Origin: an archaeon
Lineage (GTDB): Archaea; Nanobdellota; Nanobdellia; Pacearchaeales; GW2011-AR1
NCBI GenBank assembly: GCA_027343665.1
Contig: DAHWKL010000002.1
Location: 45,386-109,385 of the forward strand
DNA length: 64,000 bases
Direction of reading: 5' to 3'
In this document: positions 1 through 64,000 of the stretch, piece after piece
Layout of the letters: each line of letters begins with the position of its first letter
How positions within the stretch are numbered: the stretch's first letter is position 1
Translations under genes and position numbers: made by a program
Notes under the pieces: model-generated
What the model was told of the DNA's origin: nothing
The model's database searches: none
Seen by the model: the letters and a program-made list of their open reading frames with translations, nothing else

Positions 1-408
1 AAAGTTCTCAAGCATCTCTGCGTATTCTTTTAATTTCTCAAGATTGATATTTATTTCTTCCCCGCGGAAAATAACCTTAAGTGTAACATTTTTTCTGAAC
101 TCACCGATCCTTTCCGTATCAAGAGTCTCAAGTTTCCTGAGCATCATGAAAAAATCTATTGTATTTAAAGCATTTTTATCTTTTTTGAGAAGAACTTTAA
201 TATCATTTATCCTTCCTATTGCGTTGTCAGATACTTCTTTTATTTTACCTTTTTTCTTAGCGTCTCTTAGTATGTAAAGGATGCACATTTCTATCATCTT
301 CCTCCACCTTAGAAGTAGATTCATTATCACATCACATGTCTTTGTGTACTTCAAGCTCACATAAAGAAGATGATCCGCACTTATTTTTTCCTGAATAATT
401 TCTTCCAT
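1..408 (-). CDS. hypothetical protein, N-terminal 136 codons (continues beyond the left edge)
   Basis: Hand translation of the minus strand from ATG 408-406 stays open to position 1 (MEEIIQEKISADHLLYVSLKYTKTCDV...). It is absent from the ORF track because no stop lies in the window. The + ORF 44..277 is a low-complexity shadow of it. Confidence 0.5.
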   Translation of the reverse strand, partial: MEEIIQEKISADHLLYVSLKYTKTCDVIMNLLLRWRKMIEMCILYILRDAKKKGKIKEVSDNAIGRINDIKVLLKKDKNALNTIDFFMMLRKLETLDTERIGEFRKNVTLKVIFRGEEININLEKLKEYAEMLENF

Positions 409-458
409 TTTAAATCGAAAATTCTATCTAAAAAGCTTCAGACCTTTTTATAATTATC

Positions 459-791
459 TTAATTTGAAAGATCCAAGATTGCTTCAGCAAGATCTTTTGT
501 TCTCCCTAAAGTCTCCTCTGCTTCTTTCTTTGAACATCCGGTTTTTTCCATAACCGTTTTAATGTCCTCAGGAGAAATCTCGACCTCCTTTGATTTTTCC
601 CTGATTTCTCCAGAAATCTGAAAGCTGGTCTCACCTTGCATTTTTATCTCAACAACAGATGGATTTTCTATAATGATGACTGCACCGTCCTTTTTTTCAA
701 TTGTAACCTTGTCGGCATGAATCTCCTCCTGAGAGATGCCCATTTTCCTCATCATTCCCTGAACTTGTTTCGGGTTTATTCCGCCAAACAT
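459..791 (-). CDS. nac: nascent polypeptide-associated complex protein (archaeal NAC, NAC + UBA-like domains)
   Basis: ORF 459..812. The typical archaeal NAC N-terminus MFGGINPKQVQGMMRKMGI starts at internal ATG 791, directly after the upstream Sec61-beta stop (CCTTAAGATG). The C-terminal EEAEETLGRTKDLAEAILDL looks UBA-like. Confidence 0.85.
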   Translation of the reverse strand: MFGGINPKQVQGMMRKMGISQEEIHADKVTIEKKDGAVIIIENPSVVEIKMQGETSFQISGEIREKSKEVEISPEDIKTVMEKTGCSKKEAEETLGRTKDLAEAILDLSN

Positions 792-792
792 C

Positions 793-952
793 TTAAGGAA
801 AGATAAAGCCAAGAGCTATTCTGAACACAACGATCAGAACTATAAATGCAATAACATGCATTGGCTTTAACATAAATTTACTTCCGTATTCTTCTTTATA
901 ACTAACAAGCCCGCCAAAACCCGAAGGCAAGTTTATACCTGTATCTGCCATG
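793..952 (-). CDS. Sec61-beta/SecG-like translocon subunit, apparently interrupted by a 1-nt frame change (or a 41-aa version starting at TTG 918)
   Basis: Below the ORF-track size cutoff. ATG 952 gives MADTGINLPSGFGGLVSL*. The next frame reads ..AGLLVYKEEYGSKFMLKPMHVIAFIVLIVVFRIALGFIFP* (stop 795-793), which matches the Sec61-beta pattern AGLxxY..E..KP.HV plus a C-terminal TM anchor. Confidence 0.55.
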
Positions 953-974
953 GATGAATTGAACATTTCCGAGT

Positions 975-982
975 ATAAAAAG
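975..982 (-). promoter_or_regulatory. TATA-like box (TTTTTATA) ending 22 nt upstream of ATG 952
   Basis: Minus strand reads CTTTTTATA, then 22 nt, then ATG. This spacing fits a leaderless archaeal transcript. Confidence 0.35.
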
Positions 983-1069
983 GTTTTTGTATATTGTACA
1001 CCGAGGAGCAGCCCGGAAAAACAGCCCTTTTAAGACGCGATTAGGATGAAAAGCTGGGATAAGCTCGGG

Positions 1070-2044
1070 TCAATCGGGAGTCAAGGTTATCTTCGTGAAG
1101 TTAGAGAACTCGAAATATTCATAATGGCTGATGTCCTCACCAAAGAGTTCCTTCAATGCACCTATTTCATCGTGGAGTTCATACAGATTTTTCGTTATGA
1201 ATGAAAGTTCCAAGTCCGCCCCACCGATTGGGTTGACAACAAGGTAAATTTTCTTGTGGGACTTACAAAACTTGCAGATTTCATCTTTTCTTTTATTTGA
1301 AGAAAGATAAAGGTCGACACGATAACCGGTATAATTCAAAGGTTTAAGGTTTATATCTAACTTATAACCGCAGATTATCCCCTTATTCTCAAGCTCATTC
1401 ATCTTCCTTTTTGTTGTATTTAACGACTTTTTGATCTTGTTAGAAATTTCGACAAGAGAGGTCCTTGCATTTTTTGAGAGTATCTCGATTATCCTAAAGT
1501 CTGTTTCATCGAATCTGGACTTATCAGATGTCCCGTAAGTTCTTTCTATTGCCACTGGATTTCCATCCATGAAAAACCTCTTATTCAGGTTCGTGATTTT
1601 TCCATATAATGCCATTTCATAATCTTTAATGTTCTTCTTGAATCGAAGGTTGAATTTTTCCCAGACTGAATAAAGATCTTTCATTTTCTCCGCTCCGACA
1701 AAAAAGGCGTAGTCCCATTTTCCGTAAAGTTTCGCGACTGTCCACACCTCTTTGCTGTGATTCAGGAAATCAAGAATATCCTTCTCTTTCCCTGCATTTA
1801 TCTGCTTGAGTTTCACGTAAAACCTGTACGTGAAGAATCCCAGTTTCGAAGCGTCGATTATTGCATTGTAGCCTGCAATTATCCCTTCTGACTCAAGTTT
1901 TCCCATATGATAATCTATGAATTGCTTTGATTTCTTCAGCTTTTTCGAGAGGACTGAAAGCGGCGCCCTTGAATCCCTGTCAAGCTCGTAAAGTATTCTC
2001 TTGTCGAATTCGTTTATTTCCATCCCTTTTGCAAAATCATTCAT
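1070..2044 (-). CDS. tandem two-unit Lrp/AsnC-family protein
   Basis: Two HTH_AsnC-like units (FDKRILYELDRDSRAPLSVLSKKLKKSKQFIDYHMGKLESEGIIAGY and DFRIIEILSKNARTSLVEISNKIKKSLNTTKRKMNELENKGIICGY). Each is followed by an effector-type domain of about 90 aa. Confidence 0.75.
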   Translation of the reverse strand: MNDFAKGMEINEFDKRILYELDRDSRAPLSVLSKKLKKSKQFIDYHMGKLESEGIIAGYNAIIDASKLGFFTYRFYVKLKQINAGKEKDILDFLNHSKEVWTVAKLYGKWDYAFFVGAEKMKDLYSVWEKFNLRFKKNIKDYEMALYGKITNLNKRFFMDGNPVAIERTYGTSDKSRFDETDFRIIEILSKNARTSLVEISNKIKKSLNTTKRKMNELENKGIICGYKLDINLKPLNYTGYRVDLYLSSNKRKDEICKFCKSHKKIYLVVNPIGGADLELSFITKNLYELHDEIGALKELFGEDISHYEYFEFSNFTKITLTPD

Positions 2045-2062
2045 ATTTTTATATTTTTTGAT

Positions 2063-2075
2063 TTTTTGTCAAAAA
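2063..2075. promoter_or_regulatory. 13-nt palindrome TTTTTGTCAAAAA in the divergent promoter region of the Lrp-like gene
   Basis: Perfect odd-centred palindrome read directly. It lies 19 nt upstream of the Lrp-like start codon. AT-rich, so of weak significance. Confidence 0.2.
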
Positions 2076-2118
2076 TTAGATTGATTAGTTTTAATAATCT
2101 ATTGGTTATTACTTTATC

Positions 2119-3255
2119 ATGGAAATAACACTAAGTAAGGAATTTTACAATTCTAAAATTGATTTCAGAAGAAAGATAGAATTATGTAGAGATTATTTCA
2201 GCAATGCGGATGTATTCGAGATAGAGAAATCATTCTCTAAAAAAGGCCTAATAAGTCTGATTAAAAATGAAAAAGACCTATCCAAGAAAATTTCGGAGAT
2301 TTCGCAAGCTCTGTCTGAAAACAGTTTATTCTACGAACCACAACGAAAGATTATCTCAGAGGAACTTGGAAGGCTAGCGAAATCTTACTTGCGCATGCAG
2401 GAAAGCAGTCTCGATAAGGTTAGAATCATTTCAGAAAGTCTCCTGGAAAAGACAAATGAAGAAGAAATAAATCATTTGATAAGTAGGTTTAGTCCAAAAG
2501 ATTCATGGAGACTTGAATCAGGTATAAGAATTTTTTCAAAACCATTCATTGAAGATGTAAAAATATGGATACCTTATTCTTACTTGACAGATGAAAGGGG
2601 GGCATACTCCGGAAGGACTATTCAAGATGAGGAATTCCTGCTCTTAGAAAAAGACTACAACGATGAGAGGATAGAATCAAAACTGGAAGAGAAACTCGGA
2701 GATTTTTCTCCTTCAGAGATAGTCATGGGCATATGTAAGTCTTCTTTATTCCCGTTGAAAAATGGATCATTGAGTTTGAACTTGGCAAAATATTTCAAAT
2801 GGAACAACAAATTCCTTGGCCTGCTACAGGAGAAATTCGGAAAGGAGTATTTCAATTTAATTTATATAAGTGATATCGGATATGAAGAAAAAAATTGTAA
2901 GACAAAGAATTTAACCTTTCTTCTAGACTATTGGGAAAAGGAACTTGCTCCTTTTGACAAAAGATTGTTTCAGAGTTTCTATGAAAATTCCGTAAGGGAT
3001 GAGCTTACTGAGATCTCCCATATTGATGACTTCAGTGAAAAAACTCTAAAAAAAGCCGTATCTTTTATGGAAAATGAACTTGGCAAAAGAAGGAACTTGA
3101 TAACTGGCAAAAATACAGATAACGGAATCATTGCATCCTACAAAGAAAATTTGGAAGAATCAAAAAAAGGAATCTCAAAATGGAGAGGAGAACTAGCAGA
3201 CCAGATTAAAGCATTCTACAAGAATTTGAGGAGAAAAGATTTCCCAAAAGAATAG
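2119..3255 (+). CDS. hypothetical protein (378 aa, no motif recognised)
   Basis: Long non-repetitive ORF in an otherwise unoccupied interval, just upstream of valS. Confidence 0.6.
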   Translation: MEITLSKEFYNSKIDFRRKIELCRDYFSNADVFEIEKSFSKKGLISLIKNEKDLSKKISEISQALSENSLFYEPQRKIISEELGRLAKSYLRMQESSLDKVRIISESLLEKTNEEEINHLISRFSPKDSWRLESGIRIFSKPFIEDVKIWIPYSYLTDERGAYSGRTIQDEEFLLLEKDYNDERIESKLEEKLGDFSPSEIVMGICKSSLFPLKNGSLSLNLAKYFKWNNKFLGLLQEKFGKEYFNLIYISDIGYEEKNCKTKNLTFLLDYWEKELAPFDKRLFQSFYENSVRDELTEISHIDDFSEKTLKKAVSFMENELGKRRNLITGKNTDNGIIASYKENLEESKKGISKWRGELADQIKAFYKNLRRKDFPKE

Positions 3256-3289
3256 CATATTTTTTAAATTCCGCTACTTTTCTTTCTGA

Positions 3290-5623
3290 ATGGCCGAACA
3301 AACTGAAGAAATTGAAAGGAAATGGCAGGAGTTCTGGGAAAATGAGCATATTTATAAGTCTAAAGATATGGAATCTAAGGAGATTTTTTCTGTCGATACT
3401 CCGCCACCAACAGTTTCAGGCAAGATGCATATAGGACATGCATTCAGTTACTCACAACAAGATTTTATAATAAGATTCAAAAGGATGAAGGAAGGAAATG
3501 TTTTCTACCCATTTGGAACAGATGATAATGGTCTCCCGACTGAAAGACTTGTTGAAAGGATAAACAACGTTAAAAGTGTCATGATGAGCCGTGCGGATTT
3601 TATAAGATTATGTCTCGAAACTCTCAAGAAGGAAAAACCTGGATTCGTAGAGGGATGGAAGCGTCTTGGAATCTCATGTGATTTCGAAAAGACTTATTCT
3701 ACAATCGACCCGAACTCACAGAAAATTTCACAAAGATCATTTATAGATTTATACAAGAAAGGTCACATTTACAAAAAAGACTTACCGACCATATGGTGCC
3801 CAGAATGCCAGACATCCATTGCACAGGCAGAACTTGAAGATAAGGAAATGCCAAGCAAGTTCTCAACATTAAAGTTTAAGGTTGAAGGTAAAGATTTCTT
3901 AATCTCAACAACAAGGCCTGAGCTGCTTTATGCATGCGTTGCGGTCTTCGTTAATCCAAAAGATAAAAGATACAAGTCTTTTGTCGGAAAAAAAGCATCT
4001 GTCCCGCTCTTTGACTTTGAAGTCCCGATAATAGCGGATGAATCTGCCCAAATTGACAAAGGGACAGGGGCACTTATGATATGTTCATACGGTGATCGTT
4101 TTGACGTTGATGCGATAAACCGTTACAAATTAAAGCCAAGAGTCGTGATCACAAAAGACGGAAAAATTAATGCCCCAGGGTATGAAGGACTCAGAATAAA
4201 AGAAGCAAGGAAAAAAATACTAGAAGACTTAAAGAACAAAATCTTGATAGAAGATCAAAAAGAGATAACACACGCTGTAAATGTCCATGACAAGTGTGGC
4301 ACTGAGATAGAATTTGTGGATACCTCACAATGGTTCATAAGAATACTGGATAAGAAAGATAAATTTCTCGGACAGGCCGAAAAGATTGTGTGGCATCCAA
4401 AATTTATGAAAAAAAGATATGACAATTGGGTTAACGGACTCGAATGGGATTGGTCAATTTCAAGGAACAGGCACTTTGGAATTCCTATTCCCGTATGGGA
4501 ATGCACGGGATGTAAAAAAATAATTCTTCCTGAAGAGAAAGAACTTCCGGTTGATCCTCTTGAAACAAAGAAAAAATGTCCGAAATGCGGAAAGACAGCA
4601 GAACCCGAGAAAATGGTGTTAGACACTTGGGCAACCTCATCTGTAACACCCGAGATTGCAAGCAGTCTTTTTGGTAATAAGGTCAAAATACCCTTCTCAC
4701 TTCGCCCTCAAGCACATGATATCATAAGGACATGGGCTTTTTACACTATTGCAAAAGCTTACTTGCACGAAGGAAAAATCCCCTGGAAAGAGATAATTAT
4801 ATCCGGTAATGTGTCTCTCGGGGGAGAAAAGATGTCAAAATCAAAAGGTAACATAATCGATCCTAAAGAAGTTATTGAAAGGTATAGCGCTGATGCCTTA
4901 AGATTCTGGGCTGCAGGCTCGAGTTTGGGTCAGGACTTGGATTATCAAGAAAAAGATCTTGTGACTGGAAAAAAATTCATAAATAAACTTACAAATGCAT
5001 CCAGATTTGTATTTATGAATCTCAAAGATTATGATGGAAAGAAAAAACCAAAAAAACTCGAAAAAATTGATGAATTATTCCTTGCAAAAATTGATCTTTT
5101 GGTGAGGAGCGTGACAAAAGAATTTGAAAGATATAATTACTCGGGAGCAAGAAGCTATATTGAAAAGTTTTTTTGGGAAGCCTTCACAGGGAACTATCTT
5201 GAAATTGTAAAAAAAAGGGTATATCAGGGCGAGGGCGATAAAAAAATATCCGCACAACACACACTTTACAAATCATTATTAACAATCTTGAAACTACTCG
5301 CTCCAATAATGCCCTTTATCACTGAAGAAATTTATCAGGAAAATTTCAGAAAATACGAAAAAAATAAATCGATACACCTTGAAAAATGGCCAGAATTTAA
5401 CCCTAAAATGAAAGCAACGGAAGAACTCGACAAATTTTTCTACCAACTCTCAAGGATAAGGCAGGAAAAAACAAACAAAAAAAGATCAATGAACTCAGAG
5501 ATTATGCTTACATTAGAAGAAGAAGTACACAAAGATTTAGATGAGATGCTTGAAGATCTGAAAAATGTTACAAACTCACGCGGAATCAAGCCCGGAGAAG
5601 AGTTTAGGGTTGAATTCTTCTGA
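3290..5623 (+). CDS. valS: valine--tRNA ligase
   Basis: Class I motifs SGKMHIGHAFSY (HIGH) and EKMSKSKGN (KMSKS). FGTDDNGLPTE and the overall size (777 aa) fit the archaeal ValRS type. Confidence 0.85.
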   Translation: MAEQTEEIERKWQEFWENEHIYKSKDMESKEIFSVDTPPPTVSGKMHIGHAFSYSQQDFIIRFKRMKEGNVFYPFGTDDNGLPTERLVERINNVKSVMMSRADFIRLCLETLKKEKPGFVEGWKRLGISCDFEKTYSTIDPNSQKISQRSFIDLYKKGHIYKKDLPTIWCPECQTSIAQAELEDKEMPSKFSTLKFKVEGKDFLISTTRPELLYACVAVFVNPKDKRYKSFVGKKASVPLFDFEVPIIADESAQIDKGTGALMICSYGDRFDVDAINRYKLKPRVVITKDGKINAPGYEGLRIKEARKKILEDLKNKILIEDQKEITHAVNVHDKCGTEIEFVDTSQWFIRILDKKDKFLGQAEKIVWHPKFMKKRYDNWVNGLEWDWSISRNRHFGIPIPVWECTGCKKIILPEEKELPVDPLETKKKCPKCGKTAEPEKMVLDTWATSSVTPEIASSLFGNKVKIPFSLRPQAHDIIRTWAFYTIAKAYLHEGKIPWKEIIISGNVSLGGEKMSKSKGNIIDPKEVIERYSADALRFWAAGSSLGQDLDYQEKDLVTGKKFINKLTNASRFVFMNLKDYDGKKKPKKLEKIDELFLAKIDLLVRSVTKEFERYNYSGARSYIEKFFWEAFTGNYLEIVKKRVYQGEGDKKISAQHTLYKSLLTILKLLAPIMPFITEEIYQENFRKYEKNKSIHLEKWPEFNPKMKATEELDKFFYQLSRIRQEKTNKKRSMNSEIMLTLEEEVHKDLDEMLEDLKNVTNSRGIKPGEEFRVEFF

Positions 5624-5660
5624 CCCCAAAATTTAAAACACCATTTTTTCTTATTCCGAT

Positions 5661-6755
5661 ATGGTCCTTCAACAGATGACAAAACAAGAACTTCAGGAAT
5701 TTATCGAATTTATGAAGATGCATCGCGGCAGAGCAACAGAACTTATTTCTGTTTATATTCCGTCGGGTTATGATGTGAATGCTGTGCAGCGGCAGCTTGA
5801 AGCAGAAAAATCAACTGCTAAAAATATCAAGTCGACCTCAACCAGAAAAAATGTCTCTGACTCTCTTGATAAAATCGTGAGAATCTTAAAAGATTATAAG
5901 ATGACCCCCGAAAGAGGAATGGCTGTTTTCGCGGGAGACATAAGCTCTGTCGAAGGGCAACCGGATATACAGAGTTGGGAGATTGAACCGCCTGAAGAAG
6001 TTCGTGTCCGCCTTTACAGATGCGATAAGGAATTTGTGCTGGAACCCCTCCAGGAGATGACGGAAGCTTCAGAGATATATGCCCTTCTCGTAATGGACAG
6101 AAAAGAAGCTACAATCGGGCGCCTTGTCGGAAAAAGAATTGAAACTCTTCAGAAAATGACTTCTGGAGTCCCATCAAAAGTTAGGGCAGGTGGACAAAGT
6201 TCACAGAGGTTTCACAGGATAACAGAAGGTTTAACAAAAGAATTCTACAAAAGAATAGCAGATGAGATGAAAAGCCTTTTTTATGAAGAGCCAAAACTCT
6301 CCGGAATACTAATAGGCGGACCAATACCGACAAAAAACGAATTTGTAGAAGGGGAATACCTTCCAACAAAACTACAGCAGAAAGTAATAGGGATTAAAGA
6401 CCAGGGTGACACTTCTGAATCTGGACTTCAGGAGCTTGTAAACCTAAGCACTGACACTCTTGCTAATCAGGAGATAATACGCGAAAAAAAGATACTTGAA
6501 AGATTCTTCAATAGTTTAGGAAAAGATCCCAAAATGACTCCTTACAAGTATGAAGATGTTGAAAAAGCTTTGAAATACGGCGCAGTTGATGTCCTGATTT
6601 TGTCAAAAGATTTTGATAGGGAAAAGGGAAATATCTTGAAGTCCGTCGCTGAACAAATGGGAACGGCAATTGAGATTGTCTCAAAAGAGACTGATGAAGG
6701 GAAACAATTCTTTAATATAGGTGGCGTCGGCGCAATACAAAGATTTGGAATCTGA
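5661..6755 (+). CDS. prf1: peptide chain release factor aRF1
   Basis: NIKS motif (TAKNIKSTSTRKN) and GGQ motif (RAGGQSSQRF). Confidence 0.9.
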   Translation: MVLQQMTKQELQEFIEFMKMHRGRATELISVYIPSGYDVNAVQRQLEAEKSTAKNIKSTSTRKNVSDSLDKIVRILKDYKMTPERGMAVFAGDISSVEGQPDIQSWEIEPPEEVRVRLYRCDKEFVLEPLQEMTEASEIYALLVMDRKEATIGRLVGKRIETLQKMTSGVPSKVRAGGQSSQRFHRITEGLTKEFYKRIADEMKSLFYEEPKLSGILIGGPIPTKNEFVEGEYLPTKLQQKVIGIKDQGDTSESGLQELVNLSTDTLANQEIIREKKILERFFNSLGKDPKMTPYKYEDVEKALKYGAVDVLILSKDFDREKGNILKSVAEQMGTAIEIVSKETDEGKQFFNIGGVGAIQRFGI

Positions 6756-6771
6756 AATTCAACAAAATAAA

Positions 6772-8163
6772 TCACTTGCATTCCCAAACCCCAACAAAAT
6801 TATTTCCGGACAGGTCATTCTCAATAAAATAAGTTTTTACAAGAGTGCAATTTTTTTGCATATAACTCAGGGGGGTTGAATCATCAAATCCTGTAAGTGT
6901 CCCGTCCGAAAGTACATTCCCCTTCTCAATAATAAATTTCACTCCTGCAATTTTGTCTTCTATACTGCTTATATTAAAAGTATTGGTCATTATATTTTTT
7001 GGATTTGTATCAGCAATATTAGCTGCAAGATGTCTTCCCGATAGCAAAGAGATGAGGGGCGCCACCTGAAAATTCCCATATATTGTTTCATTGGGGGAAG
7101 AATTTATTTTTACAAAGTTCACAAGATCGTTCGTGAAGGGCATATTCGAAGCTGTTGCATAACTGGAAAGATAAATTGAAGAGTTTATCACAACTAATAA
7201 GACCACCAGCACAATTAAAATTTTCCTAAAATTCTGAAATCCATCAAACTCAAAAATAAACTTGGCAGTAAACATAGCAAGAAAAGCGATTATAAGGCCA
7301 AAATAAAGATAATAAATGTCAGAGTAAAAGATGTAAAGGAGCAATGAAAATGCTGTAGCCAATATCGGAAGGATCATTTTTCTCTTTTCCTTGTCAAACA
7401 TAAAATATACCAAACTACCAAATACAAGCATGATATCACCAATTATAAAAAAGCTCACAACATTCCACTTTGAAAGGCCTATTCCCGAGATCAGGTGAAG
7501 TCTGAAAAAGAATATTTGTGAAAGATAAGCACCACGGGAGATAATCTCAAAGATCAAACTTATAGGCAGGAACAAAACAAGCACTCCTGCGATGAATCTC
7601 CATATTTCTTTTCTTCTATAAATGAAATAATAAAGAACTGTACCAGCAATCGGAAGAGGCGCATAAAGTCGTGTCAAAAGGGCAAGACTTCCAAAAATTC
7701 CAGCCATGAATGGTTTATCACCTTCTGCAAAGTAAACCATCCCAAGAATGAAAAAAACAGTTATACTTATCCCAGTAGAATAATCTGTTGTCAAAAGCAC
7801 CAGAAGGCTGAAAAGAAACAATGCAGAGGCTAAGAGCCCATATGAACCGTTGAATTTTTTTCTCATATAAGAATAGATAAAAAAAGAACTTCCGACAGCA
7901 GAAATTATCGGGATCAACTTCAAAAAGAGAAAATTTCCTCCTGTGAAAAGTTCACCAAAAGCCATAAGATATATCTGCAAAGGTGGGCTTGCAAAAAAGA
8001 AATCCTTGTATGGGACAAGTCCATCAAGGATCATTCTTCCCATGTACATATATGTAAAACCATCACTGAATTTAAATCTGAGCTCTAAGATTTTCAAGAT
8101 TAGAAATACTAAAGCGACTGATAAAAAACAAAGAAAGCTTTTATCCTTGATAAGTCTCATCAA
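6772..8163 (-). CDS. GT-C fold membrane glycosyltransferase (GT39/ArnT/PMT_2-like)
   Basis: Polytopic membrane protein with the N-terminal loop DGFTYMYMGRMILDGLVPYKDFFFASPPLQIYL typical of the family, plus a soluble C-terminal domain. Confidence 0.6.
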   Translation of the reverse strand: MMRLIKDKSFLCFLSVALVFLILKILELRFKFSDGFTYMYMGRMILDGLVPYKDFFFASPPLQIYLMAFGELFTGGNFLFLKLIPIISAVGSSFFIYSYMRKKFNGSYGLLASALFLFSLLVLLTTDYSTGISITVFFILGMVYFAEGDKPFMAGIFGSLALLTRLYAPLPIAGTVLYYFIYRRKEIWRFIAGVLVLFLPISLIFEIISRGAYLSQIFFFRLHLISGIGLSKWNVVSFFIIGDIMLVFGSLVYFMFDKEKRKMILPILATAFSLLLYIFYSDIYYLYFGLIIAFLAMFTAKFIFEFDGFQNFRKILIVLVVLLVVINSSIYLSSYATASNMPFTNDLVNFVKINSSPNETIYGNFQVAPLISLLSGRHLAANIADTNPKNIMTNTFNISSIEDKIAGVKFIIEKGNVLSDGTLTGFDDSTPLSYMQKNCTLVKTYFIENDLSGNNFVGVWECK

Positions 8164-8210
8164 TTACCAAGATTAAGGTAATTTAATAAATATGCTTTTT
8201 TCATATATTA

Positions 8211-8612
8211 ATGAATAAAAGAGGATTTTTGGGGCAGGTTACAAGATATGCAATAGTCAGTTTCTCCGGACTTATAATCAATTTATTTTTCCTTTCATTT
8301 TTCACTTCAATAGTGCATATATATTACTTAATCTCAGAGATTTTTGCATTCTTTGTCGCGACTTTGAATAATTTTGTTATAAACAAAATATGGACTTTCA
8401 AAGAAAAGCTCAATGACGGCTTTGGAAGGAAATGGGCAAAGTTTTTCATAATTGCGGGAGCTGCACTGATCGTGAACTTATTTTTTCTTTGGTTTTTCAC
8501 TTCTGTTCTGGGGATATATTATCTTGCTTCCCAGATATTAGCAAGCATTTTCACATTCATCACAAATTTCTCCGGAAATAAATTCTGGACTTTTGGAAAA
8601 AAACATTTATAA
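8211..8612 (+). CDS. GtrA-family membrane protein
   Basis: 133 aa with four TM segments and an internal repeat. NNFVINKIWTFK and SGNKFWTFG are GtrA-like signatures. Confidence 0.7.
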   Translation: MNKRGFLGQVTRYAIVSFSGLIINLFFLSFFTSIVHIYYLISEIFAFFVATLNNFVINKIWTFKEKLNDGFGRKWAKFFIIAGAALIVNLFFLWFFTSVLGIYYLASQILASIFTFITNFSGNKFWTFGKKHL

Positions 8613-9113
8613 TTCAAGGGTCTTCACGATTTTTTCGGCCAATTTAGGTGTCCCGCGATAAATATGGTTTGCAACATCCTTTATTCTTTTTATGTACTCA
8701 GGTCTTTTCATCCTCTCCGATTTTGAGAGTTTCCACAGATGGGGATACTTCTCTTCTATATCAGGAATGCCTGTGTTCTTTCCATATGCCAGCCTATTGA
8801 AGAGTACGGAATTTTTTCCATATCTTTCCATAAGAATTTTTTTGTGATTTGTTCCCATGGAGACAACAAGGTCGCTTTTATTTAGGAGTAAAAGACTAAT
8901 CTTTTTAGGCTTATGTTTGAATGAAATCCCCCTCTTTTTGATTTCAGCGCGAACGATTTTGTTGGCATTTTCCGTTGGGGTTTCGGTCCCCGCAGAGTCT
9001 ACTTTTATTCCGTTTATCTTACTTTTTTTAAGATAACTTTCAAGAAATTGCTTTGCAATTAAACTCCTAAAAACATTTCCGCTGCAGACGAACAAAACTC
9101 TTTTCACATACAT
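8607..9113 (-). CDS. low-molecular-weight phosphotyrosine phosphatase / ArsC-like
   Basis: N-terminal CX5R(S) P-loop: VLFVCSGNVFRS. Confidence 0.75.
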   Translation of the reverse strand: MYVKRVLFVCSGNVFRSLIAKQFLESYLKKSKINGIKVDSAGTETPTENANKIVRAEIKKRGISFKHKPKKISLLLLNKSDLVVSMGTNHKKILMERYGKNSVLFNRLAYGKNTGIPDIEEKYPHLWKLSKSERMKRPEYIKRIKDVANHIYRGTPKLAEKIVKTLEL

Positions 9114-9185
9114 AAAAACAATTTAAGTTTTATTAAGGTTTCCAAACTACTCAAATTTTAAAAACTTCTCTTGTATCTTTAATAT

Positions 9186-9809
9186 ATGGAACTTACAAAA
9201 GAAACTGTTGATGAGATAGATTGGTCAAAAGAAGAAGAAAATACAAAACTGATTGAAGCAATCTTTTTCATATCTGGGCGCTTCCTTTCAATGCAGGATT
9301 TAATATCTTTGTCAAATTTGAACTCTCTTGTGATAAAAGAAGCAATTGAAAAAATAAAAGAAAGATATTCTAGAGACAACTCTGCACTCGAGATCGTAGA
9401 AAGGGATAATCTCTGGAAAGTTGATGTAAAACCGGAATATCATAACATAATAAATAAACTTGCAACAGGTTCCGCGGAATTTTCAAAAGCTGAACAGGAA
9501 ACACTTGCAATAATAGCTTACAAACAGCCGATAAAGCAATCAGTTATAATAAAAATAAGGGGAAACAAAGCTTATGATCACGTCCACAGATTCATGCAGA
9601 TGGGATTTATAAAAAGCAAAAAAGAAGGTCACACAAATATACTCACTTTATCAGATGAGTTCTACGACTATTTTAATGTATCAACAGATAAAAAAAATCC
9701 ACTTCAGGACACTTGGAAAAATAATAAGGAAAATGCTGAGTCAGACATTTCAGAGTTTAATGAAACAGATGATATTTTGAACGTAGAAGAAACTTTGGAG
9801 GAAAATTGA
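9186..9809 (+). CDS. scpB: segregation and condensation protein B
   Basis: IEAIFFISGRFLSMQDL and ETLAIIAYKQPIKQSVIIKIRG match ScpB winged-helix repeats. Confidence 0.75.
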   Translation: MELTKETVDEIDWSKEEENTKLIEAIFFISGRFLSMQDLISLSNLNSLVIKEAIEKIKERYSRDNSALEIVERDNLWKVDVKPEYHNIINKLATGSAEFSKAEQETLAIIAYKQPIKQSVIIKIRGNKAYDHVHRFMQMGFIKSKKEGHTNILTLSDEFYDYFNVSTDKKNPLQDTWKNNKENAESDISEFNETDDILNVEETLEEN

Positions 9810-11044
9810 TGGATTTTATAACGGGGCTATACTTGGCATATTCTTTTCTGGCTTTTTATTTTCTCTTCCTTTTTGTTCTTATATATACAACAAACAGAAA
9901 GGAAATGACCTTTATCCCCAAACCTGCAAGAGATTATGAAGTTAGTTGTGTAATCCCCTGTTATAACGAGGAGAAAAATATTGGAAGAACCATTGAATCT
10001 GTTGTGAAAAATGGGTACAAAAATCTTAAAAAAATAATAGTTGTCGATGACTGTTCAACTGACGGATCATTCAGTGTTATGAAAGAATATGAAAAAAAAT
10101 ATCCGGGACTTGTTCTTGCAGTCAAAACGCCGAAAAACACCGGAAATGCGGCTGGAGCAAAGAATTATGGTTCAAGATTTGTAAAAACAGAGCTTATAAT
10201 GTTCACAGATGCTGACAGCTTTCCCGAGAGAGGAGCAATAGGAAAAATGATCGGATTTTTCGATGACAAAAAAGTCGGGGCAGTTACAGCATCTGTACTT
10301 GTAAAAAATAGAAATAATCTTCTTCTAAGGCTCCAATCAATTGAATATACCGTAATAAAATTCACAAGAAAACTTCTTGAATTCATAGATTCTATCTATG
10401 TAACCCCGGGTCCGCTTGCAATGTACAGAATGAAATATTTCGTCAAGATTGGAAGATTCGATGAAAAAAATATGACCGAGGACATCGAAATAACATGGAG
10501 GATGCTAGATGCGGGATACGACGTAAGGATGAGTCTATCTTCAAGAGTCTATTCAATTGCCCCAGAAAAAATGAAACTATGGTTTAAGCAGAGAATAAGA
10601 TGGAATGTGGGGGGATTGCAATCAATATTCAAACACAAAAAAAGATTCCTTAGAAAAGGTATGTTTGGTTCATTTGTCCTTCCATTTTTTGTAATGTCCT
10701 GGCTTCTGGGAATTTTTGGTTTGGGATTTTTCCTTTACAGAGGTGCAAGATGGATACTTATGAGTTATATTTCAGCATCATATTCAATTAAAGCAAACAC
10801 TGCCGTTTTATCCATGAAAGATTTATCATTAAACCCGAACATTCTTTTTTTCTTGGGAATAATATTATTTACCTTAAGCTTAGCTTTCACATTGGTTTCA
10901 TTATTTCATGATAAGGAGAAAAATTTTAAAAATCCGGGAGTTTTTGACATTATAATGTATACAATATTTTATTTACTTGCTTACCCGATAATACTTGTAA
11001 TATCAGCGTATAAAATGACAAAAAAGAATGTAGGATGGGCATAA
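9806..11044 (+). CDS. processive family-2 glycosyltransferase (NodC/IcaA/cellulose-synthase-like)
   Basis: VIPCYNEEKNI, FTDADS, MTEDIEITWR and Q(R)xRW (KQRIRWNVGG). One N-terminal and several C-terminal TM helices. Confidence 0.8.
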   Translation: MMDFITGLYLAYSFLAFYFLFLFVLIYTTNRKEMTFIPKPARDYEVSCVIPCYNEEKNIGRTIESVVKNGYKNLKKIIVVDDCSTDGSFSVMKEYEKKYPGLVLAVKTPKNTGNAAGAKNYGSRFVKTELIMFTDADSFPERGAIGKMIGFFDDKKVGAVTASVLVKNRNNLLLRLQSIEYTVIKFTRKLLEFIDSIYVTPGPLAMYRMKYFVKIGRFDEKNMTEDIEITWRMLDAGYDVRMSLSSRVYSIAPEKMKLWFKQRIRWNVGGLQSIFKHKKRFLRKGMFGSFVLPFFVMSWLLGIFGLGFFLYRGARWILMSYISASYSIKANTAVLSMKDLSLNPNILFFLGIILFTLSLAFTLVSLFHDKEKNFKNPGVFDIIMYTIFYLLAYPIILVISAYKMTKKNVGWA

Positions 11045-11712
11045 TGAAAAAAAACTATTTTGTTTTCATACAGGCATTGTTAATAACAATAGTCATATTC
11101 ATAATCGGATTTTATATAGGCATAACTGTAGAGGGGGGGCATATGAACCAGATAAATGATTATTACACACAATCTGAGACCTCTCTTGTAGATATTTTAA
11201 GTTTAAATAATATGATAGGATCCCATACAGTCTCATGTTCTCAGCTCGTAAATTCTGATAGAACTCTTCTTGATAAAGTCTATGCTGAAGCCCAGCTTTT
11301 AGATCAGTATAATCAGCCAGGACAGATAACCAATGACCTTCAATATCTTCATACAAAGTATGACGCACTAAGGACTTATCTCTGGATAAATTCAATTAAC
11401 ATAAAAAAAGAATGTAATCAGTCAAATTTTTCAACAGTAGTATATTTGTATTATAACAATGAAACAGATCTTACAAAAAAGGCTGAGCAAAATGTGTGGT
11501 CTAAATTGCTCCTTGATATAAAAAATGAGAATCCGGACATTGCTTTAATCCCCATTGCAATGGATAGCAACCTGACCTCTCTTGATACACTGACTGCAAA
11601 ATTCAACATAACTAGCTATCCTGCAGTAATTGTAAATGAAAAAGCGGTTTTCTACAGTATACCAAAAAAAAGTGAAATAGCCAGTCTGATAAACGCCTCT
11701 TCATCACAATAA
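11044..11712 (+). CDS. membrane-anchored hypothetical protein coupled to the GT2 gene
   Basis: ORF 11035..11712. ATG 11044 overlaps the GT2 stop (TAATG). N-terminal signal anchor MKKNYFVFIQALLITIVIFIIGF. Confidence 0.55.
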   Translation: MKKNYFVFIQALLITIVIFIIGFYIGITVEGGHMNQINDYYTQSETSLVDILSLNNMIGSHTVSCSQLVNSDRTLLDKVYAEAQLLDQYNQPGQITNDLQYLHTKYDALRTYLWINSINIKKECNQSNFSTVVYLYYNNETDLTKKAEQNVWSKLLLDIKNENPDIALIPIAMDSNLTSLDTLTAKFNITSYPAVIVNEKAVFYSIPKKSEIASLINASSSQ

Positions 11713-11743
11713 TCTTAAAAAAGTCCTCCCAGCTCAGTTTTAC

Positions 11744-12541
11744 ATGAAAGAGTGTTATATGTGCGGCATAACTGAAGAAAAAGCTCTTCTTTATGAAGGA
11801 ATAGATAAAAAACACGGTTTTGTGAATATTTGCCGTAAGTGCTATTTCAAAAATGAAATACCTCTGATTGAAAGAAAAACTGCCCCGTCAGGAGAGGAAA
11901 AAAGAGAAACTGTCAGGGAAAGACTTTCTAAGATGGCACATGTTAATATCGCAAAAAAAGAAGAAAGAAAGATCACTCCAAACTTTGAAGATGTCAGGCT
12001 TAAAGACTTGGTCGAAAAAAATTTCAAAAATGAAATATCTATAGAACCAAAGTCTCCCACGGATCTTGTTGACAATTTTCATTGGATAATTATGAGAAAA
12101 AGAAGGAGCCTGAAAATCTCAAAAGAGAAACTTTCTGAAGATATAAAAGAGCCTCTGATAGCAGTTGAAAGTCTTGAAAAAGGAATTTTACCCCGAGATT
12201 ACAAAAACCTTGTCAAAAAAATGGAAAATTATCTCAGAATAAAAATATTGAAAGACAGGGAACTTGACCACGCAGATATATTAAATGAATCAAAAATGCC
12301 ATCAGGAATTCTAATAGAAGACGTGAAAAACAAAATGCAGAGAGACAAGGAGAAATATATTGATGCAAGTAATCTGAACCTTGAGAAAATCAACGAGATA
12401 TATGGTGTCCCAGAAAAGACTGGGAAAAATGAACTCATGAGTAAAGATCAATTAAGGCAAAAAGATGAAACAAAAAAAATCAATCCAAAAAAAGATGATT
12501 TGTCAGATAAAGATATTTCAAACCTCATTTGGGGGAAATAA
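11744..12541 (+). CDS. zinc-ribbon + XRE-type HTH protein (MBF1-like architecture)
   Basis: N-terminal CYMCG...CRKCY. The central segment WIIMRKRRSLKISKEKLSEDIKEPLIAVESLEKG resembles a Cro/C1 HTH. The C-terminal tail is K/D-rich. Confidence 0.5.
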   Translation: MKECYMCGITEEKALLYEGIDKKHGFVNICRKCYFKNEIPLIERKTAPSGEEKRETVRERLSKMAHVNIAKKEERKITPNFEDVRLKDLVEKNFKNEISIEPKSPTDLVDNFHWIIMRKRRSLKISKEKLSEDIKEPLIAVESLEKGILPRDYKNLVKKMENYLRIKILKDRELDHADILNESKMPSGILIEDVKNKMQRDKEKYIDASNLNLEKINEIYGVPEKTGKNELMSKDQLRQKDETKKINPKKDDLSDKDISNLIWGK

Positions 12542-12544
12542 GAT

Positions 12545-13288
12545 TCATTCATAAAAATCTCTTTGAGGGTTATATGCTTTCCATTCTGAAAAGCCCTCAA
12601 CTTGAGAGGGGGCAATATTCTTTTCAATTATCTCATCGTTAAAATGGGATATTGCATTTATCGTGATAAGTGCACTTTTTTTAAAATAAAAATCATTATT
12701 CTTCATAGCTCTCGCTTCACTCTTTGGGAGAAAGTGAAAGATTTGCATACCAAACCTGTCACATTGTGGTTCATCTTCTAAATATTCAAATAAGCATCTT
12801 TCAAATTTTCCGAACTTCCTTTTCACTAATCTTACATAATGTGTAGGTGAACTTACATACTCTCCAGAAGGATCCACATGTTTAAAATCAAATTTATAAA
12901 ATTTATACTGGTAACCTTCATTAAACACTTCATTGATTACTTTCCATTCATTCCTTGGCTTTTCATGAGTTATCAATTCATCAGCATCAAGAATCAAAGC
13001 GTATTTTGTTCTGGCTTTTCCTAAAGAGAAGTTCCTTGCATCAGCAAATCCTCTAAATTTGTGATCATAAATTTTCAGGTTTTTGTATTTACCTTCGAGA
13101 TCTTCAAGAATTTCGCGAGTGCCATCAAGTGAACCCGTATCGACAATAACTGCCTTTTCGACAAATGGGACATGAGAAGAAACAAATCTTTCGATACCGC
13201 CAGCAGGATTCATCTTTTCATCACGAACTATTGCACATAAAGAAACATCTGAGAGAATTATATGACCTCTCCTAGTTTTCGTTTTCAT
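12545..13288 (-). CDS. family-2 glycosyltransferase (soluble)
   Basis: SLCAIVRDE...VIVDTGSLDGT...LILDADE (DxD) pattern. Confidence 0.7.
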   Translation of the reverse strand: MKTKTRRGHIILSDVSLCAIVRDEKMNPAGGIERFVSSHVPFVEKAVIVDTGSLDGTREILEDLEGKYKNLKIYDHKFRGFADARNFSLGKARTKYALILDADELITHEKPRNEWKVINEVFNEGYQYKFYKFDFKHVDPSGEYVSSPTHYVRLVKRKFGKFERCLFEYLEDEPQCDRFGMQIFHFLPKSEARAMKNNDFYFKKSALITINAISHFNDEIIEKNIAPSQVEGFSEWKAYNPQRDFYE

Positions 13289-13294
13289 CTTAAT

Positions 13295-14068
13295 TTATCT
13301 TATAGAAAGCTCGAAAAGGCTCGCAAAAGCTTCAGCGAAAAATTCGGAATTCAGCCAGATTGCCTGATCATCTTTTGTTGACTCCTTGCTAAGATAAAAC
13401 AAAACTTCTTTCCTGTCGATTATGAAGAATTTTGATTCTACATTAATTGGAGAAATCTTAATCTTTAGTGACTCTGAAAATTTTTTCACCTCTTCCGGAT
13501 CTCCTGAAAGAGCCACTTGGATTTTAATTCCTTTTTTTTTGAGTGAATTGAAAGTTTCGGAAAAAAGACTTTCTTTCATCTTCATTTCTTTAATGCTCAT
13601 TGAGAAAATTACCTCTTTCTCGGCAGCGTCAATTATTTCGCGTAAATAATTCGATATTGTGCTCCTTCCTCTTATTGCAGCTGAAAGGTCTTCTCTCTTA
13701 ACAGGATTTATCCCGACAGTGTACAGATCTTCAAGCTGTAAAAATTCGGCTGTGTCTTTTATATTTGAAAGACTCTGGAATCTTTCTTCTGCTTCTACCC
13801 TGACATTATTTTTGAGCTTCTCAAGAATTACTCTTGGCTTCACACCAAGATATTTAACTGGCTTACCTAACTTCACGATAGCGAATCCTTTTTTCTCGAG
13901 TGATTCAAGAACATCATAAGTACGGGACCTGGGAACTCCTGAAAGGGACGCAATTTCACCTGCCGAAGCTGATCCTTTTCCAAGAAGAGCAAGCCATACT
14001 TTTGTCTCGTAGATATTCAACTCGAAGTAATCTTTTATCTTAGCTACAAGATCATTTTTGACTAGCAT
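13295..14068 (-). CDS. TrmB-family transcriptional regulator
   Basis: NIYETKVWLALLGKGSASAGEIASLSGVPRSRTYDVLESLEKKGFAI wHTH plus a TrmB-type C-terminal domain. Confidence 0.8.
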   Translation of the reverse strand: MLVKNDLVAKIKDYFELNIYETKVWLALLGKGSASAGEIASLSGVPRSRTYDVLESLEKKGFAIVKLGKPVKYLGVKPRVILEKLKNNVRVEAEERFQSLSNIKDTAEFLQLEDLYTVGINPVKREDLSAAIRGRSTISNYLREIIDAAEKEVIFSMSIKEMKMKESLFSETFNSLKKKGIKIQVALSGDPEEVKKFSESLKIKISPINVESKFFIIDRKEVLFYLSKESTKDDQAIWLNSEFFAEAFASLFELSIR

Positions 14069-14069
14069 T

Positions 14070-14351
14070 TTATTTTGTTTCCCCCTTAAAAAAATTCATT
14101 GATTTTCCGCGTTCTGCTTTAACACCAAGATTACCTATCATGCTAATTAGATTTTTTATTTCAGATCTGTCCAAAGCTTCAGTCGGGCTACGAAAAACAA
14201 TATCACAGAGCATATAACCCAAATAATCTTCTACTTTCTTAGTCAATTCGGCGTTTCCATTTTTATAATTCTCAACAATCTTTTCATATCTCTCGATTTC
14301 TCTCTGAGTAATATAATTTTTATCATTCATGTAATCACTCAGTGATAACAC
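14070..14351 (-). CDS. hypothetical protein
   Basis: ORF with its stop 1 nt upstream of the TrmB gene start, same strand. No motif recognised. Confidence 0.45.
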   Translation of the reverse strand: MLSLSDYMNDKNYITQREIERYEKIVENYKNGNAELTKKVEDYLGYMLCDIVFRSPTEALDRSEIKNLISMIGNLGVKAERGKSMNFFKGETK

Positions 14352-14433
14352 ATTTATAAATGTTTCTGTTGTTATTTTTTATTAGGGGTAACAAAACGGA
14401 AAGTTTTATAAAAGCTTTCATACTTAAGCAAAG

Positions 14434-14745
14434 ATGGGATATGGGATAGAAGATAAAAAAGGATTTTACCAAGAGTATGTTGGTAAATGGGTTGTAGTTT
14501 ATCCGGCAGGGATAAACACCCAATTTTCAGGAAAATTAGTTGAGATTATTGATGGTTATGGTGCTCTCAAACCATTCCAAGGAGGGAAGATAGAAAAAGG
14601 GAAATTGGTCAGGAAACTCATAGGAGATGATGGAAGATCCCTTGTTCCATTAGTGGGAAGTGCTATTGAACCAACAACAAAAGAAAGCATAATCAACTAT
14701 TGCAAGATGTTCAACAAAAAGTCCGAAGAAAGTTCTTCTAAATAA
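14434..14745 (+). CDS. hypothetical protein (possible Sm-like beta-barrel)
   Basis: YVGKWVVVYPAGINTQFSGKLVEIIDGYGALKP loosely resembles an Sm1 segment. Weak. Confidence 0.4.
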   Translation: MGYGIEDKKGFYQEYVGKWVVVYPAGINTQFSGKLVEIIDGYGALKPFQGGKIEKGKLVRKLIGDDGRSLVPLVGSAIEPTTKESIINYCKMFNKKSEESSSK

Positions 14746-15670
14746 CAAAAATTAGATAATCAACAATCAAGGCCAGAAAAATTCCGGCAGTGATAAAAGG
14801 CATGGCTGGATAAAATTTCTTCTTCTCTGAGAAAAATAAAAGCCCTGTGAGCCCTGCGAAGGCTCCAAGGGTGGTTATTATTGCCGGCAAAAATCCCCAA
14901 GTTTTCAATATAACTCCGGATGCTATTATAGGGAAGATGATGTCTCCCCCGCCAAGAATGGCAACATTGACTTTAAACCTCATTTTTTCTAAGTTTTTTC
15001 CAGCGGTTTTATAATTTTTAATTTTCTCTTTTACCTTCTTTGAAGCATATGGGATGAAAAATCCTCCAAAAATATTAAGCTTATCCATCTGATATCTTGC
15101 CATTTTCTGCATTATTTTCGACTTCCATACTGCCCACATATCATAAACAGAAATCAAAATAAGTAATATAATAATTCCAATAACCCCTAAAATCGGGACA
15201 AAAACAGCGGCAATGCCCGGATAAATCAGAAGTTCCGTGACGTTATGTGTCAAAAAGCCGCGTCTGAAAAATTTAAGGAAAGCCAGCAAAGCTCCAGCAC
15301 CCAGCCCTATCCAAGCTGCATAGCTGATTGAAGGTAAAAATGCAGTTATTGATATTCCCAAAGCAATTACAACAACGATAAAAAACCACGCCCGAAGTAT
15401 AAATCTTGCATTAACTTTAATCAGCAAAAAAACCAAAGAGACTGCAATTACAAATGAAAAGATAAAAGATATTATTATCGATTCGACATCAGGTATCTGG
15501 CCTTGATCTTGAAAGCCCATCCCATAGGGGATTGCTTTTCCGGTGACATTTGTGACATTACCATTTACAACTGCCTGTGTAGCGTAAGTGTTTACTACAT
15601 AAAGCCCTATGAACTGTGTCAAAAGAAACATCAGGAGGATTATTGCAGTGATTTTCAGATTATGTTTCAT
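14738..15670 (-). CDS. presenilin/signal-peptide-peptidase family intramembrane aspartyl protease (A22)
   Basis: Polytopic protein with YD (SVYDMW), GxGD (LGGGDIIFP) and PAL-like (YPAMPF) motifs in the expected order. Confidence 0.75.
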   Translation of the reverse strand: MKHNLKITAIILLMFLLTQFIGLYVVNTYATQAVVNGNVTNVTGKAIPYGMGFQDQGQIPDVESIIISFIFSFVIAVSLVFLLIKVNARFILRAWFFIVVVIALGISITAFLPSISYAAWIGLGAGALLAFLKFFRRGFLTHNVTELLIYPGIAAVFVPILGVIGIIILLILISVYDMWAVWKSKIMQKMARYQMDKLNIFGGFFIPYASKKVKEKIKNYKTAGKNLEKMRFKVNVAILGGGDIIFPIIASGVILKTWGFLPAIITTLGAFAGLTGLLFFSEKKKFYPAMPFITAGIFLALIVDYLIFVI

Positions 15671-15769
15671 CTCAACCTCAAAGTTCCCAAGGTAAAATCA
15701 GTTTTTAAAATATATGGAGTGATGCTTAATAATCCAAAAATTTATTAATCTTCCATTAACCAAAATAAT

Positions 15770-16315
15770 ATGAAAGAAATTTATTTCGTGACTGGAAATG
15801 AGAACAAATATAAAGAGGTTTGTGAAATCCTTGGAAAGGAAATAAAAAGGATAGAGCTTGATTTAGAAGAGATACAATCTGATGACCCGTACAAAATTGC
15901 AAAAAAGAAAGTTCTTGAGGCTTACAGGATATTAAAAAAACCAGTGATTGTCGAAGATATATCTTTACACATTGAGGCCTTAAACGGATTTCCGGGGCCG
16001 CTCATCAAGTTTATGAGATCCTCTCTTAAACCTGAAGGGATATATCAAATAATGAAAAGCCATAAAAACAAAAACACGATAGCAAGATGTGTCGTTGCAT
16101 GTTTTGACGGAAAAAATATAAACTTTTTCACGGGGGACATAAAAGGAAAAATCGTTGCACCAAAAGGAAAAAGTAAATTCGGATTCGATCCCATCTTTCA
16201 GCCGAATGGTAAAAATAAAACTTTTGCGCAGATGGGAGAAGAAGAGAAGAACAAAATTTCACATAGGTCAATTGCTTGGAGAAAAGTTAGGGATTTCTTG
16301 GAGAAAGATAAATAA
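15770..16315 (+). CDS. non-canonical purine NTP pyrophosphatase (Ham1/RdgB/ITPase)
   Basis: IYFVTGNENKYKEV, LNGFPGP and KFGFDPIFQP. Confidence 0.85.
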   Translation: MKEIYFVTGNENKYKEVCEILGKEIKRIELDLEEIQSDDPYKIAKKKVLEAYRILKKPVIVEDISLHIEALNGFPGPLIKFMRSSLKPEGIYQIMKSHKNKNTIARCVVACFDGKNINFFTGDIKGKIVAPKGKSKFGFDPIFQPNGKNKTFAQMGEEEKNKISHRSIAWRKVRDFLEKDK

Positions 16316-16317
16316 AG

Positions 16318-18204
16318 TTATCTCAGTCTCACAGTCTCTAACACTCTTGGAACAGTCGTCTCAACACGATTAAGTTTGTAAAGTGACGAAGCAAGATCCA
16401 GCGATTTTGAAACTTCCCCGTGATTGATTATTATCCTTTTAGGTTTCGGTTCCATATTTTTTATGTAGTTCATAAGCTCATTTCTTCCAGAGTGAGGTGA
16501 CAGGCTGTTCACAAGCTCTACTCTCATGTTAACTTCAACCATCCTGTTCCCGCCTTCATCTTCCATCATAATCTGCTTTGCACCATCTTGAAGCTGGCGC
16601 CCTATTGTTCCAGGCCCCTGATAGCTACTTAATATCAAAAGATTATTAGGGTTTCCGGCAAAATGTTTAAGATATTCGACTGAAGCACCACCTGCAAGCA
16701 TCCCAGATGTTGCAATTACTATGCACGGACCTCCCTCAACAACGGCTTTTCTCTCCTGAGGAGACCCGACTCTCTGGAAGATATCTGAAGTAAAAGGATT
16801 ATTATCCTGGAAAATCTGACTTCTTACATTCGCTGACAAAAAATCTGGATAAGCTGTATGAATTGCATTTATATCCCATATCATCCCGTCTATATACATT
16901 GGAATCTTTGGAAGCTTTCCCGTCCTTATAGCTTCTTCAACTCTCAGAAGAGATTCCTGAGCATGTCCTAGACCCAATTCCGGCAAAAGGACTTTTCCGC
17001 CTTTTTCCACGGTCTCTTTGACAAGATTTATGAAAATCTCATCTGTGACCTGCCTGGGAGGCATCACATCATTTTTCCCGCCATAAGTCGATTCCATCTG
17101 TATAGTTTCAACTCTTGGAAATTTATTAACAGCAGGATCAAGAAGTCTCGTTCTTCCATATTTCATATCTCCTGAATAGACAAAATTATGAGCGCCATTT
17201 CCTATATTTATGTGAACCTGAGCCGAGCCAAGAACATGCCCCGCATTATAGAAAGTTATTCTTATATCGGGGGTCACATCCGTGACTTCGCCATAATTCA
17301 GGCATATCGTCCTTTTTACCATCTCTGAAATATCTGCTGATGAAAAAAGAGGCGTCGCTGCTTGCTTGAAAGCAACACCTATGAAATCAAGTGCAAGAAG
17401 AGCGGATATATCCCTTGTGGGAGCGGTCATATATATTGGACCCTTGTAACCCATTTTATAAAGATAAGGTATGAGCCCTGAATGATCAAGATGCGCATGA
17501 GAAAGTATTATTGCATCAAGATGGCTTATGTCAAATTCAGGAACATTGAAAACTGGAAACTTATCTTTCCCATTTGTTGAAACGTCTATTCCGCAGTCAA
17601 GAAGAATCTTTGAGTTTTCAGTTTGCAGAAAGAAACAACTTCTTCCGACCTGCCTTCCACCGCCAAGGATTGTAACTCTTGCCCAACCATCTGATTTCTC
17701 CTGTGTCCAGCCAGAGTAAATCTTTTCTCCAACTTCATTCAGAAATTTTTTTCTCTCTTTGCTTTTATCATAAAGGACACTTCTTATATTATCAGTTATC
17801 TTTGATTTTATCGATGGGCTTCTTTGCACCTGCGGCGTCCACAAAGTTTCTTTTTTTATCTGATCAAGAATCGACCCCTGCTTTCCGATCACAAGACCGG
17901 GTCTTTTGGCTTCTATCGTGATTACACTCCTGTGAAGATCAAAAAGAATATTTGTTATCTCAGCTTCAGCCGGGACAATCTCCCTGACTTTTTTCTCAGT
18001 TGATTCCTCACCCGGAAGTATCTTTTCATCGGCTCTTAGCTCTATCCTTTTCTTTAGGTCATTGACTATCTCTTTTATTTTTCCCCCATCATCCTTGAAA
18101 AAATTCTCGTTTTTTGTATAGAGTACTATGTTTGCACCTTCAAATGATGCTTCGGAAACTTCTCCATGAAGTCTCTCTGTTATATTTTGTAAAATTTCTA
18201 ACAT
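16318..18204 (-). CDS. aCPSF1 (KH + metallo-beta-lactamase + beta-CASP ribonuclease)
   Basis: 628 aa. N-terminal KH-like region, ILSHAHLDHSG motif, beta-CASP C-terminal part. Confidence 0.85.
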   Translation of the reverse strand: MLEILQNITERLHGEVSEASFEGANIVLYTKNENFFKDDGGKIKEIVNDLKKRIELRADEKILPGEESTEKKVREIVPAEAEITNILFDLHRSVITIEAKRPGLVIGKQGSILDQIKKETLWTPQVQRSPSIKSKITDNIRSVLYDKSKERKKFLNEVGEKIYSGWTQEKSDGWARVTILGGGRQVGRSCFFLQTENSKILLDCGIDVSTNGKDKFPVFNVPEFDISHLDAIILSHAHLDHSGLIPYLYKMGYKGPIYMTAPTRDISALLALDFIGVAFKQAATPLFSSADISEMVKRTICLNYGEVTDVTPDIRITFYNAGHVLGSAQVHINIGNGAHNFVYSGDMKYGRTRLLDPAVNKFPRVETIQMESTYGGKNDVMPPRQVTDEIFINLVKETVEKGGKVLLPELGLGHAQESLLRVEEAIRTGKLPKIPMYIDGMIWDINAIHTAYPDFLSANVRSQIFQDNNPFTSDIFQRVGSPQERKAVVEGGPCIVIATSGMLAGGASVEYLKHFAGNPNNLLILSSYQGPGTIGRQLQDGAKQIMMEDEGGNRMVEVNMRVELVNSLSPHSGRNELMNYIKNMEPKPKRIIINHGEVSKSLDLASSLYKLNRVETTVPRVLETVRLR

Positions 18205-18230
18205 CTTAATTGATAATATTTTATGGAAAA

Positions 18231-18884
18231 CTATTGCTTATCTTTGAAATTCGGTTCTATAACCTGATCAACAACTTTTTTTATACCTTCTTTAGTTATT
18301 GTAAAGACATCAATTCCATACCCGGAACCGACATCCCTTTCAGTTGAAGATTTTATGGCTTCTTTTGCAAGTTCAACTCCCTCTTTAACACCTATGCCCT
18401 TTTTGTATTGCCTTTCTAAAAGCCCAAGAACAAAAGGCATACCTGAGCTGAAATTTGCATCATAATCTTCTATTTTCAAGGCGCTTCCCGCGGGTTCAAT
18501 TGAATAAAGTTCAGTTGACCCATCAGGATTGAATCCCCCGACCAAGGTTCCGACAATCATGCCACTTTGCCTGGCTCCTGAATAAAGGATACCTGAGACA
18601 AGATTTGCCACCTGAGAGACAGTTGGCCTGGACCTTGCTCTCAACTCTTTAAGTTTAAGTTCCGCCGGGACAATCTTCAACATTTTTTGTGCGTCTGAAA
18701 CACTTCCTGTAAAAGACATAAGTGTGTAATCATTAATCATTACTGTCTTTGACATATTTTTACCCATAATCAATGTACCCGCAGTCATCTTTTTATCTGA
18801 AGCCATGACAACTCCGTCTTTACAAACTATCCCTAAAATTGTTGTTCCTGTCTTTAGTATATTTTTTTTAAAGTCTTCATCCAT
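18231..18884 (-). CDS. psmB: proteasome subunit beta
   Basis: Propeptide followed by GTTILGIVCKDGVVMASDKK. Confidence 0.9.
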   Translation of the reverse strand: MDEDFKKNILKTGTTILGIVCKDGVVMASDKKMTAGTLIMGKNMSKTVMINDYTLMSFTGSVSDAQKMLKIVPAELKLKELRARSRPTVSQVANLVSGILYSGARQSGMIVGTLVGGFNPDGSTELYSIEPAGSALKIEDYDANFSSGMPFVLGLLERQYKKGIGVKEGVELAKEAIKSSTERDVGSGYGIDVFTITKEGIKKVVDQVIEPNFKDKQ

Positions 18885-18966
18885 CTTAAAAATCCAGAAT
18901 TTACAAAACTATTCAGAAGCAATGGTTTATAAATATTTCTGTTTTTGATGAGTTAAGAAAAATCTG

Positions 18967-19296
18967 ATGAAAACAAGAGCTCACTCAAAAGGCTTGGAAG
19001 TTGAAGTCGAAACAGACCTTCAGGGCATCTTGAGCATAAGGAAAAATTCTTTTGAAACAATTCTTGAATTCAGAGATTATGATGGAAAGAATAGACTGAT
19101 TCCAATTTCAATAAATTATTCACAAAATCAAGAATACCCAATTGTCGCGGAAATAAAGCCAGAAGGTACATACTTTGGAAAAGCAGAAAGGATAAGATTC
19201 ATTGTTAATGAAGAATACATAAAACAGCTCACAGCCAACCAAGAATGCGATGACAGATTTCTGTGTTCCGGAAGACTCAAGATAAGATTTGATTAA
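18967..19296 (+). CDS. hypothetical protein
   Basis: 109-aa ORF, no motif recognised. Confidence 0.45.
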   Translation: MKTRAHSKGLEVEVETDLQGILSIRKNSFETILEFRDYDGKNRLIPISINYSQNQEYPIVAEIKPEGTYFGKAERIRFIVNEEYIKQLTANQECDDRFLCSGRLKIRFD

Positions 19297-19700
19297 AACT
19301 TTTGGGAGTTGAGGTACTCTTTAAGATTTTTGCAAGATCTCCTGGTGCTTTCTTCCTGCCCTAAAAGGATCAAGCTATCCCCGCAAGTCATCGGATTTTC
19401 TTTTCTGAGGACACCGTTTTTTAAAATGTAAGAACTGACATCCGGGTTTCCGGGCCATGGTTCAGTATCACTGAATCCAAAGATATCCATAATCTTTTCC
19501 TGTGTTTGGACATTCCCCCATAAAACCGATAAAACGTAATCAAAACCGCTTAAATCTTTATAAGAGCGCATGAGACTGAGCTCAGAGTAGATTCTCGCAT
19601 ATTTTATAGAACCGTAAAGTTCCTTAAAACCTGCAGAATGGAAGAAAACCTTTGCTGGAAAAATAACATTTCTCATATGATCCCCATAAAATATTCCCAT
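19293..19700 (-). CDS. hypothetical protein downstream of rad50
   Basis: 135-aa ORF on the same strand as rad50-mre11. No motif recognised. Confidence 0.5.
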   Translation of the reverse strand: MGIFYGDHMRNVIFPAKVFFHSAGFKELYGSIKYARIYSELSLMRSYKDLSGFDYVLSVLWGNVQTQEKIMDIFGFSDTEPWPGNPDVSSYILKNGVLRKENPMTCGDSLILLGQEESTRRSCKNLKEYLNSQKF

Positions 19701-19747
19701 AAAATCAGTTGCCAGAACTGATTTATAAAGATTATTGTGATAAGTAA

Positions 19748-21793
19748 TTATTCTTTCCCGCTGACTCCATAATTCTTCTTGAATCTTATGACATTCTCAA
19801 CAAACCCTTCTATCTTCTGTTCATGAGAAACTATTATCAATTGCCTCACATTAAGCTGTTCAAGAACACCTCTCATTTTGTCAAGCTGCTGTTCTGAAAA
19901 TCCGTCTGTCGGCTCATCCAGAATCACAATCTCTTTTGTTTTTATTTTGCTCATAATCGAATTTATAACCTGATTAAGTGCGAGCCTGTAAGCAAGTGCG
20001 ATTGCAGTTCTCTCACCGCCGGACAAAAATTCATAATCAAGTTCATAATCTTGCTGTTCAATTATAGGAGTAAAATCATCAGTCAACCGCACATTAAAAT
20101 TGTCCGTGACAAGTGTCTGGAACCATTCAGCAAAAAGCGATGAGAACTCCTTTTTTAATGAATTCATTACATTCTTCTCTAAAAAAGAAATGACTGGGAT
20201 AAATTTTTTATTTAGCCAATTCTCAAGCTCTGTTATATACATAAGTTTCTTCTTTATTATTTCCATTTTTTCAACTTTTTCCCTAAGCTCGATTATTGAG
20301 CGTGTATAAACTTCTATTTCTTTTTTCAATTCTGCAAGTTTTATCTCAGATATCTTCTCTTGTTTCATTGAATCCCTGAGCTCTTTCTCTTTCTCCTCAA
20401 AAGCGGCATCAAATTTAGACAGGGAAAATATGGCATCATTAATTGCAGTTGTATGCTTATCAAGAAGAAGGATATCTCTTATCAGAAGTTCGTTTTCCTT
20501 ATCAAGATCTGAAATTCTCTTTTCCTTTTCGGCCACACCTTCAAGTTTTGTCTTTAATATTCTGAAATCTGTAAACTCCTGCTCTTTCTCTGAAATTTTT
20601 TTCTCAAAATCTTTAAGTTTCTCAAAAAGCTCCTTTCTCCCGGTTTCAAGATCTTCAATCTTTCTTGTTGAGACTGAAATTTCATTATATGATTTATTCA
20701 GCACATTGGCCCTATGAACCGAATCTACTTCCTGATAACAGGTGGGACATACTTGCAGATCAGAAAGGTTATCATGAACTTTTTTATGCTCCTCTATTCT
20801 GATCTTAAGGCTCTGGATTTCAGAGTTTATCTTTAAGTCCTTTTCATAAAATTTATCTTTTTCTTTCTTAAGTGAAGAGATTTCATTCTGAATCTCATAA
20901 AATGAATTTTCGTCAAATCTTACATTCTTGAAACTGCTTATTTCAGTTTTGAGCTCTTTTATCCTCTTATCATTTTTTGAAACGCCCTCTTTTTTTGAAA
21001 GAAGCATTACTTTTGATTTGCCAAGCTCCTGCTTGAGTTCGTTTTTCTCCTCGATTTTTTTAGATATATCATTTTTTTCTTTTTCTTTTATTTTCCTGAT
21101 TGCAGCTTTTTCAGCGAACTCTTTCTCAAGAGGCTTTATAGAAATTTTCATCCCTTCAAGTTCAGATTCTTTTCTGGCAATATTTTTCTTTTCATCATCA
21201 AGATTTATCGTGACTCCTTCCATGACCCTTCTCTCTTCACGCAGTTTCAATCTCAGAACATCAGCATTTTCGATTATTGTTTTATATTTATCAATGCCAA
21301 ATATATGCCTTAGCGTATTTAGCCTGACTTCAGCATCTTCAGTCACAATCTCTTTCATAGATTCTTGCGGAGTGTAAACAGTGAATTTATACAGAAGATT
21401 CTGCTTTTTTGAAAACTCTGACGGATAGTTCAGAAGATCAAGAACTCTCTGTTTCAGTTCAGTCACTGCAAGCTCTTCCTTTTTTCCATCAATTGTTATT
21501 GCAGAATAATCCTGTGAGATAGTTTTCCCTCTTTTCAAAGTTCTTTCGATTATGACCTCTTTATCATCAACTTCAAAAGTAAGAGTTACCCCGCCTTCAT
21601 CTTTTCCATTCCTTAAAATTGCCGAACCTTTTTGACCCGGCTGAAGACCAAAGAATCCAAATTCTATTGCAAGAAGGACAGAAGTCTTTCCGGAACCAAT
21701 ATCTCCTGAAAGAAGCGTAGAGCCAGAAGGAAATTCAACCTCTTCATGCTCATAACTTCTTATATTGTTCAAAACCACCTTTTTGATTATCAT
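19748..21793 (-). CDS. rad50: DNA double-strand break repair ATPase Rad50 (compact, 681 aa)
   Basis: Walker A GDIGSGKTS, zinc hook CPTC in the coiled coil, signature LSGGERTAIALAYRLAL, Walker B IVILDEPTDG. Confidence 0.9.
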   Translation of the reverse strand: MIIKKVVLNNIRSYEHEEVEFPSGSTLLSGDIGSGKTSVLLAIEFGFFGLQPGQKGSAILRNGKDEGGVTLTFEVDDKEVIIERTLKRGKTISQDYSAITIDGKKEELAVTELKQRVLDLLNYPSEFSKKQNLLYKFTVYTPQESMKEIVTEDAEVRLNTLRHIFGIDKYKTIIENADVLRLKLREERRVMEGVTINLDDEKKNIARKESELEGMKISIKPLEKEFAEKAAIRKIKEKEKNDISKKIEEKNELKQELGKSKVMLLSKKEGVSKNDKRIKELKTEISSFKNVRFDENSFYEIQNEISSLKKEKDKFYEKDLKINSEIQSLKIRIEEHKKVHDNLSDLQVCPTCYQEVDSVHRANVLNKSYNEISVSTRKIEDLETGRKELFEKLKDFEKKISEKEQEFTDFRILKTKLEGVAEKEKRISDLDKENELLIRDILLLDKHTTAINDAIFSLSKFDAAFEEKEKELRDSMKQEKISEIKLAELKKEIEVYTRSIIELREKVEKMEIIKKKLMYITELENWLNKKFIPVISFLEKNVMNSLKKEFSSLFAEWFQTLVTDNFNVRLTDDFTPIIEQQDYELDYEFLSGGERTAIALAYRLALNQVINSIMSKIKTKEIVILDEPTDGFSEQQLDKMRGVLEQLNVRQLIIVSHEQKIEGFVENVIRFKKNYGVSGKE

Positions 21794-21848
21794 GAATTTA
21801 GGAAAAACCCGGACTTTTTAAGGATTAATGTGAAGAAATGAGGCCTTG

Positions 21849-23012
21849 TCAGTCAAGATCCAGGATTTTCCTTGAATCTTCAAGCAGTCGGGAATTAAAA
21901 GAATCAACGGTCTCACCTTCCTGTTTCTCTGCTGAAAGTATGTGCATCAGCTGCGGAATGAGTCCATTAAATTCGGATGGGTTCTCTTTTGAATACCTCT
22001 TTATAGCTTCATCTTCCAGATTCTCTTGATTTTTCACCTCGATATCAAGATCCACTTCACTAGTTTTCAGATCATGAGTATTTTTCAGGAAAAAATAAGC
22101 TCCATTCTCAAAGCAAAAGTTTTCTATTTTTTCCATCTTTATATCAGAAGTCTTCTGATTATCAATTGTGCCTGAAAGCCTCAGCAAAACAAGTTTATCT
22201 TTTAGATTTTTCTTGGAAAGCTCTGCAATTATTTCATCTGTCGCCGTGAGAGCATTTTTCACGGCAATGTCCAGTATGACCAAATCTTTCATCCTAAGAT
22301 CTATTTTCTCGAAGGGGTTTCCAAGTTCTGTATCGACAATGTAAAAGCTTCCGTTTTCAAGTGTTTCTATCTCTCCAAAATTATTCGGAAAAACAGGGCC
22401 AGGATAAATAAGATTCCTGTACCTGAAGTCGACATGTATGTGCCCCAATGCGTAATAATTAGCTTCAGGAAGCTTGTCAAATTCGACGCAATCAATAGGC
22501 AAAACTCCGCGAACTTTGTCCATTGTAGTATGGAGCATAAGTATCTTGAACATTCCAGGGGCATCCTCGAGTTTTATCTTCTTTATTTCGGGGACTTCAA
22601 GCCCCGACTTCTTCCCAGGATAGCCATATATAGCAATCCCGTTCCAGATTGTCGGAGAAAGAATTATTTCATCATATTTTATTTCTCCCTTGAAAACATT
22701 CCTGCAAAATCCTGCTTTTTCTAAAACATCAAGGAAGGTCTTTCCGGAAACCGAATAGTCATGTGATCCGGCGATAATAAAAACAGGAATTTTTGCATCT
22801 TTGAGTCTTTTGAATTCAGCAAAAGTTTCCTTTAAAGTCTCTATAGGGGGATAAGCTGAATCAAAAAGATCCCCCGCGACAAGAACAAAATCTACTTTTC
22901 TCGATATACAAGTATCTATAACTTTCTGAAATGCCATGAAGTTAAGTTCTTGCATAGGTCCCTGTCTCCAGCCCCCCAAATGCACATCCGCAAAATGAGC
23001 GAAATTCACCAT
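21849..23012 (-). CDS. mre11: DNA repair nuclease Mre11
   Basis: Phosphoesterase motifs ADVHLG, GDLFD, GSHD, MLHTT, GHIH. Confidence 0.9.
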   Translation of the reverse strand: MVNFAHFADVHLGGWRQGPMQELNFMAFQKVIDTCISRKVDFVLVAGDLFDSAYPPIETLKETFAEFKRLKDAKIPVFIIAGSHDYSVSGKTFLDVLEKAGFCRNVFKGEIKYDEIILSPTIWNGIAIYGYPGKKSGLEVPEIKKIKLEDAPGMFKILMLHTTMDKVRGVLPIDCVEFDKLPEANYYALGHIHVDFRYRNLIYPGPVFPNNFGEIETLENGSFYIVDTELGNPFEKIDLRMKDLVILDIAVKNALTATDEIIAELSKKNLKDKLVLLRLSGTIDNQKTSDIKMEKIENFCFENGAYFFLKNTHDLKTSEVDLDIEVKNQENLEDEAIKRYSKENPSEFNGLIPQLMHILSAEKQEGETVDSFNSRLLEDSRKILDLD

Positions 23013-23093
23013 TTTTAGGTTCTCCTTGAAATATGAAAAAGCCCGAGGTATTTAAAGATTGATGGATTGCAAGGACATTAATCTAAGCTTAAT

Positions 23094-23750
23094 CTATAAC
23101 TTAATGCCCTGAACACCATACCATGCGGGACCAACATCAAAACGTTCAATTGATATGAAACCATGACTCAAGAAAAATTTTTCTAGTTTATCCGGGGAGA
23201 ACCGGTAAAATGACCCGTGACTGGTCTCAGTCACATTATTATTGATTTTCGAAATCGAAATCCCTATTGATTCATAATATTTTCTAAGAAAGCCCAAATC
23301 CTTTTTCCATGTGATTGCTAAGGCTATTCCGCCCTGCTTCAGTATCCTGCGTTTTTCCTCCATTAAGTCAGATAAATTTCTCGGGGGAATATCCCCCACA
23401 AGATTGTAAGTCGAAAAACACATATCCATAAATCCATTTGGGAATTTTGTGTCTGCAATATCTCCATACTTTATGTTTACATTAGGTAAATTTGCAGTTC
23501 TCCTTAAAGCTTCCAAAACCATCTTTGAATCATAGTCAATTCCATAAAATGTATTTTTCGGATAATTGCCTGCGATATTTTGTAAGGTTCTTCCCGCCCC
23601 ACATCCAAATTCAACAATTTTTTTTGCTCCTGAAGATTTTATCAGTTTGGTAATAAATTCACCCTCTTGCTTAAAAGTTCCTTCCATCTCCGGTAGAGGA
23701 TTGTCTATAGCTCTTAGATACTCTTTGAAATATTCTTTATCTGTCTCCAT
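23094..23750 (-). CDS. class I SAM-dependent methyltransferase
   Basis: Motif I VEFGCGAGR. Confidence 0.7.
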   Translation of the reverse strand: METDKEYFKEYLRAIDNPLPEMEGTFKQEGEFITKLIKSSGAKKIVEFGCGAGRTLQNIAGNYPKNTFYGIDYDSKMVLEALRRTANLPNVNIKYGDIADTKFPNGFMDMCFSTYNLVGDIPPRNLSDLMEEKRRILKQGGIALAITWKKDLGFLRKYYESIGISISKINNNVTETSHGSFYRFSPDKLEKFFLSHGFISIERFDVGPAWYGVQGIKL

Positions 23751-23834
23751 GCAACCCCCCAGTAACTACTGATAATATATTTAGTTAGATAAAAATTGCA
23801 CAAAAAGAAGATTTATATATTAAAATCTGCTTAT

Positions 23835-24809
23835 ATGAACAACATGCAATCAAAATTGGATTTGAAAGACAAAAAACTCCTTTTCGAAATGGACTTTGAT
23901 TCGAGGAGAACTTATGCGGAGCTCGCAAGAAAGTTAAGGATGAGCAAAAGAGGGGTGGAATACAAGATTAATAATCTAGAGAAAAAAGGAATCATATCCG
24001 GTTACTCTCCGATAATAAATTTACAGAGATTGGGATACTCTTACTTCAGGATATTCATAAAATTTCAAAACCTGACAAAAAAGATCAAATCAGATATAGA
24101 AAGTTATGTCAGGAACAGAAAAAAAGTTGGGTGGTTCATATGGTATCACGGATTTTACGATGCTGGCTTCACAATATGGGCAAAGACCGTAACGGAGTTC
24201 AAAGAAGAAGCGAACGAATTTTATTTCAAGTTCCATAAAAACATTCTGAATCGGCTCGAATCCATAAGCTCGGAAGTCAACTTTTACAAAAGCAGGTACT
24301 TATTGGGAAATTCGAGCGAGGATAAAATAAGGATAGAAGAAAAAAGCAAAGAGATAGAGATAGATGAACTTGACAAAAAAATTTTGAGATTATTGGTACA
24401 TGACCCGCGGTTATCCCTGGTAAATTTGTCTGAAAAATTAAAAGAACAACCAAAGAGGATCTCTTACAGGATAAAACGGTTGTGTAAGGAAAAAGTTCTC
24501 CTTGCAATAAGACCTGTAGTGAACCATGAAATTATTGGAAAGATATATTACAAAGTTTTCATATACCTGACAAATGTAAGTAAAGAGGAGACAAGGAATC
24601 TCGAGGAGAACCTTGAAAAAGACCCAAGAGTTATATATAATGTAAAAGCCTTGGGCACAGGGGATTTAGATATTGAGCTTATGGTTGATTCAAACCAAGA
24701 GTTTTTCGACTTTATAGAAAAACTTGAAGACAAATTACCAGGAGCGATAAAGGATTATCAATCAATGATACTTTCAAAAACGGTAAAGTCTGAATTCCTT
24801 CCATTCTAA
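23835..24809 (+). CDS. tandem two-unit Lrp/AsnC-family protein (paralogue of 1070..2044)
   Basis: ORF 23796..24809 starts with TTG. ATG 23835 sits about 20 nt after ATTTATATATTAAAA. Two HTH units: KDKKLLFEMDFDSRRTYAELARKLRMSKRGVEYKINNLEKKGIISGY and LDKKILRLLVHDPRLSLVNLSEKLKEQPKRISYRIKRLCKEKVL. Confidence 0.7.
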   Translation: MNNMQSKLDLKDKKLLFEMDFDSRRTYAELARKLRMSKRGVEYKINNLEKKGIISGYSPIINLQRLGYSYFRIFIKFQNLTKKIKSDIESYVRNRKKVGWFIWYHGFYDAGFTIWAKTVTEFKEEANEFYFKFHKNILNRLESISSEVNFYKSRYLLGNSSEDKIRIEEKSKEIEIDELDKKILRLLVHDPRLSLVNLSEKLKEQPKRISYRIKRLCKEKVLLAIRPVVNHEIIGKIYYKVFIYLTNVSKEETRNLEENLEKDPRVIYNVKALGTGDLDIELMVDSNQEFFDFIEKLEDKLPGAIKDYQSMILSKTVKSEFLPF

Positions 24810-24842
24810 AAACCTTTTAAACTATTCATTTTTCTTACGTTT

Positions 24843-25544
24843 ATGAAACCCATTTTATTCAAATCGAAATTGCTGGAAATAGAGAATGTGAACCCTGAGA
24901 CAAAGATCCTTACTTTCTCAACTCCAAAAGATTTTGAATTCTCGGCAGGCCAGTATGTCATGATGGCTTTTTACAAAGACGGAAAAAGAGTACTGCGCTC
25001 TTATTCTATGTTCTCCCCACCGAGCGAAAAAGGCAGGATAAAAATTTATTTCAAGATAGTAAAAGAAGGTTACTCTTCGAATTACCTTTTCAATATGAAA
25101 GTGGGGGAAGAGATAGAGATGAAAGGGCCATTGGGAATTTTCACCGTAAAAGAAAAAGACAAAGACATCTTTATGATCTCCGCGGGAACCGGGTTCGCTC
25201 CTTTCATGAGTATGACTAAAGACTTAATAGAAAAGAGATTCAAAAATAAGATAATCCTTATAAGAGGTTTCAGAAAAGAGGAAGACTTATGCTGTGAAAA
25301 AGAATTAAAAAGACTATCCCAAGAAAATAAAAATTTTGAATATTATAATATATTGAGCCAACCAGAAAACAAAAAACATCCTTTAATTGGTCATGCACAG
25401 GATTTCTTGGAAAAACTGACTCCGAAAGATTTCAAAGGAGATTTTTATATATGCGGTTTGAAAGAGATGGTTTTAGAAACAAGAGAAAAATTATTGTCTT
25501 CAGGAATCTCCCCTGAAAGGATCCATTTTGAGAGATACGATTAG
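24843..25544 (+). CDS. FNR-like FAD/NAD(P)-binding oxidoreductase
   Basis: RxYS (LRSYSMFS) FAD motif and ISAGTGFAPF NAD(P) motif. No Fe-S tail. Confidence 0.7.
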   Translation: MKPILFKSKLLEIENVNPETKILTFSTPKDFEFSAGQYVMMAFYKDGKRVLRSYSMFSPPSEKGRIKIYFKIVKEGYSSNYLFNMKVGEEIEMKGPLGIFTVKEKDKDIFMISAGTGFAPFMSMTKDLIEKRFKNKIILIRGFRKEEDLCCEKELKRLSQENKNFEYYNILSQPENKKHPLIGHAQDFLEKLTPKDFKGDFYICGLKEMVLETREKLLSSGISPERIHFERYD

Positions 25545-25574
25545 ATTTAAGTAGTTTGGGAATTTTTTGGTTTT

Positions 25575-26183
25575 ATGAAGATAGAAACACCAAGACTGAT
25601 TTTAAGGGAACCAAAGATGACCGACTGGAAAGACTTAGTTGAAGGGCTCAACGACAAAGATACTTCAAAATATCTTGCGGCTGTCGCTTTCCCTTACAAA
25701 GAAAAAGATGCAAAAGAATGGATAAAACATTGCATCAAAGAATGGAAAGAAAAAGGAAAAACATCCTACCATTTTTTTATTGAACTAAAATCAGAAAAGA
25801 AGATTATTGGAGCTATAGATATTGCAAATTACAGTAAGCAACACAAAACCTGTGAAACTGGATCCTGGATAAATAAAGGATATTGGAGAAAAGGTTATAT
25901 AATGGAAGCGAAGATTGCTGCGAATGAATTCGCTTTTAACAAACTGAAAGTCCGGAAAATGGAAACAGGAGTTTACAAAGAAAATATCGCAAGCAATAAG
26001 ACCCAAATATCAATTGGTTACAAATATGAAGGTTGTAAGTTAAAACACCATATTGCAAAATCCACTGGCAAAATCCACGATGAAAATTTTTATGGTCTCC
26101 TTAAAGAAGATTGGAAAAGGAATCTTCCAAGATTAAAAAAACATCTGCAGATGAAAATAAAAAATTTGGAGAGTAGAAAATGA
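25575..26183 (+). CDS. GNAT N-acetyltransferase (RimJ/RimL-like)
   Basis: ETPRLILREPKMTDWKDL N-terminus and a WRKGY region typical of the family. Confidence 0.65.
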   Translation: MKIETPRLILREPKMTDWKDLVEGLNDKDTSKYLAAVAFPYKEKDAKEWIKHCIKEWKEKGKTSYHFFIELKSEKKIIGAIDIANYSKQHKTCETGSWINKGYWRKGYIMEAKIAANEFAFNKLKVRKMETGVYKENIASNKTQISIGYKYEGCKLKHHIAKSTGKIHDENFYGLLKEDWKRNLPRLKKHLQMKIKNLESRK

Positions 26184-26728
26184 AACGTGTATATTTAATC
26201 CACGGCTGGGGCTTCGATTCCAAGATGCCCTGGATTGTCTGGCTCGAAGGAGAGCTCAGGAAAAAAGGCGTTGAAGTTCATTCTTTTGATATGCCCAACA
26301 CAGACCATCCAAAAATTGAGGAATGGGTCAAGTATCTTGAGAAAAACGCCAAAGATATTGACAATGAGACTTATTTTGTAGGACATAGCATAGGTGCTCA
26401 GACAATAATGAGATTCCTTGAAAAACTTCACAAGCACACAAAAGTCGCGGGATGCATTTTTATAGCTCCATGGCTTGACTTAATTGGGCTTGAGTCAGAA
26501 GAGTTGGAAATTGCTCATCCATGGTTAGACAACAAAATAGACTTTGAGAGAGTTCTTGATCATACAGGAAATATAACTTGCATATTTTCTACAAATGATA
26601 AGTATGTCTCAAGAGATGAATGGGATAAATTCAGAAAAAATTTAAAGGCCAAAATAATCGTGAAAAAAGATAAGAACCACTTCGAAGCTGCCGTTGAAAT
26701 TCCTGAAGTTTTGGAAGCTATTAAGTAA
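26180..26728 (+). CDS. alpha/beta serine hydrolase (YdeN/RBBP9-like)
   Basis: VYLIHGWG and nucleophile elbow VGHSIGA. ATGA overlap with the GNAT gene. Confidence 0.65.
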   Translation: MKRVYLIHGWGFDSKMPWIVWLEGELRKKGVEVHSFDMPNTDHPKIEEWVKYLEKNAKDIDNETYFVGHSIGAQTIMRFLEKLHKHTKVAGCIFIAPWLDLIGLESEELEIAHPWLDNKIDFERVLDHTGNITCIFSTNDKYVSRDEWDKFRKNLKAKIIVKKDKNHFEAAVEIPEVLEAIK

Positions 26729-27151
26729 TCATTTGAAAAGATAATTCCAAACTTTCCGAAAAATTTCCTTTTGATTATCGAACTCAAACAAATCTATGGC
26801 CTCATCATAACTCGCCCACTTGGAATCCGAATGCTCTTCTGAGAGAATAACCTTTTCTTCATGAGGAATCTTAGCCAGCAGATAATGATAATCTTTGAAG
26901 ACTTCCTCTCCGGAATCTTTAGTGTAAGAATATTTGTAATTCGCGGAAAACCCATTGTCAAAGTTTAAGTCATCAATTCCTGTCTCTTCAAGAGCTTCCC
27001 TTTTCGCCGCCGTGCGATCTTTCTCCCCATCTTCAATCTTTCCTTTTGGAAAATCCCAATGCTTCTGCCCGAAAACTTTGTATTTAACCAAGAGGAATCT
27101 CTTTGTACTACCACAGAAGATTATTACTGCAACTCCTTTCTCAAATTTCAT
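26729..27151 (-). CDS. Nudix hydrolase
   Basis: Nudix box GKIEDGEKDRTAAKREALEETGI. Confidence 0.85.
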   Translation of the reverse strand: MKFEKGVAVIIFCGSTKRFLLVKYKVFGQKHWDFPKGKIEDGEKDRTAAKREALEETGIDDLNFDNGFSANYKYSYTKDSGEEVFKDYHYLLAKIPHEEKVILSEEHSDSKWASYDEAIDLFEFDNQKEIFRKVWNYLFK

Positions 27152-27173
27152 AATCCCGAAAAGAGATTGACTA

Positions 27174-27689
27174 TTATAAACTTAATTCCCAAACTTCCAA
27201 CTTTTCAAAAAACAATTTTTTCTCGCCTAAAATCTTCTTTTTGTAATCCAGCCATTTTATTCCAGAAGTCAGGGATGAAACCAAAAGGAAAATCTTTCCA
27301 TTAGGCAAAAGATGTTTACGCGCCTGCGATAAGAATTCATTTATAACTTCAGATCCTTTTTTACCACCAGTTGTAGCAAGTGATGACTCATCATCTTCCC
27401 GCAAGTCTTTTGGAAGGTAAGGAGGATTAAAGATTATCGCATCAAACTTTTCATTAACATTTGAAAAAAGATCTGAATAAAAGATGTCTAATCCTTTTTT
27501 CCTGCATAACCCCACTGCCTCTTTGTTAATATCAACACCACTCAAACTCTCAAAGCCACGTTTCTTTAAAGATTCAAGAAGATATCCTGAACCGACACCC
27601 ATCTCAAAAATTTTGAATTTTTTATCCAAAAGATTCTTCTCCAAAATTTCCGCCATTAAGTAAGAATCTTCAGCCGGAACGTATATCAT
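27174..27689 (-). CDS. HemK/Mtq2-like N5-glutamine methyltransferase
   Basis: VYVPAEDSYLM-type N-terminus, MGVGSGY motif I, IIFNPPY catalytic motif. Confidence 0.7.
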   Translation of the reverse strand: MIYVPAEDSYLMAEILEKNLLDKKFKIFEMGVGSGYLLESLKKRGFESLSGVDINKEAVGLCRKKGLDIFYSDLFSNVNEKFDAIIFNPPYLPKDLREDDESSLATTGGKKGSEVINEFLSQARKHLLPNGKIFLLVSSLTSGIKWLDYKKKILGEKKLFFEKLEVWELSL

Positions 27690-27694
27690 TAAAT

Positions 27695-28216
27695 TTATCC
27701 GAAAAGTCCATTAATAAAATTTACGAGCTCAGACTTAAACAAGAAGACTAAAGCAAGAATTCCCAAAAGAACCGCAAGAGTCACAACAAGCACAACAGTC
27801 AAAGCTTTACTTTTAGCATTTATTGGTTTGACGGGTTTGCTTTCATAACCAGAAATTTTTTGTACAACTTTTTTTGGCTCCTCTTTTTTCATTTCAAGGA
27901 ACCCCCCAGGAACTTTTGTCTCAGCTATTTTAGAAATTATCTTTTCATCTTTCTGGGGAGAAATTTTCTCTTGTGACTTAACGGTTTTATTTTCCTCAGC
28001 TGTTTTGACTTTTCCTTCGTTAAGAACCTGCGCCTCAGAAACGCCTTTTTGGAGATAAAGATAAGCCCTTGCGGCATCTTCAATTTCTTCTTTCTTATAA
28101 CCCGCCTGGTAAAAACTCATCATAGCCTGCTTTAAAGTCTGGCCTCTTTCAAGAGCACTTTTAAGCCCACCAAGAATCTCCTGATTTGTAAGGAGATATT
28201 CTTCCTCTTTTACCAT
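27695..28216 (-). CDS. hypothetical tail-anchored membrane protein
   Basis: Single C-terminal TM ALTVVLVVTLAVLLGILALVFLF with a charged linker. Confidence 0.5.
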   Translation of the reverse strand: MVKEEEYLLTNQEILGGLKSALERGQTLKQAMMSFYQAGYKKEEIEDAARAYLYLQKGVSEAQVLNEGKVKTAEENKTVKSQEKISPQKDEKIISKIAETKVPGGFLEMKKEEPKKVVQKISGYESKPVKPINAKSKALTVVLVVTLAVLLGILALVFLFKSELVNFINGLFG

Positions 28217-28259
28217 TAATAAAACAGGAATCAGTTGTTTAAAAATTTGTGCTTAGAAA

Positions 28260-28622
28260 TCAGTTAAGGAACATTTCCCACTTGCCCCAATCAGGCATGA
28301 CACCGGTAATCTCCTTCCATTCCCCAGAAAAATTCAGACCCCGCGAATCTTCAGAACAAAGCCCCTTGTAACTGAAGTTTTTTCTTATCGGATTGCAATA
28401 AGAGTTCACTTTGTAATTTTCGTAAAGTTTTTGAAAATCAACCTTTTCATCATCAATAGTTCCAACAATGTCAAAATCTCCATATTTATCTTTTCCATTC
28501 GCACTGAATCTTCCCGTGTTGGGATCATATTCACGGAACTCGACACTTGACACCAACTCCTGACCTTCGTTATGGAAGAGTATTTCTTTTTCTCCTTCCA
28601 AAAGGCATCTTCTTAAATCCAT
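28260..28622 (-). CDS. hypothetical protein
   Basis: 120-aa ORF, no motif recognised. Confidence 0.45.
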   Translation of the reverse strand: MDLRRCLLEGEKEILFHNEGQELVSSVEFREYDPNTGRFSANGKDKYGDFDIVGTIDDEKVDFQKLYENYKVNSYCNPIRKNFSYKGLCSEDSRGLNFSGEWKEITGVMPDWGKWEMFLN

Positions 28623-28666
28623 AAATCGAAAAGAAGAAAATGGTTTATAAAAATTTATATTCTAAA

Positions 28667-30010
28667 TTAGATTTTCAGGACGTCCCCATTTTTCATAAGA
28701 TGAGAAGTCTCATTAGGCTTGTATCCAAACTCTTCTGAAAGTTCTATGAAAGGCGCTTCCTGCACCTGCGTTCCGTGTGCCGGAACGACATGCTCCGGTT
28801 TCAGTAAATTTATAATTTCTCTCATATCTTCTCTGCTTCCATGTCCATGAACATGTACATCAACTTGGAGTTTGACTCCCATTTTTCTAAGTTTAGCATC
28901 AAGAATCCTCCTTGCTTCTATATTAACCTCGGTGGGGATAACACTCGATGAAAAGATAAGATTATCCCCTTCCCTGAATTTGAAAACAGAATCTCCTCTT
29001 GAAATCCTGTCAAGTATCGAATTTCGTTCTCCCTGATGACCCGTGCAAACAACAAGATATTTCCCACGATCAGCCTCTACTTTTTTCAAGATTGAATCAA
29101 CTTGATTCCGATATTTCATTATTTTCACATTGCCCCTGAAAGGACATTTTCCAACTTTTATCGCAGACAAGACATACTTCGCAAGACTTCTTCCGAGAAA
29201 TATTATCTCCCGATTAGTCTTCTGACCTATTTTTACAATATTATTGAGCCTTTCTATATGGCTTGAAAAAGTCGTAACAAAAAGCGCTTTATCTGTTCCC
29301 TTGCTCATTTTTGAGAAGGCATCTTCCAAGAGCCCAAGCGCGACTTTTTCACCGCCTGGCCTTACATCAGTCGAAGAATAAAGTGCGTCAATAACTAAAG
29401 CTTTAACCCCTTTTTCACCTATTTCTTTTAGCCTTTTGTAATTCGGCGGCGCTCCCAGCGTGGGGTGATTATCAAACTTAAGATCAAGAGCGTAAAAGAA
29501 GGCACCTTCTTGGGCGTGAAGCGCGATATAAGAACAGTCAATCGTTGAATGTGTTGCATTAACAAACTCAGCTTTTATTTTTCCGTTACTTGTTTTTATT
29601 TCATGAACAGAGTTTGCATTAACCATCCTTAATTTATTATTTGCAACTATCTTTGAGTCTTCAATAAGAGACTCAAGAACTTTTATTGTAAAAGGCGTCG
29701 CAAAAACATCAACATCTGGATATCTGTGAAGAAGAAAAGGTAAACCACCAACATGATCCAAATGAGCATGTGAGATAAAAATTGCCCTCACTTTATCTCT
29801 CCATTTTAATTCATCAAGAATCCTGTCATCAGGAACTCCCCCGACTCTCCTAAGACCAGAAAGGCTGTAACCTATTTTTTCAGTTTCTTGAAGTTCTATT
29901 ATCCCGGGAAGAAAGAAACCGCAGTCAAATATAAAAACATCATCATCGACTTTCACAGCCGTCATGTTTTTTCCGACCTCTTCAAAGCCGCCTACAGTAC
30001 ATATTTCCAT
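28667..30010 (-). CDS. beta-CASP ribonuclease, archaeal RNase J-like
   Basis: 447 aa. ISHAHLDHVGG metallo-beta-lactamase motif. No KH domains. Confidence 0.75.
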   Translation of the reverse strand: MEICTVGGFEEVGKNMTAVKVDDDVFIFDCGFFLPGIIELQETEKIGYSLSGLRRVGGVPDDRILDELKWRDKVRAIFISHAHLDHVGGLPFLLHRYPDVDVFATPFTIKVLESLIEDSKIVANNKLRMVNANSVHEIKTSNGKIKAEFVNATHSTIDCSYIALHAQEGAFFYALDLKFDNHPTLGAPPNYKRLKEIGEKGVKALVIDALYSSTDVRPGGEKVALGLLEDAFSKMSKGTDKALFVTTFSSHIERLNNIVKIGQKTNREIIFLGRSLAKYVLSAIKVGKCPFRGNVKIMKYRNQVDSILKKVEADRGKYLVVCTGHQGERNSILDRISRGDSVFKFREGDNLIFSSSVIPTEVNIEARRILDAKLRKMGVKLQVDVHVHGHGSREDMREIINLLKPEHVVPAHGTQVQEAPFIELSEEFGYKPNETSHLMKNGDVLKI

Positions 30011-30087
30011 TTTACATTACAATCATGAAAATTCAGTTTAAAATGCTTTCTGATAAAAAATATAAACCTCTTCCGCCTTAAGGTCTC

Positions 30088-30348
30088 ATGAAACCATTGA
30101 TTCCGTCACACCGGGAAAAGAGAAGATACCTCTTGCTGGGAGGGAAGGACTTGAAAAAGAACGTCACTGCAGCAATAAAAGAATTTATAGGGGTTCTCGG
30201 ACTTTCTGAAGCGTCTCCTGTATGGATAAAAGATGATATAATCTCTATAAACAGGAAATCGATTGACAAAGTAAAAGCATCATTCGCCGTTTTCAAAGAA
30301 AAAATTGATGTGAAAAAAGTTTCTGGGACTCTTAGGGGCTTGGATTAA
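30088..30348 (+). CDS. RNase P protein component Pop5 (short form)
   Basis: LIPSHREKRRYLLL N-terminus and C-terminal VSGTLRG are Pop5-like. Confidence 0.65.
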   Translation: MKPLIPSHREKRRYLLLGGKDLKKNVTAAIKEFIGVLGLSEASPVWIKDDIISINRKSIDKVKASFAVFKEKIDVKKVSGTLRGLD

Positions 30349-30845
30349 AACCTTCCTTTCAAGGCAAATCTTTCAAGGTCGAAAATATGCAAGTTTTTGT
30401 TTCCGGTCAAGACCCTCGAATATTCAAGAAAGTCCTTCAGATGGAATTCATTGGCAACTTCAGGATTTTTCACTTTTGATTTGAAATAGTTCTCTTGTTT
30501 CATAATGAAAAAGGCAGGAGAAACAACTTCCTTCACAAAATATTTTCGTATAAATTGTGACAAGACAGCTTCCTGTCTTTCCTGTGTGAGGTCTATCTCG
30601 GGGAATTCCGAAAGTCTGGACTCATCAAAACTTTGGGAAACGCTCAAATCATGGGTTCCAAAAACTTTCAGAATTATTCTATACTCGTCATTTCCAAAAC
30701 TTCCGAAACAAGCCAATTCTATCGACTTGTAACCCGTCACATTATACTTTGTCCCGATTTTCTCCAATACTTCTAATGGGCTTTCTTTGCAGCATTGGTC
30801 AGGAAAGACACGACCACTAAATCGCATCATTATTCTTGTTGCCAT
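30345..30845 (-). CDS. hypothetical protein
   Basis: 166-aa ORF, no motif recognised. Confidence 0.5.
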   Translation of the reverse strand: MATRIMMRFSGRVFPDQCCKESPLEVLEKIGTKYNVTGYKSIELACFGSFGNDEYRIILKVFGTHDLSVSQSFDESRLSEFPEIDLTQERQEAVLSQFIRKYFVKEVVSPAFFIMKQENYFKSKVKNPEVANEFHLKDFLEYSRVLTGNKNLHIFDLERFALKGRF

Positions 30846-30902
30846 ACGCGAAACTTATGAAACAATTTATAAAAATTTGTGTTGTAAAAAATTAAACAAC
30901 AG

Positions 30903-31346
30903 TTATCTTTTTTTGACACTGCAAAAAGAAATCATAACAATTCCGCAAAGAATCGTGAATATAGCAAAATCAAGGAACACTTGGATAACTGAATCCACCA
31001 CTATTTTTGAAATCCATAGATAATCAATAACTAAAGTTGCGATACCAAAAAGGAAGAAGAGAAAGTCAAATCCGTTCCTGTTCCTTTTAAGTCTGACATT
31101 AGCAAAAGTCGTAAAGATTCCGACGATTATAAAAACAATAAGAAAATCAACAAAAACCTGACCGGTATGATTCATATCCCATTTTGAGATAAAAAAATAA
31201 TGCAGGAGGAGCACCGCAATTACTGCAATGAAATAAACGAATTCTGCGGAAGTCTTCTGTTTATCGCGAGGGGGCTGATTTTTTTGAGATGTGCCTCTGC
31301 TTCTGGAAACACCCCTTGCAGATTTAGCAACCCTCTTTTTTGCCAT
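30903..31346 (-). CDS. hypothetical membrane protein with basic N-terminus
   Basis: MAKKRVAKSARGVSRSRG followed by four TM segments. Confidence 0.5.
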   Translation of the reverse strand: MAKKRVAKSARGVSRSRGTSQKNQPPRDKQKTSAEFVYFIAVIAVLLLHYFFISKWDMNHTGQVFVDFLIVFIIVGIFTTFANVRLKRNRNGFDFLFFLFGIATLVIDYLWISKIVVDSVIQVFLDFAIFTILCGIVMISFCSVKKR

Positions 31347-31468
31347 CTTTTTTATTCAAAAGATTATTATATATTGAAATTAATCTTTTTATATCTTTTT
31401 ATTTTGCGAAAGTTGAATGGTCTTAATGAGAACTAAAAGCCTGAATCTTTAATAACTGGGAGGAAAAA

Positions 31469-32284
31469 TCATTTCACCTGTTTCATCTCTCTCCAGGCAA
31501 GTTCAAACATCTGCTCAAGGGCCTGGGAGAAAAATTCCGTGTTTATCCACACACCAACATCATAATTGGGGTGGAATTTTTCATCATCAAGTAGCATGAA
31601 CATGAGTTGATTTGAGTCAATTATAGTGAACCTCGCTTTGAAATTTTCGAGACTTCTCACCTCAGCAACTTTCTTTAATTCCCTCGCAACATTAAGATTA
31701 TTTTTATCAATTGGGGCTGCAATCCTTATCTTAACTCCCCTCTTCTTCGCTTTCTCAAAACTTGGCATCAAAGCCTCAAGCTTTCTGTTAAGACCCTCAT
31801 GCGTCGTGACCATAGTAATTGTTTTCTCAGCATCACGAACCATCATATCCAAATGATTGTAGAGATTCTGTCTTCCCTTAAGACTTCCAGAAAGATCCGA
31901 AGGCTCAACAAATTTTATCCCTTTTGTGAAAAGTCCTGTAAGTTCATCAAGAACTTCATCGCCTTTAAGAGTTTCAAGTCTTCTTGTTTTCTCTTTAGCA
32001 TCAATCAGAAGATTCTTCTTTACTCTTTCAACAACTTCTTCTGGTTTAAGCGCAACGAATTTTATTGGCTTACCCACTTTCATGATTATGAATCCTTTCT
32101 TTTCAAGTGATTCAAGAATATCATAAGTTCTTGATCTAGGAACATCAGATATCGTCGAGAGTTCACCTGCCGTTGAAGTTCCTCTTGACAAAAGAGCGGT
32201 CCAAACCTTAACTTCATATAAATTCAGGTCAAAAATCTTTCTTAGTCTGCTTAAAAATTCATCTTTGACTATCATTTTTCTCAA
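31469..32284 (-). CDS. TrmB-family transcriptional regulator
   Basis: NLYEVKVWTALLSRGTSTAGELSTISDVPRSRTYDILESLEKKGFII. Paralogue of 13295..14068. Confidence 0.8.
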   Translation of the reverse strand: MRKMIVKDEFLSRLRKIFDLNLYEVKVWTALLSRGTSTAGELSTISDVPRSRTYDILESLEKKGFIIMKVGKPIKFVALKPEEVVERVKKNLLIDAKEKTRRLETLKGDEVLDELTGLFTKGIKFVEPSDLSGSLKGRQNLYNHLDMMVRDAEKTITMVTTHEGLNRKLEALMPSFEKAKKRGVKIRIAAPIDKNNLNVARELKKVAEVRSLENFKARFTIIDSNQLMFMLLDDEKFHPNYDVGVWINTEFFSQALEQMFELAWREMKQVK

Positions 32285-32339
32285 GCCTTCTAGGAACTTT
32301 TAGTTTTTAAAGATTGCTATCCTAGAAAAGTAATTCTAT

Positions 32340-35204
32340 CTAGTTACTCCCATCCAGTCTAACAACTTTCAATTTTCCGGAAACCTCTTTCACTTCAAAA
32401 GTCTGGGATTCCCCCTTGACTGAGCTTTCTTTTTCATTAATCAGAACTTTTTTTGAGTTCGTTCTCTCTTTAATAAAATCCTTTTGCCCATCGAAAAGTT
32501 TATGGAATTTTTTTTCAATTGTTATCTCAAGATCTATCTCATCTTTCTTATTGAGGCCGATTTTTTTCCTGAAAGCCTGCACATTTCTAGAAATTTCCCG
32601 GGCATAACCTTCAGCTTCCAGTTCAGGAGTGATATTGAGATCAAGACTTACATTTATCTCTTTATTATCTGATAATAGAATCTTAAGTTCTTTAACATTC
32701 AATTCCTGTTTTATTACCTTCTGTAAATCCTTCTCTTCATGTAGAAATTTGTTAGAACAGGATATCGTCGCAAGGTTTAAAGGCCATTTTAATGGAACAT
32801 TGTTCTGATCCCGTTTTTTTAGCCCGACGGAAACAATTTCCCTGACTATCCTCATATTTTCCTCAAGTGTTGAATCCATTTTTTCATTGTCATACTCGGG
32901 CCAGTCCTGAAGATGAACCGAATATTTATTTCCGTTTAAAGTTCGGTATATCTTTTCTGCAACAAATGGGACTATTGGAGCAATCACTTTTGATGATTCA
33001 TTCAGGACAAATCTCAGAGTCTTCCCGACTTCTTTGTCTCCGTCATTAAATCTGTCCCTTGAATTTCTCACATACCATGTGGAAAGATCATCAACAAAGT
33101 CTTTTATCTCAAAGCAGGCTTTTATTGTATTGTAACTTTCCAGAGCTTCTTTCACATTTTTTACCAATGAATTCAGTCTGGAAATTATCCACCGATCCAT
33201 GAAATGCCGAGATGGAGAAGATTTTTCATCTGCCTTCTTTGAGTTCATAGAATAAAAGTTATTAACATTATAAAGAAGAGAGATAACTTTTTTGTAAGAT
33301 TCATCAAGTCCTTTCTCGGAGAAATTAAAGTTGTCTGCACTCATAACAGAAGACTGCAAAAGATAGAATCTCAAAGCGTCTGCTCCATATTTTTTAATGA
33401 CTATTTCAGGATCCGGATAATTATTTTTCGATTTTGACATCTTCTGCCCGTCCTCAGCAAGGATAGTGCCTGTAGTTAGAACATTTTCAAATGGAATCTT
33501 GTCAAAAAGTATTGCTGAAAGAACAATCATATAATAAAACCAAGCTCTCGTCTGCCCGATATATTCCACAACAAACTGTGCGGGAAAATTTTTCTCGAAA
33601 AAATCTTTGTTTTCGAAAGGATAATGGAACTGCGCGAAGGTCATTCCTCCGGATTCAAACCAACAATCAAGAACCTCAGGTATTCTGGAATATTCTTCAC
33701 CATCTATCTCCAGTTTAACCTGATCAAGGTAATCCTTATGAAGATCTACTTCTCCTTTGGGAAGGCTCTTTGCATATTTTTTCAGCTCTTCGATAGAACC
33801 AATGACTTTTATTTTCCCATACTCGCTTTTCCATATTGGAATAGCACTTGCCCAATATCTGTTTCTTGTTATATTCCAGTCTGGAGCAAGTTCTATATTG
33901 TTTTTCATTCTCCCTTCTTTCAGAAAATCCGGAATCCAATTTATTTCAAGATTCAGCTCCTGAAGCCTCTTTCTTATCTTGTCTATATTCACAAACCAGG
34001 CAGGAAGGGCACGATATATGAGTTTGGTCTCACACCTATAACAGAATGGATATTCATGCTCGACTTTTTTCGAAAGTATCGCCTTACCTGCTTTTTTCAG
34101 GTCAATAACTATCCTTTCATTTATATCATGCACATACTCTCCAGCATAATCAGTTACTTCTCTTGTGAAACAGCCATTCTCATCTACAGGTTGGACCATG
34201 GGAATCTTATATTTTCTGCAAACAGCATTATCATCTTCTCCAAAAGCGGGGGCAGTATGCACGATACCTGTGCCATCTTCTTCCGTAACAAAGTCGCCGA
34301 GAATTATTTTGAAAGCATTCTTTGTGTCTTTAAAATAAGAGTATAATGGTTCGTAAGTTTTTCCCTCAAGTTCTTTTCCTATCACGATCTTTTTTATAGT
34401 ATAGTCCGCATCAGATTTGTAAAAATTTTTCACAAGATCCTTGGCAAGTAAATAAACATTTCCATCAGTTTTGTCCTCCACAAATGCATATTCCAGATGA
34501 GGGTTAACTGTAAGTGCTAAGTTCGATGGAAGTGTCCAGGGAGTTGTTGTCCACGAAAGTGCATAAGTATCTTTTTCTTCTGTAAGTTTGAATTTAACAA
34601 CGACCGACAAGTCTTTTACAAGTTTGTAAGAGTTATCCATAGCAATCTCAGATTTTGCAAGAGGCGTCGAACAGTGAGGGCAGTACATCAGGATTTTCTC
34701 ACCTTCGTACATATAACCTTTCTCATAAAGTTGTTTGAAAGCCCACCATATAGATTCGATATATTTTGTATCCATTGTTTTGTATCCATTTTCAAAATCC
34801 ACCCATCTTCCTATCCTGTCGATTGTCTTTTTCCATTCTTTTGCGTAAGTCAAAACTTTGCTCCTGCAAAAATCATTGAATTTCTTTACACCCATCTTTT
34901 CTATTTCATCTTTTGATTTTAATCCAAGCTCTTTCTCTGCAACATTTTCTACAGGAAGTCCATGGCAGTCCCACCCCCAGTTTCTTTTGACAAGCCTTCC
35001 ATTCATAGTGAAAAATCTCGGGAAGACATCTTTTAATATAGATGCGAGAAGATGCCCGTAATGAGGAAGCCCGGTCGCAAAAGGCGGTCCGTCATAAAAA
35101 ATGTAGGGTTTCCCTTTTTTTGTCTTTTCAAGAGATTTTTCGAACGTCTCGTCTTTTTCCCAGAATTCAAGAATTTCCTTTTCTTCTTTGTCTATCTCAG
35201 CCAT
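32340..35204 (-). CDS. ileS: isoleucine--tRNA ligase
   Basis: PFATGLPHYGHLL (HIGH), GWDCHGLPVE, QKMSKSKNN (KMSKS). 954 aa. Confidence 0.9.
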   Translation of the reverse strand: MAEIDKEEKEILEFWEKDETFEKSLEKTKKGKPYIFYDGPPFATGLPHYGHLLASILKDVFPRFFTMNGRLVKRNWGWDCHGLPVENVAEKELGLKSKDEIEKMGVKKFNDFCRSKVLTYAKEWKKTIDRIGRWVDFENGYKTMDTKYIESIWWAFKQLYEKGYMYEGEKILMYCPHCSTPLAKSEIAMDNSYKLVKDLSVVVKFKLTEEKDTYALSWTTTPWTLPSNLALTVNPHLEYAFVEDKTDGNVYLLAKDLVKNFYKSDADYTIKKIVIGKELEGKTYEPLYSYFKDTKNAFKIILGDFVTEEDGTGIVHTAPAFGEDDNAVCRKYKIPMVQPVDENGCFTREVTDYAGEYVHDINERIVIDLKKAGKAILSKKVEHEYPFCYRCETKLIYRALPAWFVNIDKIRKRLQELNLEINWIPDFLKEGRMKNNIELAPDWNITRNRYWASAIPIWKSEYGKIKVIGSIEELKKYAKSLPKGEVDLHKDYLDQVKLEIDGEEYSRIPEVLDCWFESGGMTFAQFHYPFENKDFFEKNFPAQFVVEYIGQTRAWFYYMIVLSAILFDKIPFENVLTTGTILAEDGQKMSKSKNNYPDPEIVIKKYGADALRFYLLQSSVMSADNFNFSEKGLDESYKKVISLLYNVNNFYSMNSKKADEKSSPSRHFMDRWIISRLNSLVKNVKEALESYNTIKACFEIKDFVDDLSTWYVRNSRDRFNDGDKEVGKTLRFVLNESSKVIAPIVPFVAEKIYRTLNGNKYSVHLQDWPEYDNEKMDSTLEENMRIVREIVSVGLKKRDQNNVPLKWPLNLATISCSNKFLHEEKDLQKVIKQELNVKELKILLSDNKEINVSLDLNITPELEAEGYAREISRNVQAFRKKIGLNKKDEIDLEITIEKKFHKLFDGQKDFIKERTNSKKVLINEKESSVKGESQTFEVKEVSGKLKVVRLDGSN

Positions 35205-35287
35205 TAAAAACCCAAGTACGGTTAATTTATAAGATTTTTTATATACAATGCAAAATCTCTTAAATCTGCAACTCTTTGTATTAGAAA

Positions 35288-35875
35288 ATGGAAAAAGAGT
35301 ATAACAGGTTTATAAGACCCGGGATAATTGAAGGCTTTGCCGGACCCATGATGTCTGGGAAAACCGGGAGATTGCTAAAAAGGGTTGATCCCCTTAGATG
35401 GATGCACGGAAAGTTCTCTTATATAGGTTTCAGACCAAAAATTGACAACAGAGATTTCAGATGCCGTTCATCAGAAGATTTCATAAAATGGAATTATATA
35501 AGCAATCCTGAAGAAATAATTTACCCATCAAGAGATTATGATCTTATTGTTATAGATGAGATACAATTTCTTGCGGCAGGAATTGTGGAAGTCATACTTG
35601 ACCTTCAAAAGATGGGAAAAAATGTAATCTTCGCAGGATTGGATCTTGATTTCAAAGGTGAGCCATTCGGTTCTATGCCTGAACTTATAACAATTGCGAA
35701 CGAGTTCGAAAAACTCCACTCAATATGCACCGAATGCGGAAATCCTGCCTATTACACCCAGAGATTAATAAATGGAAAACCCGCACCATACAATTCGGAT
35801 ATAATCTCTATAGAAGGAGAATCGGAATACGAAGCAAGATGTTTTAAACATCATGAGGTCCCGGGAAAGGTCTGA
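35288..35875 (+). CDS. tdk: thymidine kinase
   Basis: P-loop GPMMSGKTGRLL and zinc site CTECGNPAYYTQR...ARCFKHH. Confidence 0.85.
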   Translation: MEKEYNRFIRPGIIEGFAGPMMSGKTGRLLKRVDPLRWMHGKFSYIGFRPKIDNRDFRCRSSEDFIKWNYISNPEEIIYPSRDYDLIVIDEIQFLAAGIVEVILDLQKMGKNVIFAGLDLDFKGEPFGSMPELITIANEFEKLHSICTECGNPAYYTQRLINGKPAPYNSDIISIEGESEYEARCFKHHEVPGKV

Positions 35876-35876
35876 T

Positions 35877-36410
35877 ATGATAACCTGGCTGCTGATAATC
35901 CTACTGATAATCTTAGCTTTTCTGTTTTCCATAATTTTCCCATTTCCATTATTTGGTGCACCCTTTGACTTTTCAAGAGATGAAGCCATAAGAAATATTG
36001 TCAAACTTACAGCTCCAAAAAATGGAGATAAAATAGCAGAGCTGGGCTCAGGGGATGGTAGGGTATGTATAGCTTTGGCAAGAAAAAATCCAAAAACTAA
36101 AATTTACGGATTTGAGATAAATCCCATTCTTGTGGTATTGTCAAAAATTAATGTGAACAAAGCAGGATTTGAAAAACAGATAAAGATAAAATGGAAAAAT
36201 TTCTGGTTTGCCGATTTTGGAAAGTTTAACAAAATTGTCATGTTTCAATTTGATAATGTTATGTCAAGAATAGAAAAAAAATTCGACAAAGAATTAAAAA
36301 AAGACTCTCTGATTATATCGCATCACTGGAAACTTCCACACTGGAAAATTGTCAGATCATTAGGCAAAGAACACATCTCATATGGGAAAGTCCATCTCTA
36401 CAAAAGATAA
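35877..36410 (+). CDS. membrane-anchored class I SAM-dependent methyltransferase
   Basis: ORF 35853..36410. ATG 35877 follows the tdk stop (TGATATG). N-terminal TM and motif I ELGSGDGRV. Confidence 0.6.
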   Translation: MITWLLIILLIILAFLFSIIFPFPLFGAPFDFSRDEAIRNIVKLTAPKNGDKIAELGSGDGRVCIALARKNPKTKIYGFEINPILVVLSKINVNKAGFEKQIKIKWKNFWFADFGKFNKIVMFQFDNVMSRIEKKFDKELKKDSLIISHHWKLPHWKIVRSLGKEHISYGKVHLYKR

Positions 36411-37136
36411 TTATTTCCGTGGCCCAAAACTTTCGAGAACCTGCTTTTCAACAAAATGGAGATTCCCGGGGATAATCATACAATAAGGTTTAAAGACACC
36501 ATGAAACTTGCGAAATTCATCTAAAGTTCTGTAAAGAATTTTTGAATTCCTGGTCCCTAGAGCTTGACACACAACGAGTTTGTCAATGTTAACTTTATGT
36601 TTTTGAGCTCCAGTCTCAAGCTCCAAGATGGCTTTCTGAAAATCAAGACCTATATCGATAAGTATCAAAGAATGCGCCCCTATTTTCATATTCTCTTTAA
36701 CAGTCTCCATAAAACTATCGGGCTCAAAACTCTTCTGCCAGGCAGGCATTGAGGCAGTCTTTCCAAATTTGTAAATCTGAAGACCAGTCTCTGCAATGGC
36801 ATCAAAAATTGAAGCTGCATAAATTATCCTATATTTGACTCCGGAAGCTCTGCATTCATCAATCAAAGTAATATGTGTCGTGGCGCTCAAAGGCGAACCA
36901 TAAACAAGAAGGGCAACATTGAGTTTTTTCGCTTCATCTACCAGGCTGAGATTTTCAACTTTTTCCCTGTTTGCCGGAGTCACTTTTTTCCCTATGACTT
37001 CTTCGACTTGATGATCAGTAAAGGGGAAATCAACAGTGTAATTCTCAAGATAGATTCTCTTGCAGTTCATAATAGCAGCAAGTCCTTCCTTAGATATCCC
37101 ATGTTCGTTAAGGCCGAGCCCTATTAGGTATAACAT
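36411..37136 (-). CDS. dph5: diphthine synthase
   Basis: MLYLIGLGLNEHGISKEGL...YLENYT N-terminus of the tetrapyrrole-methylase-fold Dph5 family. Confidence 0.8.
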   Translation of the reverse strand: MLYLIGLGLNEHGISKEGLAAIMNCKRIYLENYTVDFPFTDHQVEEVIGKKVTPANREKVENLSLVDEAKKLNVALLVYGSPLSATTHITLIDECRASGVKYRIIYAASIFDAIAETGLQIYKFGKTASMPAWQKSFEPDSFMETVKENMKIGAHSLILIDIGLDFQKAILELETGAQKHKVNIDKLVVCQALGTRNSKILYRTLDEFRKFHGVFKPYCMIIPGNLHFVEKQVLESFGPRK

Positions 37137-37235
37137 GAGATTAATTGAGAAAATTGCTTATTAAAATTATCCTTTTTCAGATTACAAAAATCAGGAACTC
37201 AGAACATTTATTAATATGAGAAACATATTTTTCAA

Positions 37236-37499
37236 ATGGCTGATCCATTATCACTTTACCTTCTCGAATCATTCCTGACTTTTGCAGTTATTGTGATATT
37301 TATATTCATGATAAAGATAAAAGAGAAGGCAAAGAGGATATCAATTCTTGAAGGTGCATCTTTCCTGATAATGATTGTAGGGGTCATATATGGGATAACA
37401 ACTGCATTCGGATATGCACTGATATGTGCTGGTATGATATTCATAGTCGCTGACCTTCTTGTAAGAACCATCGGAAGAGACAAGAAGAAAAAAAGATAA
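37236..37499 (+). CDS. small hypothetical membrane protein
   Basis: Three hydrophobic segments and a KKKKR tail. The antisense ORF 37256..37483 is less protein-like. Confidence 0.45.
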   Translation: MADPLSLYLLESFLTFAVIVIFIFMIKIKEKAKRISILEGASFLIMIVGVIYGITTAFGYALICAGMIFIVADLLVRTIGRDKKKKR

Positions 37500-37778
37500 T
37501 CAATGAATTTTTATTACTGAAATAACATCTGAGTGATAAAAAAGATAATTATACTGGTTGATTGAATTATAAAATTTTCCTTTCCATTCAATAGGATTTA
37601 TTTTCCTAAAGAAGTAAGAATCGCTTCTGAAAAATCTTCCACCACCAATTTCAGCAGGAGAAGGGGGATAAATATACTTATCATTAATCTCAAGCGCTCC
37701 AAAAATCATTGCAGGATTATTTTTCTTATGCATTGATGATTCTATTCTTTTGACCAGTTTTTCTATTTGCTCACTCAT
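37500..37778 (-). CDS. hypothetical protein
   Basis: 92-aa ORF overlapping the upstream gene by 4 nt. Confidence 0.45.
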   Translation of the reverse strand: MSEQIEKLVKRIESSMHKKNNPAMIFGALEINDKYIYPPSPAEIGGGRFFRSDSYFFRKINPIEWKGKFYNSINQYNYLFYHSDVISVIKIH

Positions 37779-38068
37779 CTTTTTTTGGTTTTTCCGCTCG
37801 ATCTTTTCAGATTTTTATTTGTTTTATCTCTTTTGATAATCAAACTTCTGCTTGAAACTATTGCAATAAAAAGTGAAGTGAAAAGCATCCAGTCCGAACC
37901 CGTAATAAGACCGATAATTCCACCTGCAAGACCAAGATAAGTTAAAATAACAAACCAAAACTGTCCTGCTTTTTGCTCGTCTTTTGTTGCATTCTTGAGC
38001 ATATCCCCCATTGGAAAACCCAAAATCAAAACTACAACACCCACTATAAGTTTCAATATTTCTTGCAT
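37775..38068 (-). CDS. small hypothetical membrane protein
   Basis: Three TM segments and a basic tail. Preferred over the overlapping frame 37824..38129. Confidence 0.5.
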   Translation of the reverse strand: MQEILKLIVGVVVLILGFPMGDMLKNATKDEQKAGQFWFVILTYLGLAGGIIGLITGSDWMLFTSLFIAIVSSRSLIIKRDKTNKNLKRSSGKTKKR

Positions 38069-38106
38069 ATTCTAATATAAAGACCAAACTTTTTATAACT
38101 TTATCT

Positions 38107-38973
38107 TCAAAGAAAAGCTGCAAGTGCAATGCTTGAAACTATTGCCAAAGCTGCTCCGAGATATTGATGCCAATTTATTTTTTCCTTGTTTAACCACACT
38201 CCGAGAAAAAGTGCCACGGCAGGATAACTTTCTGTTATTGCAGTTATGAGCCCGATGTTCTCATTAAAAACAGCAAAAGAATAAAAGACCCATGCAGCAG
38301 TGTCTATGATTCCCATACTTAAAAGAAGCCACTTAAATTTTGAAGCATTCTTTGCAAATTTCGGAAAGTCTCCTCTTTTATAAATAAGAACCAAGCAGAA
38401 AATCGTAAGAATAAACCAAGGAGCCCACACGGCCATTATCGGGGAAATGTCTCTTGATGAAGCAGAGGTCAGGAAATTAATCAAACCCATGCCAACAGCC
38501 GCCAAAAATGCGAGCAGAATTCCTTTCTCCCATTTCAACTTCCAATGTGAAAAGGATTCTGTTGCAACAAGAAGGATCCCGACAAATATGAATGATGTTA
38601 TTACAAATTGCATCATGGACAAACCTTCCTTGAAGAAAAAATAACCCATAAGAATAGTTATGGGAAGTTCAAGCTCAATTATGATATCTGTCGTCGAAAG
38701 CTTAGCTATTCTCAGAGCTTCAAGATCAAAAAGTGCTGCTACGAAGCTAACAATTCCAAGGACAAGCAAAAGTATAAGGTTCGAAACTGAAAATAATTTA
38801 TCAAAATCCTTTATCATAAAGGGTATTAGTCCAAGAGTTCCGATTATACCGATGAACGCGAGAGCTTCAAGATCTCCAACTTTTCTAGTTGATTTTTGGA
38901 TCAAAAAATCACCTACAGCCCAGAGGATCATCGCAGAAAAAGCCGCAAGTAATATTCCGAATTCCAAACCCAT
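38107..38973 (-). CDS. EamA/DMT-family transporter
   Basis: About 10 TM segments forming two EamA-like halves. Confidence 0.7.
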   Translation of the reverse strand: MGLEFGILLAAFSAMILWAVGDFLIQKSTRKVGDLEALAFIGIIGTLGLIPFMIKDFDKLFSVSNLILLLVLGIVSFVAALFDLEALRIAKLSTTDIIIELELPITILMGYFFFKEGLSMMQFVITSFIFVGILLVATESFSHWKLKWEKGILLAFLAAVGMGLINFLTSASSRDISPIMAVWAPWFILTIFCLVLIYKRGDFPKFAKNASKFKWLLLSMGIIDTAAWVFYSFAVFNENIGLITAITESYPAVALFLGVWLNKEKINWHQYLGAALAIVSSIALAAFL

Positions 38974-39061
38974 AGATTAATTATGTTTACTCATTTTAAA
39001 ATGATTTGGTAAATCGCAAAAAGATAAAAATCTTTATAATTACAAGGGATTTAAAATTTAT

Positions 39062-39853
39062 ATGTTAGATAAATTCCTTATAGTAGGCTCAAAATCTGAT
39101 CTGGCAAGCAGAAATATTATCACTAATCTTATAGACATAGGTCAGTTCAATCTTTATATAATAGATGAGGACATGCTCAGGACCGAGAATCTTGACCCTG
39201 AAAAGATAAAACAGTTCGATTTTATCATCTTCGTTTCTAAGCATAAATCTGAAAAACATGAAAAGACGCTCTCGATACATGCTCCTGGAAATTTTAAGGA
39301 AGTCTGGGGTGGAGGAAAAGAAAAAATGCTTGGACCTGCGTCTGCTCTTTTTGAAAAACACCTCTTTGAAATGCTGGTAAAAGAAAAGGAAAATTCAGAT
39401 TTATCAAGATATTCCGTAACGATGGAAGCAACCCATCATGGCCCATTAATTGAAAGACCTTCGGTTTTCATTGAAGTTGGAGGCACAGAAGAAGAATGGA
39501 AAGATAAGGGAGCTTCATTTGTTGTCGCTAAAGCAATAAGAAATGCCCTAAATACATGGAAAGAAAACCCCTACAGGGAGATAGCAGTGGGAATTGGTGG
39601 ACCACATTATTGTCCTGGTTTCAACAAGATACAGCTAACTTCAAATATTGCCCTTTCACATATAATCCCAAAATACGTTGCACCCATAACTGAAGAGATG
39701 ATCCTTGAATCAATAAATAAGACCATAGAAGAAGTCGACTTTGTCATTTTGGACTGGAAAGGCATCGGTAAGGTGGAAGAAAGAGATGAGATAATCAAGA
39801 TATTGGATAAAAATTATATTCAATGGAAAAGGATAAGTGACATAAAAAACTAA
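39062..39853 (+). CDS. dtdA: archaeal-type D-aminoacyl-tRNA deacylase
   Basis: MEATHHGP, FIEVGGTEEEW, GIGGPHY and IIPKY match the DtdA (tRNA_deacylase) family. Confidence 0.8.
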   Translation: MLDKFLIVGSKSDLASRNIITNLIDIGQFNLYIIDEDMLRTENLDPEKIKQFDFIIFVSKHKSEKHEKTLSIHAPGNFKEVWGGGKEKMLGPASALFEKHLFEMLVKEKENSDLSRYSVTMEATHHGPLIERPSVFIEVGGTEEEWKDKGASFVVAKAIRNALNTWKENPYREIAVGIGGPHYCPGFNKIQLTSNIALSHIIPKYVAPITEEMILESINKTIEEVDFVILDWKGIGKVEERDEIIKILDKNYIQWKRISDIKN

Positions 39854-39877
39854 TCTACAAAATTGATTTCGCGATGG

Positions 39878-40360
39878 CTACTTTTTTCTGGAATTTTTCC
39901 TTGAAGAATCCCTGACGGAAGTTGTGTAATCATTATTCATCCCTTTGCCCCACGCGGCAAACCCTATTACAATCATATAAAGAATCCAGCCAACTTGGGG
40001 GAGAACTACTGACAAGCTGAACCATCCGGGGTATTTTTGTTTTTCAAATATTCTCCAAGCAGATATTATGAATAAGACAAAAAGTGCAAGCCATCCAGCA
40101 ATAGGAACCAAAATAAGGAAAATCCATGCCCAATTGAATCCACCCATCTCAAGAATCATTGAGATATTTGCGAAAGGTACCCATGCAAGCCAATAATGTG
40201 GATATTTTTGTTTCTTTCCTATATCTGACCAGGCTATTGCATGATAAACATAAACTGCGGCAACCACCAGGAGAGCTACAAGCAATGCTCCTGCTGTTAT
40301 TATACCGAACATGCTTCCAAACATAAAATCCCTTGTGGGATTTACCCAATCGTACATCAT
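39878..40360 (-). CDS. hypothetical membrane protein
   Basis: Four TM segments with W/Y-rich loops. Confidence 0.5.
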   Translation of the reverse strand: MMYDWVNPTRDFMFGSMFGIITAGALLVALLVVAAVYVYHAIAWSDIGKKQKYPHYWLAWVPFANISMILEMGGFNWAWIFLILVPIAGWLALFVLFIISAWRIFEKQKYPGWFSLSVVLPQVGWILYMIVIGFAAWGKGMNNDYTTSVRDSSRKNSRKK

Positions 40361-40399
40361 TCCATTATGAATAGAAAACGCTTTATTAATGTTTTGAGA

Positions 40400-40771
40400 T
40401 TATCTGTTTCCTATTTGGAAATAATCTTCATTTTCTCCAGAAGGATCTCCCCCGATAACACCAAGAAAGTAACTTTCAAAATGATCCTTGTTCTGAAGAT
40501 TAAAGGAGGACAAAAGATCTCTTTTATTTTTTGAAAGATTATATAATCCGGATCTTGAAAAGAGAGCATACTCTCCTGCATGCCCACTGCAAACCAGATC
40601 TATCTCACTCACCGCAAAAAAATAAAGTGCTTTCTCATAATTCCAAACAGTTCCCATATTGACCCTCTTCTCAAGCTTGCTGAATTCCTCCCCCAAAAGG
40701 TCCTTTATTAGACCTCTTCTTGAACCATGATGAAAAAGCTTTGTGATGTCCATTTTAATTACATCAGACAA
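40400..40771 (-). CDS. hypothetical protein
   Basis: 123-aa ORF, no motif recognised. Confidence 0.45.
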   Translation of the reverse strand: MSDVIKMDITKLFHHGSRRGLIKDLLGEEFSKLEKRVNMGTVWNYEKALYFFAVSEIDLVCSGHAGEYALFSRSGLYNLSKNKRDLLSSFNLQNKDHFESYFLGVIGGDPSGENEDYFQIGNR

Positions 40772-40798
40772 AAAGGAATTTATATCTTTCTATATAAT

Positions 40799-41389
40799 CT
40801 ATATTTCAAAAATTTTTGGGCTCCTTGCAACATTCATTACCTGAGTATTTTTTATTTTTTCCGTAAGACCCCCACCCTCATGTATATGCCCGCATATGAG
40901 AAAGTCAGGAGAAAACTTTTCTATTGCTTTTGCAATCCCATATGAACCTGGAAAACCCATAAGCTCGATTGCACTCCCTTCAGGCGGACAGTGGGTTATC
41001 ATAATTTTCTTTTTCATCCGCCTTATACCTTCGTGGGCACTTTTTAGTTCTTCGAAAACTTTCCTCGAATTTTCTTCAAAACCCCAATCAACAGTCCCAG
41101 ATCCGAAAAATCCGACATCACCGATTTTCATGCCTTTTTTATGTATACTTTTAAGGTTCGGATACATTTCTTCCCAAAGTTTTATTGTCGCTTCAGTTTC
41201 ATGATTGCTTGGAACAATCAAAGCCGGTTTTTTTGTCAAAGGACCGACAAGACCTTCCTTCATCTTCTCAAACCATGTTTGGTCACCTGCAAGTATGACA
41301 AGATCAACCTTTTCTTTTTCTATCATCTTCTCGACTTTTTTCACAAGCCCGAGATCACCATGAATATCTGAGACTGCAAGAATTTTCAT
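40799..41389 (-). CDS. calcineurin-like metallophosphoesterase (YfcE/MJ0936-like)
   Basis: KILAVSDIHGD, ILAGDQ, PSNHE, ICGHIHEG. Confidence 0.8.
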   Translation of the reverse strand: MKILAVSDIHGDLGLVKKVEKMIEKEKVDLVILAGDQTWFEKMKEGLVGPLTKKPALIVPSNHETEATIKLWEEMYPNLKSIHKKGMKIGDVGFFGSGTVDWGFEENSRKVFEELKSAHEGIRRMKKKIMITHCPPEGSAIELMGFPGSYGIAKAIEKFSPDFLICGHIHEGGGLTEKIKNTQVMNVARSPKIFEI

Positions 41390-42225
41390 TTTATTATCCT
41401 CCCGAGTTCCGTGAGCCTTTTCTCAGCTCCGACAGAGGTATTGAAAAGTTTTATAAAAATTTTTGAGAGCCATTCAGTCCATTCCTTATCTTTTATTGTG
41501 TAAAATATGAAAATTTTCTTGTCAAGCTCTTTTATCTTTCCGGTGGGCTCACGTATCTCTTTCAGTCTAACAGAATTATTATCTACAATGAAAGCCCTCA
41601 TAGGATGTTCCCTGTGCCTTATTTCTATTAACTCCTTACCATATTTGTAGTTTAATGAAAGAACTTTTTTTATATTCTCAATCCCAGATAGATCAACCCT
41701 GCAAAGAGCTTTGAATTTGACGCCCTTTTTCACTAAGCCATCAAGAGTCTTGAATAAATCTATATCTCCCTTCTTCAGATTTATCCATGATAGATTTCCG
41801 GAGAAAAGTTTTATTTCTTTTTTAGCAGAATTCAGAATTTCTATAAGTTCCCTCAAATTTGTACCTTCTTCAGAGATTTCATCTTCCACGATAGCTTTTT
41901 TGTTTTTATCGGGAACATGCTGGAATATGTCAAAAGCAGAGAATTCGTCTTTCCTTTTCTGTCTCATTATCTCATTCTCAAGCTCCTCTTGGATCTTTGT
42001 TGAACTTGCCATCTCCGGATTCATCTTGTAAGCGACTTTCAAAGCCCCCCTTGTGCCGCCCCTGAAGGTTTTTGTTGTTATAGTCCCGTATTCCTCTTCT
42101 ATTTCTTTCAGGTATCTGTCAACGGTCCTCCAATTCTTTTGTATATGTTCTGAGATTTCATTTATACTTCTTGGTTCAACAGAAACAAATCTTTCTATCT
42201 CCTGAGTCATCTTATTATCAAGCAT
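41386..42225 (-). CDS. divergent TrmB-like regulator (wHTH + PLD-like C-terminal domain)
   Basis: N-terminal EPRSINEISEHIQKNWRTVDRYLKEIEEE. The C-terminal LNSAKKEIKLFSG...KKGVKFKALCRVD...MRAFIVDNNSV parallels the C-domains of the two TrmB paralogues. ATGA overlap with the phosphoesterase gene. Confidence 0.45.
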   Translation of the reverse strand: MLDNKMTQEIERFVSVEPRSINEISEHIQKNWRTVDRYLKEIEEEYGTITTKTFRGGTRGALKVAYKMNPEMASSTKIQEELENEIMRQKRKDEFSAFDIFQHVPDKNKKAIVEDEISEEGTNLRELIEILNSAKKEIKLFSGNLSWINLKKGDIDLFKTLDGLVKKGVKFKALCRVDLSGIENIKKVLSLNYKYGKELIEIRHREHPMRAFIVDNNSVRLKEIREPTGKIKELDKKIFIFYTIKDKEWTEWLSKIFIKLFNTSVGAEKRLTELGRIIK

Positions 42226-42328
42226 TAAAATGATTGCTATCCCACCTTTTTAAGTATTTTTATTTATTGTTATATAGTTGCATTTTTTGTTCAGAAATTG
42301 TCAAGAATTGCACAAGTCTTAATTTAGT

Positions 42329-43153
42329 ATGGAGACAAAGATAGATTATTCGAAAGTTTCTGAAGCGATTGATTTCTACAAAGGAAAAGGTTTCAAGCAC
42401 ATTGAAGTTCCCTGGATCGTCTCGTATGAAGCTGATAGCATAACCACCCCTAAAGACGTCAGAAGATTCAGATGCTCTCTTGATGAAAAATACACGGGAA
42501 ACCACATCGCCTCAGGAGAACAGGGCTTCCTTGAATTGATTCTCGAAGGCAGGTTGAAAGAAGGAAAATACTGCTGTGCCACACCTTGCTATAGGGATGA
42601 AAAAAATATTGATGACCTGCATAAAACATCTTTCTTCAAAGTAGAACTCATAGATTACCTTGGAAAGCAATCCGGATTCGCTTCTCAGGATAAGGAGGAT
42701 AAGATGATCGAGATAGCGAATGAATTCTTCTCAAAATACCTCAAAACAGATGCCATAAAGACTTCATCCGGAAAAGATATAATCTCAAAGACACAGGGTA
42801 TCGAACTCGGAAGTTATGGCCACAATTCTTACAAAGGATTTCATTGGATATATGGAACAGGGGTCGCCGAACCCAGATTAAGTTCCGTCTTGAGTCTTGC
42901 TCCAAAAGGTTACCATGAAAAAGATATCCCCCTCTCAGAATTTGAAAGTGCAGACAAGATTTACGAAGAGGTTCTGGAATTCAGGGACTCCTTGAATCAG
43001 GGAGTAAAGATAATGAGTCTCCTCGAACTCTCAGATATCATGGGAGCGATAGAAGGATATATAGAAAAAAATTTTCCGGAACTTAGTCTTGATGACTTAT
43101 TGAAAATGAAAGAAGCGACAAGAAAAACTTTCAAAAGTGGGATGAGAAAATGA
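42329..43153 (+). CDS. class IIc aminoacyl-tRNA-synthetase-like catalytic core fused to a MazG/HisE-like NTP pyrophosphohydrolase domain
   Basis: Motif 1 GKGFKHIEVPWIV, motif 2 ATPCYRDEKNIDDLHKTSFFKVEL, motif 3 WIYGTGVAEPRLSSVL. No anticodon/tRNA-binding domain. The C-terminal segment of about 80 aa, KIYEEVLEFRDSL...LLELSDIMGAIEGYIEK, follows the EExxE...ExxD pattern. Confidence 0.6.
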   Translation: METKIDYSKVSEAIDFYKGKGFKHIEVPWIVSYEADSITTPKDVRRFRCSLDEKYTGNHIASGEQGFLELILEGRLKEGKYCCATPCYRDEKNIDDLHKTSFFKVELIDYLGKQSGFASQDKEDKMIEIANEFFSKYLKTDAIKTSSGKDIISKTQGIELGSYGHNSYKGFHWIYGTGVAEPRLSSVLSLAPKGYHEKDIPLSEFESADKIYEEVLEFRDSLNQGVKIMSLLELSDIMGAIEGYIEKNFPELSLDDLLKMKEATRKTFKSGMRK

Positions 43154-43815
43154 AAAGATTGTATCTGGTGCCTGTGAGAGACGCATGCCCTGCGGACTGC
43201 ACTTTCTGTTATATGAAGGAAAGAGAGACAGACAAAGGCAAACCTCAATTCATAGATATATCAAAACTTGAGAAAACGATTTCAGGAATCAAGGACTTTG
43301 ATGAAGTCGAGATAACAGGAGGTGGAGACTCTTTGCTTCATAAGAGCATTAAGGGTATAATCGGCTTATTCCCGAATAAATACATTAAACTTTATACTGA
43401 AGGCTTCATGCTCAAGGATATTTCGGGAATAGACGAACTTAATCTATCAAGAGTCCATTGGAACTCAGAGACAAATAACAATTTTTACAGGAGCCGGTTG
43501 CAGAACAATTTGGATGAAGTCCTTGATTTTTACAGACCAAAAGTTTACAGGATAAGGATGCAAACAATTCTCCTCAAAGGAGCGATTGATTCGCCTGAGA
43601 AGATGAGAGAATTTGTCGGAAGGCATGAAGACAAATTCGACGTCTTCATGTTCAGGGAGTTGTTTCCCGGTTGCTCCCTTGAAAAAGATAAATTCGTGAG
43701 TTACTTTGATTTCTCACATCCAAAAGTCGTGTTCGATAGAACTCTTGACAACTATTCCCGCGACCTTTATTTCATAGGAACAGACTCAGAAGTGCACAAT
43801 GATTTCCAATATTGA
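43150..43815 (+). CDS. small radical-SAM enzyme (221 aa)
   Basis: CPADCTFC (Cx3Cx2C) near the N-terminus and a GGEP-like ITGGGDSLL. ATGA overlap with the upstream gene. Confidence 0.75.
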   Translation: MKRLYLVPVRDACPADCTFCYMKERETDKGKPQFIDISKLEKTISGIKDFDEVEITGGGDSLLHKSIKGIIGLFPNKYIKLYTEGFMLKDISGIDELNLSRVHWNSETNNNFYRSRLQNNLDEVLDFYRPKVYRIRMQTILLKGAIDSPEKMREFVGRHEDKFDVFMFRELFPGCSLEKDKFVSYFDFSHPKVVFDRTLDNYSRDLYFIGTDSEVHNDFQY

Positions 43816-43830
43816 TGACAATTTTTGTCA
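43816..43830. other. hairpin/palindrome TGACAAtttTTGTCA immediately after the radical-SAM stop codon
   Basis: 6-bp arms with a 3-nt T spacer, read directly. Confidence 0.3.
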
Positions 43831-43835
43831 TGTAA

Positions 43836-43867
43836 AAGATATCAAAAATACAAGTCTTTGATATCTT
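43836..43867. promoter_or_regulatory. perfect 11-bp inverted repeat AAGATATCAAA(10 nt)TTTGATATCTT abutting ATG 43868
   Basis: Read directly. Each arm contains a GATATC palindrome. The right arm ends at the base before the start codon. Confidence 0.4.
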
Positions 43868-44098
43868 ATGAAAAGCATTGATGAAGCAACACTATATAGG
43901 ATAAGTATTTCCGGGGCTGTGAAAATAGACCGGATCAGGAGCATATTTGAAACACTTTCAACCAAGAATTATTCAATACAAGATATCGGAAAGGTGACGC
44001 CATCCTCCATATACGTAGCAGGCAGGGAATACCGGTTTGATGAAATTGCAAAAATTCCGGATAAGGAGGTCACAAGTTATGAAAGCAAGCAATCTTGA
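43868..44098 (+). CDS. hypothetical protein (76 aa)
   Basis: ORF overlapping the next ORF by 20 nt. No motif recognised. Confidence 0.45.
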   Translation: MKSIDEATLYRISISGAVKIDRIRSIFETLSTKNYSIQDIGKVTPSSIYVAGREYRFDEIAKIPDKEVTSYESKQS

Positions 44099-44624
44099 GA
44101 AAGAACTTGCAGCAGACCTTAATGCGCTTGCGGAGAAGATAAGAGATTACTCAAGAAATCAGAAAGAACTATGGAGAAAAGTTCCTTACCTGGCCTTGCA
44201 GGCCGACGGACACGGAGGGTATTCTTCAACCTATCAACTCGCTTATATTCACGGATACTGGGAAGCAGGAGAATCTGTATATGTGGATCTTGAAAACGGG
44301 GAGCTTATCCAATATCCTTATGCACCATGGGAAAAACAGGTTGAAGCTTCGAATATAAAGATTGTCAGCTTAATCTCCCCGAATTTTGACAGGCTGAATG
44401 CGACAGCAATCATATCCGATTTAAGAATGACCGGAAAGTGTAAAGATTCTGATTGTGTTCCGATAGGATTCAAAACAGTCAGGAAATGGAGAGAGAGTCT
44501 CATGGAAGAATACGGGATAAAAAAAGATTATTCCAGAAGTGGGGACATTAATTATCTTGGATCGAGAGAGGGTCTAAATAGAGCTTGGGACAAAGCATTC
44601 AAAATTGCGGAGAATGAAAAATGA
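44079..44624 (+). CDS. hypothetical protein (181 aa)
   Basis: ORF 44037..44624. ATG 44079 is preceded by AGGAGGT (44064-44070) with an 8-nt spacer. Confidence 0.55.
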   Translation: MKASNLEKELAADLNALAEKIRDYSRNQKELWRKVPYLALQADGHGGYSSTYQLAYIHGYWEAGESVYVDLENGELIQYPYAPWEKQVEASNIKIVSLISPNFDRLNATAIISDLRMTGKCKDSDCVPIGFKTVRKWRESLMEEYGIKKDYSRSGDINYLGSREGLNRAWDKAFKIAENEK

Positions 44625-44901
44625 AGAACAAAAAAAAGCATTTATAACAATTATAGGTGATGATAGGGGTGGAGCGCTTGTAGAGTGCAGCAACTGCCAC
44701 CATGATCTGCACCAATACACAAAAGAGTATTCTGAAAAATATTCAACCCCACAGATGGTAGGATTATTGGACCGTATTAGATGCGGAAAAGAATTAACAG
44801 ACAAAGTCCAGAATATTCCGCCGATGCAATGCCCCAACTGTGAATCTTATCTTACATACGGCTCCATCACTTCCTACCTGTTTGGGGGAAGTGATTTCTG
44901 A
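44614..44901 (+). CDS. zinc-ribbon protein (95 aa)
   Basis: ORF 44605..44901 starts at TTG. ATG 44614 overlaps the previous stop by 11 nt. Cys pairs CSNC and CPNC. Confidence 0.5.
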   Translation: MKNEEQKKAFITIIGDDRGGALVECSNCHHDLHQYTKEYSEKYSTPQMVGLLDRIRCGKELTDKVQNIPPMQCPNCESYLTYGSITSYLFGGSDF

Positions 44902-44935
44902 TAAATTACCGTCGACAGGACCCAAGGAAAACTAA

Positions 44936-44971
44936 TTTTGTCACTTATTGTTCGACATAGAGGTCACAAAA
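44936..44971. promoter_or_regulatory. imperfect inverted repeat TTTTGTCAC(18 nt)GTCACAAAA upstream of the wHTH gene
   Basis: Read directly, with one central mismatch. It lies just upstream of the TATA-like TTTATAA (44974-44980). Confidence 0.25.
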
Positions 44972-45016
44972 TGTTTATAAGGAAGGGGTTTTCATAAAAT
45001 ATATATTAAACTATAC

Positions 45017-45292
45017 ATGTCCAAGATGGAAGACAACTTTGACATCTTTTTCAGAAGAAAGCCGGCATTGATGCTCGTTTCTTTGAAAAAGAACACACGG
45101 ATGAGGTATGGTAGTGTTTTGGCTAAAGAAGTGGACTGCACTTACAGCCATGCGGTTAAGATACTGCAGACACTTGAACTTCTAAGGCTTGTTGAGTTTG
45201 ACAAGAAAGGTCGAATCAAACTTATAAAGCTGACACCGAAGGGAAAGCAGGTCGCAGACGCTATTGAGAATATACAGATTCTCATAAAGTAA
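45017..45292 (+). CDS. small winged-helix DNA-binding protein (91 aa)
   Basis: MRYGSVLAKEVDCTYSHAVKILQTLELLRLVEFDKKGRIKLIKLTPKG is an HTH plus beta-wing pattern. Confidence 0.6.
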   Translation: MSKMEDNFDIFFRRKPALMLVSLKKNTRMRYGSVLAKEVDCTYSHAVKILQTLELLRLVEFDKKGRIKLIKLTPKGKQVADAIENIQILIK

Positions 45293-45398
45293 AACCGGAT
45301 AGAGGTGATCGCTATCCGAACTCGGAATGAAAAAGAAAGAGATTAAGAGTTAATCCCTATTCTGAAAAGTTTAAATAATAATTTAGATTAATCTTCGC

Positions 45399-45866
45399 AT
45401 GGGTGCAAAAGAGAGGTCTTCAATTAATAAGATTCTCGAGGAGAATAAACTCTTGTTCTTAAGTACAACAAATCCCAATGGAAATCCTGAATCTTGTTCC
45501 GTTTATTACGTATTTGACAAGAATTTTAATATCTATATCTGGACAGACGATGATTCAAGACACGCAAAAAACCTGAAAAGGAATAAGAATGTTTCAGTCG
45601 CGATTGCAAATACTTCACAGAAATGGGGCTCACTTCTGAGAGGACTGCAAATTGAAGGTAAATGCGAAAAAGTGTCTATTCTGAGAATAGCCAAGCCGGG
45701 AATGCTTTACCTTAAGAGATATCCTAAAGTCAAGAGTTTTATTAAGAGTCCATCTGACTTCCTGAAAAAATATGATTCAAAGATGTTCAAGATAACTCCG
45801 TCTTGGATAAAGATTTTTGATGAGAAAGTCTTTGGTAAAGAAGTATGGAAAGAAGTCAGGCTTTAA
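45399..45866 (+). CDS. pyridoxamine 5'-phosphate oxidase-family FMN-binding protein
   Basis: LLFLSTTNPNGNPESCSVYYVFDKNFNIYIWTDDDSRHAKNLKRNKNVSVAI is the split-barrel pattern. Confidence 0.6.
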   Translation: MGAKERSSINKILEENKLLFLSTTNPNGNPESCSVYYVFDKNFNIYIWTDDDSRHAKNLKRNKNVSVAIANTSQKWGSLLRGLQIEGKCEKVSILRIAKPGMLYLKRYPKVKSFIKSPSDFLKKYDSKMFKITPSWIKIFDEKVFGKEVWKEVRL

Positions 45867-45876
45867 ACAGACAAAA

Positions 45877-45951
45877 TGGCCCCGATGGGATTTGAACCCA
45901 CGACACCTGGATTAAGAGTCCAGTGCTCTGGCCAGACTGAGCTACGGAGCC
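45877..45951 (-). tRNA. tRNA-Lys (anticodon CUU), 75 nt, no encoded CCA, no intron
   Basis: Hand fold: GGCTCCG/TA/GCTC-AGTCTGGCCA-GAGC/A/CTGGA-CTCTTAA-TCCAG/GTGTC/GTGGG-TTCAAAT-CCCAT/CGGGGCC/A. Followed by TTTTGT. Confidence 0.9.
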
Positions 45952-45999
45952 ATATGCTGCATTGCCCGGAATGGACTGACGGTTTTTTCTTCCGTTTGA

Positions 46000-46021
46000 C
46001 CAGACTGAGCTACGGAGCCAT
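46000..46021 (-). repeat. exact 22-nt duplicate of the tRNA-Lys 5' end (2 leader nt + tRNA positions 1-20); partner copy at 45932..45953
   Basis: CCAGACTGAGCTACGGAGCCAT occurs at 45932-45953 and 46000-46021. Flanking bases differ on both sides. Confidence 0.9.
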
Positions 46022-46043
46022 TGGAATTTAAAGAAATAAATTG

Positions 46044-46051
46044 TTTAAAAA
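46044..46051 (-). promoter_or_regulatory. TATA-like box (TTTTTAAA) at -32..-25 relative to the duplicated tRNA 5' end (46019)
   Basis: Read on the minus strand. The equivalent -25..-32 window of the intact tRNA (45976-45983, ACCGTCAG) is not TATA-like. Confidence 0.4.
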
Positions 46052-46086
46052 TGTTCTTAGTAATTAATTTAACCTGGAAAAAAAGA

Positions 46087-46572
46087 TTATACACCTAAAC
46101 TTTCCTCGCTCAGGAATTTTCCATAATCGGAAGATTTCTTCTTTGAAAAACTCCCGTTATTTTCCCTGAACTCATAATTCCCCTTTCTCGATCCGACGAT
46201 TTCAGTAGCATACTTTAAGAAAGCTTCATAATCGGGAAGACCTCTATATTCTATTTCCTGGCTAATCTTTTTCGCAAAAGCTATTCCGTATTTCATTCCA
46301 TTTGAGATTCCTCTGTCCTGGTAAACAATTCTCTTTTCAGCGAGTTTTCCCCATGCGATGCCCGCATCAATTCCGAGGCTCCTTTCCTCTTCCACCATAT
46401 CATTTAGCACACCCTCCTGCGTGTAAAACAAATGCGACGCGAAAGGAAACTCTCCCTTGAGCAAAGAATCATGAACACATGCCCTTGCATACAGAATATT
46501 CAGATTAGTATCCAAATAATTTTCTCCTCTAAAAGGGCTTTCAATAATCACCAACTTTCCGATATTTCCCAT
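46087..46572 (-). CDS. hypothetical protein, DUF4406/nucleoside-deoxyribosyltransferase-like (phage-associated family)
   Basis: LVIIESPFRGENYLDTNLNILYARACVHDSLLKGEFPFASHLFY...ISNGMKYGIAFAKK resembles the xSPYxG...N..YA...P.APHL...S.GM family pattern, from memory only. Confidence 0.4.
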   Translation of the reverse strand: MGNIGKLVIIESPFRGENYLDTNLNILYARACVHDSLLKGEFPFASHLFYTQEGVLNDMVEEERSLGIDAGIAWGKLAEKRIVYQDRGISNGMKYGIAFAKKISQEIEYRGLPDYEAFLKYATEIVGSRKGNYEFRENNGSFSKKKSSDYGKFLSEESLGV

Positions 46573-46633
46573 TGGCTTGTACCAAAACCAAAGTTAATAA
46601 ATATTTATATTCTAAAAACACAAAATCCGGGAT

Positions 46634-46939
46634 TTATCTGTATTCTCTCTTTGTATAACCGCATTTCGCACACTTGAAGAATTTAGTAGGAGACTCATCA
46701 CTTGATCTGGTCTGCACCATCCAAAAATAAGCCTTGTCATGTCCGCATTTGGGACAAACTTCGGAAACTATAGGCTCAGTCTTGAAATCTTTTTTCAGGA
46801 CAGCCACTTCGCTATGATCCTCTATTTTCTCTTTTGTCGAAAGCTTTACCATGCCTTTTTTTGTATAACCACACCTAGGACATGCGCTGTTCTTGACCTT
46901 TGACATTAATACAGAGCCGCATTTGGGGCAAAATTCCAT
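46634..46939 (-). CDS. tfs: transcription factor S (TFIIS/RpoM-type)
   Basis: N-terminal ribbon CPKCGS...CPRCGY and C-terminal ribbon CPKCGHDKAYFWMVQTRSSDESPTKFFKCAKCGY with the acidic loop. Confidence 0.9.
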   Translation of the reverse strand: MEFCPKCGSVLMSKVKNSACPRCGYTKKGMVKLSTKEKIEDHSEVAVLKKDFKTEPIVSEVCPKCGHDKAYFWMVQTRSSDESPTKFFKCAKCGYTKREYR

Positions 46940-47097
46940 AGGTTTTTAGATGGATAAATCATTTATATAGTTTATGATTTACTGATTTTGCCCAAAGAAG
47001 TTCAAAAGATTATATGAAAATTATTTCATACAACTCTGTTTGGATAAAAATTTAAAGGGCTTATTTATTATAACCCCATAAAAGGAGGTAAAAAAAG

Positions 47098-47442
47098 ATG
47101 GGAGAAATGAAAGATCTTCTAAACGAAGCAAATGATTCACTTGGACGATTCTCAAAAGCGTGGCCTGAACAGATGAAAGGGTTCGGAGCTTTCATGCAAG
47201 CTGTAGAATCTCCTGGTGCGCTCGACTCAAAGCAAAAAGAGCTTATCGCTGTTGCGTTGTCAATAAATGCACATTGCCATTGGTGTATTGCTTACCACGT
47301 AAGCGGCGCTATGGAAAAAGGTGCGACCGATAAAGAGGTCATGGAAGCTGCATGGGTTGCTGTTCTCATGGGGGGAGGACCCGCAGTTATGTACATGCAA
47401 CTTGTTGAGAAAGCGGTGAACGAATTCAAGAAGAAAAAGTGA
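47098..47442 (+). CDS. carboxymuconolactone decarboxylase/AhpD-like protein
   Basis: ELIAVALSINAHCHWCIAYH (CxxC...H). Strong SD AAGGAGGT at 47084-47091. Confidence 0.75.
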   Translation: MGEMKDLLNEANDSLGRFSKAWPEQMKGFGAFMQAVESPGALDSKQKELIAVALSINAHCHWCIAYHVSGAMEKGATDKEVMEAAWVAVLMGGGPAVMYMQLVEKAVNEFKKKK

Positions 47443-47553
47443 ACCGCCTGATTTGATTAGGTATTGTTTATTTTTATTGAACGAAGAACGGCCGAAGATG
47501 AATTCTCATCCAAAGTCATAAGAGCCAGAACGGCCGTTTCTTGGAAATTTTTG

Positions 47554-48198
47554 TTATTTGGTTCTGGCAACAACCCTCACATCAACTGCAAAACCTTTCT
47601 TGTCTGTAAGAGTGAACGGATTAATATCTAGTTCTTCAATTTCTCTGCGTTTATCCGGAAGTTTGGATATGGAGACAAGAGACTTTTTCAAATCATCAAT
47701 ATTAACTTTCATCCCTCTAAAGCCATAAAATATTTTCGAAGACTTCAGGGAGTCGATCATCTCCTGCGCATCATCCGGGGTTATGGGACATCTCCTTGTT
47801 GAAGTGTCTTTAAGAGCTTCGGTGAATACCCCGCCAAGACCAAAAAGGATCATTGGACCAAATATAGGATCTTTCTTTATTCCAATGATTGTTTCTATCC
47901 CTTTGACAAATTCCTGGACAAAAATCCCATCAAGAACAATATTATGTGTTTTAGCAGTATTAACAAGATCGTTAAATGCTGAACTGAGATAAGATTGCTC
48001 CATCACTATTTTCACGCCTCCAACCTCTGTTTTGTGAACTGCATCCTTTGAAAGCATTTTCAAAACAAGTGGCGTCTTTATTGATATCTCTGAAACGCTC
48101 TTCACAACCTGAGACTGGGGAGCCGAAACAAACTTCTTTACCAGTTCGGCGGATTCCGCAGCATCCATCACCTTATTTTCCATCTTTAAAAAAAACAT
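47554..48198 (-). CDS. acdB: acetate--CoA ligase (ADP-forming) beta subunit (ATP-grasp)
   Basis: PLVLKMLSKDAVHKTEVGGVKIV...DPIFGPMILFGLGGVFTEALKD...ELDINP matches the ACD beta pattern. Confidence 0.7.
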   Translation of the reverse strand: MFFLKMENKVMDAAESAELVKKFVSAPQSQVVKSVSEISIKTPLVLKMLSKDAVHKTEVGGVKIVMEQSYLSSAFNDLVNTAKTHNIVLDGIFVQEFVKGIETIIGIKKDPIFGPMILFGLGGVFTEALKDTSTRRCPITPDDAQEMIDSLKSSKIFYGFRGMKVNIDDLKKSLVSISKLPDKRREIEELDINPFTLTDKKGFAVDVRVVARTK

Positions 48199-48248
48199 TA
48201 TCTGCTTAAATAATTTTGTTTTCTCCTTGCAGATACCACCTTCATAAA

Positions 48249-48257
48249 TTTTATAAA
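48249..48257 (+). promoter_or_regulatory. TATA-like box TTTTATAAA upstream of the E1-alpha gene
   Basis: Lies 31 nt upstream of ATG 48288. Position-only evidence. Confidence 0.3.
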
Positions 48258-48287
48258 GAACCCTCGCGTTTTTGGAAGGTCAGCAAA

Positions 48288-49358
48288 ATGAAAGTAATAA
48301 ATGGGTGTGAGGTGACTTATCTGCAAGTTCTTGACGAGACCGGGAAAATTGTAAATAAGAAAGATATGCCAAAATTATCAAAAGAGGAATTGAAAAAATT
48401 ATATTATCTAATGCTCCTGTCAAGAACTTTTGATGGGGAATCAATTTCGCTGCAAAGACAAGGGAGAATTTACACTTATGCTTCACTTTATGGTCAAGAA
48501 GCAGCACAAGTCGGGTCAGCCTTTGCCATGGGAAAAGATGATATAGCTTTCCCGTCTTTCAGAGAACACGCTGTGGCACTGACAAGAGGAGCGAAGCCAG
48601 AAGGAATTTTTTTGTACCACAAAGGAGATGAAAGAGGTGCGGTTTCCAAAGAAGTGAATGTTTTCTCACCTTCAATTCCGGTTGGCTCTCAGATCCCCCA
48701 TGCTGCAGGAGCAGGGATGGCTTTTGCTTATCAAAAAAAGAAGGCTGCAGCAGTGGGATATTTCGGTGATGGATCAACCTCCAAGGGAGACTTCCACGAA
48801 GCTATGAATTTCGCAGGTGTCTTCGGTGCCCATACGGTCTTCTTGTGCCAGAACAATCAATTCGCAATATCCCTTCCTATAGCAGAACAGACAGAAGCCC
48901 AAACTATAGCTCAAAAAGCGATAGCTTATGGTATGAAAGGAATAAGAGTCGACGGGAATGATATCCTCGCCGTCTACAAAGCGACAAAAGATGCCCTTGA
49001 AGATGCTTATAAAGGTAATCCTACTTTGATTGAATGCTTAACTTACAGGCTCGGTGATCACACGACTTCAGATGACGCTTCAAAATACAGGAAACCTGAA
49101 GAAGCAAAAAAACATGAGAAGTTCGAGCCAATTTCAAGATTTAAAAAATATTTGATGAAAACTAAAATTCTAACGGAAACCGAAGACAAGAAAATTCAGG
49201 AACAGATAAAAAAAGAGATAGAAGAAGGGGTCAAAAACTTTGAAGCTATGAAACCTTATCCACCTGAAGATATAATAAACTATTTGTTCGAGAAACTGCC
49301 TGATGAATTGCTTCCAGAATTAGAAGAAATAAAACTTAGCGCAGGGGAGGCTAAATGA
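48288..49358 (+). CDS. pdhA: 2-oxoacid dehydrogenase E1 alpha subunit (TPP-binding)
   Basis: ORF 48216..49358, with an internal ATG 48288 after GGAAGGT. TPP motif GYFGDGSTSKGDFHEAMNFAGV. Confidence 0.85.
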   Translation: MKVINGCEVTYLQVLDETGKIVNKKDMPKLSKEELKKLYYLMLLSRTFDGESISLQRQGRIYTYASLYGQEAAQVGSAFAMGKDDIAFPSFREHAVALTRGAKPEGIFLYHKGDERGAVSKEVNVFSPSIPVGSQIPHAAGAGMAFAYQKKKAAAVGYFGDGSTSKGDFHEAMNFAGVFGAHTVFLCQNNQFAISLPIAEQTEAQTIAQKAIAYGMKGIRVDGNDILAVYKATKDALEDAYKGNPTLIECLTYRLGDHTTSDDASKYRKPEEAKKHEKFEPISRFKKYLMKTKILTETEDKKIQEQIKKEIEEGVKNFEAMKPYPPEDIINYLFEKLPDELLPELEEIKLSAGEAK

Positions 49359-50122
49359 GTTTGGAATTAAAAGTTATAGAACTTGGAGAAAAATCATTTC
49401 AGGAGATAGAGACTATCCAAGAAAATTTGTCTGAACTTAGAGCAGAAGAAAAAATCGGGGATACAATCTTAATAGCTTCCCACCCCCCAACATTGACTAC
49501 AGGAATAAATTATGAATGGAACATCGTACATGTTCCGATAGAATCCTTGCCAAAATATGGGATAGCTTATTATCAAAGAAAAGGAGCCGGAGGAGCAACA
49601 ATACTTGAGCCTGGACAGGTGGTTTTTTATCCAGTGATAAACCTCAAGGGGGTAAACAAAAGCTCATGGACATATATGAGAACAGTTGAAGAAATAGTTT
49701 ATAATGTTGCAAAAGGGATGGGGGCTAATGTCGAATTAGGAAAAGAGTTTAATGAGGCTGTAAAGAGAGATTATAGCTGTGTGTGGCACATTTCTAAAAG
49801 TGGCAAAAAAGAGAAATTCCTCGCACAGGGGTATAAAACTTCTTTTAGTAATAGAATAATAACAAATGGGGGGTTCTCCGTTTATGTTGATAAAAGGGCA
49901 CATAAAAATTTTGAGTTGATAGACCACTGTGGATTTAACATGGATAAAGTTGGGGTAACCAGTTTTGAAGAAATGCTTGGCTTTACACCGTCAGAAGAGA
50001 ACATCAAAAACAAAATTTTATCTGAATTAAAGAATAAGCTTGGATACACCTCTATAATCAGAGAAGATGGAATCCAACAACCCATCCTAGAAGAATATCA
50101 ATTAATGGGGGCGGCAGCATGA
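49355..50122 (+). CDS. lipoyl(octanoyl) transferase, LipB/LplA family
   Basis: QRKGAGGATILEPGQVVFYPVINL (RGG..T.HGPGQ-like). ATGA overlaps at both ends (49355-49358, 50119-50122). Confidence 0.65.
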   Translation: MSLELKVIELGEKSFQEIETIQENLSELRAEEKIGDTILIASHPPTLTTGINYEWNIVHVPIESLPKYGIAYYQRKGAGGATILEPGQVVFYPVINLKGVNKSSWTYMRTVEEIVYNVAKGMGANVELGKEFNEAVKRDYSCVWHISKSGKKEKFLAQGYKTSFSNRIITNGGFSVYVDKRAHKNFELIDHCGFNMDKVGVTSFEEMLGFTPSEENIKNKILSELKNKLGYTSIIREDGIQQPILEEYQLMGAAA

Positions 50123-51093
50123 CAGAAATGAACATGGTCGATGCGATAAATAGCGCACTTGATAATGAGATGGCAAATGACAAATCAATAGTTCTTCTTG
50201 GCGAGGATATAGGCGAGGACGGTGGGGTCTTTAGAGTTACAGACGGGCTCGCAAAAAAATACGGAAACAATCGCGTCATGGATTCACCACTTGCAGAAGC
50301 AGGGATTATGGGAGTTTCAATTGGAATGGCAGTGATGGGCTTAAAACCAATTCTAGAGATACAATTTGACGGGTTCTCGATAACAACACTTGATCAAGTC
50401 TATAATCACGCTTCAAGAATAAGAAACAGATCAAGAGGATTATATCATTGCCCCATAACTTTAAGATGTCCGATTGGTGGAGGGATAAGAGCTCTTGAGC
50501 ACCACTCAGAATCACCAGAGACTTTTTTTGCCCACATACCTGGAATAAAAGTTGTGATACCCTCAGGACCTTATGAAGCAAAAGGGTTGTTGATCTCATC
50601 TATAAGAGACCCTGATCCAGTTATTTTCTACGAACCAAAAAGGATATATCGTGCGATAAAAGAAGACGTACCGGAAACAGCTTACACAATTCCCCTCGGA
50701 AAAGCAAAAGTTGTGAGAGAAGGAAATTCCATGACGCTTATAACTTATGGTTCATGGTTAAGGGAATCGCTTGAAGCAGTGGATGAACTGAAAGCTGATG
50801 TTGAGGTCATTGACTTGAGGACTATATCTCCCTTAGATACTGAAACCATAATAAATTCTGTCAAAAAAACGGGAAGGGTGGTCATTGTCCATGAAGCTCC
50901 GAAAAACCTAGGGGTAGCTGCAGAAATAATAGCAAGGATAAATGAAAGTGCGTTCTATTCACTTGAAGCACCAATTGAAAGGGTCACTGGTTATGACACA
51001 ATAATGCCACTCGCATCATACGAAAAATTGTACTTATTAAACAAGGAGAAAATTGGGAAAGCAATAACAAAAGTACTTTCTATAAAAGAATAA
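50119..51093 (+). CDS. pdhB: 2-oxoacid dehydrogenase E1 beta subunit
   Basis: VLLGEDIGEDGGVFRVTDGLAKKYGNNRVMDSPLAEAGIMG. Confidence 0.9.
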   Translation: MTEMNMVDAINSALDNEMANDKSIVLLGEDIGEDGGVFRVTDGLAKKYGNNRVMDSPLAEAGIMGVSIGMAVMGLKPILEIQFDGFSITTLDQVYNHASRIRNRSRGLYHCPITLRCPIGGGIRALEHHSESPETFFAHIPGIKVVIPSGPYEAKGLLISSIRDPDPVIFYEPKRIYRAIKEDVPETAYTIPLGKAKVVREGNSMTLITYGSWLRESLEAVDELKADVEVIDLRTISPLDTETIINSVKKTGRVVIVHEAPKNLGVAAEIIARINESAFYSLEAPIERVTGYDTIMPLASYEKLYLLNKEKIGKAITKVLSIKE

Positions 51094-52454
51094 TGGCATA
51101 TGATTTCAAATTTCCCGATGTGGGCGAGGGGATAACTGAAGGGGAACTTGTGAAATGGCTTGTGAAAGAAGGTGACAATGTCAAAGAGAATCAGAATATC
51201 GTCCAGATTGAGACTGATAAATCCGTTGTGGATTTACCTTCGCCAAAAACCGGAAAAATTTTTAAATTAAATTTCAAGAATGGGAACACTGTCAAAGTAG
51301 GGGCAACACTTTGCACAATCGACGATGGATCCGGAGCACCGGCAAAAGAAGAAAAACCAGCACCCGTCGAAAAAGAAGAGTCAAAAAAGTCATCCGAAAA
51401 AAAGGCTGAAACAAAGTCTGAGAAATCTGATCCAAAGAAAATAGAAGCAACTGTGAAAGAAGAGAAAAAAAATGACACTCAGAAGACGCAGAAAAAAGGC
51501 CTTGCAGTAGTCGGAGTTTTGGAAGAAGCTCCAGACACACCCGATATTGAATATAGGTCCCATGTTGCAGTAAAAAAAGGCGAAATCCAAAGCAACAAAA
51601 TTTTGGCATCCCCGGAAATCAGAGCAATTGCAAGAGAAGGTGGAATAAATCTCCTTAAGATAAAAGGAAGCGGAAATGACGGAAGAATTCTGAAAAAAGA
51701 TCTTCCGACAACAACAGAAATCCCCCAGCAGATAATCCCAGTCACAAAGCTTGAGACTCCTGCAGGGAACATTGAAAGAATTCCGTTAAAAGGGATAAGA
51801 AAAGCCATAAGTGATAATCTGACAATTTCTAACATGATACCTCAAGTAACTGCTATGGAAGATGTGAATATTACAAAACTGTGGAATCTGAAAGAAAAAG
51901 AGAAAAAGAAAATTAAAGAGATACATCTGACTCTTCTTCCATTCTTAGTTAAAGCGGTCATAGCAGTCCTGAAAGAAAATCCTTACTTCAACGGATATCT
52001 TGACACTGAAGAAAATGAAATAATAGTCAAAAAGTTTTACAATATAGGAATCGCGGTTGAAACCCCAGTTGGCCTTGTCGTTCCTTCAATCAAAAATACC
52101 GATACAATGACTATAGTTGACATTTCAAAAGCGATAAATGACCTTGCTTCAAAGGCGAGAGACAGAAAAATTGCTCCTGATGAACTAAAAGGTTCGACTT
52201 TTACAATAACAAATTACGGATCGATTGGAGGGACTTACGCAACACCATTGATAAATCCTGGCGAAAGTGCAGTTCTTGGTATCGGGAGAATCTTTGACAG
52301 TTTAGATATAAACAACCCAAAAAAGAAGATAAAAGTTCTTCCCTTATCACTTACATTCGATCACAGAATAATAGACGGTGCTGAGGCTTCAAGATTTTTG
52401 GAAACACTCAAGGCTTATCTTGAAGATCCGAGTCACCTTTTCATAGAAATTTAA
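51093..52454 (+). CDS. pdhC: dihydrolipoamide acyltransferase E2
   Basis: Lipoyl domain IETDKSVVDLPSP, K/E-rich linker, E3-binding domain SPEIRAIAREGGINLLKIKGSGNDGRILKKDL, catalytic DHRIIDG. Confidence 0.9.
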   Translation: MAYDFKFPDVGEGITEGELVKWLVKEGDNVKENQNIVQIETDKSVVDLPSPKTGKIFKLNFKNGNTVKVGATLCTIDDGSGAPAKEEKPAPVEKEESKKSSEKKAETKSEKSDPKKIEATVKEEKKNDTQKTQKKGLAVVGVLEEAPDTPDIEYRSHVAVKKGEIQSNKILASPEIRAIAREGGINLLKIKGSGNDGRILKKDLPTTTEIPQQIIPVTKLETPAGNIERIPLKGIRKAISDNLTISNMIPQVTAMEDVNITKLWNLKEKEKKKIKEIHLTLLPFLVKAVIAVLKENPYFNGYLDTEENEIIVKKFYNIGIAVETPVGLVVPSIKNTDTMTIVDISKAINDLASKARDRKIAPDELKGSTFTITNYGSIGGTYATPLINPGESAVLGIGRIFDSLDINNPKKKIKVLPLSLTFDHRIIDGAEASRFLETLKAYLEDPSHLFIEI

Positions 52455-52504
52455 GATTCACATTCAAAAAAAGAGGCCACGAAAAAACCTTCGCAGTATG
52501 GTAA

Positions 52505-53869
52505 ATGGAACTTAAGAATTTATTCAACCCTAAAACAGTTGCAGTGATAGGAGCTTCACGAAACCCGGAGAAAGTCGGGAATGTTCTCATGAAAAATATA
52601 ATGGAATCAAGTTCAAAAAGAATTGTAATTCCGATAAATCCAAATGCTCCTGAAATTCTCGGAAAAAAATCTTATAAAAACATCAAAGAAGTGAAAGAAA
52701 AAGTAGATTTGGCGATAATAGCAGTTCCTGCAAAATTTGTCTTGGAGTCAGTCAAAGAATGCAATGATAAAGGTGTAAAAGATTTGGTCATTGTGACCTC
52801 AGGTTTCTCAGAAATGGGGGACAAAACAGCCGAAGATAATCTCAAAAGTTTTCTCGATCAAAATAAAATGAGGGCCGTTGGAGTGAATTGTCTTGGGATA
52901 TATGACGCCCAGTCTTCCCTGAACGCGCTTTTCATACCAAGAGAAAGAATGAAATTCCCAAAACCCGGAGGGATAAGTTTTGTGTGTCAATCCGGAGCAA
53001 TCGGCCTTGCCATAATAGACCTAGCAGCTGCAAGAGGCTATAGATTCTCAAAATTTGTGAGCTATGGTAATGCAACACAGCTTGATGAATCAGATTATTT
53101 GGAATACCTCTCTAATGATAAAGATACAAAAGTCATATGCATGTATATTGAAGGTGTGAAAGATGGAAAGAAATTCTTTGAGACTGCAAAAAAAGTAGCA
53201 AAGAAAAAACCAATAGTAGTTGTTAAAGGAGGCCTCTCTGAGGAAGGCAAAAAAGCGGCATTGTCGCATACTGGAAGCCTTGCAGGGGCCAAAGAAACGT
53301 ATTTTGGAATATTTGACCAAGTTAATATTATAAAAACAGACAATCTTGAAGAGATGTTCAATGTTGCAAGTGTCCTTGAAAACCCTATCGAAATAAAAGG
53401 GAATCGCGTTCAGATAATAACAAATGGCGGTGGTTACGGAATCGTTTCGACAGATGCTATTTCGGCATCAAAAAATTTGAAATTTGCTGAACTCTCAGAA
53501 AAAACCCAAAAAGAGTTGAAAAAAACAATGCCGGATTATGTGCACATAAGAAATCCTCTTGATATCTCGGGAGATGCGACAAGCCAAAGATACAAGGATG
53601 CACTCACAAATATTTTACCGGACAAAAACGTCGATGTGATAATTTTAGTCGCACTTTATCAGACCCCATTGATCACTGAAGACATAACTAACATAATCTC
53701 GAGAGCTAAAGCAGGAACAAAAAAACCAATTGTAGTCATCTCAACAGGTTCTGACTTCACAGAGAAACTCTCCCAGAAGCTCGAAGAGCACAACATCCCT
53801 GTCTTCATGTTCCCTCATTCTGCAATAACTGCTCTCGACAAGATTGTGGGATATATGAAGAAGAGATAA
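52505..53869 (+). CDS. acdA: acetate--CoA ligase (ADP-forming) alpha subunit
   Basis: KTVAVIGASRNPEKVG CoA-binding N-terminus and SHTGSLAG phosphohistidine loop. Confidence 0.8.
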   Translation: MELKNLFNPKTVAVIGASRNPEKVGNVLMKNIMESSSKRIVIPINPNAPEILGKKSYKNIKEVKEKVDLAIIAVPAKFVLESVKECNDKGVKDLVIVTSGFSEMGDKTAEDNLKSFLDQNKMRAVGVNCLGIYDAQSSLNALFIPRERMKFPKPGGISFVCQSGAIGLAIIDLAAARGYRFSKFVSYGNATQLDESDYLEYLSNDKDTKVICMYIEGVKDGKKFFETAKKVAKKKPIVVVKGGLSEEGKKAALSHTGSLAGAKETYFGIFDQVNIIKTDNLEEMFNVASVLENPIEIKGNRVQIITNGGGYGIVSTDAISASKNLKFAELSEKTQKELKKTMPDYVHIRNPLDISGDATSQRYKDALTNILPDKNVDVIILVALYQTPLITEDITNIISRAKAGTKKPIVVISTGSDFTEKLSQKLEEHNIPVFMFPHSAITALDKIVGYMKKR

Positions 53870-53891
53870 GAAAAGGTAGTGAATCTAAAAG

Positions 53892-54344
53892 ATGGTGCTT
53901 ACAGAAAAGATACTCATTTTGTTTCTTTTTATTCTTATTATAATAATCTTGATAATAAAGCTCTTTTTTCACCGCCAGGTAGAAAAAATTTATAGGCATA
54001 GTAAAAAGATTAACACTGGAAACTTGAATGAATCTCTTAAGTTTTGGAGAAGCAAGATTGGTCTTAACAAAAATTTAATAATAGAAGTAGAAATAACAAA
54101 CAGAAGAGATTTTTTGTTACAAAAAATAGGGGGAGCATATATGAAAATGATTTCTCCCAATAAAAAATATTACATAAAAATGTATTATAAAAAATCTAAT
54201 GAAGGTGTTTTGTTACATGAATTATCTCATATAAAGTTTAGACATGAAGAGTTAAAAAAGAGGGGAATAAAAAGACCGTTTGAAAAAGAAGCAAATAACA
54301 ACGTTCTTAGGTATAAATTAGAATTAGAAAAGAGGATATCTTAA
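53892..54344 (+). CDS. membrane-anchored minimal HExxH zinc-metallopeptidase-like protein
   Basis: N-terminal TM ILILFLFILIIIILIIKLFF and HELSHIKFRH (HExxHx4H) near the C-terminus. Confidence 0.45.
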   Translation: MVLTEKILILFLFILIIIILIIKLFFHRQVEKIYRHSKKINTGNLNESLKFWRSKIGLNKNLIIEVEITNRRDFLLQKIGGAYMKMISPNKKYYIKMYYKKSNEGVLLHELSHIKFRHEELKKRGIKRPFEKEANNNVLRYKLELEKRIS

Positions 54345-55720
54345 TCCTCCTTCTCTTCCACCAAACTATCCGCGACTTCAGACAGTGTCGGGTGGATGTG
54401 AATTATCTCTTTGAGCTGTGCGACAGTTGCGCCGCAGTTTATCAAAGCGCTGAACTCCCCTATCAAGTCGTCTGAATTCGCCCCTATCATCTGTGCCCCA
54501 AGAATCTTCTTTGTCTTTTTATCAAACCATACCTTCAAAATGCCTTCAGGCTCTCCAATTATCCCTGCACGCGCAGCTCGGGAAAAATGAGCCTTCAGTA
54601 TCCCTGTTCCTGATTTATTCTCAGTCGCACCTACACCTGAAATCGGAGGATTAACAAAAGCTGCCCACGGAATAGCATTTGTATTAAATTTCCTCTTAAT
54701 TTTTCCGAAAGCATTTGAAAGCGCTATCTGACCTTCTCTTTTTGCAGTATGTGCAAATAAGAATTTCCCTGTGATATCTCCTACAGCGTATATTCCCTTG
54801 CATGAAGTTTCAAGGTTATCATTCACTTTTATCGCGGCTCTCTCATCAACTTCGACTTTTGTCTTGTCAAGATGCAATTCAAAACTTGAGGGTATTCTTC
54901 CCGTGGCGACAAAAACTATATCTCCCAAGACAGAATTCTCTTTTCCGTCTTTATCCGTGAAAAAGACCTTCTCTTGGCTTTCTTCCTGTGACACTTTGGA
55001 GATTCTCACGCTTGTCATTATTGAAAAATTGTTATTTACATATTTTTTGAGCAGAACTTCACGAATCTCGTCATCCACGACGCCAAGCACTTTGTCCATC
55101 CCTTCCAAGATAGTTATTTTGCAACCCAACTCCGAGAAGAAAGTTGCAAATTCAAAACCGATGTAACCCCCTCCGATTATAATCATTGATGACGGGAATT
55201 TTTCAAGATTCAGGATATCTTCCTTTGAGCTATTGGGCGTTCCGCTTACAAGGTAATCTATATCCTGAAGACCGGGAATTGGAGGAACATGAGGTTTGGA
55301 ACCGGTAGCGATGATTATTTTTTTCCCCATGATTTCTTTATCACCAACTTTGATCTTCTTCAAACCCGTGAAAACAGCATGCTCTTTGAAAATTTTCAGA
55401 TATTGGCTGTTCAAACCCAACTCGACACCTTTCCTTGAACCGTCAACTATGCTCTTTGCTCTTTTCATAATCTGTGAAAAGTTCACTTGAGCATTTTCAA
55501 CAGAAATTCCGAATTCATCTGAGCGTTTTATCTCCGAAAAAAGATGTGAAGAGAAAAGCAAAGTCTTTGTGGGGATGCAACCAGTATTGAGGCAGATCCC
55601 CCCCATGAAGTTAGGTTCAACAAGGGCCGTCTTTAATTGCATTTTAGTTGATTCAAAAGCTATCTCGACACCTGCGGTACCGCCACCAATTATGATAAGA
55701 TCAAATTCATCCTCTTTCAT
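54341..55720 (-). CDS. lpdA: dihydrolipoamide dehydrogenase E3
   Basis: IIGGGTAGVE, redox disulfide GGICLNTGCIPTK, C-terminal HIHPTLSE. Confidence 0.9.
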   Translation of the reverse strand: MKEDEFDLIIIGGGTAGVEIAFESTKMQLKTALVEPNFMGGICLNTGCIPTKTLLFSSHLFSEIKRSDEFGISVENAQVNFSQIMKRAKSIVDGSRKGVELGLNSQYLKIFKEHAVFTGLKKIKVGDKEIMGKKIIIATGSKPHVPPIPGLQDIDYLVSGTPNSSKEDILNLEKFPSSMIIIGGGYIGFEFATFFSELGCKITILEGMDKVLGVVDDEIREVLLKKYVNNNFSIMTSVRISKVSQEESQEKVFFTDKDGKENSVLGDIVFVATGRIPSSFELHLDKTKVEVDERAAIKVNDNLETSCKGIYAVGDITGKFLFAHTAKREGQIALSNAFGKIKRKFNTNAIPWAAFVNPPISGVGATENKSGTGILKAHFSRAARAGIIGEPEGILKVWFDKKTKKILGAQMIGANSDDLIGEFSALINCGATVAQLKEIIHIHPTLSEVADSLVEEKED

Positions 55721-55751
55721 TTTTTAAAAAAGAGGGCTGAGTTTATATTAT

Positions 55752-57170
55752 TTATGAATAAGATTTAACTTTCTTTTCTTCTCTCCAGAAAAGTCTGTAA
55801 AGTTTCAGTTTATCTGGGATCTGGTTGACATAAGGAATCCACGGAAGAGTTGCGAGCAGTAGTATGAATATCCCTATAATCAAACCACCATCTGCATCTT
55901 GATTCGGATCATTTTTTAAGATAGTATTGTCAAGCAGGTTAAACGGATACATCCACCATGAATTTGGGGGATAGATTCCTGCCCCTTCTTCATCCTTTAT
56001 CATCCCATAATTCTCAAGACTCAATCCCAAACTTTCAGCTTTTGCATCCATATAACCAGTATCCAAAAGTAATCTATCTTTGTAAGTCGGATTGTCACCC
56101 GTAGAAATACTTTTGAGATAAGAGTCGTACATTCCATTCTGACCCATGATTGTGAGCGCACTTGCAATTGAAATAAGAGGATTGCTGCTTAAGACATTTA
56201 TCGAACCGTTTTGTGCGAAATATGAATTTGCCTCATCAATTACTGAATTCTGAAGAGCTGATGAATCCGACGCAGCGTTTGGAAATGTCTTTGCACTATT
56301 CTCTATCTGGATATACTCATTGTATGGTTCGGTTACATAGACTGTTCTGGTGTTAAAAGTATAAGGATCCACAGTATTTTGATATGTCGCTGTGCTGGAA
56401 GTGTGATTGTATTCTGCAATTAAAGTTTGAGCGAATGTCGAAGGATTTTGTGTGGAAATTTCCTTCACTGTAACTGACGGAAGAAAAGGAGAAGGGATAA
56501 GAAATCCCAATATAAGAACAACCACAACAACGATTAAAGCTCTTAAATAAAGAGAATTATGATTGGCTTCGACCATTTTGTATTTCACAGTTTTTTTGTA
56601 GGGCTTAGAAATTCCTCTTGCTCTTACAATCCCATAATGCAAGATTACAAGCAAAATAACAAAAAGAGGGATTATCAAAATATGTATCCCAAATATTTGC
56701 GAATAATTCAACGGATTTATCATATGCCCAAAAAGATTCCCGTTCCAGAAATCGGCTCCTTGAAGGGCTCTCCATTGAGATGAGAAATCTCCCCTCAATG
56801 AAAATCCAAATTCTGTTTGAATTATAAAAAGTATGAACAACAAACTGCCTGCAACCCAAACAAGTTTCTTTTTCTTAAAAGCTGACGTGGAAGACGTAAC
56901 AATAAGATGAAGCAGCAAAAAAAGTATGAAAGCTTCAGCAGCCCACATATGAATACTTCGCAGATAAATTCCAAAAGAGCTTGTGAGCCACCACGGCTTG
57001 TTGAAAAAGACCATTATTGTTCCAGTTACTCCTAAAAGTATAAAGAGGGCTATCAGGATAAATCCAAAAGAATAAAAGATGGTGTTCCCGTAAGAGGGAA
57101 CCTTATTTATGTAGACATTATCATGAAAAAATTTTTTGGTTGCATAAACAAACCCGTTTTTCTCACCCAT
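55752..57170 (-). CDS. dihaem cytochrome b-family membrane protein with a large extracytoplasmic insertion
   Basis: His pairs SIHMWAAEAFILFLLLH (14 apart) and IHILIIPLFVILLVILH (15 apart) in helices 2 and 4. A fifth TM, a soluble region of about 200 aa, a PEWY-like NSWWMYPF, then a final TM. Confidence 0.65.
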   Translation of the reverse strand: MGEKNGFVYATKKFFHDNVYINKVPSYGNTIFYSFGFILIALFILLGVTGTIMVFFNKPWWLTSSFGIYLRSIHMWAAEAFILFLLLHLIVTSSTSAFKKKKLVWVAGSLLFILFIIQTEFGFSLRGDFSSQWRALQGADFWNGNLFGHMINPLNYSQIFGIHILIIPLFVILLVILHYGIVRARGISKPYKKTVKYKMVEANHNSLYLRALIVVVVVLILGFLIPSPFLPSVTVKEISTQNPSTFAQTLIAEYNHTSSTATYQNTVDPYTFNTRTVYVTEPYNEYIQIENSAKTFPNAASDSSALQNSVIDEANSYFAQNGSINVLSSNPLISIASALTIMGQNGMYDSYLKSISTGDNPTYKDRLLLDTGYMDAKAESLGLSLENYGMIKDEEGAGIYPPNSWWMYPFNLLDNTILKNDPNQDADGGLIIGIFILLLATLPWIPYVNQIPDKLKLYRLFWREEKKVKSYS

Positions 57171-57280
57171 TTTATGCAGAAGGAAATAACATTTATATTA
57201 TTTACCCTGCCAACTCCAGTCTATGAATTTATTTTCATGTATACAGAAATCTTATAAAACTCCTTTTCTTCAAAAGATAA

Positions 57281-58327
57281 ATGAAAAAAGTAGTGATAAT
57301 AGGGGGTGGTTTCACAGGAAGTAAAGTTGCAAAATCTCTTGAGAATGAGTTTGATGTAACACTAATAGATACAAAAAACTATTTCGAATTTACCCCTTCC
57401 GTCTTAAGTGCAATAACAGATCCTACTTCGATAGATAATATCCAGCTGATGCACCTTCATTATCTAAAAAAAGCGAAGCTGATTGTAGGTAAAGTGGAAA
57501 AGATATCTGAAAAAGAGGTATTTGTAGATAAAAGAAAGATCGCATTTGATTATCTTGTTATTAGCTCGGGATCAAAATACAGTTTCCCATTCAAAGAGCA
57601 TGATGCTCTCATGACAAACAGGGCAAACAGACTGAGAGCTCATTACTCAGATCTTCAAAACTCAAAAAATATACTCATAATCGGTGGAGGATTATCAGGC
57701 GTCGAACTTGCGGGAGAAATTGTTACCAAGTACAAAGACAAAATAATAACAGTCGTACACGCTATGGATAGGTTAATAGAAAGACAACCTTTGAAGGCAA
57801 GCAGGTATGTACAAAAATTTCTTGAGAAAAACAGAGTCAAGATTATATTCAATGAGATGATAAAAGGAAGCAAAAGAATCGGGAACGATGAGGAATTTTT
57901 TACGGACAAAGGAACAAGAATAAAATCAGAACTTGCATTTCTTTGCGTGGGCATCACGCCAAATTCTGAATTCATGAAAAAAAGTTTTCCAAAACTTATA
58001 GACGGAAAAGGGTATATATCAACAGATGAATTTCTTAATCTGAAAGGGTTCAAGAATATATTTGTGGGAGGAGATGTGACTGATATAAAAGAAGAAAAAA
58101 CAGCTCGGGTGTCTTTGGAGCATGCGGAAATCATAAAGAAAAACTTGATCAATCTTGAAAAGAATAAACCTCTTGAGAGATACAAACATAAAGAGAGAGC
58201 TATGCTTCTAAGTTTAGGAAATCATAAAGGAATCTTGACTTACAAAAAATTTGTAATGAAGGGATTCATCCCGCGCATGATAAAAAAACATGTGCAGAAC
58301 AAAGAGATGAGGTGGCTCAAAAAATAA
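57281..58327 (+). CDS. NDH-2/AIF-family FAD-dependent NAD(P)H:quinone oxidoreductase-like flavoprotein
   Basis: Two dinucleotide folds: VVIIGGGFTGSKVA and ILIIGGGLSGVELA. Confidence 0.65.
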   Translation: MKKVVIIGGGFTGSKVAKSLENEFDVTLIDTKNYFEFTPSVLSAITDPTSIDNIQLMHLHYLKKAKLIVGKVEKISEKEVFVDKRKIAFDYLVISSGSKYSFPFKEHDALMTNRANRLRAHYSDLQNSKNILIIGGGLSGVELAGEIVTKYKDKIITVVHAMDRLIERQPLKASRYVQKFLEKNRVKIIFNEMIKGSKRIGNDEEFFTDKGTRIKSELAFLCVGITPNSEFMKKSFPKLIDGKGYISTDEFLNLKGFKNIFVGGDVTDIKEEKTARVSLEHAEIIKKNLINLEKNKPLERYKHKERAMLLSLGNHKGILTYKKFVMKGFIPRMIKKHVQNKEMRWLKK

Positions 58328-58328
58328 G

Positions 58329-58817
58329 ATGAAAGAACTAAAATGGAAACCGTTTTGGGCAATATTGAGAATCTCGGCAGGTTTCATATTCATGTGGCCT
58401 TTTTTAGACAAGCTTTTTGGCCTTGGAATGACAACAGCGCCGGGAAAATCATGGCTTGCCGGAGGCTCACCTACAGTAGGGTTCCTTTCAGGAACAAGCG
58501 GAACATTTTCATGGATTTTCCACCCAATAGCACAAAGCCAGATTGTGACTTGGCTCTTCATGTTAGGACTCCTTTTTGTCGGGATAACTTTCATATTAGG
58601 AATAGCGCTAAAACCCGGAGCTATAGCCGGAACAATAATGCTCTTTTTGATGTGGCTCTCAGTCTTCCCCCCCTCAGGAAATCCCTTTATGGATTATCAT
58701 TGGTTCTATGCTTTTGCCCTGATAACTTCCGCATTAATTGGTTCTGGGAATTATTTCGGCCTTGGCAAATGGTGGAAAGAGTTAGATTTTGTGAGAAAAT
58801 TTAAAATACTCGAATAA
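58329..58817 (+). CDS. DoxX-family membrane protein
   Basis: Four TM segments with a WAILRISAGFIFMWPFLDKLFG N-terminus. Preferred over the other-frame ORF 58343..58804. Confidence 0.6.
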   Translation: MKELKWKPFWAILRISAGFIFMWPFLDKLFGLGMTTAPGKSWLAGGSPTVGFLSGTSGTFSWIFHPIAQSQIVTWLFMLGLLFVGITFILGIALKPGAIAGTIMLFLMWLSVFPPSGNPFMDYHWFYAFALITSALIGSGNYFGLGKWWKELDFVRKFKILE

Positions 58818-58844
58818 GAAAATGCAAAAGAAGGTAGATATCCA

Positions 58845-59285
58845 ATGTCTCAACGAAGAATAATTTCTCTGATAAATCCCATCCTTTCAAAAAAAAGTCT
58901 CTCACATAAATTATCACCCGAGATTATGGATGAATTTGGAGCAAATATGGATACGATAGCCGAAGATTATTTATTTATTCAGGCATTGGATGAACCCGGA
59001 GCAATTTTAAACCTCCGGAACAAATCAGACCTGCTAATAAATTGGTATAAGATACTTTCCAGAAGGTATGCTTCTTCAACAATAGTTAATTATGAGCTCT
59101 CCAAAAAAAGGATTGTAAGCTTTATCTCGAACAACATCCCTATAACTTTTATGAAAAATCCGACTCAAGCAACTATGAATGGAAATTCTGATCTTTGGAC
59201 AGCTAAACTATATAAGGAAATGCACGAAGATTATATGCAAATTTTAGTCCTGGACGCAAAAGCCTCGCTCAGAAGGGGGCTTTGA
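58845..59285 (+). CDS. hypothetical protein
   Basis: 146-aa non-repetitive ORF. Its 3' end overlaps the convergent signal-peptidase gene by 42 nt. Confidence 0.45.
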   Translation: MSQRRIISLINPILSKKSLSHKLSPEIMDEFGANMDTIAEDYLFIQALDEPGAILNLRNKSDLLINWYKILSRRYASSTIVNYELSKKRIVSFISNNIPITFMKNPTQATMNGNSDLWTAKLYKEMHEDYMQILVLDAKASLRRGL

Positions 59286-59873
59286 GCCTTCAAAGAAAAC
59301 TAGTTTTATCCATCCTACATAAGGCAACACCAATGCCCTTGGCTCCCCCACAATCTGATTTTGATTTATATTTTCTTCCACTGAAAGTTGGCCATTGTTA
59401 TTATCTCCCTCAGTTGAAAAAAAGTAAGTTCCATTTTCATCCTTTATACTCATTACTCTATGGATTATCGGGGCACTCATATCCGCATTGAAAATAATTA
59501 TATCACCAACCCTAACATCAGCAGGGCTTACACCAGTTACGAAGAGTATATCTCCTTTGTTCAATCCGTTCTTAAACGGAAAAGCCATGAACTCACTCTC
59601 ATTTATCCCTCGGGGGGTGTATTTCCATGCATGCGAAATCCACCAGTCATTAAAATTTGCAAAAAGTTCCCCGCCCTGATGATACATCGAACAAGATTCC
59701 ACGATAACTAAAGGAAGAGAAGTCCCGGTTGCGAGAGAAAGCAAAGGGAAAAAAATACCCCTTATAATTATGAGAAGAAAAACAAGGGAGATTATCCATC
59801 CCTTGATGGAATCATCTTTCCATACAACAAACCAGAACTTTTTCCAGAACTTTTTCCACTTCTCTTTATTCAT
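59244..59873 (-). CDS. signal peptidase I, archaeal/Sec11 type (S26B)
   Basis: ORF 59244..59942. ATG 59873 gives the MNKEKWKKFW...TM anchor. VESCSMYH (Ser), GDIIIFN, IIHRV (His), TEGDNNNGQ. Confidence 0.8.
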   Translation of the reverse strand: MNKEKWKKFWKKFWFVVWKDDSIKGWIISLVFLLIIIRGIFFPLLSLATGTSLPLVIVESCSMYHQGGELFANFNDWWISHAWKYTPRGINESEFMAFPFKNGLNKGDILFVTGVSPADVRVGDIIIFNADMSAPIIHRVMSIKDENGTYFFSTEGDNNNGQLSVEENINQNQIVGEPRALVLPYVGWIKLVFFEGSKPPSERGFCVQD

Positions 59874-59918
59874 TTTTCCTAAAAGACTCTTTGGGTTTTT
59901 AAGTCTGGCGGATTTGAG

Positions 59919-59975
59919 GGCTTTGCACAATAAATTTATCACTTTTTGTGCAAGAATTACTTATTGTGCAAAGCC
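59919..59975. repeat. 57-bp element with perfect 15-bp terminal inverted repeats (GGCTTTGCACAATAA/TTATTGTGCAAAGCC), flanked by 9-bp direct repeats GGATTTGAG (59910-59918, 59976-59984); MITE-like
   Basis: All repeats read directly. A third TTGTGCAA copy lies at 59946-59953. Located between divergent genes. Confidence 0.5.
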
Positions 59976-60020
59976 GGATTTGAGAGTCTAATTTTTAAAC
60001 TCAGGATCATTTATTTTTGG

Positions 60021-60182
60021 ATGAAAAAGGTGAAAGATGCCCTTTTAAAAAAAGCAGTGATTGCCGGAGCTTCAGCAGCGTTAAAATCAAAGGAGAGAAA
60101 TCCGAGATACTCTGATGAAGATGCGCTTGAAGAAGTGATAAGAAATTCCAAAGGGATAATAAATGAGATTGACAAAGACTAA
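60021..60182 (+). CDS. small hypothetical protein (53 aa)
   Basis: ORF 59946..60182. ATG 60021 lies about 22 nt after ATTTTTAAA. Product MKKVKDALLKKAVIAGASAALKSKERNPRYSDEDALEEVIR. Confidence 0.4.
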   Translation: MKKVKDALLKKAVIAGASAALKSKERNPRYSDEDALEEVIRNSKGIINEIDKD

Positions 60183-60250
60183 ATTTTGATTGGTAACATA
60201 ATATTTGCATAAGTCCGTAAAGTTTTTAAATATACACATCATGTATACAC

Positions 60251-60775
60251 ATGCAAGATATATTTGATCATAAGATTCTGTGCGGGAAATGCGGGAAAGA
60301 GATGCAGAATTCTCTTATGAGCAAGAATGGATTTAACTTAAGAATCAAGAAATGCAACTCATGCGGTAATATCATCATACACCCTGAAGACAACGTTGAA
60401 TACGAGAATTTCATAAAGCTGAAGAAAAAAGAGTATGAAGTCAAAATGAGGATGGTCGGGAATTCCTATGCGGTATCTATTCCCCGCGAAATCGTCGATT
60501 TCATGAGAGAACAGGAGAATATGGTTAATGATATGGTGAGACTTTCTTTTCAGGATTTCGGAAGACTCAATCTTATGTTCAATACTGAAAACACCGACGG
60601 ATATCCTAATGTGAATTCCCGGGTCGTAAAGGCAAAGGAGATAAAAATAATCAAAAATAATAGCCCTGTTCTTCATGCAAGACAGTTCAGTGATTCGGCT
60701 CATCCTGAACGGAACAGAACAGAAATATTTAAGGACTCAAAAAGAATAAAAAAAGAAGGTGATAAGGAGAATTAA
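60251..60775 (+). CDS. zinc-ribbon + AbrB/SpoVT-like DNA-binding protein
   Basis: CGKCGKEM...CNSCGN followed by [22 protein letters not shown] (swapped-hairpin motif). Confidence 0.5.
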
Positions 60776-60777
60776 AG

Positions 60778-63090
60778 ATGGCTGATAAAGAAGATAAGAA
60801 AAAAGAATTGAAACTCAAAGTTGTCGAGGCTCTGCAGGATGATGCTTACAAAGGAATAGCAAGACTTGACATTGAACTGATGAAAGAAATAGATGTAAAG
60901 AGGGGAGATGCGATACTCATAGGGAAAAATAAATCAACAATCGCCATCGCAGACAGAGCTTACCCTGCTGATGTGGGAGAAGGGATAATAAGAATTGACG
61001 GAATATTAAGAAAAAACGCGGGAGTTTCCATAGGAGATGAAGTCACAGTAAAAAAAGCGGAGGTTAAAGAAGCCAAAAAGATAATAATTGCACCTGCACA
61101 AAAAGGAATAATGGTACAAGGCGACCCAACCGACTTAAGAAAAGGATTGCTCGGAAGAATAGTCATAAAAGGTGACACAATAGTCTTGGGGGGGGTCCAA
61201 AGAAGAAGGGATATCATGGGAGATGATATGGGCGATTTAAATGATGTCTTTGGAAATCTCGGAGATATACTCGGAGGGATGGGATTTGGAAATCTCGGAG
61301 GAGGAGTTGCACAGATAAAGTTTATTGTTGTATCCACAAGCCCAAACTGTCCCGTAATGATAACTGAAAATACAGAAGTCGTCTTGAACCCAAAAGCGAT
61401 AGAGATGATAGAAGAAAAAATACCCTCAATAAATTATGAGGATATTGGCGGACTATCTGAAGAGATAAGGAAGATAAGGGAAATGGTTGAAATTCCTATG
61501 AAGCATCCGGAAATATTCCAGAAGTTAGGTGTAAGCCCTCCGAAGGGGGTTTTGCTCCACGGTCCACCTGGAACAGGTAAAACTCTTCTTGCTAAAGCTG
61601 TCGCAAATGAGTCGGATTCTCATTTCATACTTTTAAACGGCCCTGAGATCATGAGCAAGTTTTATGGAGAGAGTGAAAAAAAGATAAGAAATATTTTTGA
61701 AGAAGCTGAGAAAAATGCACCTTCTATCATTTTTATAGATGAACTCGACGCGATAGCACCAAAGAGAGAAGAAGTTCAGGGGGAGGTTGAGAGAAGAGTG
61801 GTGTCCCAGCTTTTGACAATGATGGATGGGTTGAATTCAAGGGGGAAAGTTGTGGTAATAGGAGCTACAAATCGTATAAACTCGATTGATCCAGCTCTAA
61901 GAAGACCCGGAAGATTTGATCGTGAAATAGAAATAGGAGTTCCTGACAAAAAGGGAAGACTCGCAGTTTTGAAGATACATTCAAGAGGAATGCCCTTGGA
62001 TAAAAATGTTGACTTGGATAAGATATCTTCCATGACCCATGGTTTTGTCGGAGCCGACCTCGAAGCGCTAACAAAAGAAGCTGCAATAAATGTTTTGAGA
62101 AAAAATATAAACAAGATAAAGATGGATGATGAAGTTATCCCACATGAAGTTCTTGAAAAGCTCATAATAAGGCAGGAAGATTTCATGGAAGCTCTGAAAG
62201 TAGTGAGACCTTCGGCGATGAGAGAAGTGCTGGTTGAAACACCCAATGTAGATTGGAGTTCCGTTGGAGGACTTGATAAAATAAAACAAGAACTGAAGGA
62301 AGCTGTAGAGTGGCCTATAAAAAATCCTGAAAGTTTCAAGAGAATGGGGATAAGGCCTTCGAGAGGGATACTGCTTTATGGCCCACCTGGAACAGGTAAA
62401 ACTCTTCTTGCTAAAGCTGTCGCAAAAGAATCTGAAGCAAATTTTATACAAGTTAAAGGCCCTTCATTGCTTTCTATGTGGGTTGGTAAGTCTGAAGAAG
62501 GAATGAGAAAGGTTTTCGAAAGAGCAAGACAGGTTTCACCATGTATAATATTTTTCGATGAGATTGACGCACTGGCAGGAAAAAGAGGATATGACTCAAA
62601 CAAAGTTACTGAAAGGGTATTGAACCAGATGCTTGCAGAGATGGATGGTTTAGAAGATATAAAGGAAATACTAGTTATAGCCGCAACTAACAGACCAGAT
62701 ATGCTTGACCCCGCACTTTTAAGACCGGGGAGATTTGACAAGATTCTTCTTGTGAATGCACCTACAGAGGATGGGAGAGAGATAATCTTAAAGATACATA
62801 CTAAAAATATGCCCTTGGGAAAAGATGTCAAGATTAAGGATTTGGCAAAAGAGACTGATGGATACACAGGTGCGGATCTTGAAGCTCTTGCACGCGAAGC
62901 GGCTATGGTCGCTCTTCGTGAATCCATGAATGCAAACGAGGTCAGGAAAAAACATTTTGACGAAGCTATGAAAAAAGTGAGACCTAGCGTCACAAAGCAG
63001 TCCATAGATGTATATAAGAAGATGGAAGAACAGCTTATGAACAGCGCAAAACCTGTAGGCACCGAGAAAGGGGGTAGCTATTTCGCTTAA
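60778..63090 (+). CDS. cdc48: CDC48/VCP-type AAA+ ATPase (N domain + D1 + D2)
   Basis: Two Walker [16 protein letters not shown], Walker [11 protein letters not shown] and [10 protein letters not shown]. 770 aa. Confidence 0.9.
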
Positions 63091-63096
63091 ATTAAT

Positions 63097-63477
63097 ATGG
63101 GATTCTTCGACGACGATCCGTTTGACAGCATAATAAAAGAATTTTTTCAAGAATCCAAACCAAGAACATCTTCTTCAAGAGATGTAGTAAAGAGTGAAAG
63201 AGAAGAGAGGGCAATAGATTACATTGAAGAGGATGATAAAGTTTACTTTGTCTTTGAAATTTATGGATATTCCAAAAAAGACATAAGTGTTGAGGCAGGA
63301 AAAGGATTCGTCGAAGTTAATGCAAAGAAAAAAAATCTCGATGGAGTTCAAAGTTATCTTGCCGGGAAACTTGAAAAAGGAATCAAGATAAGAAAAAACA
63401 TTCCAAACCTTAAAATCAAAAGATATTCCTGGACTTTCAATAACGGAATACTTGAAGTGGAGGTTGAAACAAAATGA
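63097..63477 (+). CDS. Hsp20/alpha-crystallin-family small heat-shock protein
   Basis: DDKVYFVFEIYGYSKKDISVEAGKGFVEVNAKK ... NGILEVEV pattern. Confidence 0.6.
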   Translation: MGFFDDDPFDSIIKEFFQESKPRTSSSRDVVKSEREERAIDYIEEDDKVYFVFEIYGYSKKDISVEAGKGFVEVNAKKKNLDGVQSYLAGKLEKGIKIRKNIPNLKIKRYSWTFNNGILEVEVETK

Positions 63478-63923
63478 CAGATTGCATTTTCTGCAAGATA
63501 GCAAGCGGAGAAATACCATCAGAGAAAGTCTATGAAGATGAAAAACATTTGGCAATTTTAGACATAAACCCCAATACGGAAGGAATGACCCTTGTTATGA
63601 CGAAAAAGCATTTTGACAGCGACGCAACCGATATGCCTGAGAAAGAATATTCTGCTTTGATGCTCGCCGCAAAGAAAATTGCAAAATTATTGGAGAAAAA
63701 ATTAAATGTCAAACGCGTCGCGATGGTTATGGAAGGTTTGGGAATAAATCATGTCCATATAAAATTATATCCAATTTATGGGCTTGACAATAAGTTTGAA
63801 GAGACATGGGCAAAGGAAAAAAAATATTTTGAAAAATATGAAGGATATATTTCCACACAATTAGGCCCAAGAAGGTCAACAGACGAATTAAAAAAAGTAG
63901 CCAATAAAATAAGAGGAGATTAA
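63474..63923 (+). CDS. HIT-family nucleotide hydrolase/transferase
   Basis: CIFCKIASGEIPS N-terminus and a degenerate histidine triad GINHVHIKLYP. Confidence 0.75.
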   Translation: MTDCIFCKIASGEIPSEKVYEDEKHLAILDINPNTEGMTLVMTKKHFDSDATDMPEKEYSALMLAAKKIAKLLEKKLNVKRVAMVMEGLGINHVHIKLYPIYGLDNKFEETWAKEKKYFEKYEGYISTQLGPRRSTDELKKVANKIRGD

Positions 63924-63925
63924 AA

Positions 63926-64000
63926 TGGCAAAGAAAGAAGATAAACACGACTTTTATCTCAAGATAAGTGAAGCACTTCAGGAAGATATAGACAAAAGTA
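63926..64000 (+). CDS. second CDC48-like ATPase, first 25 codons (continues beyond the right edge)
   Basis: MAKKEDKHDFYLKISEALQEDIDKS parallels the N-terminus [26 protein letters not shown] of 60778..63090. Confidence 0.5.

Follow-up and report, generated by a model that had tools for sequence, protein, structure and literature searches.

A fused class II aminoacyl-tRNA synthetase-like core and HisE-like domain encoded beside a radical-SAM gene in a DPANN archaeon, and its relatives in phages and CPR bacteria

The gene pair and its surroundings

The window, by which we mean the whole analysed stretch of 64,000 nucleotides, contains two genes on the forward strand that share a 4-nt ATGA overlap. 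The first gene, ORF1 (42329..43153), encodes 274 amino acids, for which the reading frame, its homologues and an AF2 model (pLDDT 94, pTM 0.88) revealed a core resembling aminoacyl-tRNA synthetases (aaRS) fused to a HisE-like pyrophosphohydrolase. The second gene, ORF2 (43150..43815), encodes a radical-SAM protein of 221 amino acids, identified by PF04055 and by the alignment of its family, in which it belongs to a subfamily that we call type A. ORF2 is translationally coupled to the fusion gene. Both reading frames, the overlap and all motifs quoted in an earlier, sequence-only reading of this DNA were present. Searches with ORF1 yielded 2058 cluster representatives at E<=1e-3 and 1441 at E<=1e-10, while 29 relatives of ORF2 were found with E-values from 1e-147 to 1e-48. 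Because the homologues are numerous and the motif residues invariant, we concluded that ORF1 and ORF2 are genuine genes and not chance reading frames. The curated Pfam, NCBIfam and PADLOC libraries gave no match to ORF1 above threshold. A match to integrin, obtained by a single-sequence search of the PDB, was discarded as spurious.

Divergently from the fusion gene runs up279 (41386..42225, reverse strand), which heads the cluster and encodes a putative regulator of 279 amino acids with an N-terminal winged helix and a conserved C-terminal domain. Its match to a winged helix of the ArsR/PH1932 type was weak (0.018), and the gene was conserved beside the fusion or beside a related cluster (type B, see below) in 18 loci. 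By its position, the 103-bp intergenic region between up279 and the fusion gene (42226..42328) presumably contains the promoters; an operator search disclosed no repeats within it. The end of up279 is overlapped by 4 nt by a gene for a metallophosphoesterase of 196 amino acids (40799..41389, reverse strand; PF00149 at 4.6e-13), which was found near the cluster in seven loci at varying positions and thus is a recurrent but movable member. Downstream of the pair, on the forward strand, lies another recurrent neighbour, a winged-helix protein of 91 amino acids (45017..45292; HTH_27 at 4.5e-5), whose family (FAM7) occurred in five cluster loci. In the locus L018 this protein was 98% identical to that of the window, while the flanking genes showed identities of 56-86%. 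Two small downstream ORFs of the window (76 and 195 amino acids) had no homology to ORFs of similar size in the loci L019 and L013.

An origin of the region from a provirus or island was also considered and rejected as the main explanation, since the GC content was unremarkable across 36-50 kb and the flanks consisted of ordinary archaeal housekeeping genes. No integrase was seen near the locus, despite a tRNA-Lys gene 2 kb downstream.

The two halves of the fusion protein

Residues 1-190 of ORF1 (42329..42898, forward strand) correspond to PHROG 4806, whose profile matched at 5.3e-42 over positions 2-185 of 190. The core contains GKGFKHIEVPWIV at residues 19-31, ASGEQGF at residues 61-67, motif 2 (TPCYRDE...FFKVEL) at residues 85-107 (nt 42581-42649), ELGSYG at residues 159-164 and motif 3 (YGTGVAEPRL) at residues 175-184 (nt 42851-42880). 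Arg89 of motif 2 and Arg183 of motif 3 were invariant in 44 sequences of the domain, as were, across phage, CPR and DPANN members, ELGSYG and the SGEQ sequence, the counterpart of TSEQ in SerRS. When the family profile was compared with the PDB, SerRS scored best (5.8e-7), and up to E<=10 SerRS and AspRS were reached but no class IIc chain. Foldseek with the AF2 model retrieved the catalytic domains of PylRS, SerRS and SepRS at about 3e-9, the scores of PylRS and SerRS being indistinguishable, and the Pfam matches of the core, all below threshold, scattered over PF00152 (IIb), PF01409 (IIc) and PF00587 (IIa). Thus, the predicted structure with its antiparallel β-sheet core, together with motifs 2 and 3, assigns residues 1-190 to the class II aaRS catalytic fold, as proposed from the sequence. 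The class IIc form that had been proposed as well received no specific support: the core appears SerRS-like by sequence, and the comparisons taken together favor no single subclass (IIa, IIb or IIc).

The antiparallel sheet is the common class II core of the SerRS (class IIa) catalytic domain and, by fold, of PylRS and SepRS (class IIc). The likeness to SerRS extends to motif 2 (C[F/Y]RxE), motif 3 (GTGxAxPR) and the TSEQ-like loop SGEQ. Compared with SerRS, however, the core comprises only about 185 residues, has a short motif 2 loop, lacks the N-terminal coiled-coil arm and the anticodon-binding domain, and possesses a HisE-like partner. A tRNA-binding domain was likewise said to be missing from ORF1, and none was detected by Pfam, by NCBIfam or in the AF2 model; nor did any of the approximately 2000 family members, of which the stand-alone ones are 170-200 residues long, contain an anticodon-binding, coiled-coil or other tRNA-binding domain. 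The core is therefore judged from these comparisons to be a SerRS-like class II enzyme of the adenylate-forming type which has lost every tRNA-recognition domain. Truncated class II cores have similarly been reused outside translation in the amino acid:[carrier protein] ligases, AsnA/AS-AR, HisZ and EpmA (PMC9437257), though no NTP pyrophosphatase is known as a partner of any of them. They were also absent from the PDB profile search, and the neighbourhoods examined revealed no carrier-protein, HisG or EF-P context. Among neighbours that were scanned or had precomputed Pfam matches, a set that covers part of the small ORFs, no carrier-protein domain occurred.

The C-terminal domain, residues 192-274 (42902..43150, forward strand), corresponds to PHROG 6408, which matched at about 2e-29 to 2e-28 over positions 2-83 of 83. 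It harbors GYH at residues 194-196, K210, EEVLEFRD (EExxExxD) at residues 213-220, ELSD (ExxD) at residues 233-236 and R273; in 74 sequences of the domain E213, E214, E217, D220, E233 and D236 were invariant. At E<=1, Pfam PRA-PH was matched by 29 of 38 members and MazG by six, with a best value of 1.6e-4, while the copy in the window matched neither of these models. The domain was predicted as three helices (pLDDT 92.6) from an alignment without phage sequences. The HisE structures 2a7w and 1yvw were the top informative sequence matches and also headed the fold matches; for the C-terminal domain alone, the HisE/MazG fold matches had a probability of 0.97 and an RMSD of 1.4 Å at E-values of 0.6-1.3, which are not significant. 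Furthermore, the lead-in of HisE ([S/G]Y..(5-6)..KG...K..EE..E) could be aligned. The helical bundle and the EExxE...ExxD metal-binding residues thus support the earlier assignment of this domain to the all-alpha NTP pyrophosphohydrolase superfamily of the HisE/MazG type, from whose known members it is set apart by having only three helices in 83-85 residues, by scores below the Pfam thresholds and by its aaRS-like partner. In more than 40 neighbourhoods examined, no his genes (HisG, HisI or others) were seen near the family; by gene context, the domain is not HisE proper of histidine biosynthesis. Both halves of the fusion have kept their catalytic residues.

Genes for the two halves were encoded side by side in 271 of 278 matching phage records, and the same gene pair occurs in Saccharibacteria and other CPR bacteria. 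Fusions were found in both orders, 66 with the aaRS-like part first and four with the HisE-like part first, in DPANN archaea, CPR bacteria and Microcystis phages, the last demonstrating that a phage-encoded fusion exists. The halves are thus nearly always partnered, being either encoded together or fused in either order. The fusion had initially been taken for an undescribed family, but its halves are PHROG 4806 and PHROG 6408, a pair of which, in 278 phage genomes, one member is already annotated as seryl- or histidyl-tRNA synthetase and the other as MazG-like or PRA-PH protein. A full-text literature search retrieved no description of this family, and a review of aaRS paralogues lists neither the pair nor the fusion (PMC9437257).

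The neighbours of these loci point towards nucleotide metabolism. In DPANN archaea they include an AAA_28 kinase and a CYTH protein, in Saccharibacteria and other CPR bacteria a uridine-cytidine-kinase-like protein, a protein combining a winged helix with a Nudix domain, and NrdR. A search for NrdR boxes upstream of the CPR copies gave loose palindromes only. In phages the pair was accompanied by NrdD/NrdG, the nrdC region, a nucleoside deoxyribosyltransferase or NadE/NMNAT-like genes. Since the phage neighbours vary widely and also comprise glycosyltransferases, lysis genes and a helicase, the nucleotide context is a tendency, not a rule. Scanning the genes around the CPR copies and around further loci added little.

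The radical-SAM partner

ORF2 contains CPADCTFC (CX3CX2C) at residues 13-20 (nt 43186-43209) and ITGGGDSLL at residues 55-63, with GGG(D/E) at nt 43312-43338. Its score against PF04055 was 32.4 bits (cut-off 29.5), and C13, C17 and C20 were invariant in the family alignment, in which no cysteine motif of an auxiliary cluster was seen. By these data ORF2 is a genuine radical-SAM protein, in line with its first assignment, and falls into no named family, be it MoaA, viperin, NrdG, QueE, EpmB or PylB. The curated cut-offs were missed by far, with 25 bits against MoaA (231-325) and 14 bits against viperin (180). PADLOC reported only weak pVip matches. The best-scoring named models among the members of the ORF2 family were MoaA (1.3e-17) and viperin (2.8e-13), enzymes that act on nucleoside triphosphates and have the N-terminal CX3CX2C and GGE(P) motifs in common with ORF2; judging by the names of PADLOC models, viperins are often encoded beside nucleotide kinases. 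Unlike MoaA and viperin, however, ORF2 remains far below curated cut-offs (e.g., 27.5 bits versus 180-380), lacks a second cluster and the C-terminal extension of viperin, and belongs to a family confined to about 29 DPANN/CPR clusters.

In all 15 contigs with the type-A subfamily the fusion gene adjoined the radical-SAM gene, which bore out the expectation that the adjacency would be conserved in other genomes. It was retained at fusion identities down to 40% and in one CPR bacterium; the 4-nt overlaps were conserved as well, and the gene order was reversed once (L021). On the other hand, no phage pair was accompanied by the radical-SAM gene, which Saccharibacteria and five cellular fusion loci lacked as well. 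The partner is thus a lineage-specific addition which most of the fusion family does without, and the idea of a two-gene core system found no support. A second version of the cluster headed by up279, type B, contains a paralogous radical-SAM protein with a YorR-like, deoxynucleoside-kinase-like protein and a dCTP deaminase at its flanks. The C-terminal half of the type-A subfamily is distinct.

A nucleotide-directed module and its alternatives

We tentatively favor, with slightly less than even confidence, the view that ORF1 represents, in archaeal and fused form, a two-component enzyme widespread among large phages, CPR bacteria and DPANN archaea, which would act as a tRNA-independent, nucleotide-directed ligase/pyrophosphatase module. 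Both activities would then be exerted on one small nucleotide substrate instead of on tRNA. The HisE-like part, of the Mg2+-dependent type, would act on a (d)NTP, perhaps a pyrimidine or base-modified one, and split it between the alpha and beta phosphates to yield NMP and PPi. With ATP, the ligase part would convert an amino acid or another carboxylate to an acyl-adenylate and pass the acyl group on to a non-tRNA acceptor, most simply the same nucleotide. In one DPANN/CPR lineage, to which the window belongs, the module would have acquired the co-inherited, dedicated enzyme of 221 amino acids with its single cluster and MoaA/viperin-like core, which presumably performs a radical step on that nucleotide or on the aminoacyl product; up279, the fusion and the radical-SAM gene would be set within a (deoxy)nucleotide-metabolism cluster. 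Two features are counter-signs in that they hint at a nucleic-acid substrate: the RNA-polymerase alpha-CTD-like helix-hairpin-helix domain fused to a family member in gp133 of phage CcrColossus, and the GatB/YqeY-like gene that follows the split pair WQN06905 and WQN06904 in the E. coli phage KMB37.

A comparable logic is found in the PurZ-MazZ(-DatZ) system of phages with Z genomes, in which a MazG-type pyrophosphatase produces the NMP, from an NTP, for an ATP-dependent enzyme joining amino acid and nucleotide, the genes lying side by side. PurZ, however, is a homologue of adenylosuccinate synthetase without the aaRS fold and without known sequence relationship to the core, and the hosts of the pair are not known to have modified DNA.

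A bolder extension of the favored reading, which we regard as rather doubtful, would make the core a natural class II ligase of almost minimal size, attaching amino acids to a nucleotide, either free or within nucleic acid, that the HisE-like partner supplies or proof-reads. The resulting aminoacyl-nucleotide metabolites or modifications would be a new class, employed by large phages and CPR/DPANN episymbionts. A further conversion in DPANN archaea would fall to the radical-SAM enzyme, and the sister cluster of kinase, radical-SAM protein and dCTP deaminase would represent a hitherto unknown radical-SAM step in deoxypyrimidine metabolism.

A function in translation seems unlikely. The core would be a SerRS-like auxiliary or trans-acting aaRS whose substrates for charging would be tRNA, a tRNA-like acceptor stem or tRNAs with damaged 3' ends. 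The HisE-like partner would then serve as a helper which, for example, removes pyrophosphorylated ends or adds a binding surface. Consistent with this are the catalytic domains of SerRS as nearest sequence relatives, including the TSEQ-like SGEQ motif, the link by BLAST between the family and canonical SerRS genes nearby in four DPANN contigs, the nucleic-acid-binding alpha-CTD type of domain of gp133 and the GatB/YqeY-like gene of KMB37. Moreover, judging by organism names, the phages with the pair are presumably in general large and well supplied with tRNA genes. Yet tRNA-binding domains are missing throughout the family, canonical SerRS is also encoded in the same genomes, the HisE-type catalytic motif, although strictly conserved, contributes nothing to the charging of tRNA, and the YqeY and alpha-CTD associations were each encountered in one lineage.

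Since a type-B paralogue exists, members of this radical-SAM clade can function where the fusion is absent and may have a role of their own, for instance as an activase. ORF2 would then be a divergent NrdG-like activase of a glycyl-radical enzyme such as the anaerobic ribonucleotide reductase and would share with the fusion a dNTP-supply regulon only, not a pathway. We give this a small probability. All 23 members of the family weakly matched NrdG2 (best 4.6e-11), the size is activase-like, NrdD/NrdG lie two genes from the pair in KMB37, NrdR adjoins it in three CPR loci, and the type-B paralogue is situated with dCTP deaminase and the kinase. ORF2 itself, however, reached 15 bits with NrdG2 (cut-off 131), a model outscored on this family by those of MoaA, the tungsten-cofactor maturase and viperin; no NrdD was seen in the loci fetched, and the type-A subfamily, with its distinct C-terminal half, strictly co-occurs with the fusion and is translationally coupled to it.

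The recurrent neighbours, all of them either kinases or hydrolases of phosphoanhydrides (metallophosphoesterase, CYTH, Nudix, AAA_28, UCK-like), would suit the metabolism of a dinucleoside polyphosphate or alarmone, which we consider improbable. Class II aaRSs are established producers of Ap4A, and the core might make a signalling nucleotide of the Ap4N type by a side reaction of aminoacyl-AMP with NTP, to be degraded by the HisE-like domain, metallophosphoesterase, Nudix and CYTH proteins. No sensor or effector is evident, though, the phage pair is self-contained and lacks the hydrolase neighbours, and the radical-SAM enzyme would be left without a role.

Very improbable is the analogy to EpmA/EpmB or PylS/PylB drawn in the sequence-only reading, by which the radical-SAM protein would remodel an amino acid for attachment by the ligase to a protein or other macromolecule. 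It is true that the genes for an aaRS paralogue and a radical-SAM protein are translationally coupled and inherited together here. But ORF2 scored 10.7 bits against EpmB (cut-off 369), matched PylB only within its first 67 residues, at E = 0.0037, and with 221 amino acids is too small for an aminomutase or a PylB-type barrel. Furthermore, the ligase is not specifically LysRS- or PylRS-like, most of the family lacks the radical-SAM gene, the HisE-like half would be unexplained, and the gene context is one of nucleotide metabolism. Least probable of all is amidation of the AsnA or archaeal AsnRS-like (AS-AR) type, in which the core would adenylate a side-chain carboxylate for attack by ammonia and the adjacency of HisE-like and radical-SAM genes would reflect metabolic clustering only: truncated class II cores with amidation or biosynthetic functions are known (PMC9437257) and sub-threshold matches to the Asp/Lys/Asn-type family PF00152 were obtained, but counter-evidence lies in the obligate partnership with a nucleotide pyrophosphatase, including fusions in either order, in the wide presence of the family in lytic phages and in a core of 185 residues, far below AsnA (330).

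Few class II aaRS catalytic cores conserved in nature are as small as this one of about 185 residues, which therefore bears on minimal synthetases ("urzymes"). Thousands of genomes of phages, CPR bacteria and DPANN archaea pair it with a nucleotide pyrophosphatase, among them those of well-studied E. coli, Acinetobacter and Caulobacter phages, and the homologues in E. coli phages open the question to direct testing. If the nucleotide-directed reading is true, hundreds of misleading annotations as seryl- or histidyl-tRNA synthetase would need correction, and a new reaction may be added to the chemistry of radical-SAM enzymes and aaRS paralogues. Dependence on the nucleotide pools of a host unites these phages, CPR bacteria and DPANN archaea; a nucleotide-processing step shared by them would alter models of phage auxiliary metabolism and of salvage by episymbionts.

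SerRS-like core and HisE-like domain of the fusion

Both genes proposed in the sequence-only reading, ORF1 (42329..43153, + strand, 274 aa) and ORF2 (43150..43815, + strand, 221 aa), were confirmed together with their ATGA overlap, and all motifs quoted for them were found in place. An exhaustive HMMER scan with ORF1 yielded 2058 cluster representatives at E<=1e-3, and ORF2 has 29 relatives; both are genuine conserved genes. The window has a G+C content of 36.7%, without any compositional anomaly around the locus. Its genes are typical of DPANN archaea (a DTD2-type tRNA deacylase, TFS, IleRS, an EamA transporter and an ATP-grasp_5 protein), and its closest genome match was a 'Nanoarchaeota archaeon' MAG.

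No curated Pfam or NCBIfam model passed on the N-domain of ORF1 (residues 1-190), tRNA-synt_2 being the best (E = 0.001). A profile of 44 family members matched SerRS chains at 5.8e-7 and AspRS at 0.02, the invariant ASGEQSF lying opposite the SerRS loop 'ATSEQPI' and C[F/Y]RDE opposite 'CFRKE'. The AlphaFold2 model of the fusion (pLDDT 94, pTM 0.88) matched PylRS, SerRS and SepRS in their catalytic domains (about 3e-9). In a viral structure library, the best named match was a giant-virus SerRS, above which uncharacterised phage proteins of 185-196 aa were ranked. The copies of phages, CPR bacteria and DPANN archaea share the invariant residues of the family: motif 2 Arg89, motif 3 Arg183, the SGEQ loop and ELGSYG. 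Thus, the profile matches, the fold matches and the invariant motif residues support a predicted class II fold with a competent ATP site. The label 'class IIc' was not borne out, as the sequence evidence favours SerRS (class IIa), while the fold evidence does not separate IIa from IIc. A tRNA-binding domain, reported to be missing from ORF1, was found in no member of the fusion/mini-core family, whose stand-alone mini-cores comprise 170-200 aa.

In gp133 of the Caulobacter phage CcrColossus (L010:5251-6105; L numbers designate contigs fetched for comparison) the mini-aaRS carries an N-terminal helix-hairpin-helix domain similar to the RNA polymerase alpha-CTD (27.3 bits, Pfam cut-off 23.8), a hint that a nucleic acid serves as substrate or tether in this lineage. 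Furthermore, four DPANN contigs have a canonical SerRS gene no more than a few kb away from the cluster (L004:11720-12843; L053:3943-4656; L058:5485-5907; L060:6718-7464). BLAST clustering joins these genes to the mini-core by similarity; their proximity may be mere synteny or a clue to the origin of the mini-core.

The assignment of the C-domain (residues 192-274) to MazG/HisE stands, HisE being nearer than MazG. PRA-PH (HisE) was matched by 29 of 38 members and MazG by six, all below threshold, and the family profile detected the HisE structures 2a7w (0.022) and 1yvw (0.05) as well as Sulfolobus MazG. The alignment with HisE continues through the HisE-type lead-in ahead of the first helix. 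Y195, K210, E213, E214, E217, D220, E233, D236, T264, F268 and R273 are invariant across 74 sequences. Three helices were predicted for the isolated domain (pLDDT 92.6), whose six best PDB fold matches were all HisE, HisIE or MazG proteins (RMSD 1.4 A over 55 residues, probability 0.97), but with E about 1, which is to be expected of a helical domain this small.

Distribution of the pair

In PHROGs, the N-domain corresponds to phrog_4806 ('histidyl tRNA synthetase', 5e-42) and the C-domain to phrog_6408 (no function assigned there, 2e-29). By tblastn with the fusion protein, 278 phage genomes were matched, 271 of which have both halves co-located, almost invariably as neighbouring and often overlapping genes in the order HisE-like, aaRS-like. 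Carriers include Stephanstirmvirinae and Vequintavirinae infecting enterobacteria, Acinetobacter phages of the T4 type, phiCbK-like Caulobacter phages, Microcystis phages, and uncultured phages with genomes near 600 kb. In the Microcystis phage MaMV-DL02 the two halves are fused. As for species-representative genomes, members of the family were detected in DPANN archaea and, on the bacterial side, in CPR lineages (about nine Saccharibacteria, WWE3, Spechtbacterales). The collected fusions show the order aaRS-then-HisE 66 times and the reverse order four times. Constant adjacency and independent fusions in both orientations are classic comparative evidence for a joint function of the two proteins.

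The sequence-only reading had not recognised a described family. The pair is already catalogued in phage databases, though mis-named, and depositor labels vary (seryl- or histidyl-tRNA synthetase; MazG-like or PRA-PH proteins), but neither literature searches nor a recent review of aaRS paralogues gave a description or an experiment. The parts are of known kinds; new are the obligately HisE-coupled, near-minimal class II core and, in DPANN archaea, its dedicated radical-SAM partner.

The radical-SAM partner and the gene neighbourhoods

ORF2 is a radical-SAM protein as proposed, since it passed PF04055 (32.4 bits, threshold 29.5) and CX3CX2C is invariant in its family, as is GGG(E/D). A second cysteine cluster is absent from the family alignment. 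The best named relatives (MoaA, tungsten-cofactor maturase, viperin, NrdG2, TYW1, QueE) all remained far below cut-offs, and the suggested analogies to EpmA/EpmB and PylS/PylB found no support. By its sequence, ORF2 belongs to a small radical-SAM family outside the named ones, with about 29 clusters, all DPANN-like.

The adjacency of both genes is conserved in other genomes, since the fusion adjoins the radical-SAM gene in every contig harboring this subfamily (type A). These are 15 contigs, some from related genomes: the window, L018, L013, L011, L012, L024 and L021 and, from a metagenome scan, L040-L046 and L055; in L045, whose fusion is truncated at the contig end, the C-domain alone can be seen. 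Fusion identity to the window goes down to 40%, and the overlap is usually kept. In L021, an NrdR-carrying contig binned as a WWE3 (CPR) bacterium, the order is reversed, with the radical-SAM gene upstream of the fusion. The proposed two-gene system holds in one direction: ORF2 always adjoins a fusion, but the fused homologues in L004, L019, L020, L022 and L023 and all Saccharibacteria and phage pairs lack this radical-SAM gene. The two-part module is the older one, to which the enzyme was added in a particular lineage.

Divergently from the fusion, a 279-aa protein (up279; 41386..42225, - strand) is encoded, which is conserved in 18 loci and combines a winged helix at its N-terminus with a conserved C-terminal domain without known match. 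A metallophosphoesterase gene (40799-41389, - strand) overlaps its end by 4 nt, and therefore the putative regulator and the phosphoesterase are presumably co-translated on the strand opposite to the fusion. The metallophosphoesterase recurs near the cluster, in other loci at its far end. Several loci have an AAA_28 (NadR-type) kinase next to the fusion, and one has a CYTH protein there. A 91-aa winged-helix protein (45017-45292, + strand), beside the cluster in five loci, is 98% identical to its L018 and 82% to its L019 orthologue, with flanking genes at 56-86%; for so small a regulator, this degree of conservation is unusually high.

An up279-headed cluster without the fusion was seen in ten or more further contigs of DPANN archaea (L053, L058-L061, L073, L077, L080, L084, L089; e.g., L080:1195-5823), in which genes for an up279-type winged-helix protein, AAA_28 kinase, YorR-like protein, a second radical-SAM type (B), dCTP deaminase and metallophosphoesterase show 4-nt overlaps. 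Type B (roughly 240 aa) is 26-36% identical to type A, has a different C-terminal half with the motif RSCxCE..NP.LHA.G and is translationally coupled to the YorR-like and deaminase genes. The YorR-like P-loop protein resembles deoxynucleoside kinases (PDB 2axp, 2e-6), and the deaminase matched 4xjc (4.8e-17) and bifunctional MJ0430 (1.4e-15). By eye, a nucleoside-deoxyribosyltransferase-like ORF ('FYLAGP' motif) was recognised in two of these contigs. To our knowledge, no function is known for a radical-SAM enzyme whose gene lies between those of a kinase and Dcd.

Small ORFs downstream of the radical-SAM gene (43868-44901, + strand) include one matching phage family phrog_25871 (44037-44624, 2e-13; no assigned function) and one for a zinc-ribbon protein. 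They are poorly conserved even in a 74%-identical relative (L018) and may be the remnant of a mobile element, but no integrase was seen. A tRNA-Lys(CTT) gene (45876-45952, - strand) lies about 1 kb from the ORF end at 44901 and 2 kb from the ORF start at 43868. Directly past this tRNA gene, a DUF7768 protein is encoded (46087-46572, - strand, 5e-27), which in the syntenic region of L018 is missing, a HAD hydrolase being present instead.

The split pair of Saccharibacteria (L027-L033, e.g., L029:4210-6992) is chromosomal, among ordinary genes (MurC-like, TrmB, HhH-GPD). Its flanking genes encode a divergent wHTH(DUF7347)-Nudix protein and a 392-aa protein with a uridine-cytidine-kinase-like C-terminal half (UCK2, 3e-9) and 210 N-terminal residues without match, a layout that recalls NrtR-type regulation. 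In three CPR contigs, NrdR divergently adjoins the pair. In the short intergenic regions (L021:4140-4320; L030:4900-5000; L035:4830-4900) there are AT-rich palindromes with a loose likeness to NrdR boxes, e.g., CACTATATAG in L035, none of which reaches 13/16 consensus matches; the sole match of at least 13/16 in these loci lies elsewhere (L021:6499). Phage pairs neighbour NrdD/NrdG and a YqeY-like gene in one setting, and in others the nrdC/glutaredoxin region, nucleoside deoxyribosyltransferase and NTP-transferase genes, or NadE/NMNAT-like genes; further phages have them near glycosyltransferase and lysis genes or unannotated genes. What recurs across these neighbourhoods is the salvage and interconversion of (deoxy)nucleotides, for phages as a tendency, not a rule.

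Possible reaction and alternative functions

Both halves look catalytically intact, and the alpha-beta bond of a nucleoside triphosphate would be the target of each. The most parsimonious reading is that the HisE-like subunit would turn a particular (d)NTP into its NMP, while the tRNA-independent SerRS-like core would adenylate an amino acid or another carboxylate and pass the acyl group to a small acceptor, in the simplest case this NMP. A further radical step would fall to the dedicated radical-SAM enzyme of the DPANN/CPR sub-lineage. From general knowledge, PurZ-MazZ, a system of Z-genome phages, follows a similar logic, although its ligase fold is unrelated. Since, within one conserved cluster, the fusion with type A alternates with kinase, type B and dCTP deaminase, the system most likely operates on deoxypyrimidine nucleotides.

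A role in translation or tRNA repair is suggested by the SerRS likeness of the mini-core, the alpha-CTD-type nucleic-acid-binding domain of CcrColossus gp133 and the YqeY-like neighbour in phage, but it offers no explanation for the conserved catalytic motif of HisE type and does not fit the missing tRNA-binding domain. That ORF2 is an NrdG-like activase appears improbable, ApnN or alarmone metabolism is likewise improbable, and AsnA-like amidation is very improbable. As to the nucleotide acylation scheme, we are confident of the identity of its parts, whereas the specific mechanism is rather doubtful; parts and mechanism taken jointly, it is our best explanation and a tentative one, close to evenly balanced. 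The fusion and the split pair are of interest for their broad distribution and their presence in tractable E. coli phages, and may mark a so far unrecognised nucleotide reaction.
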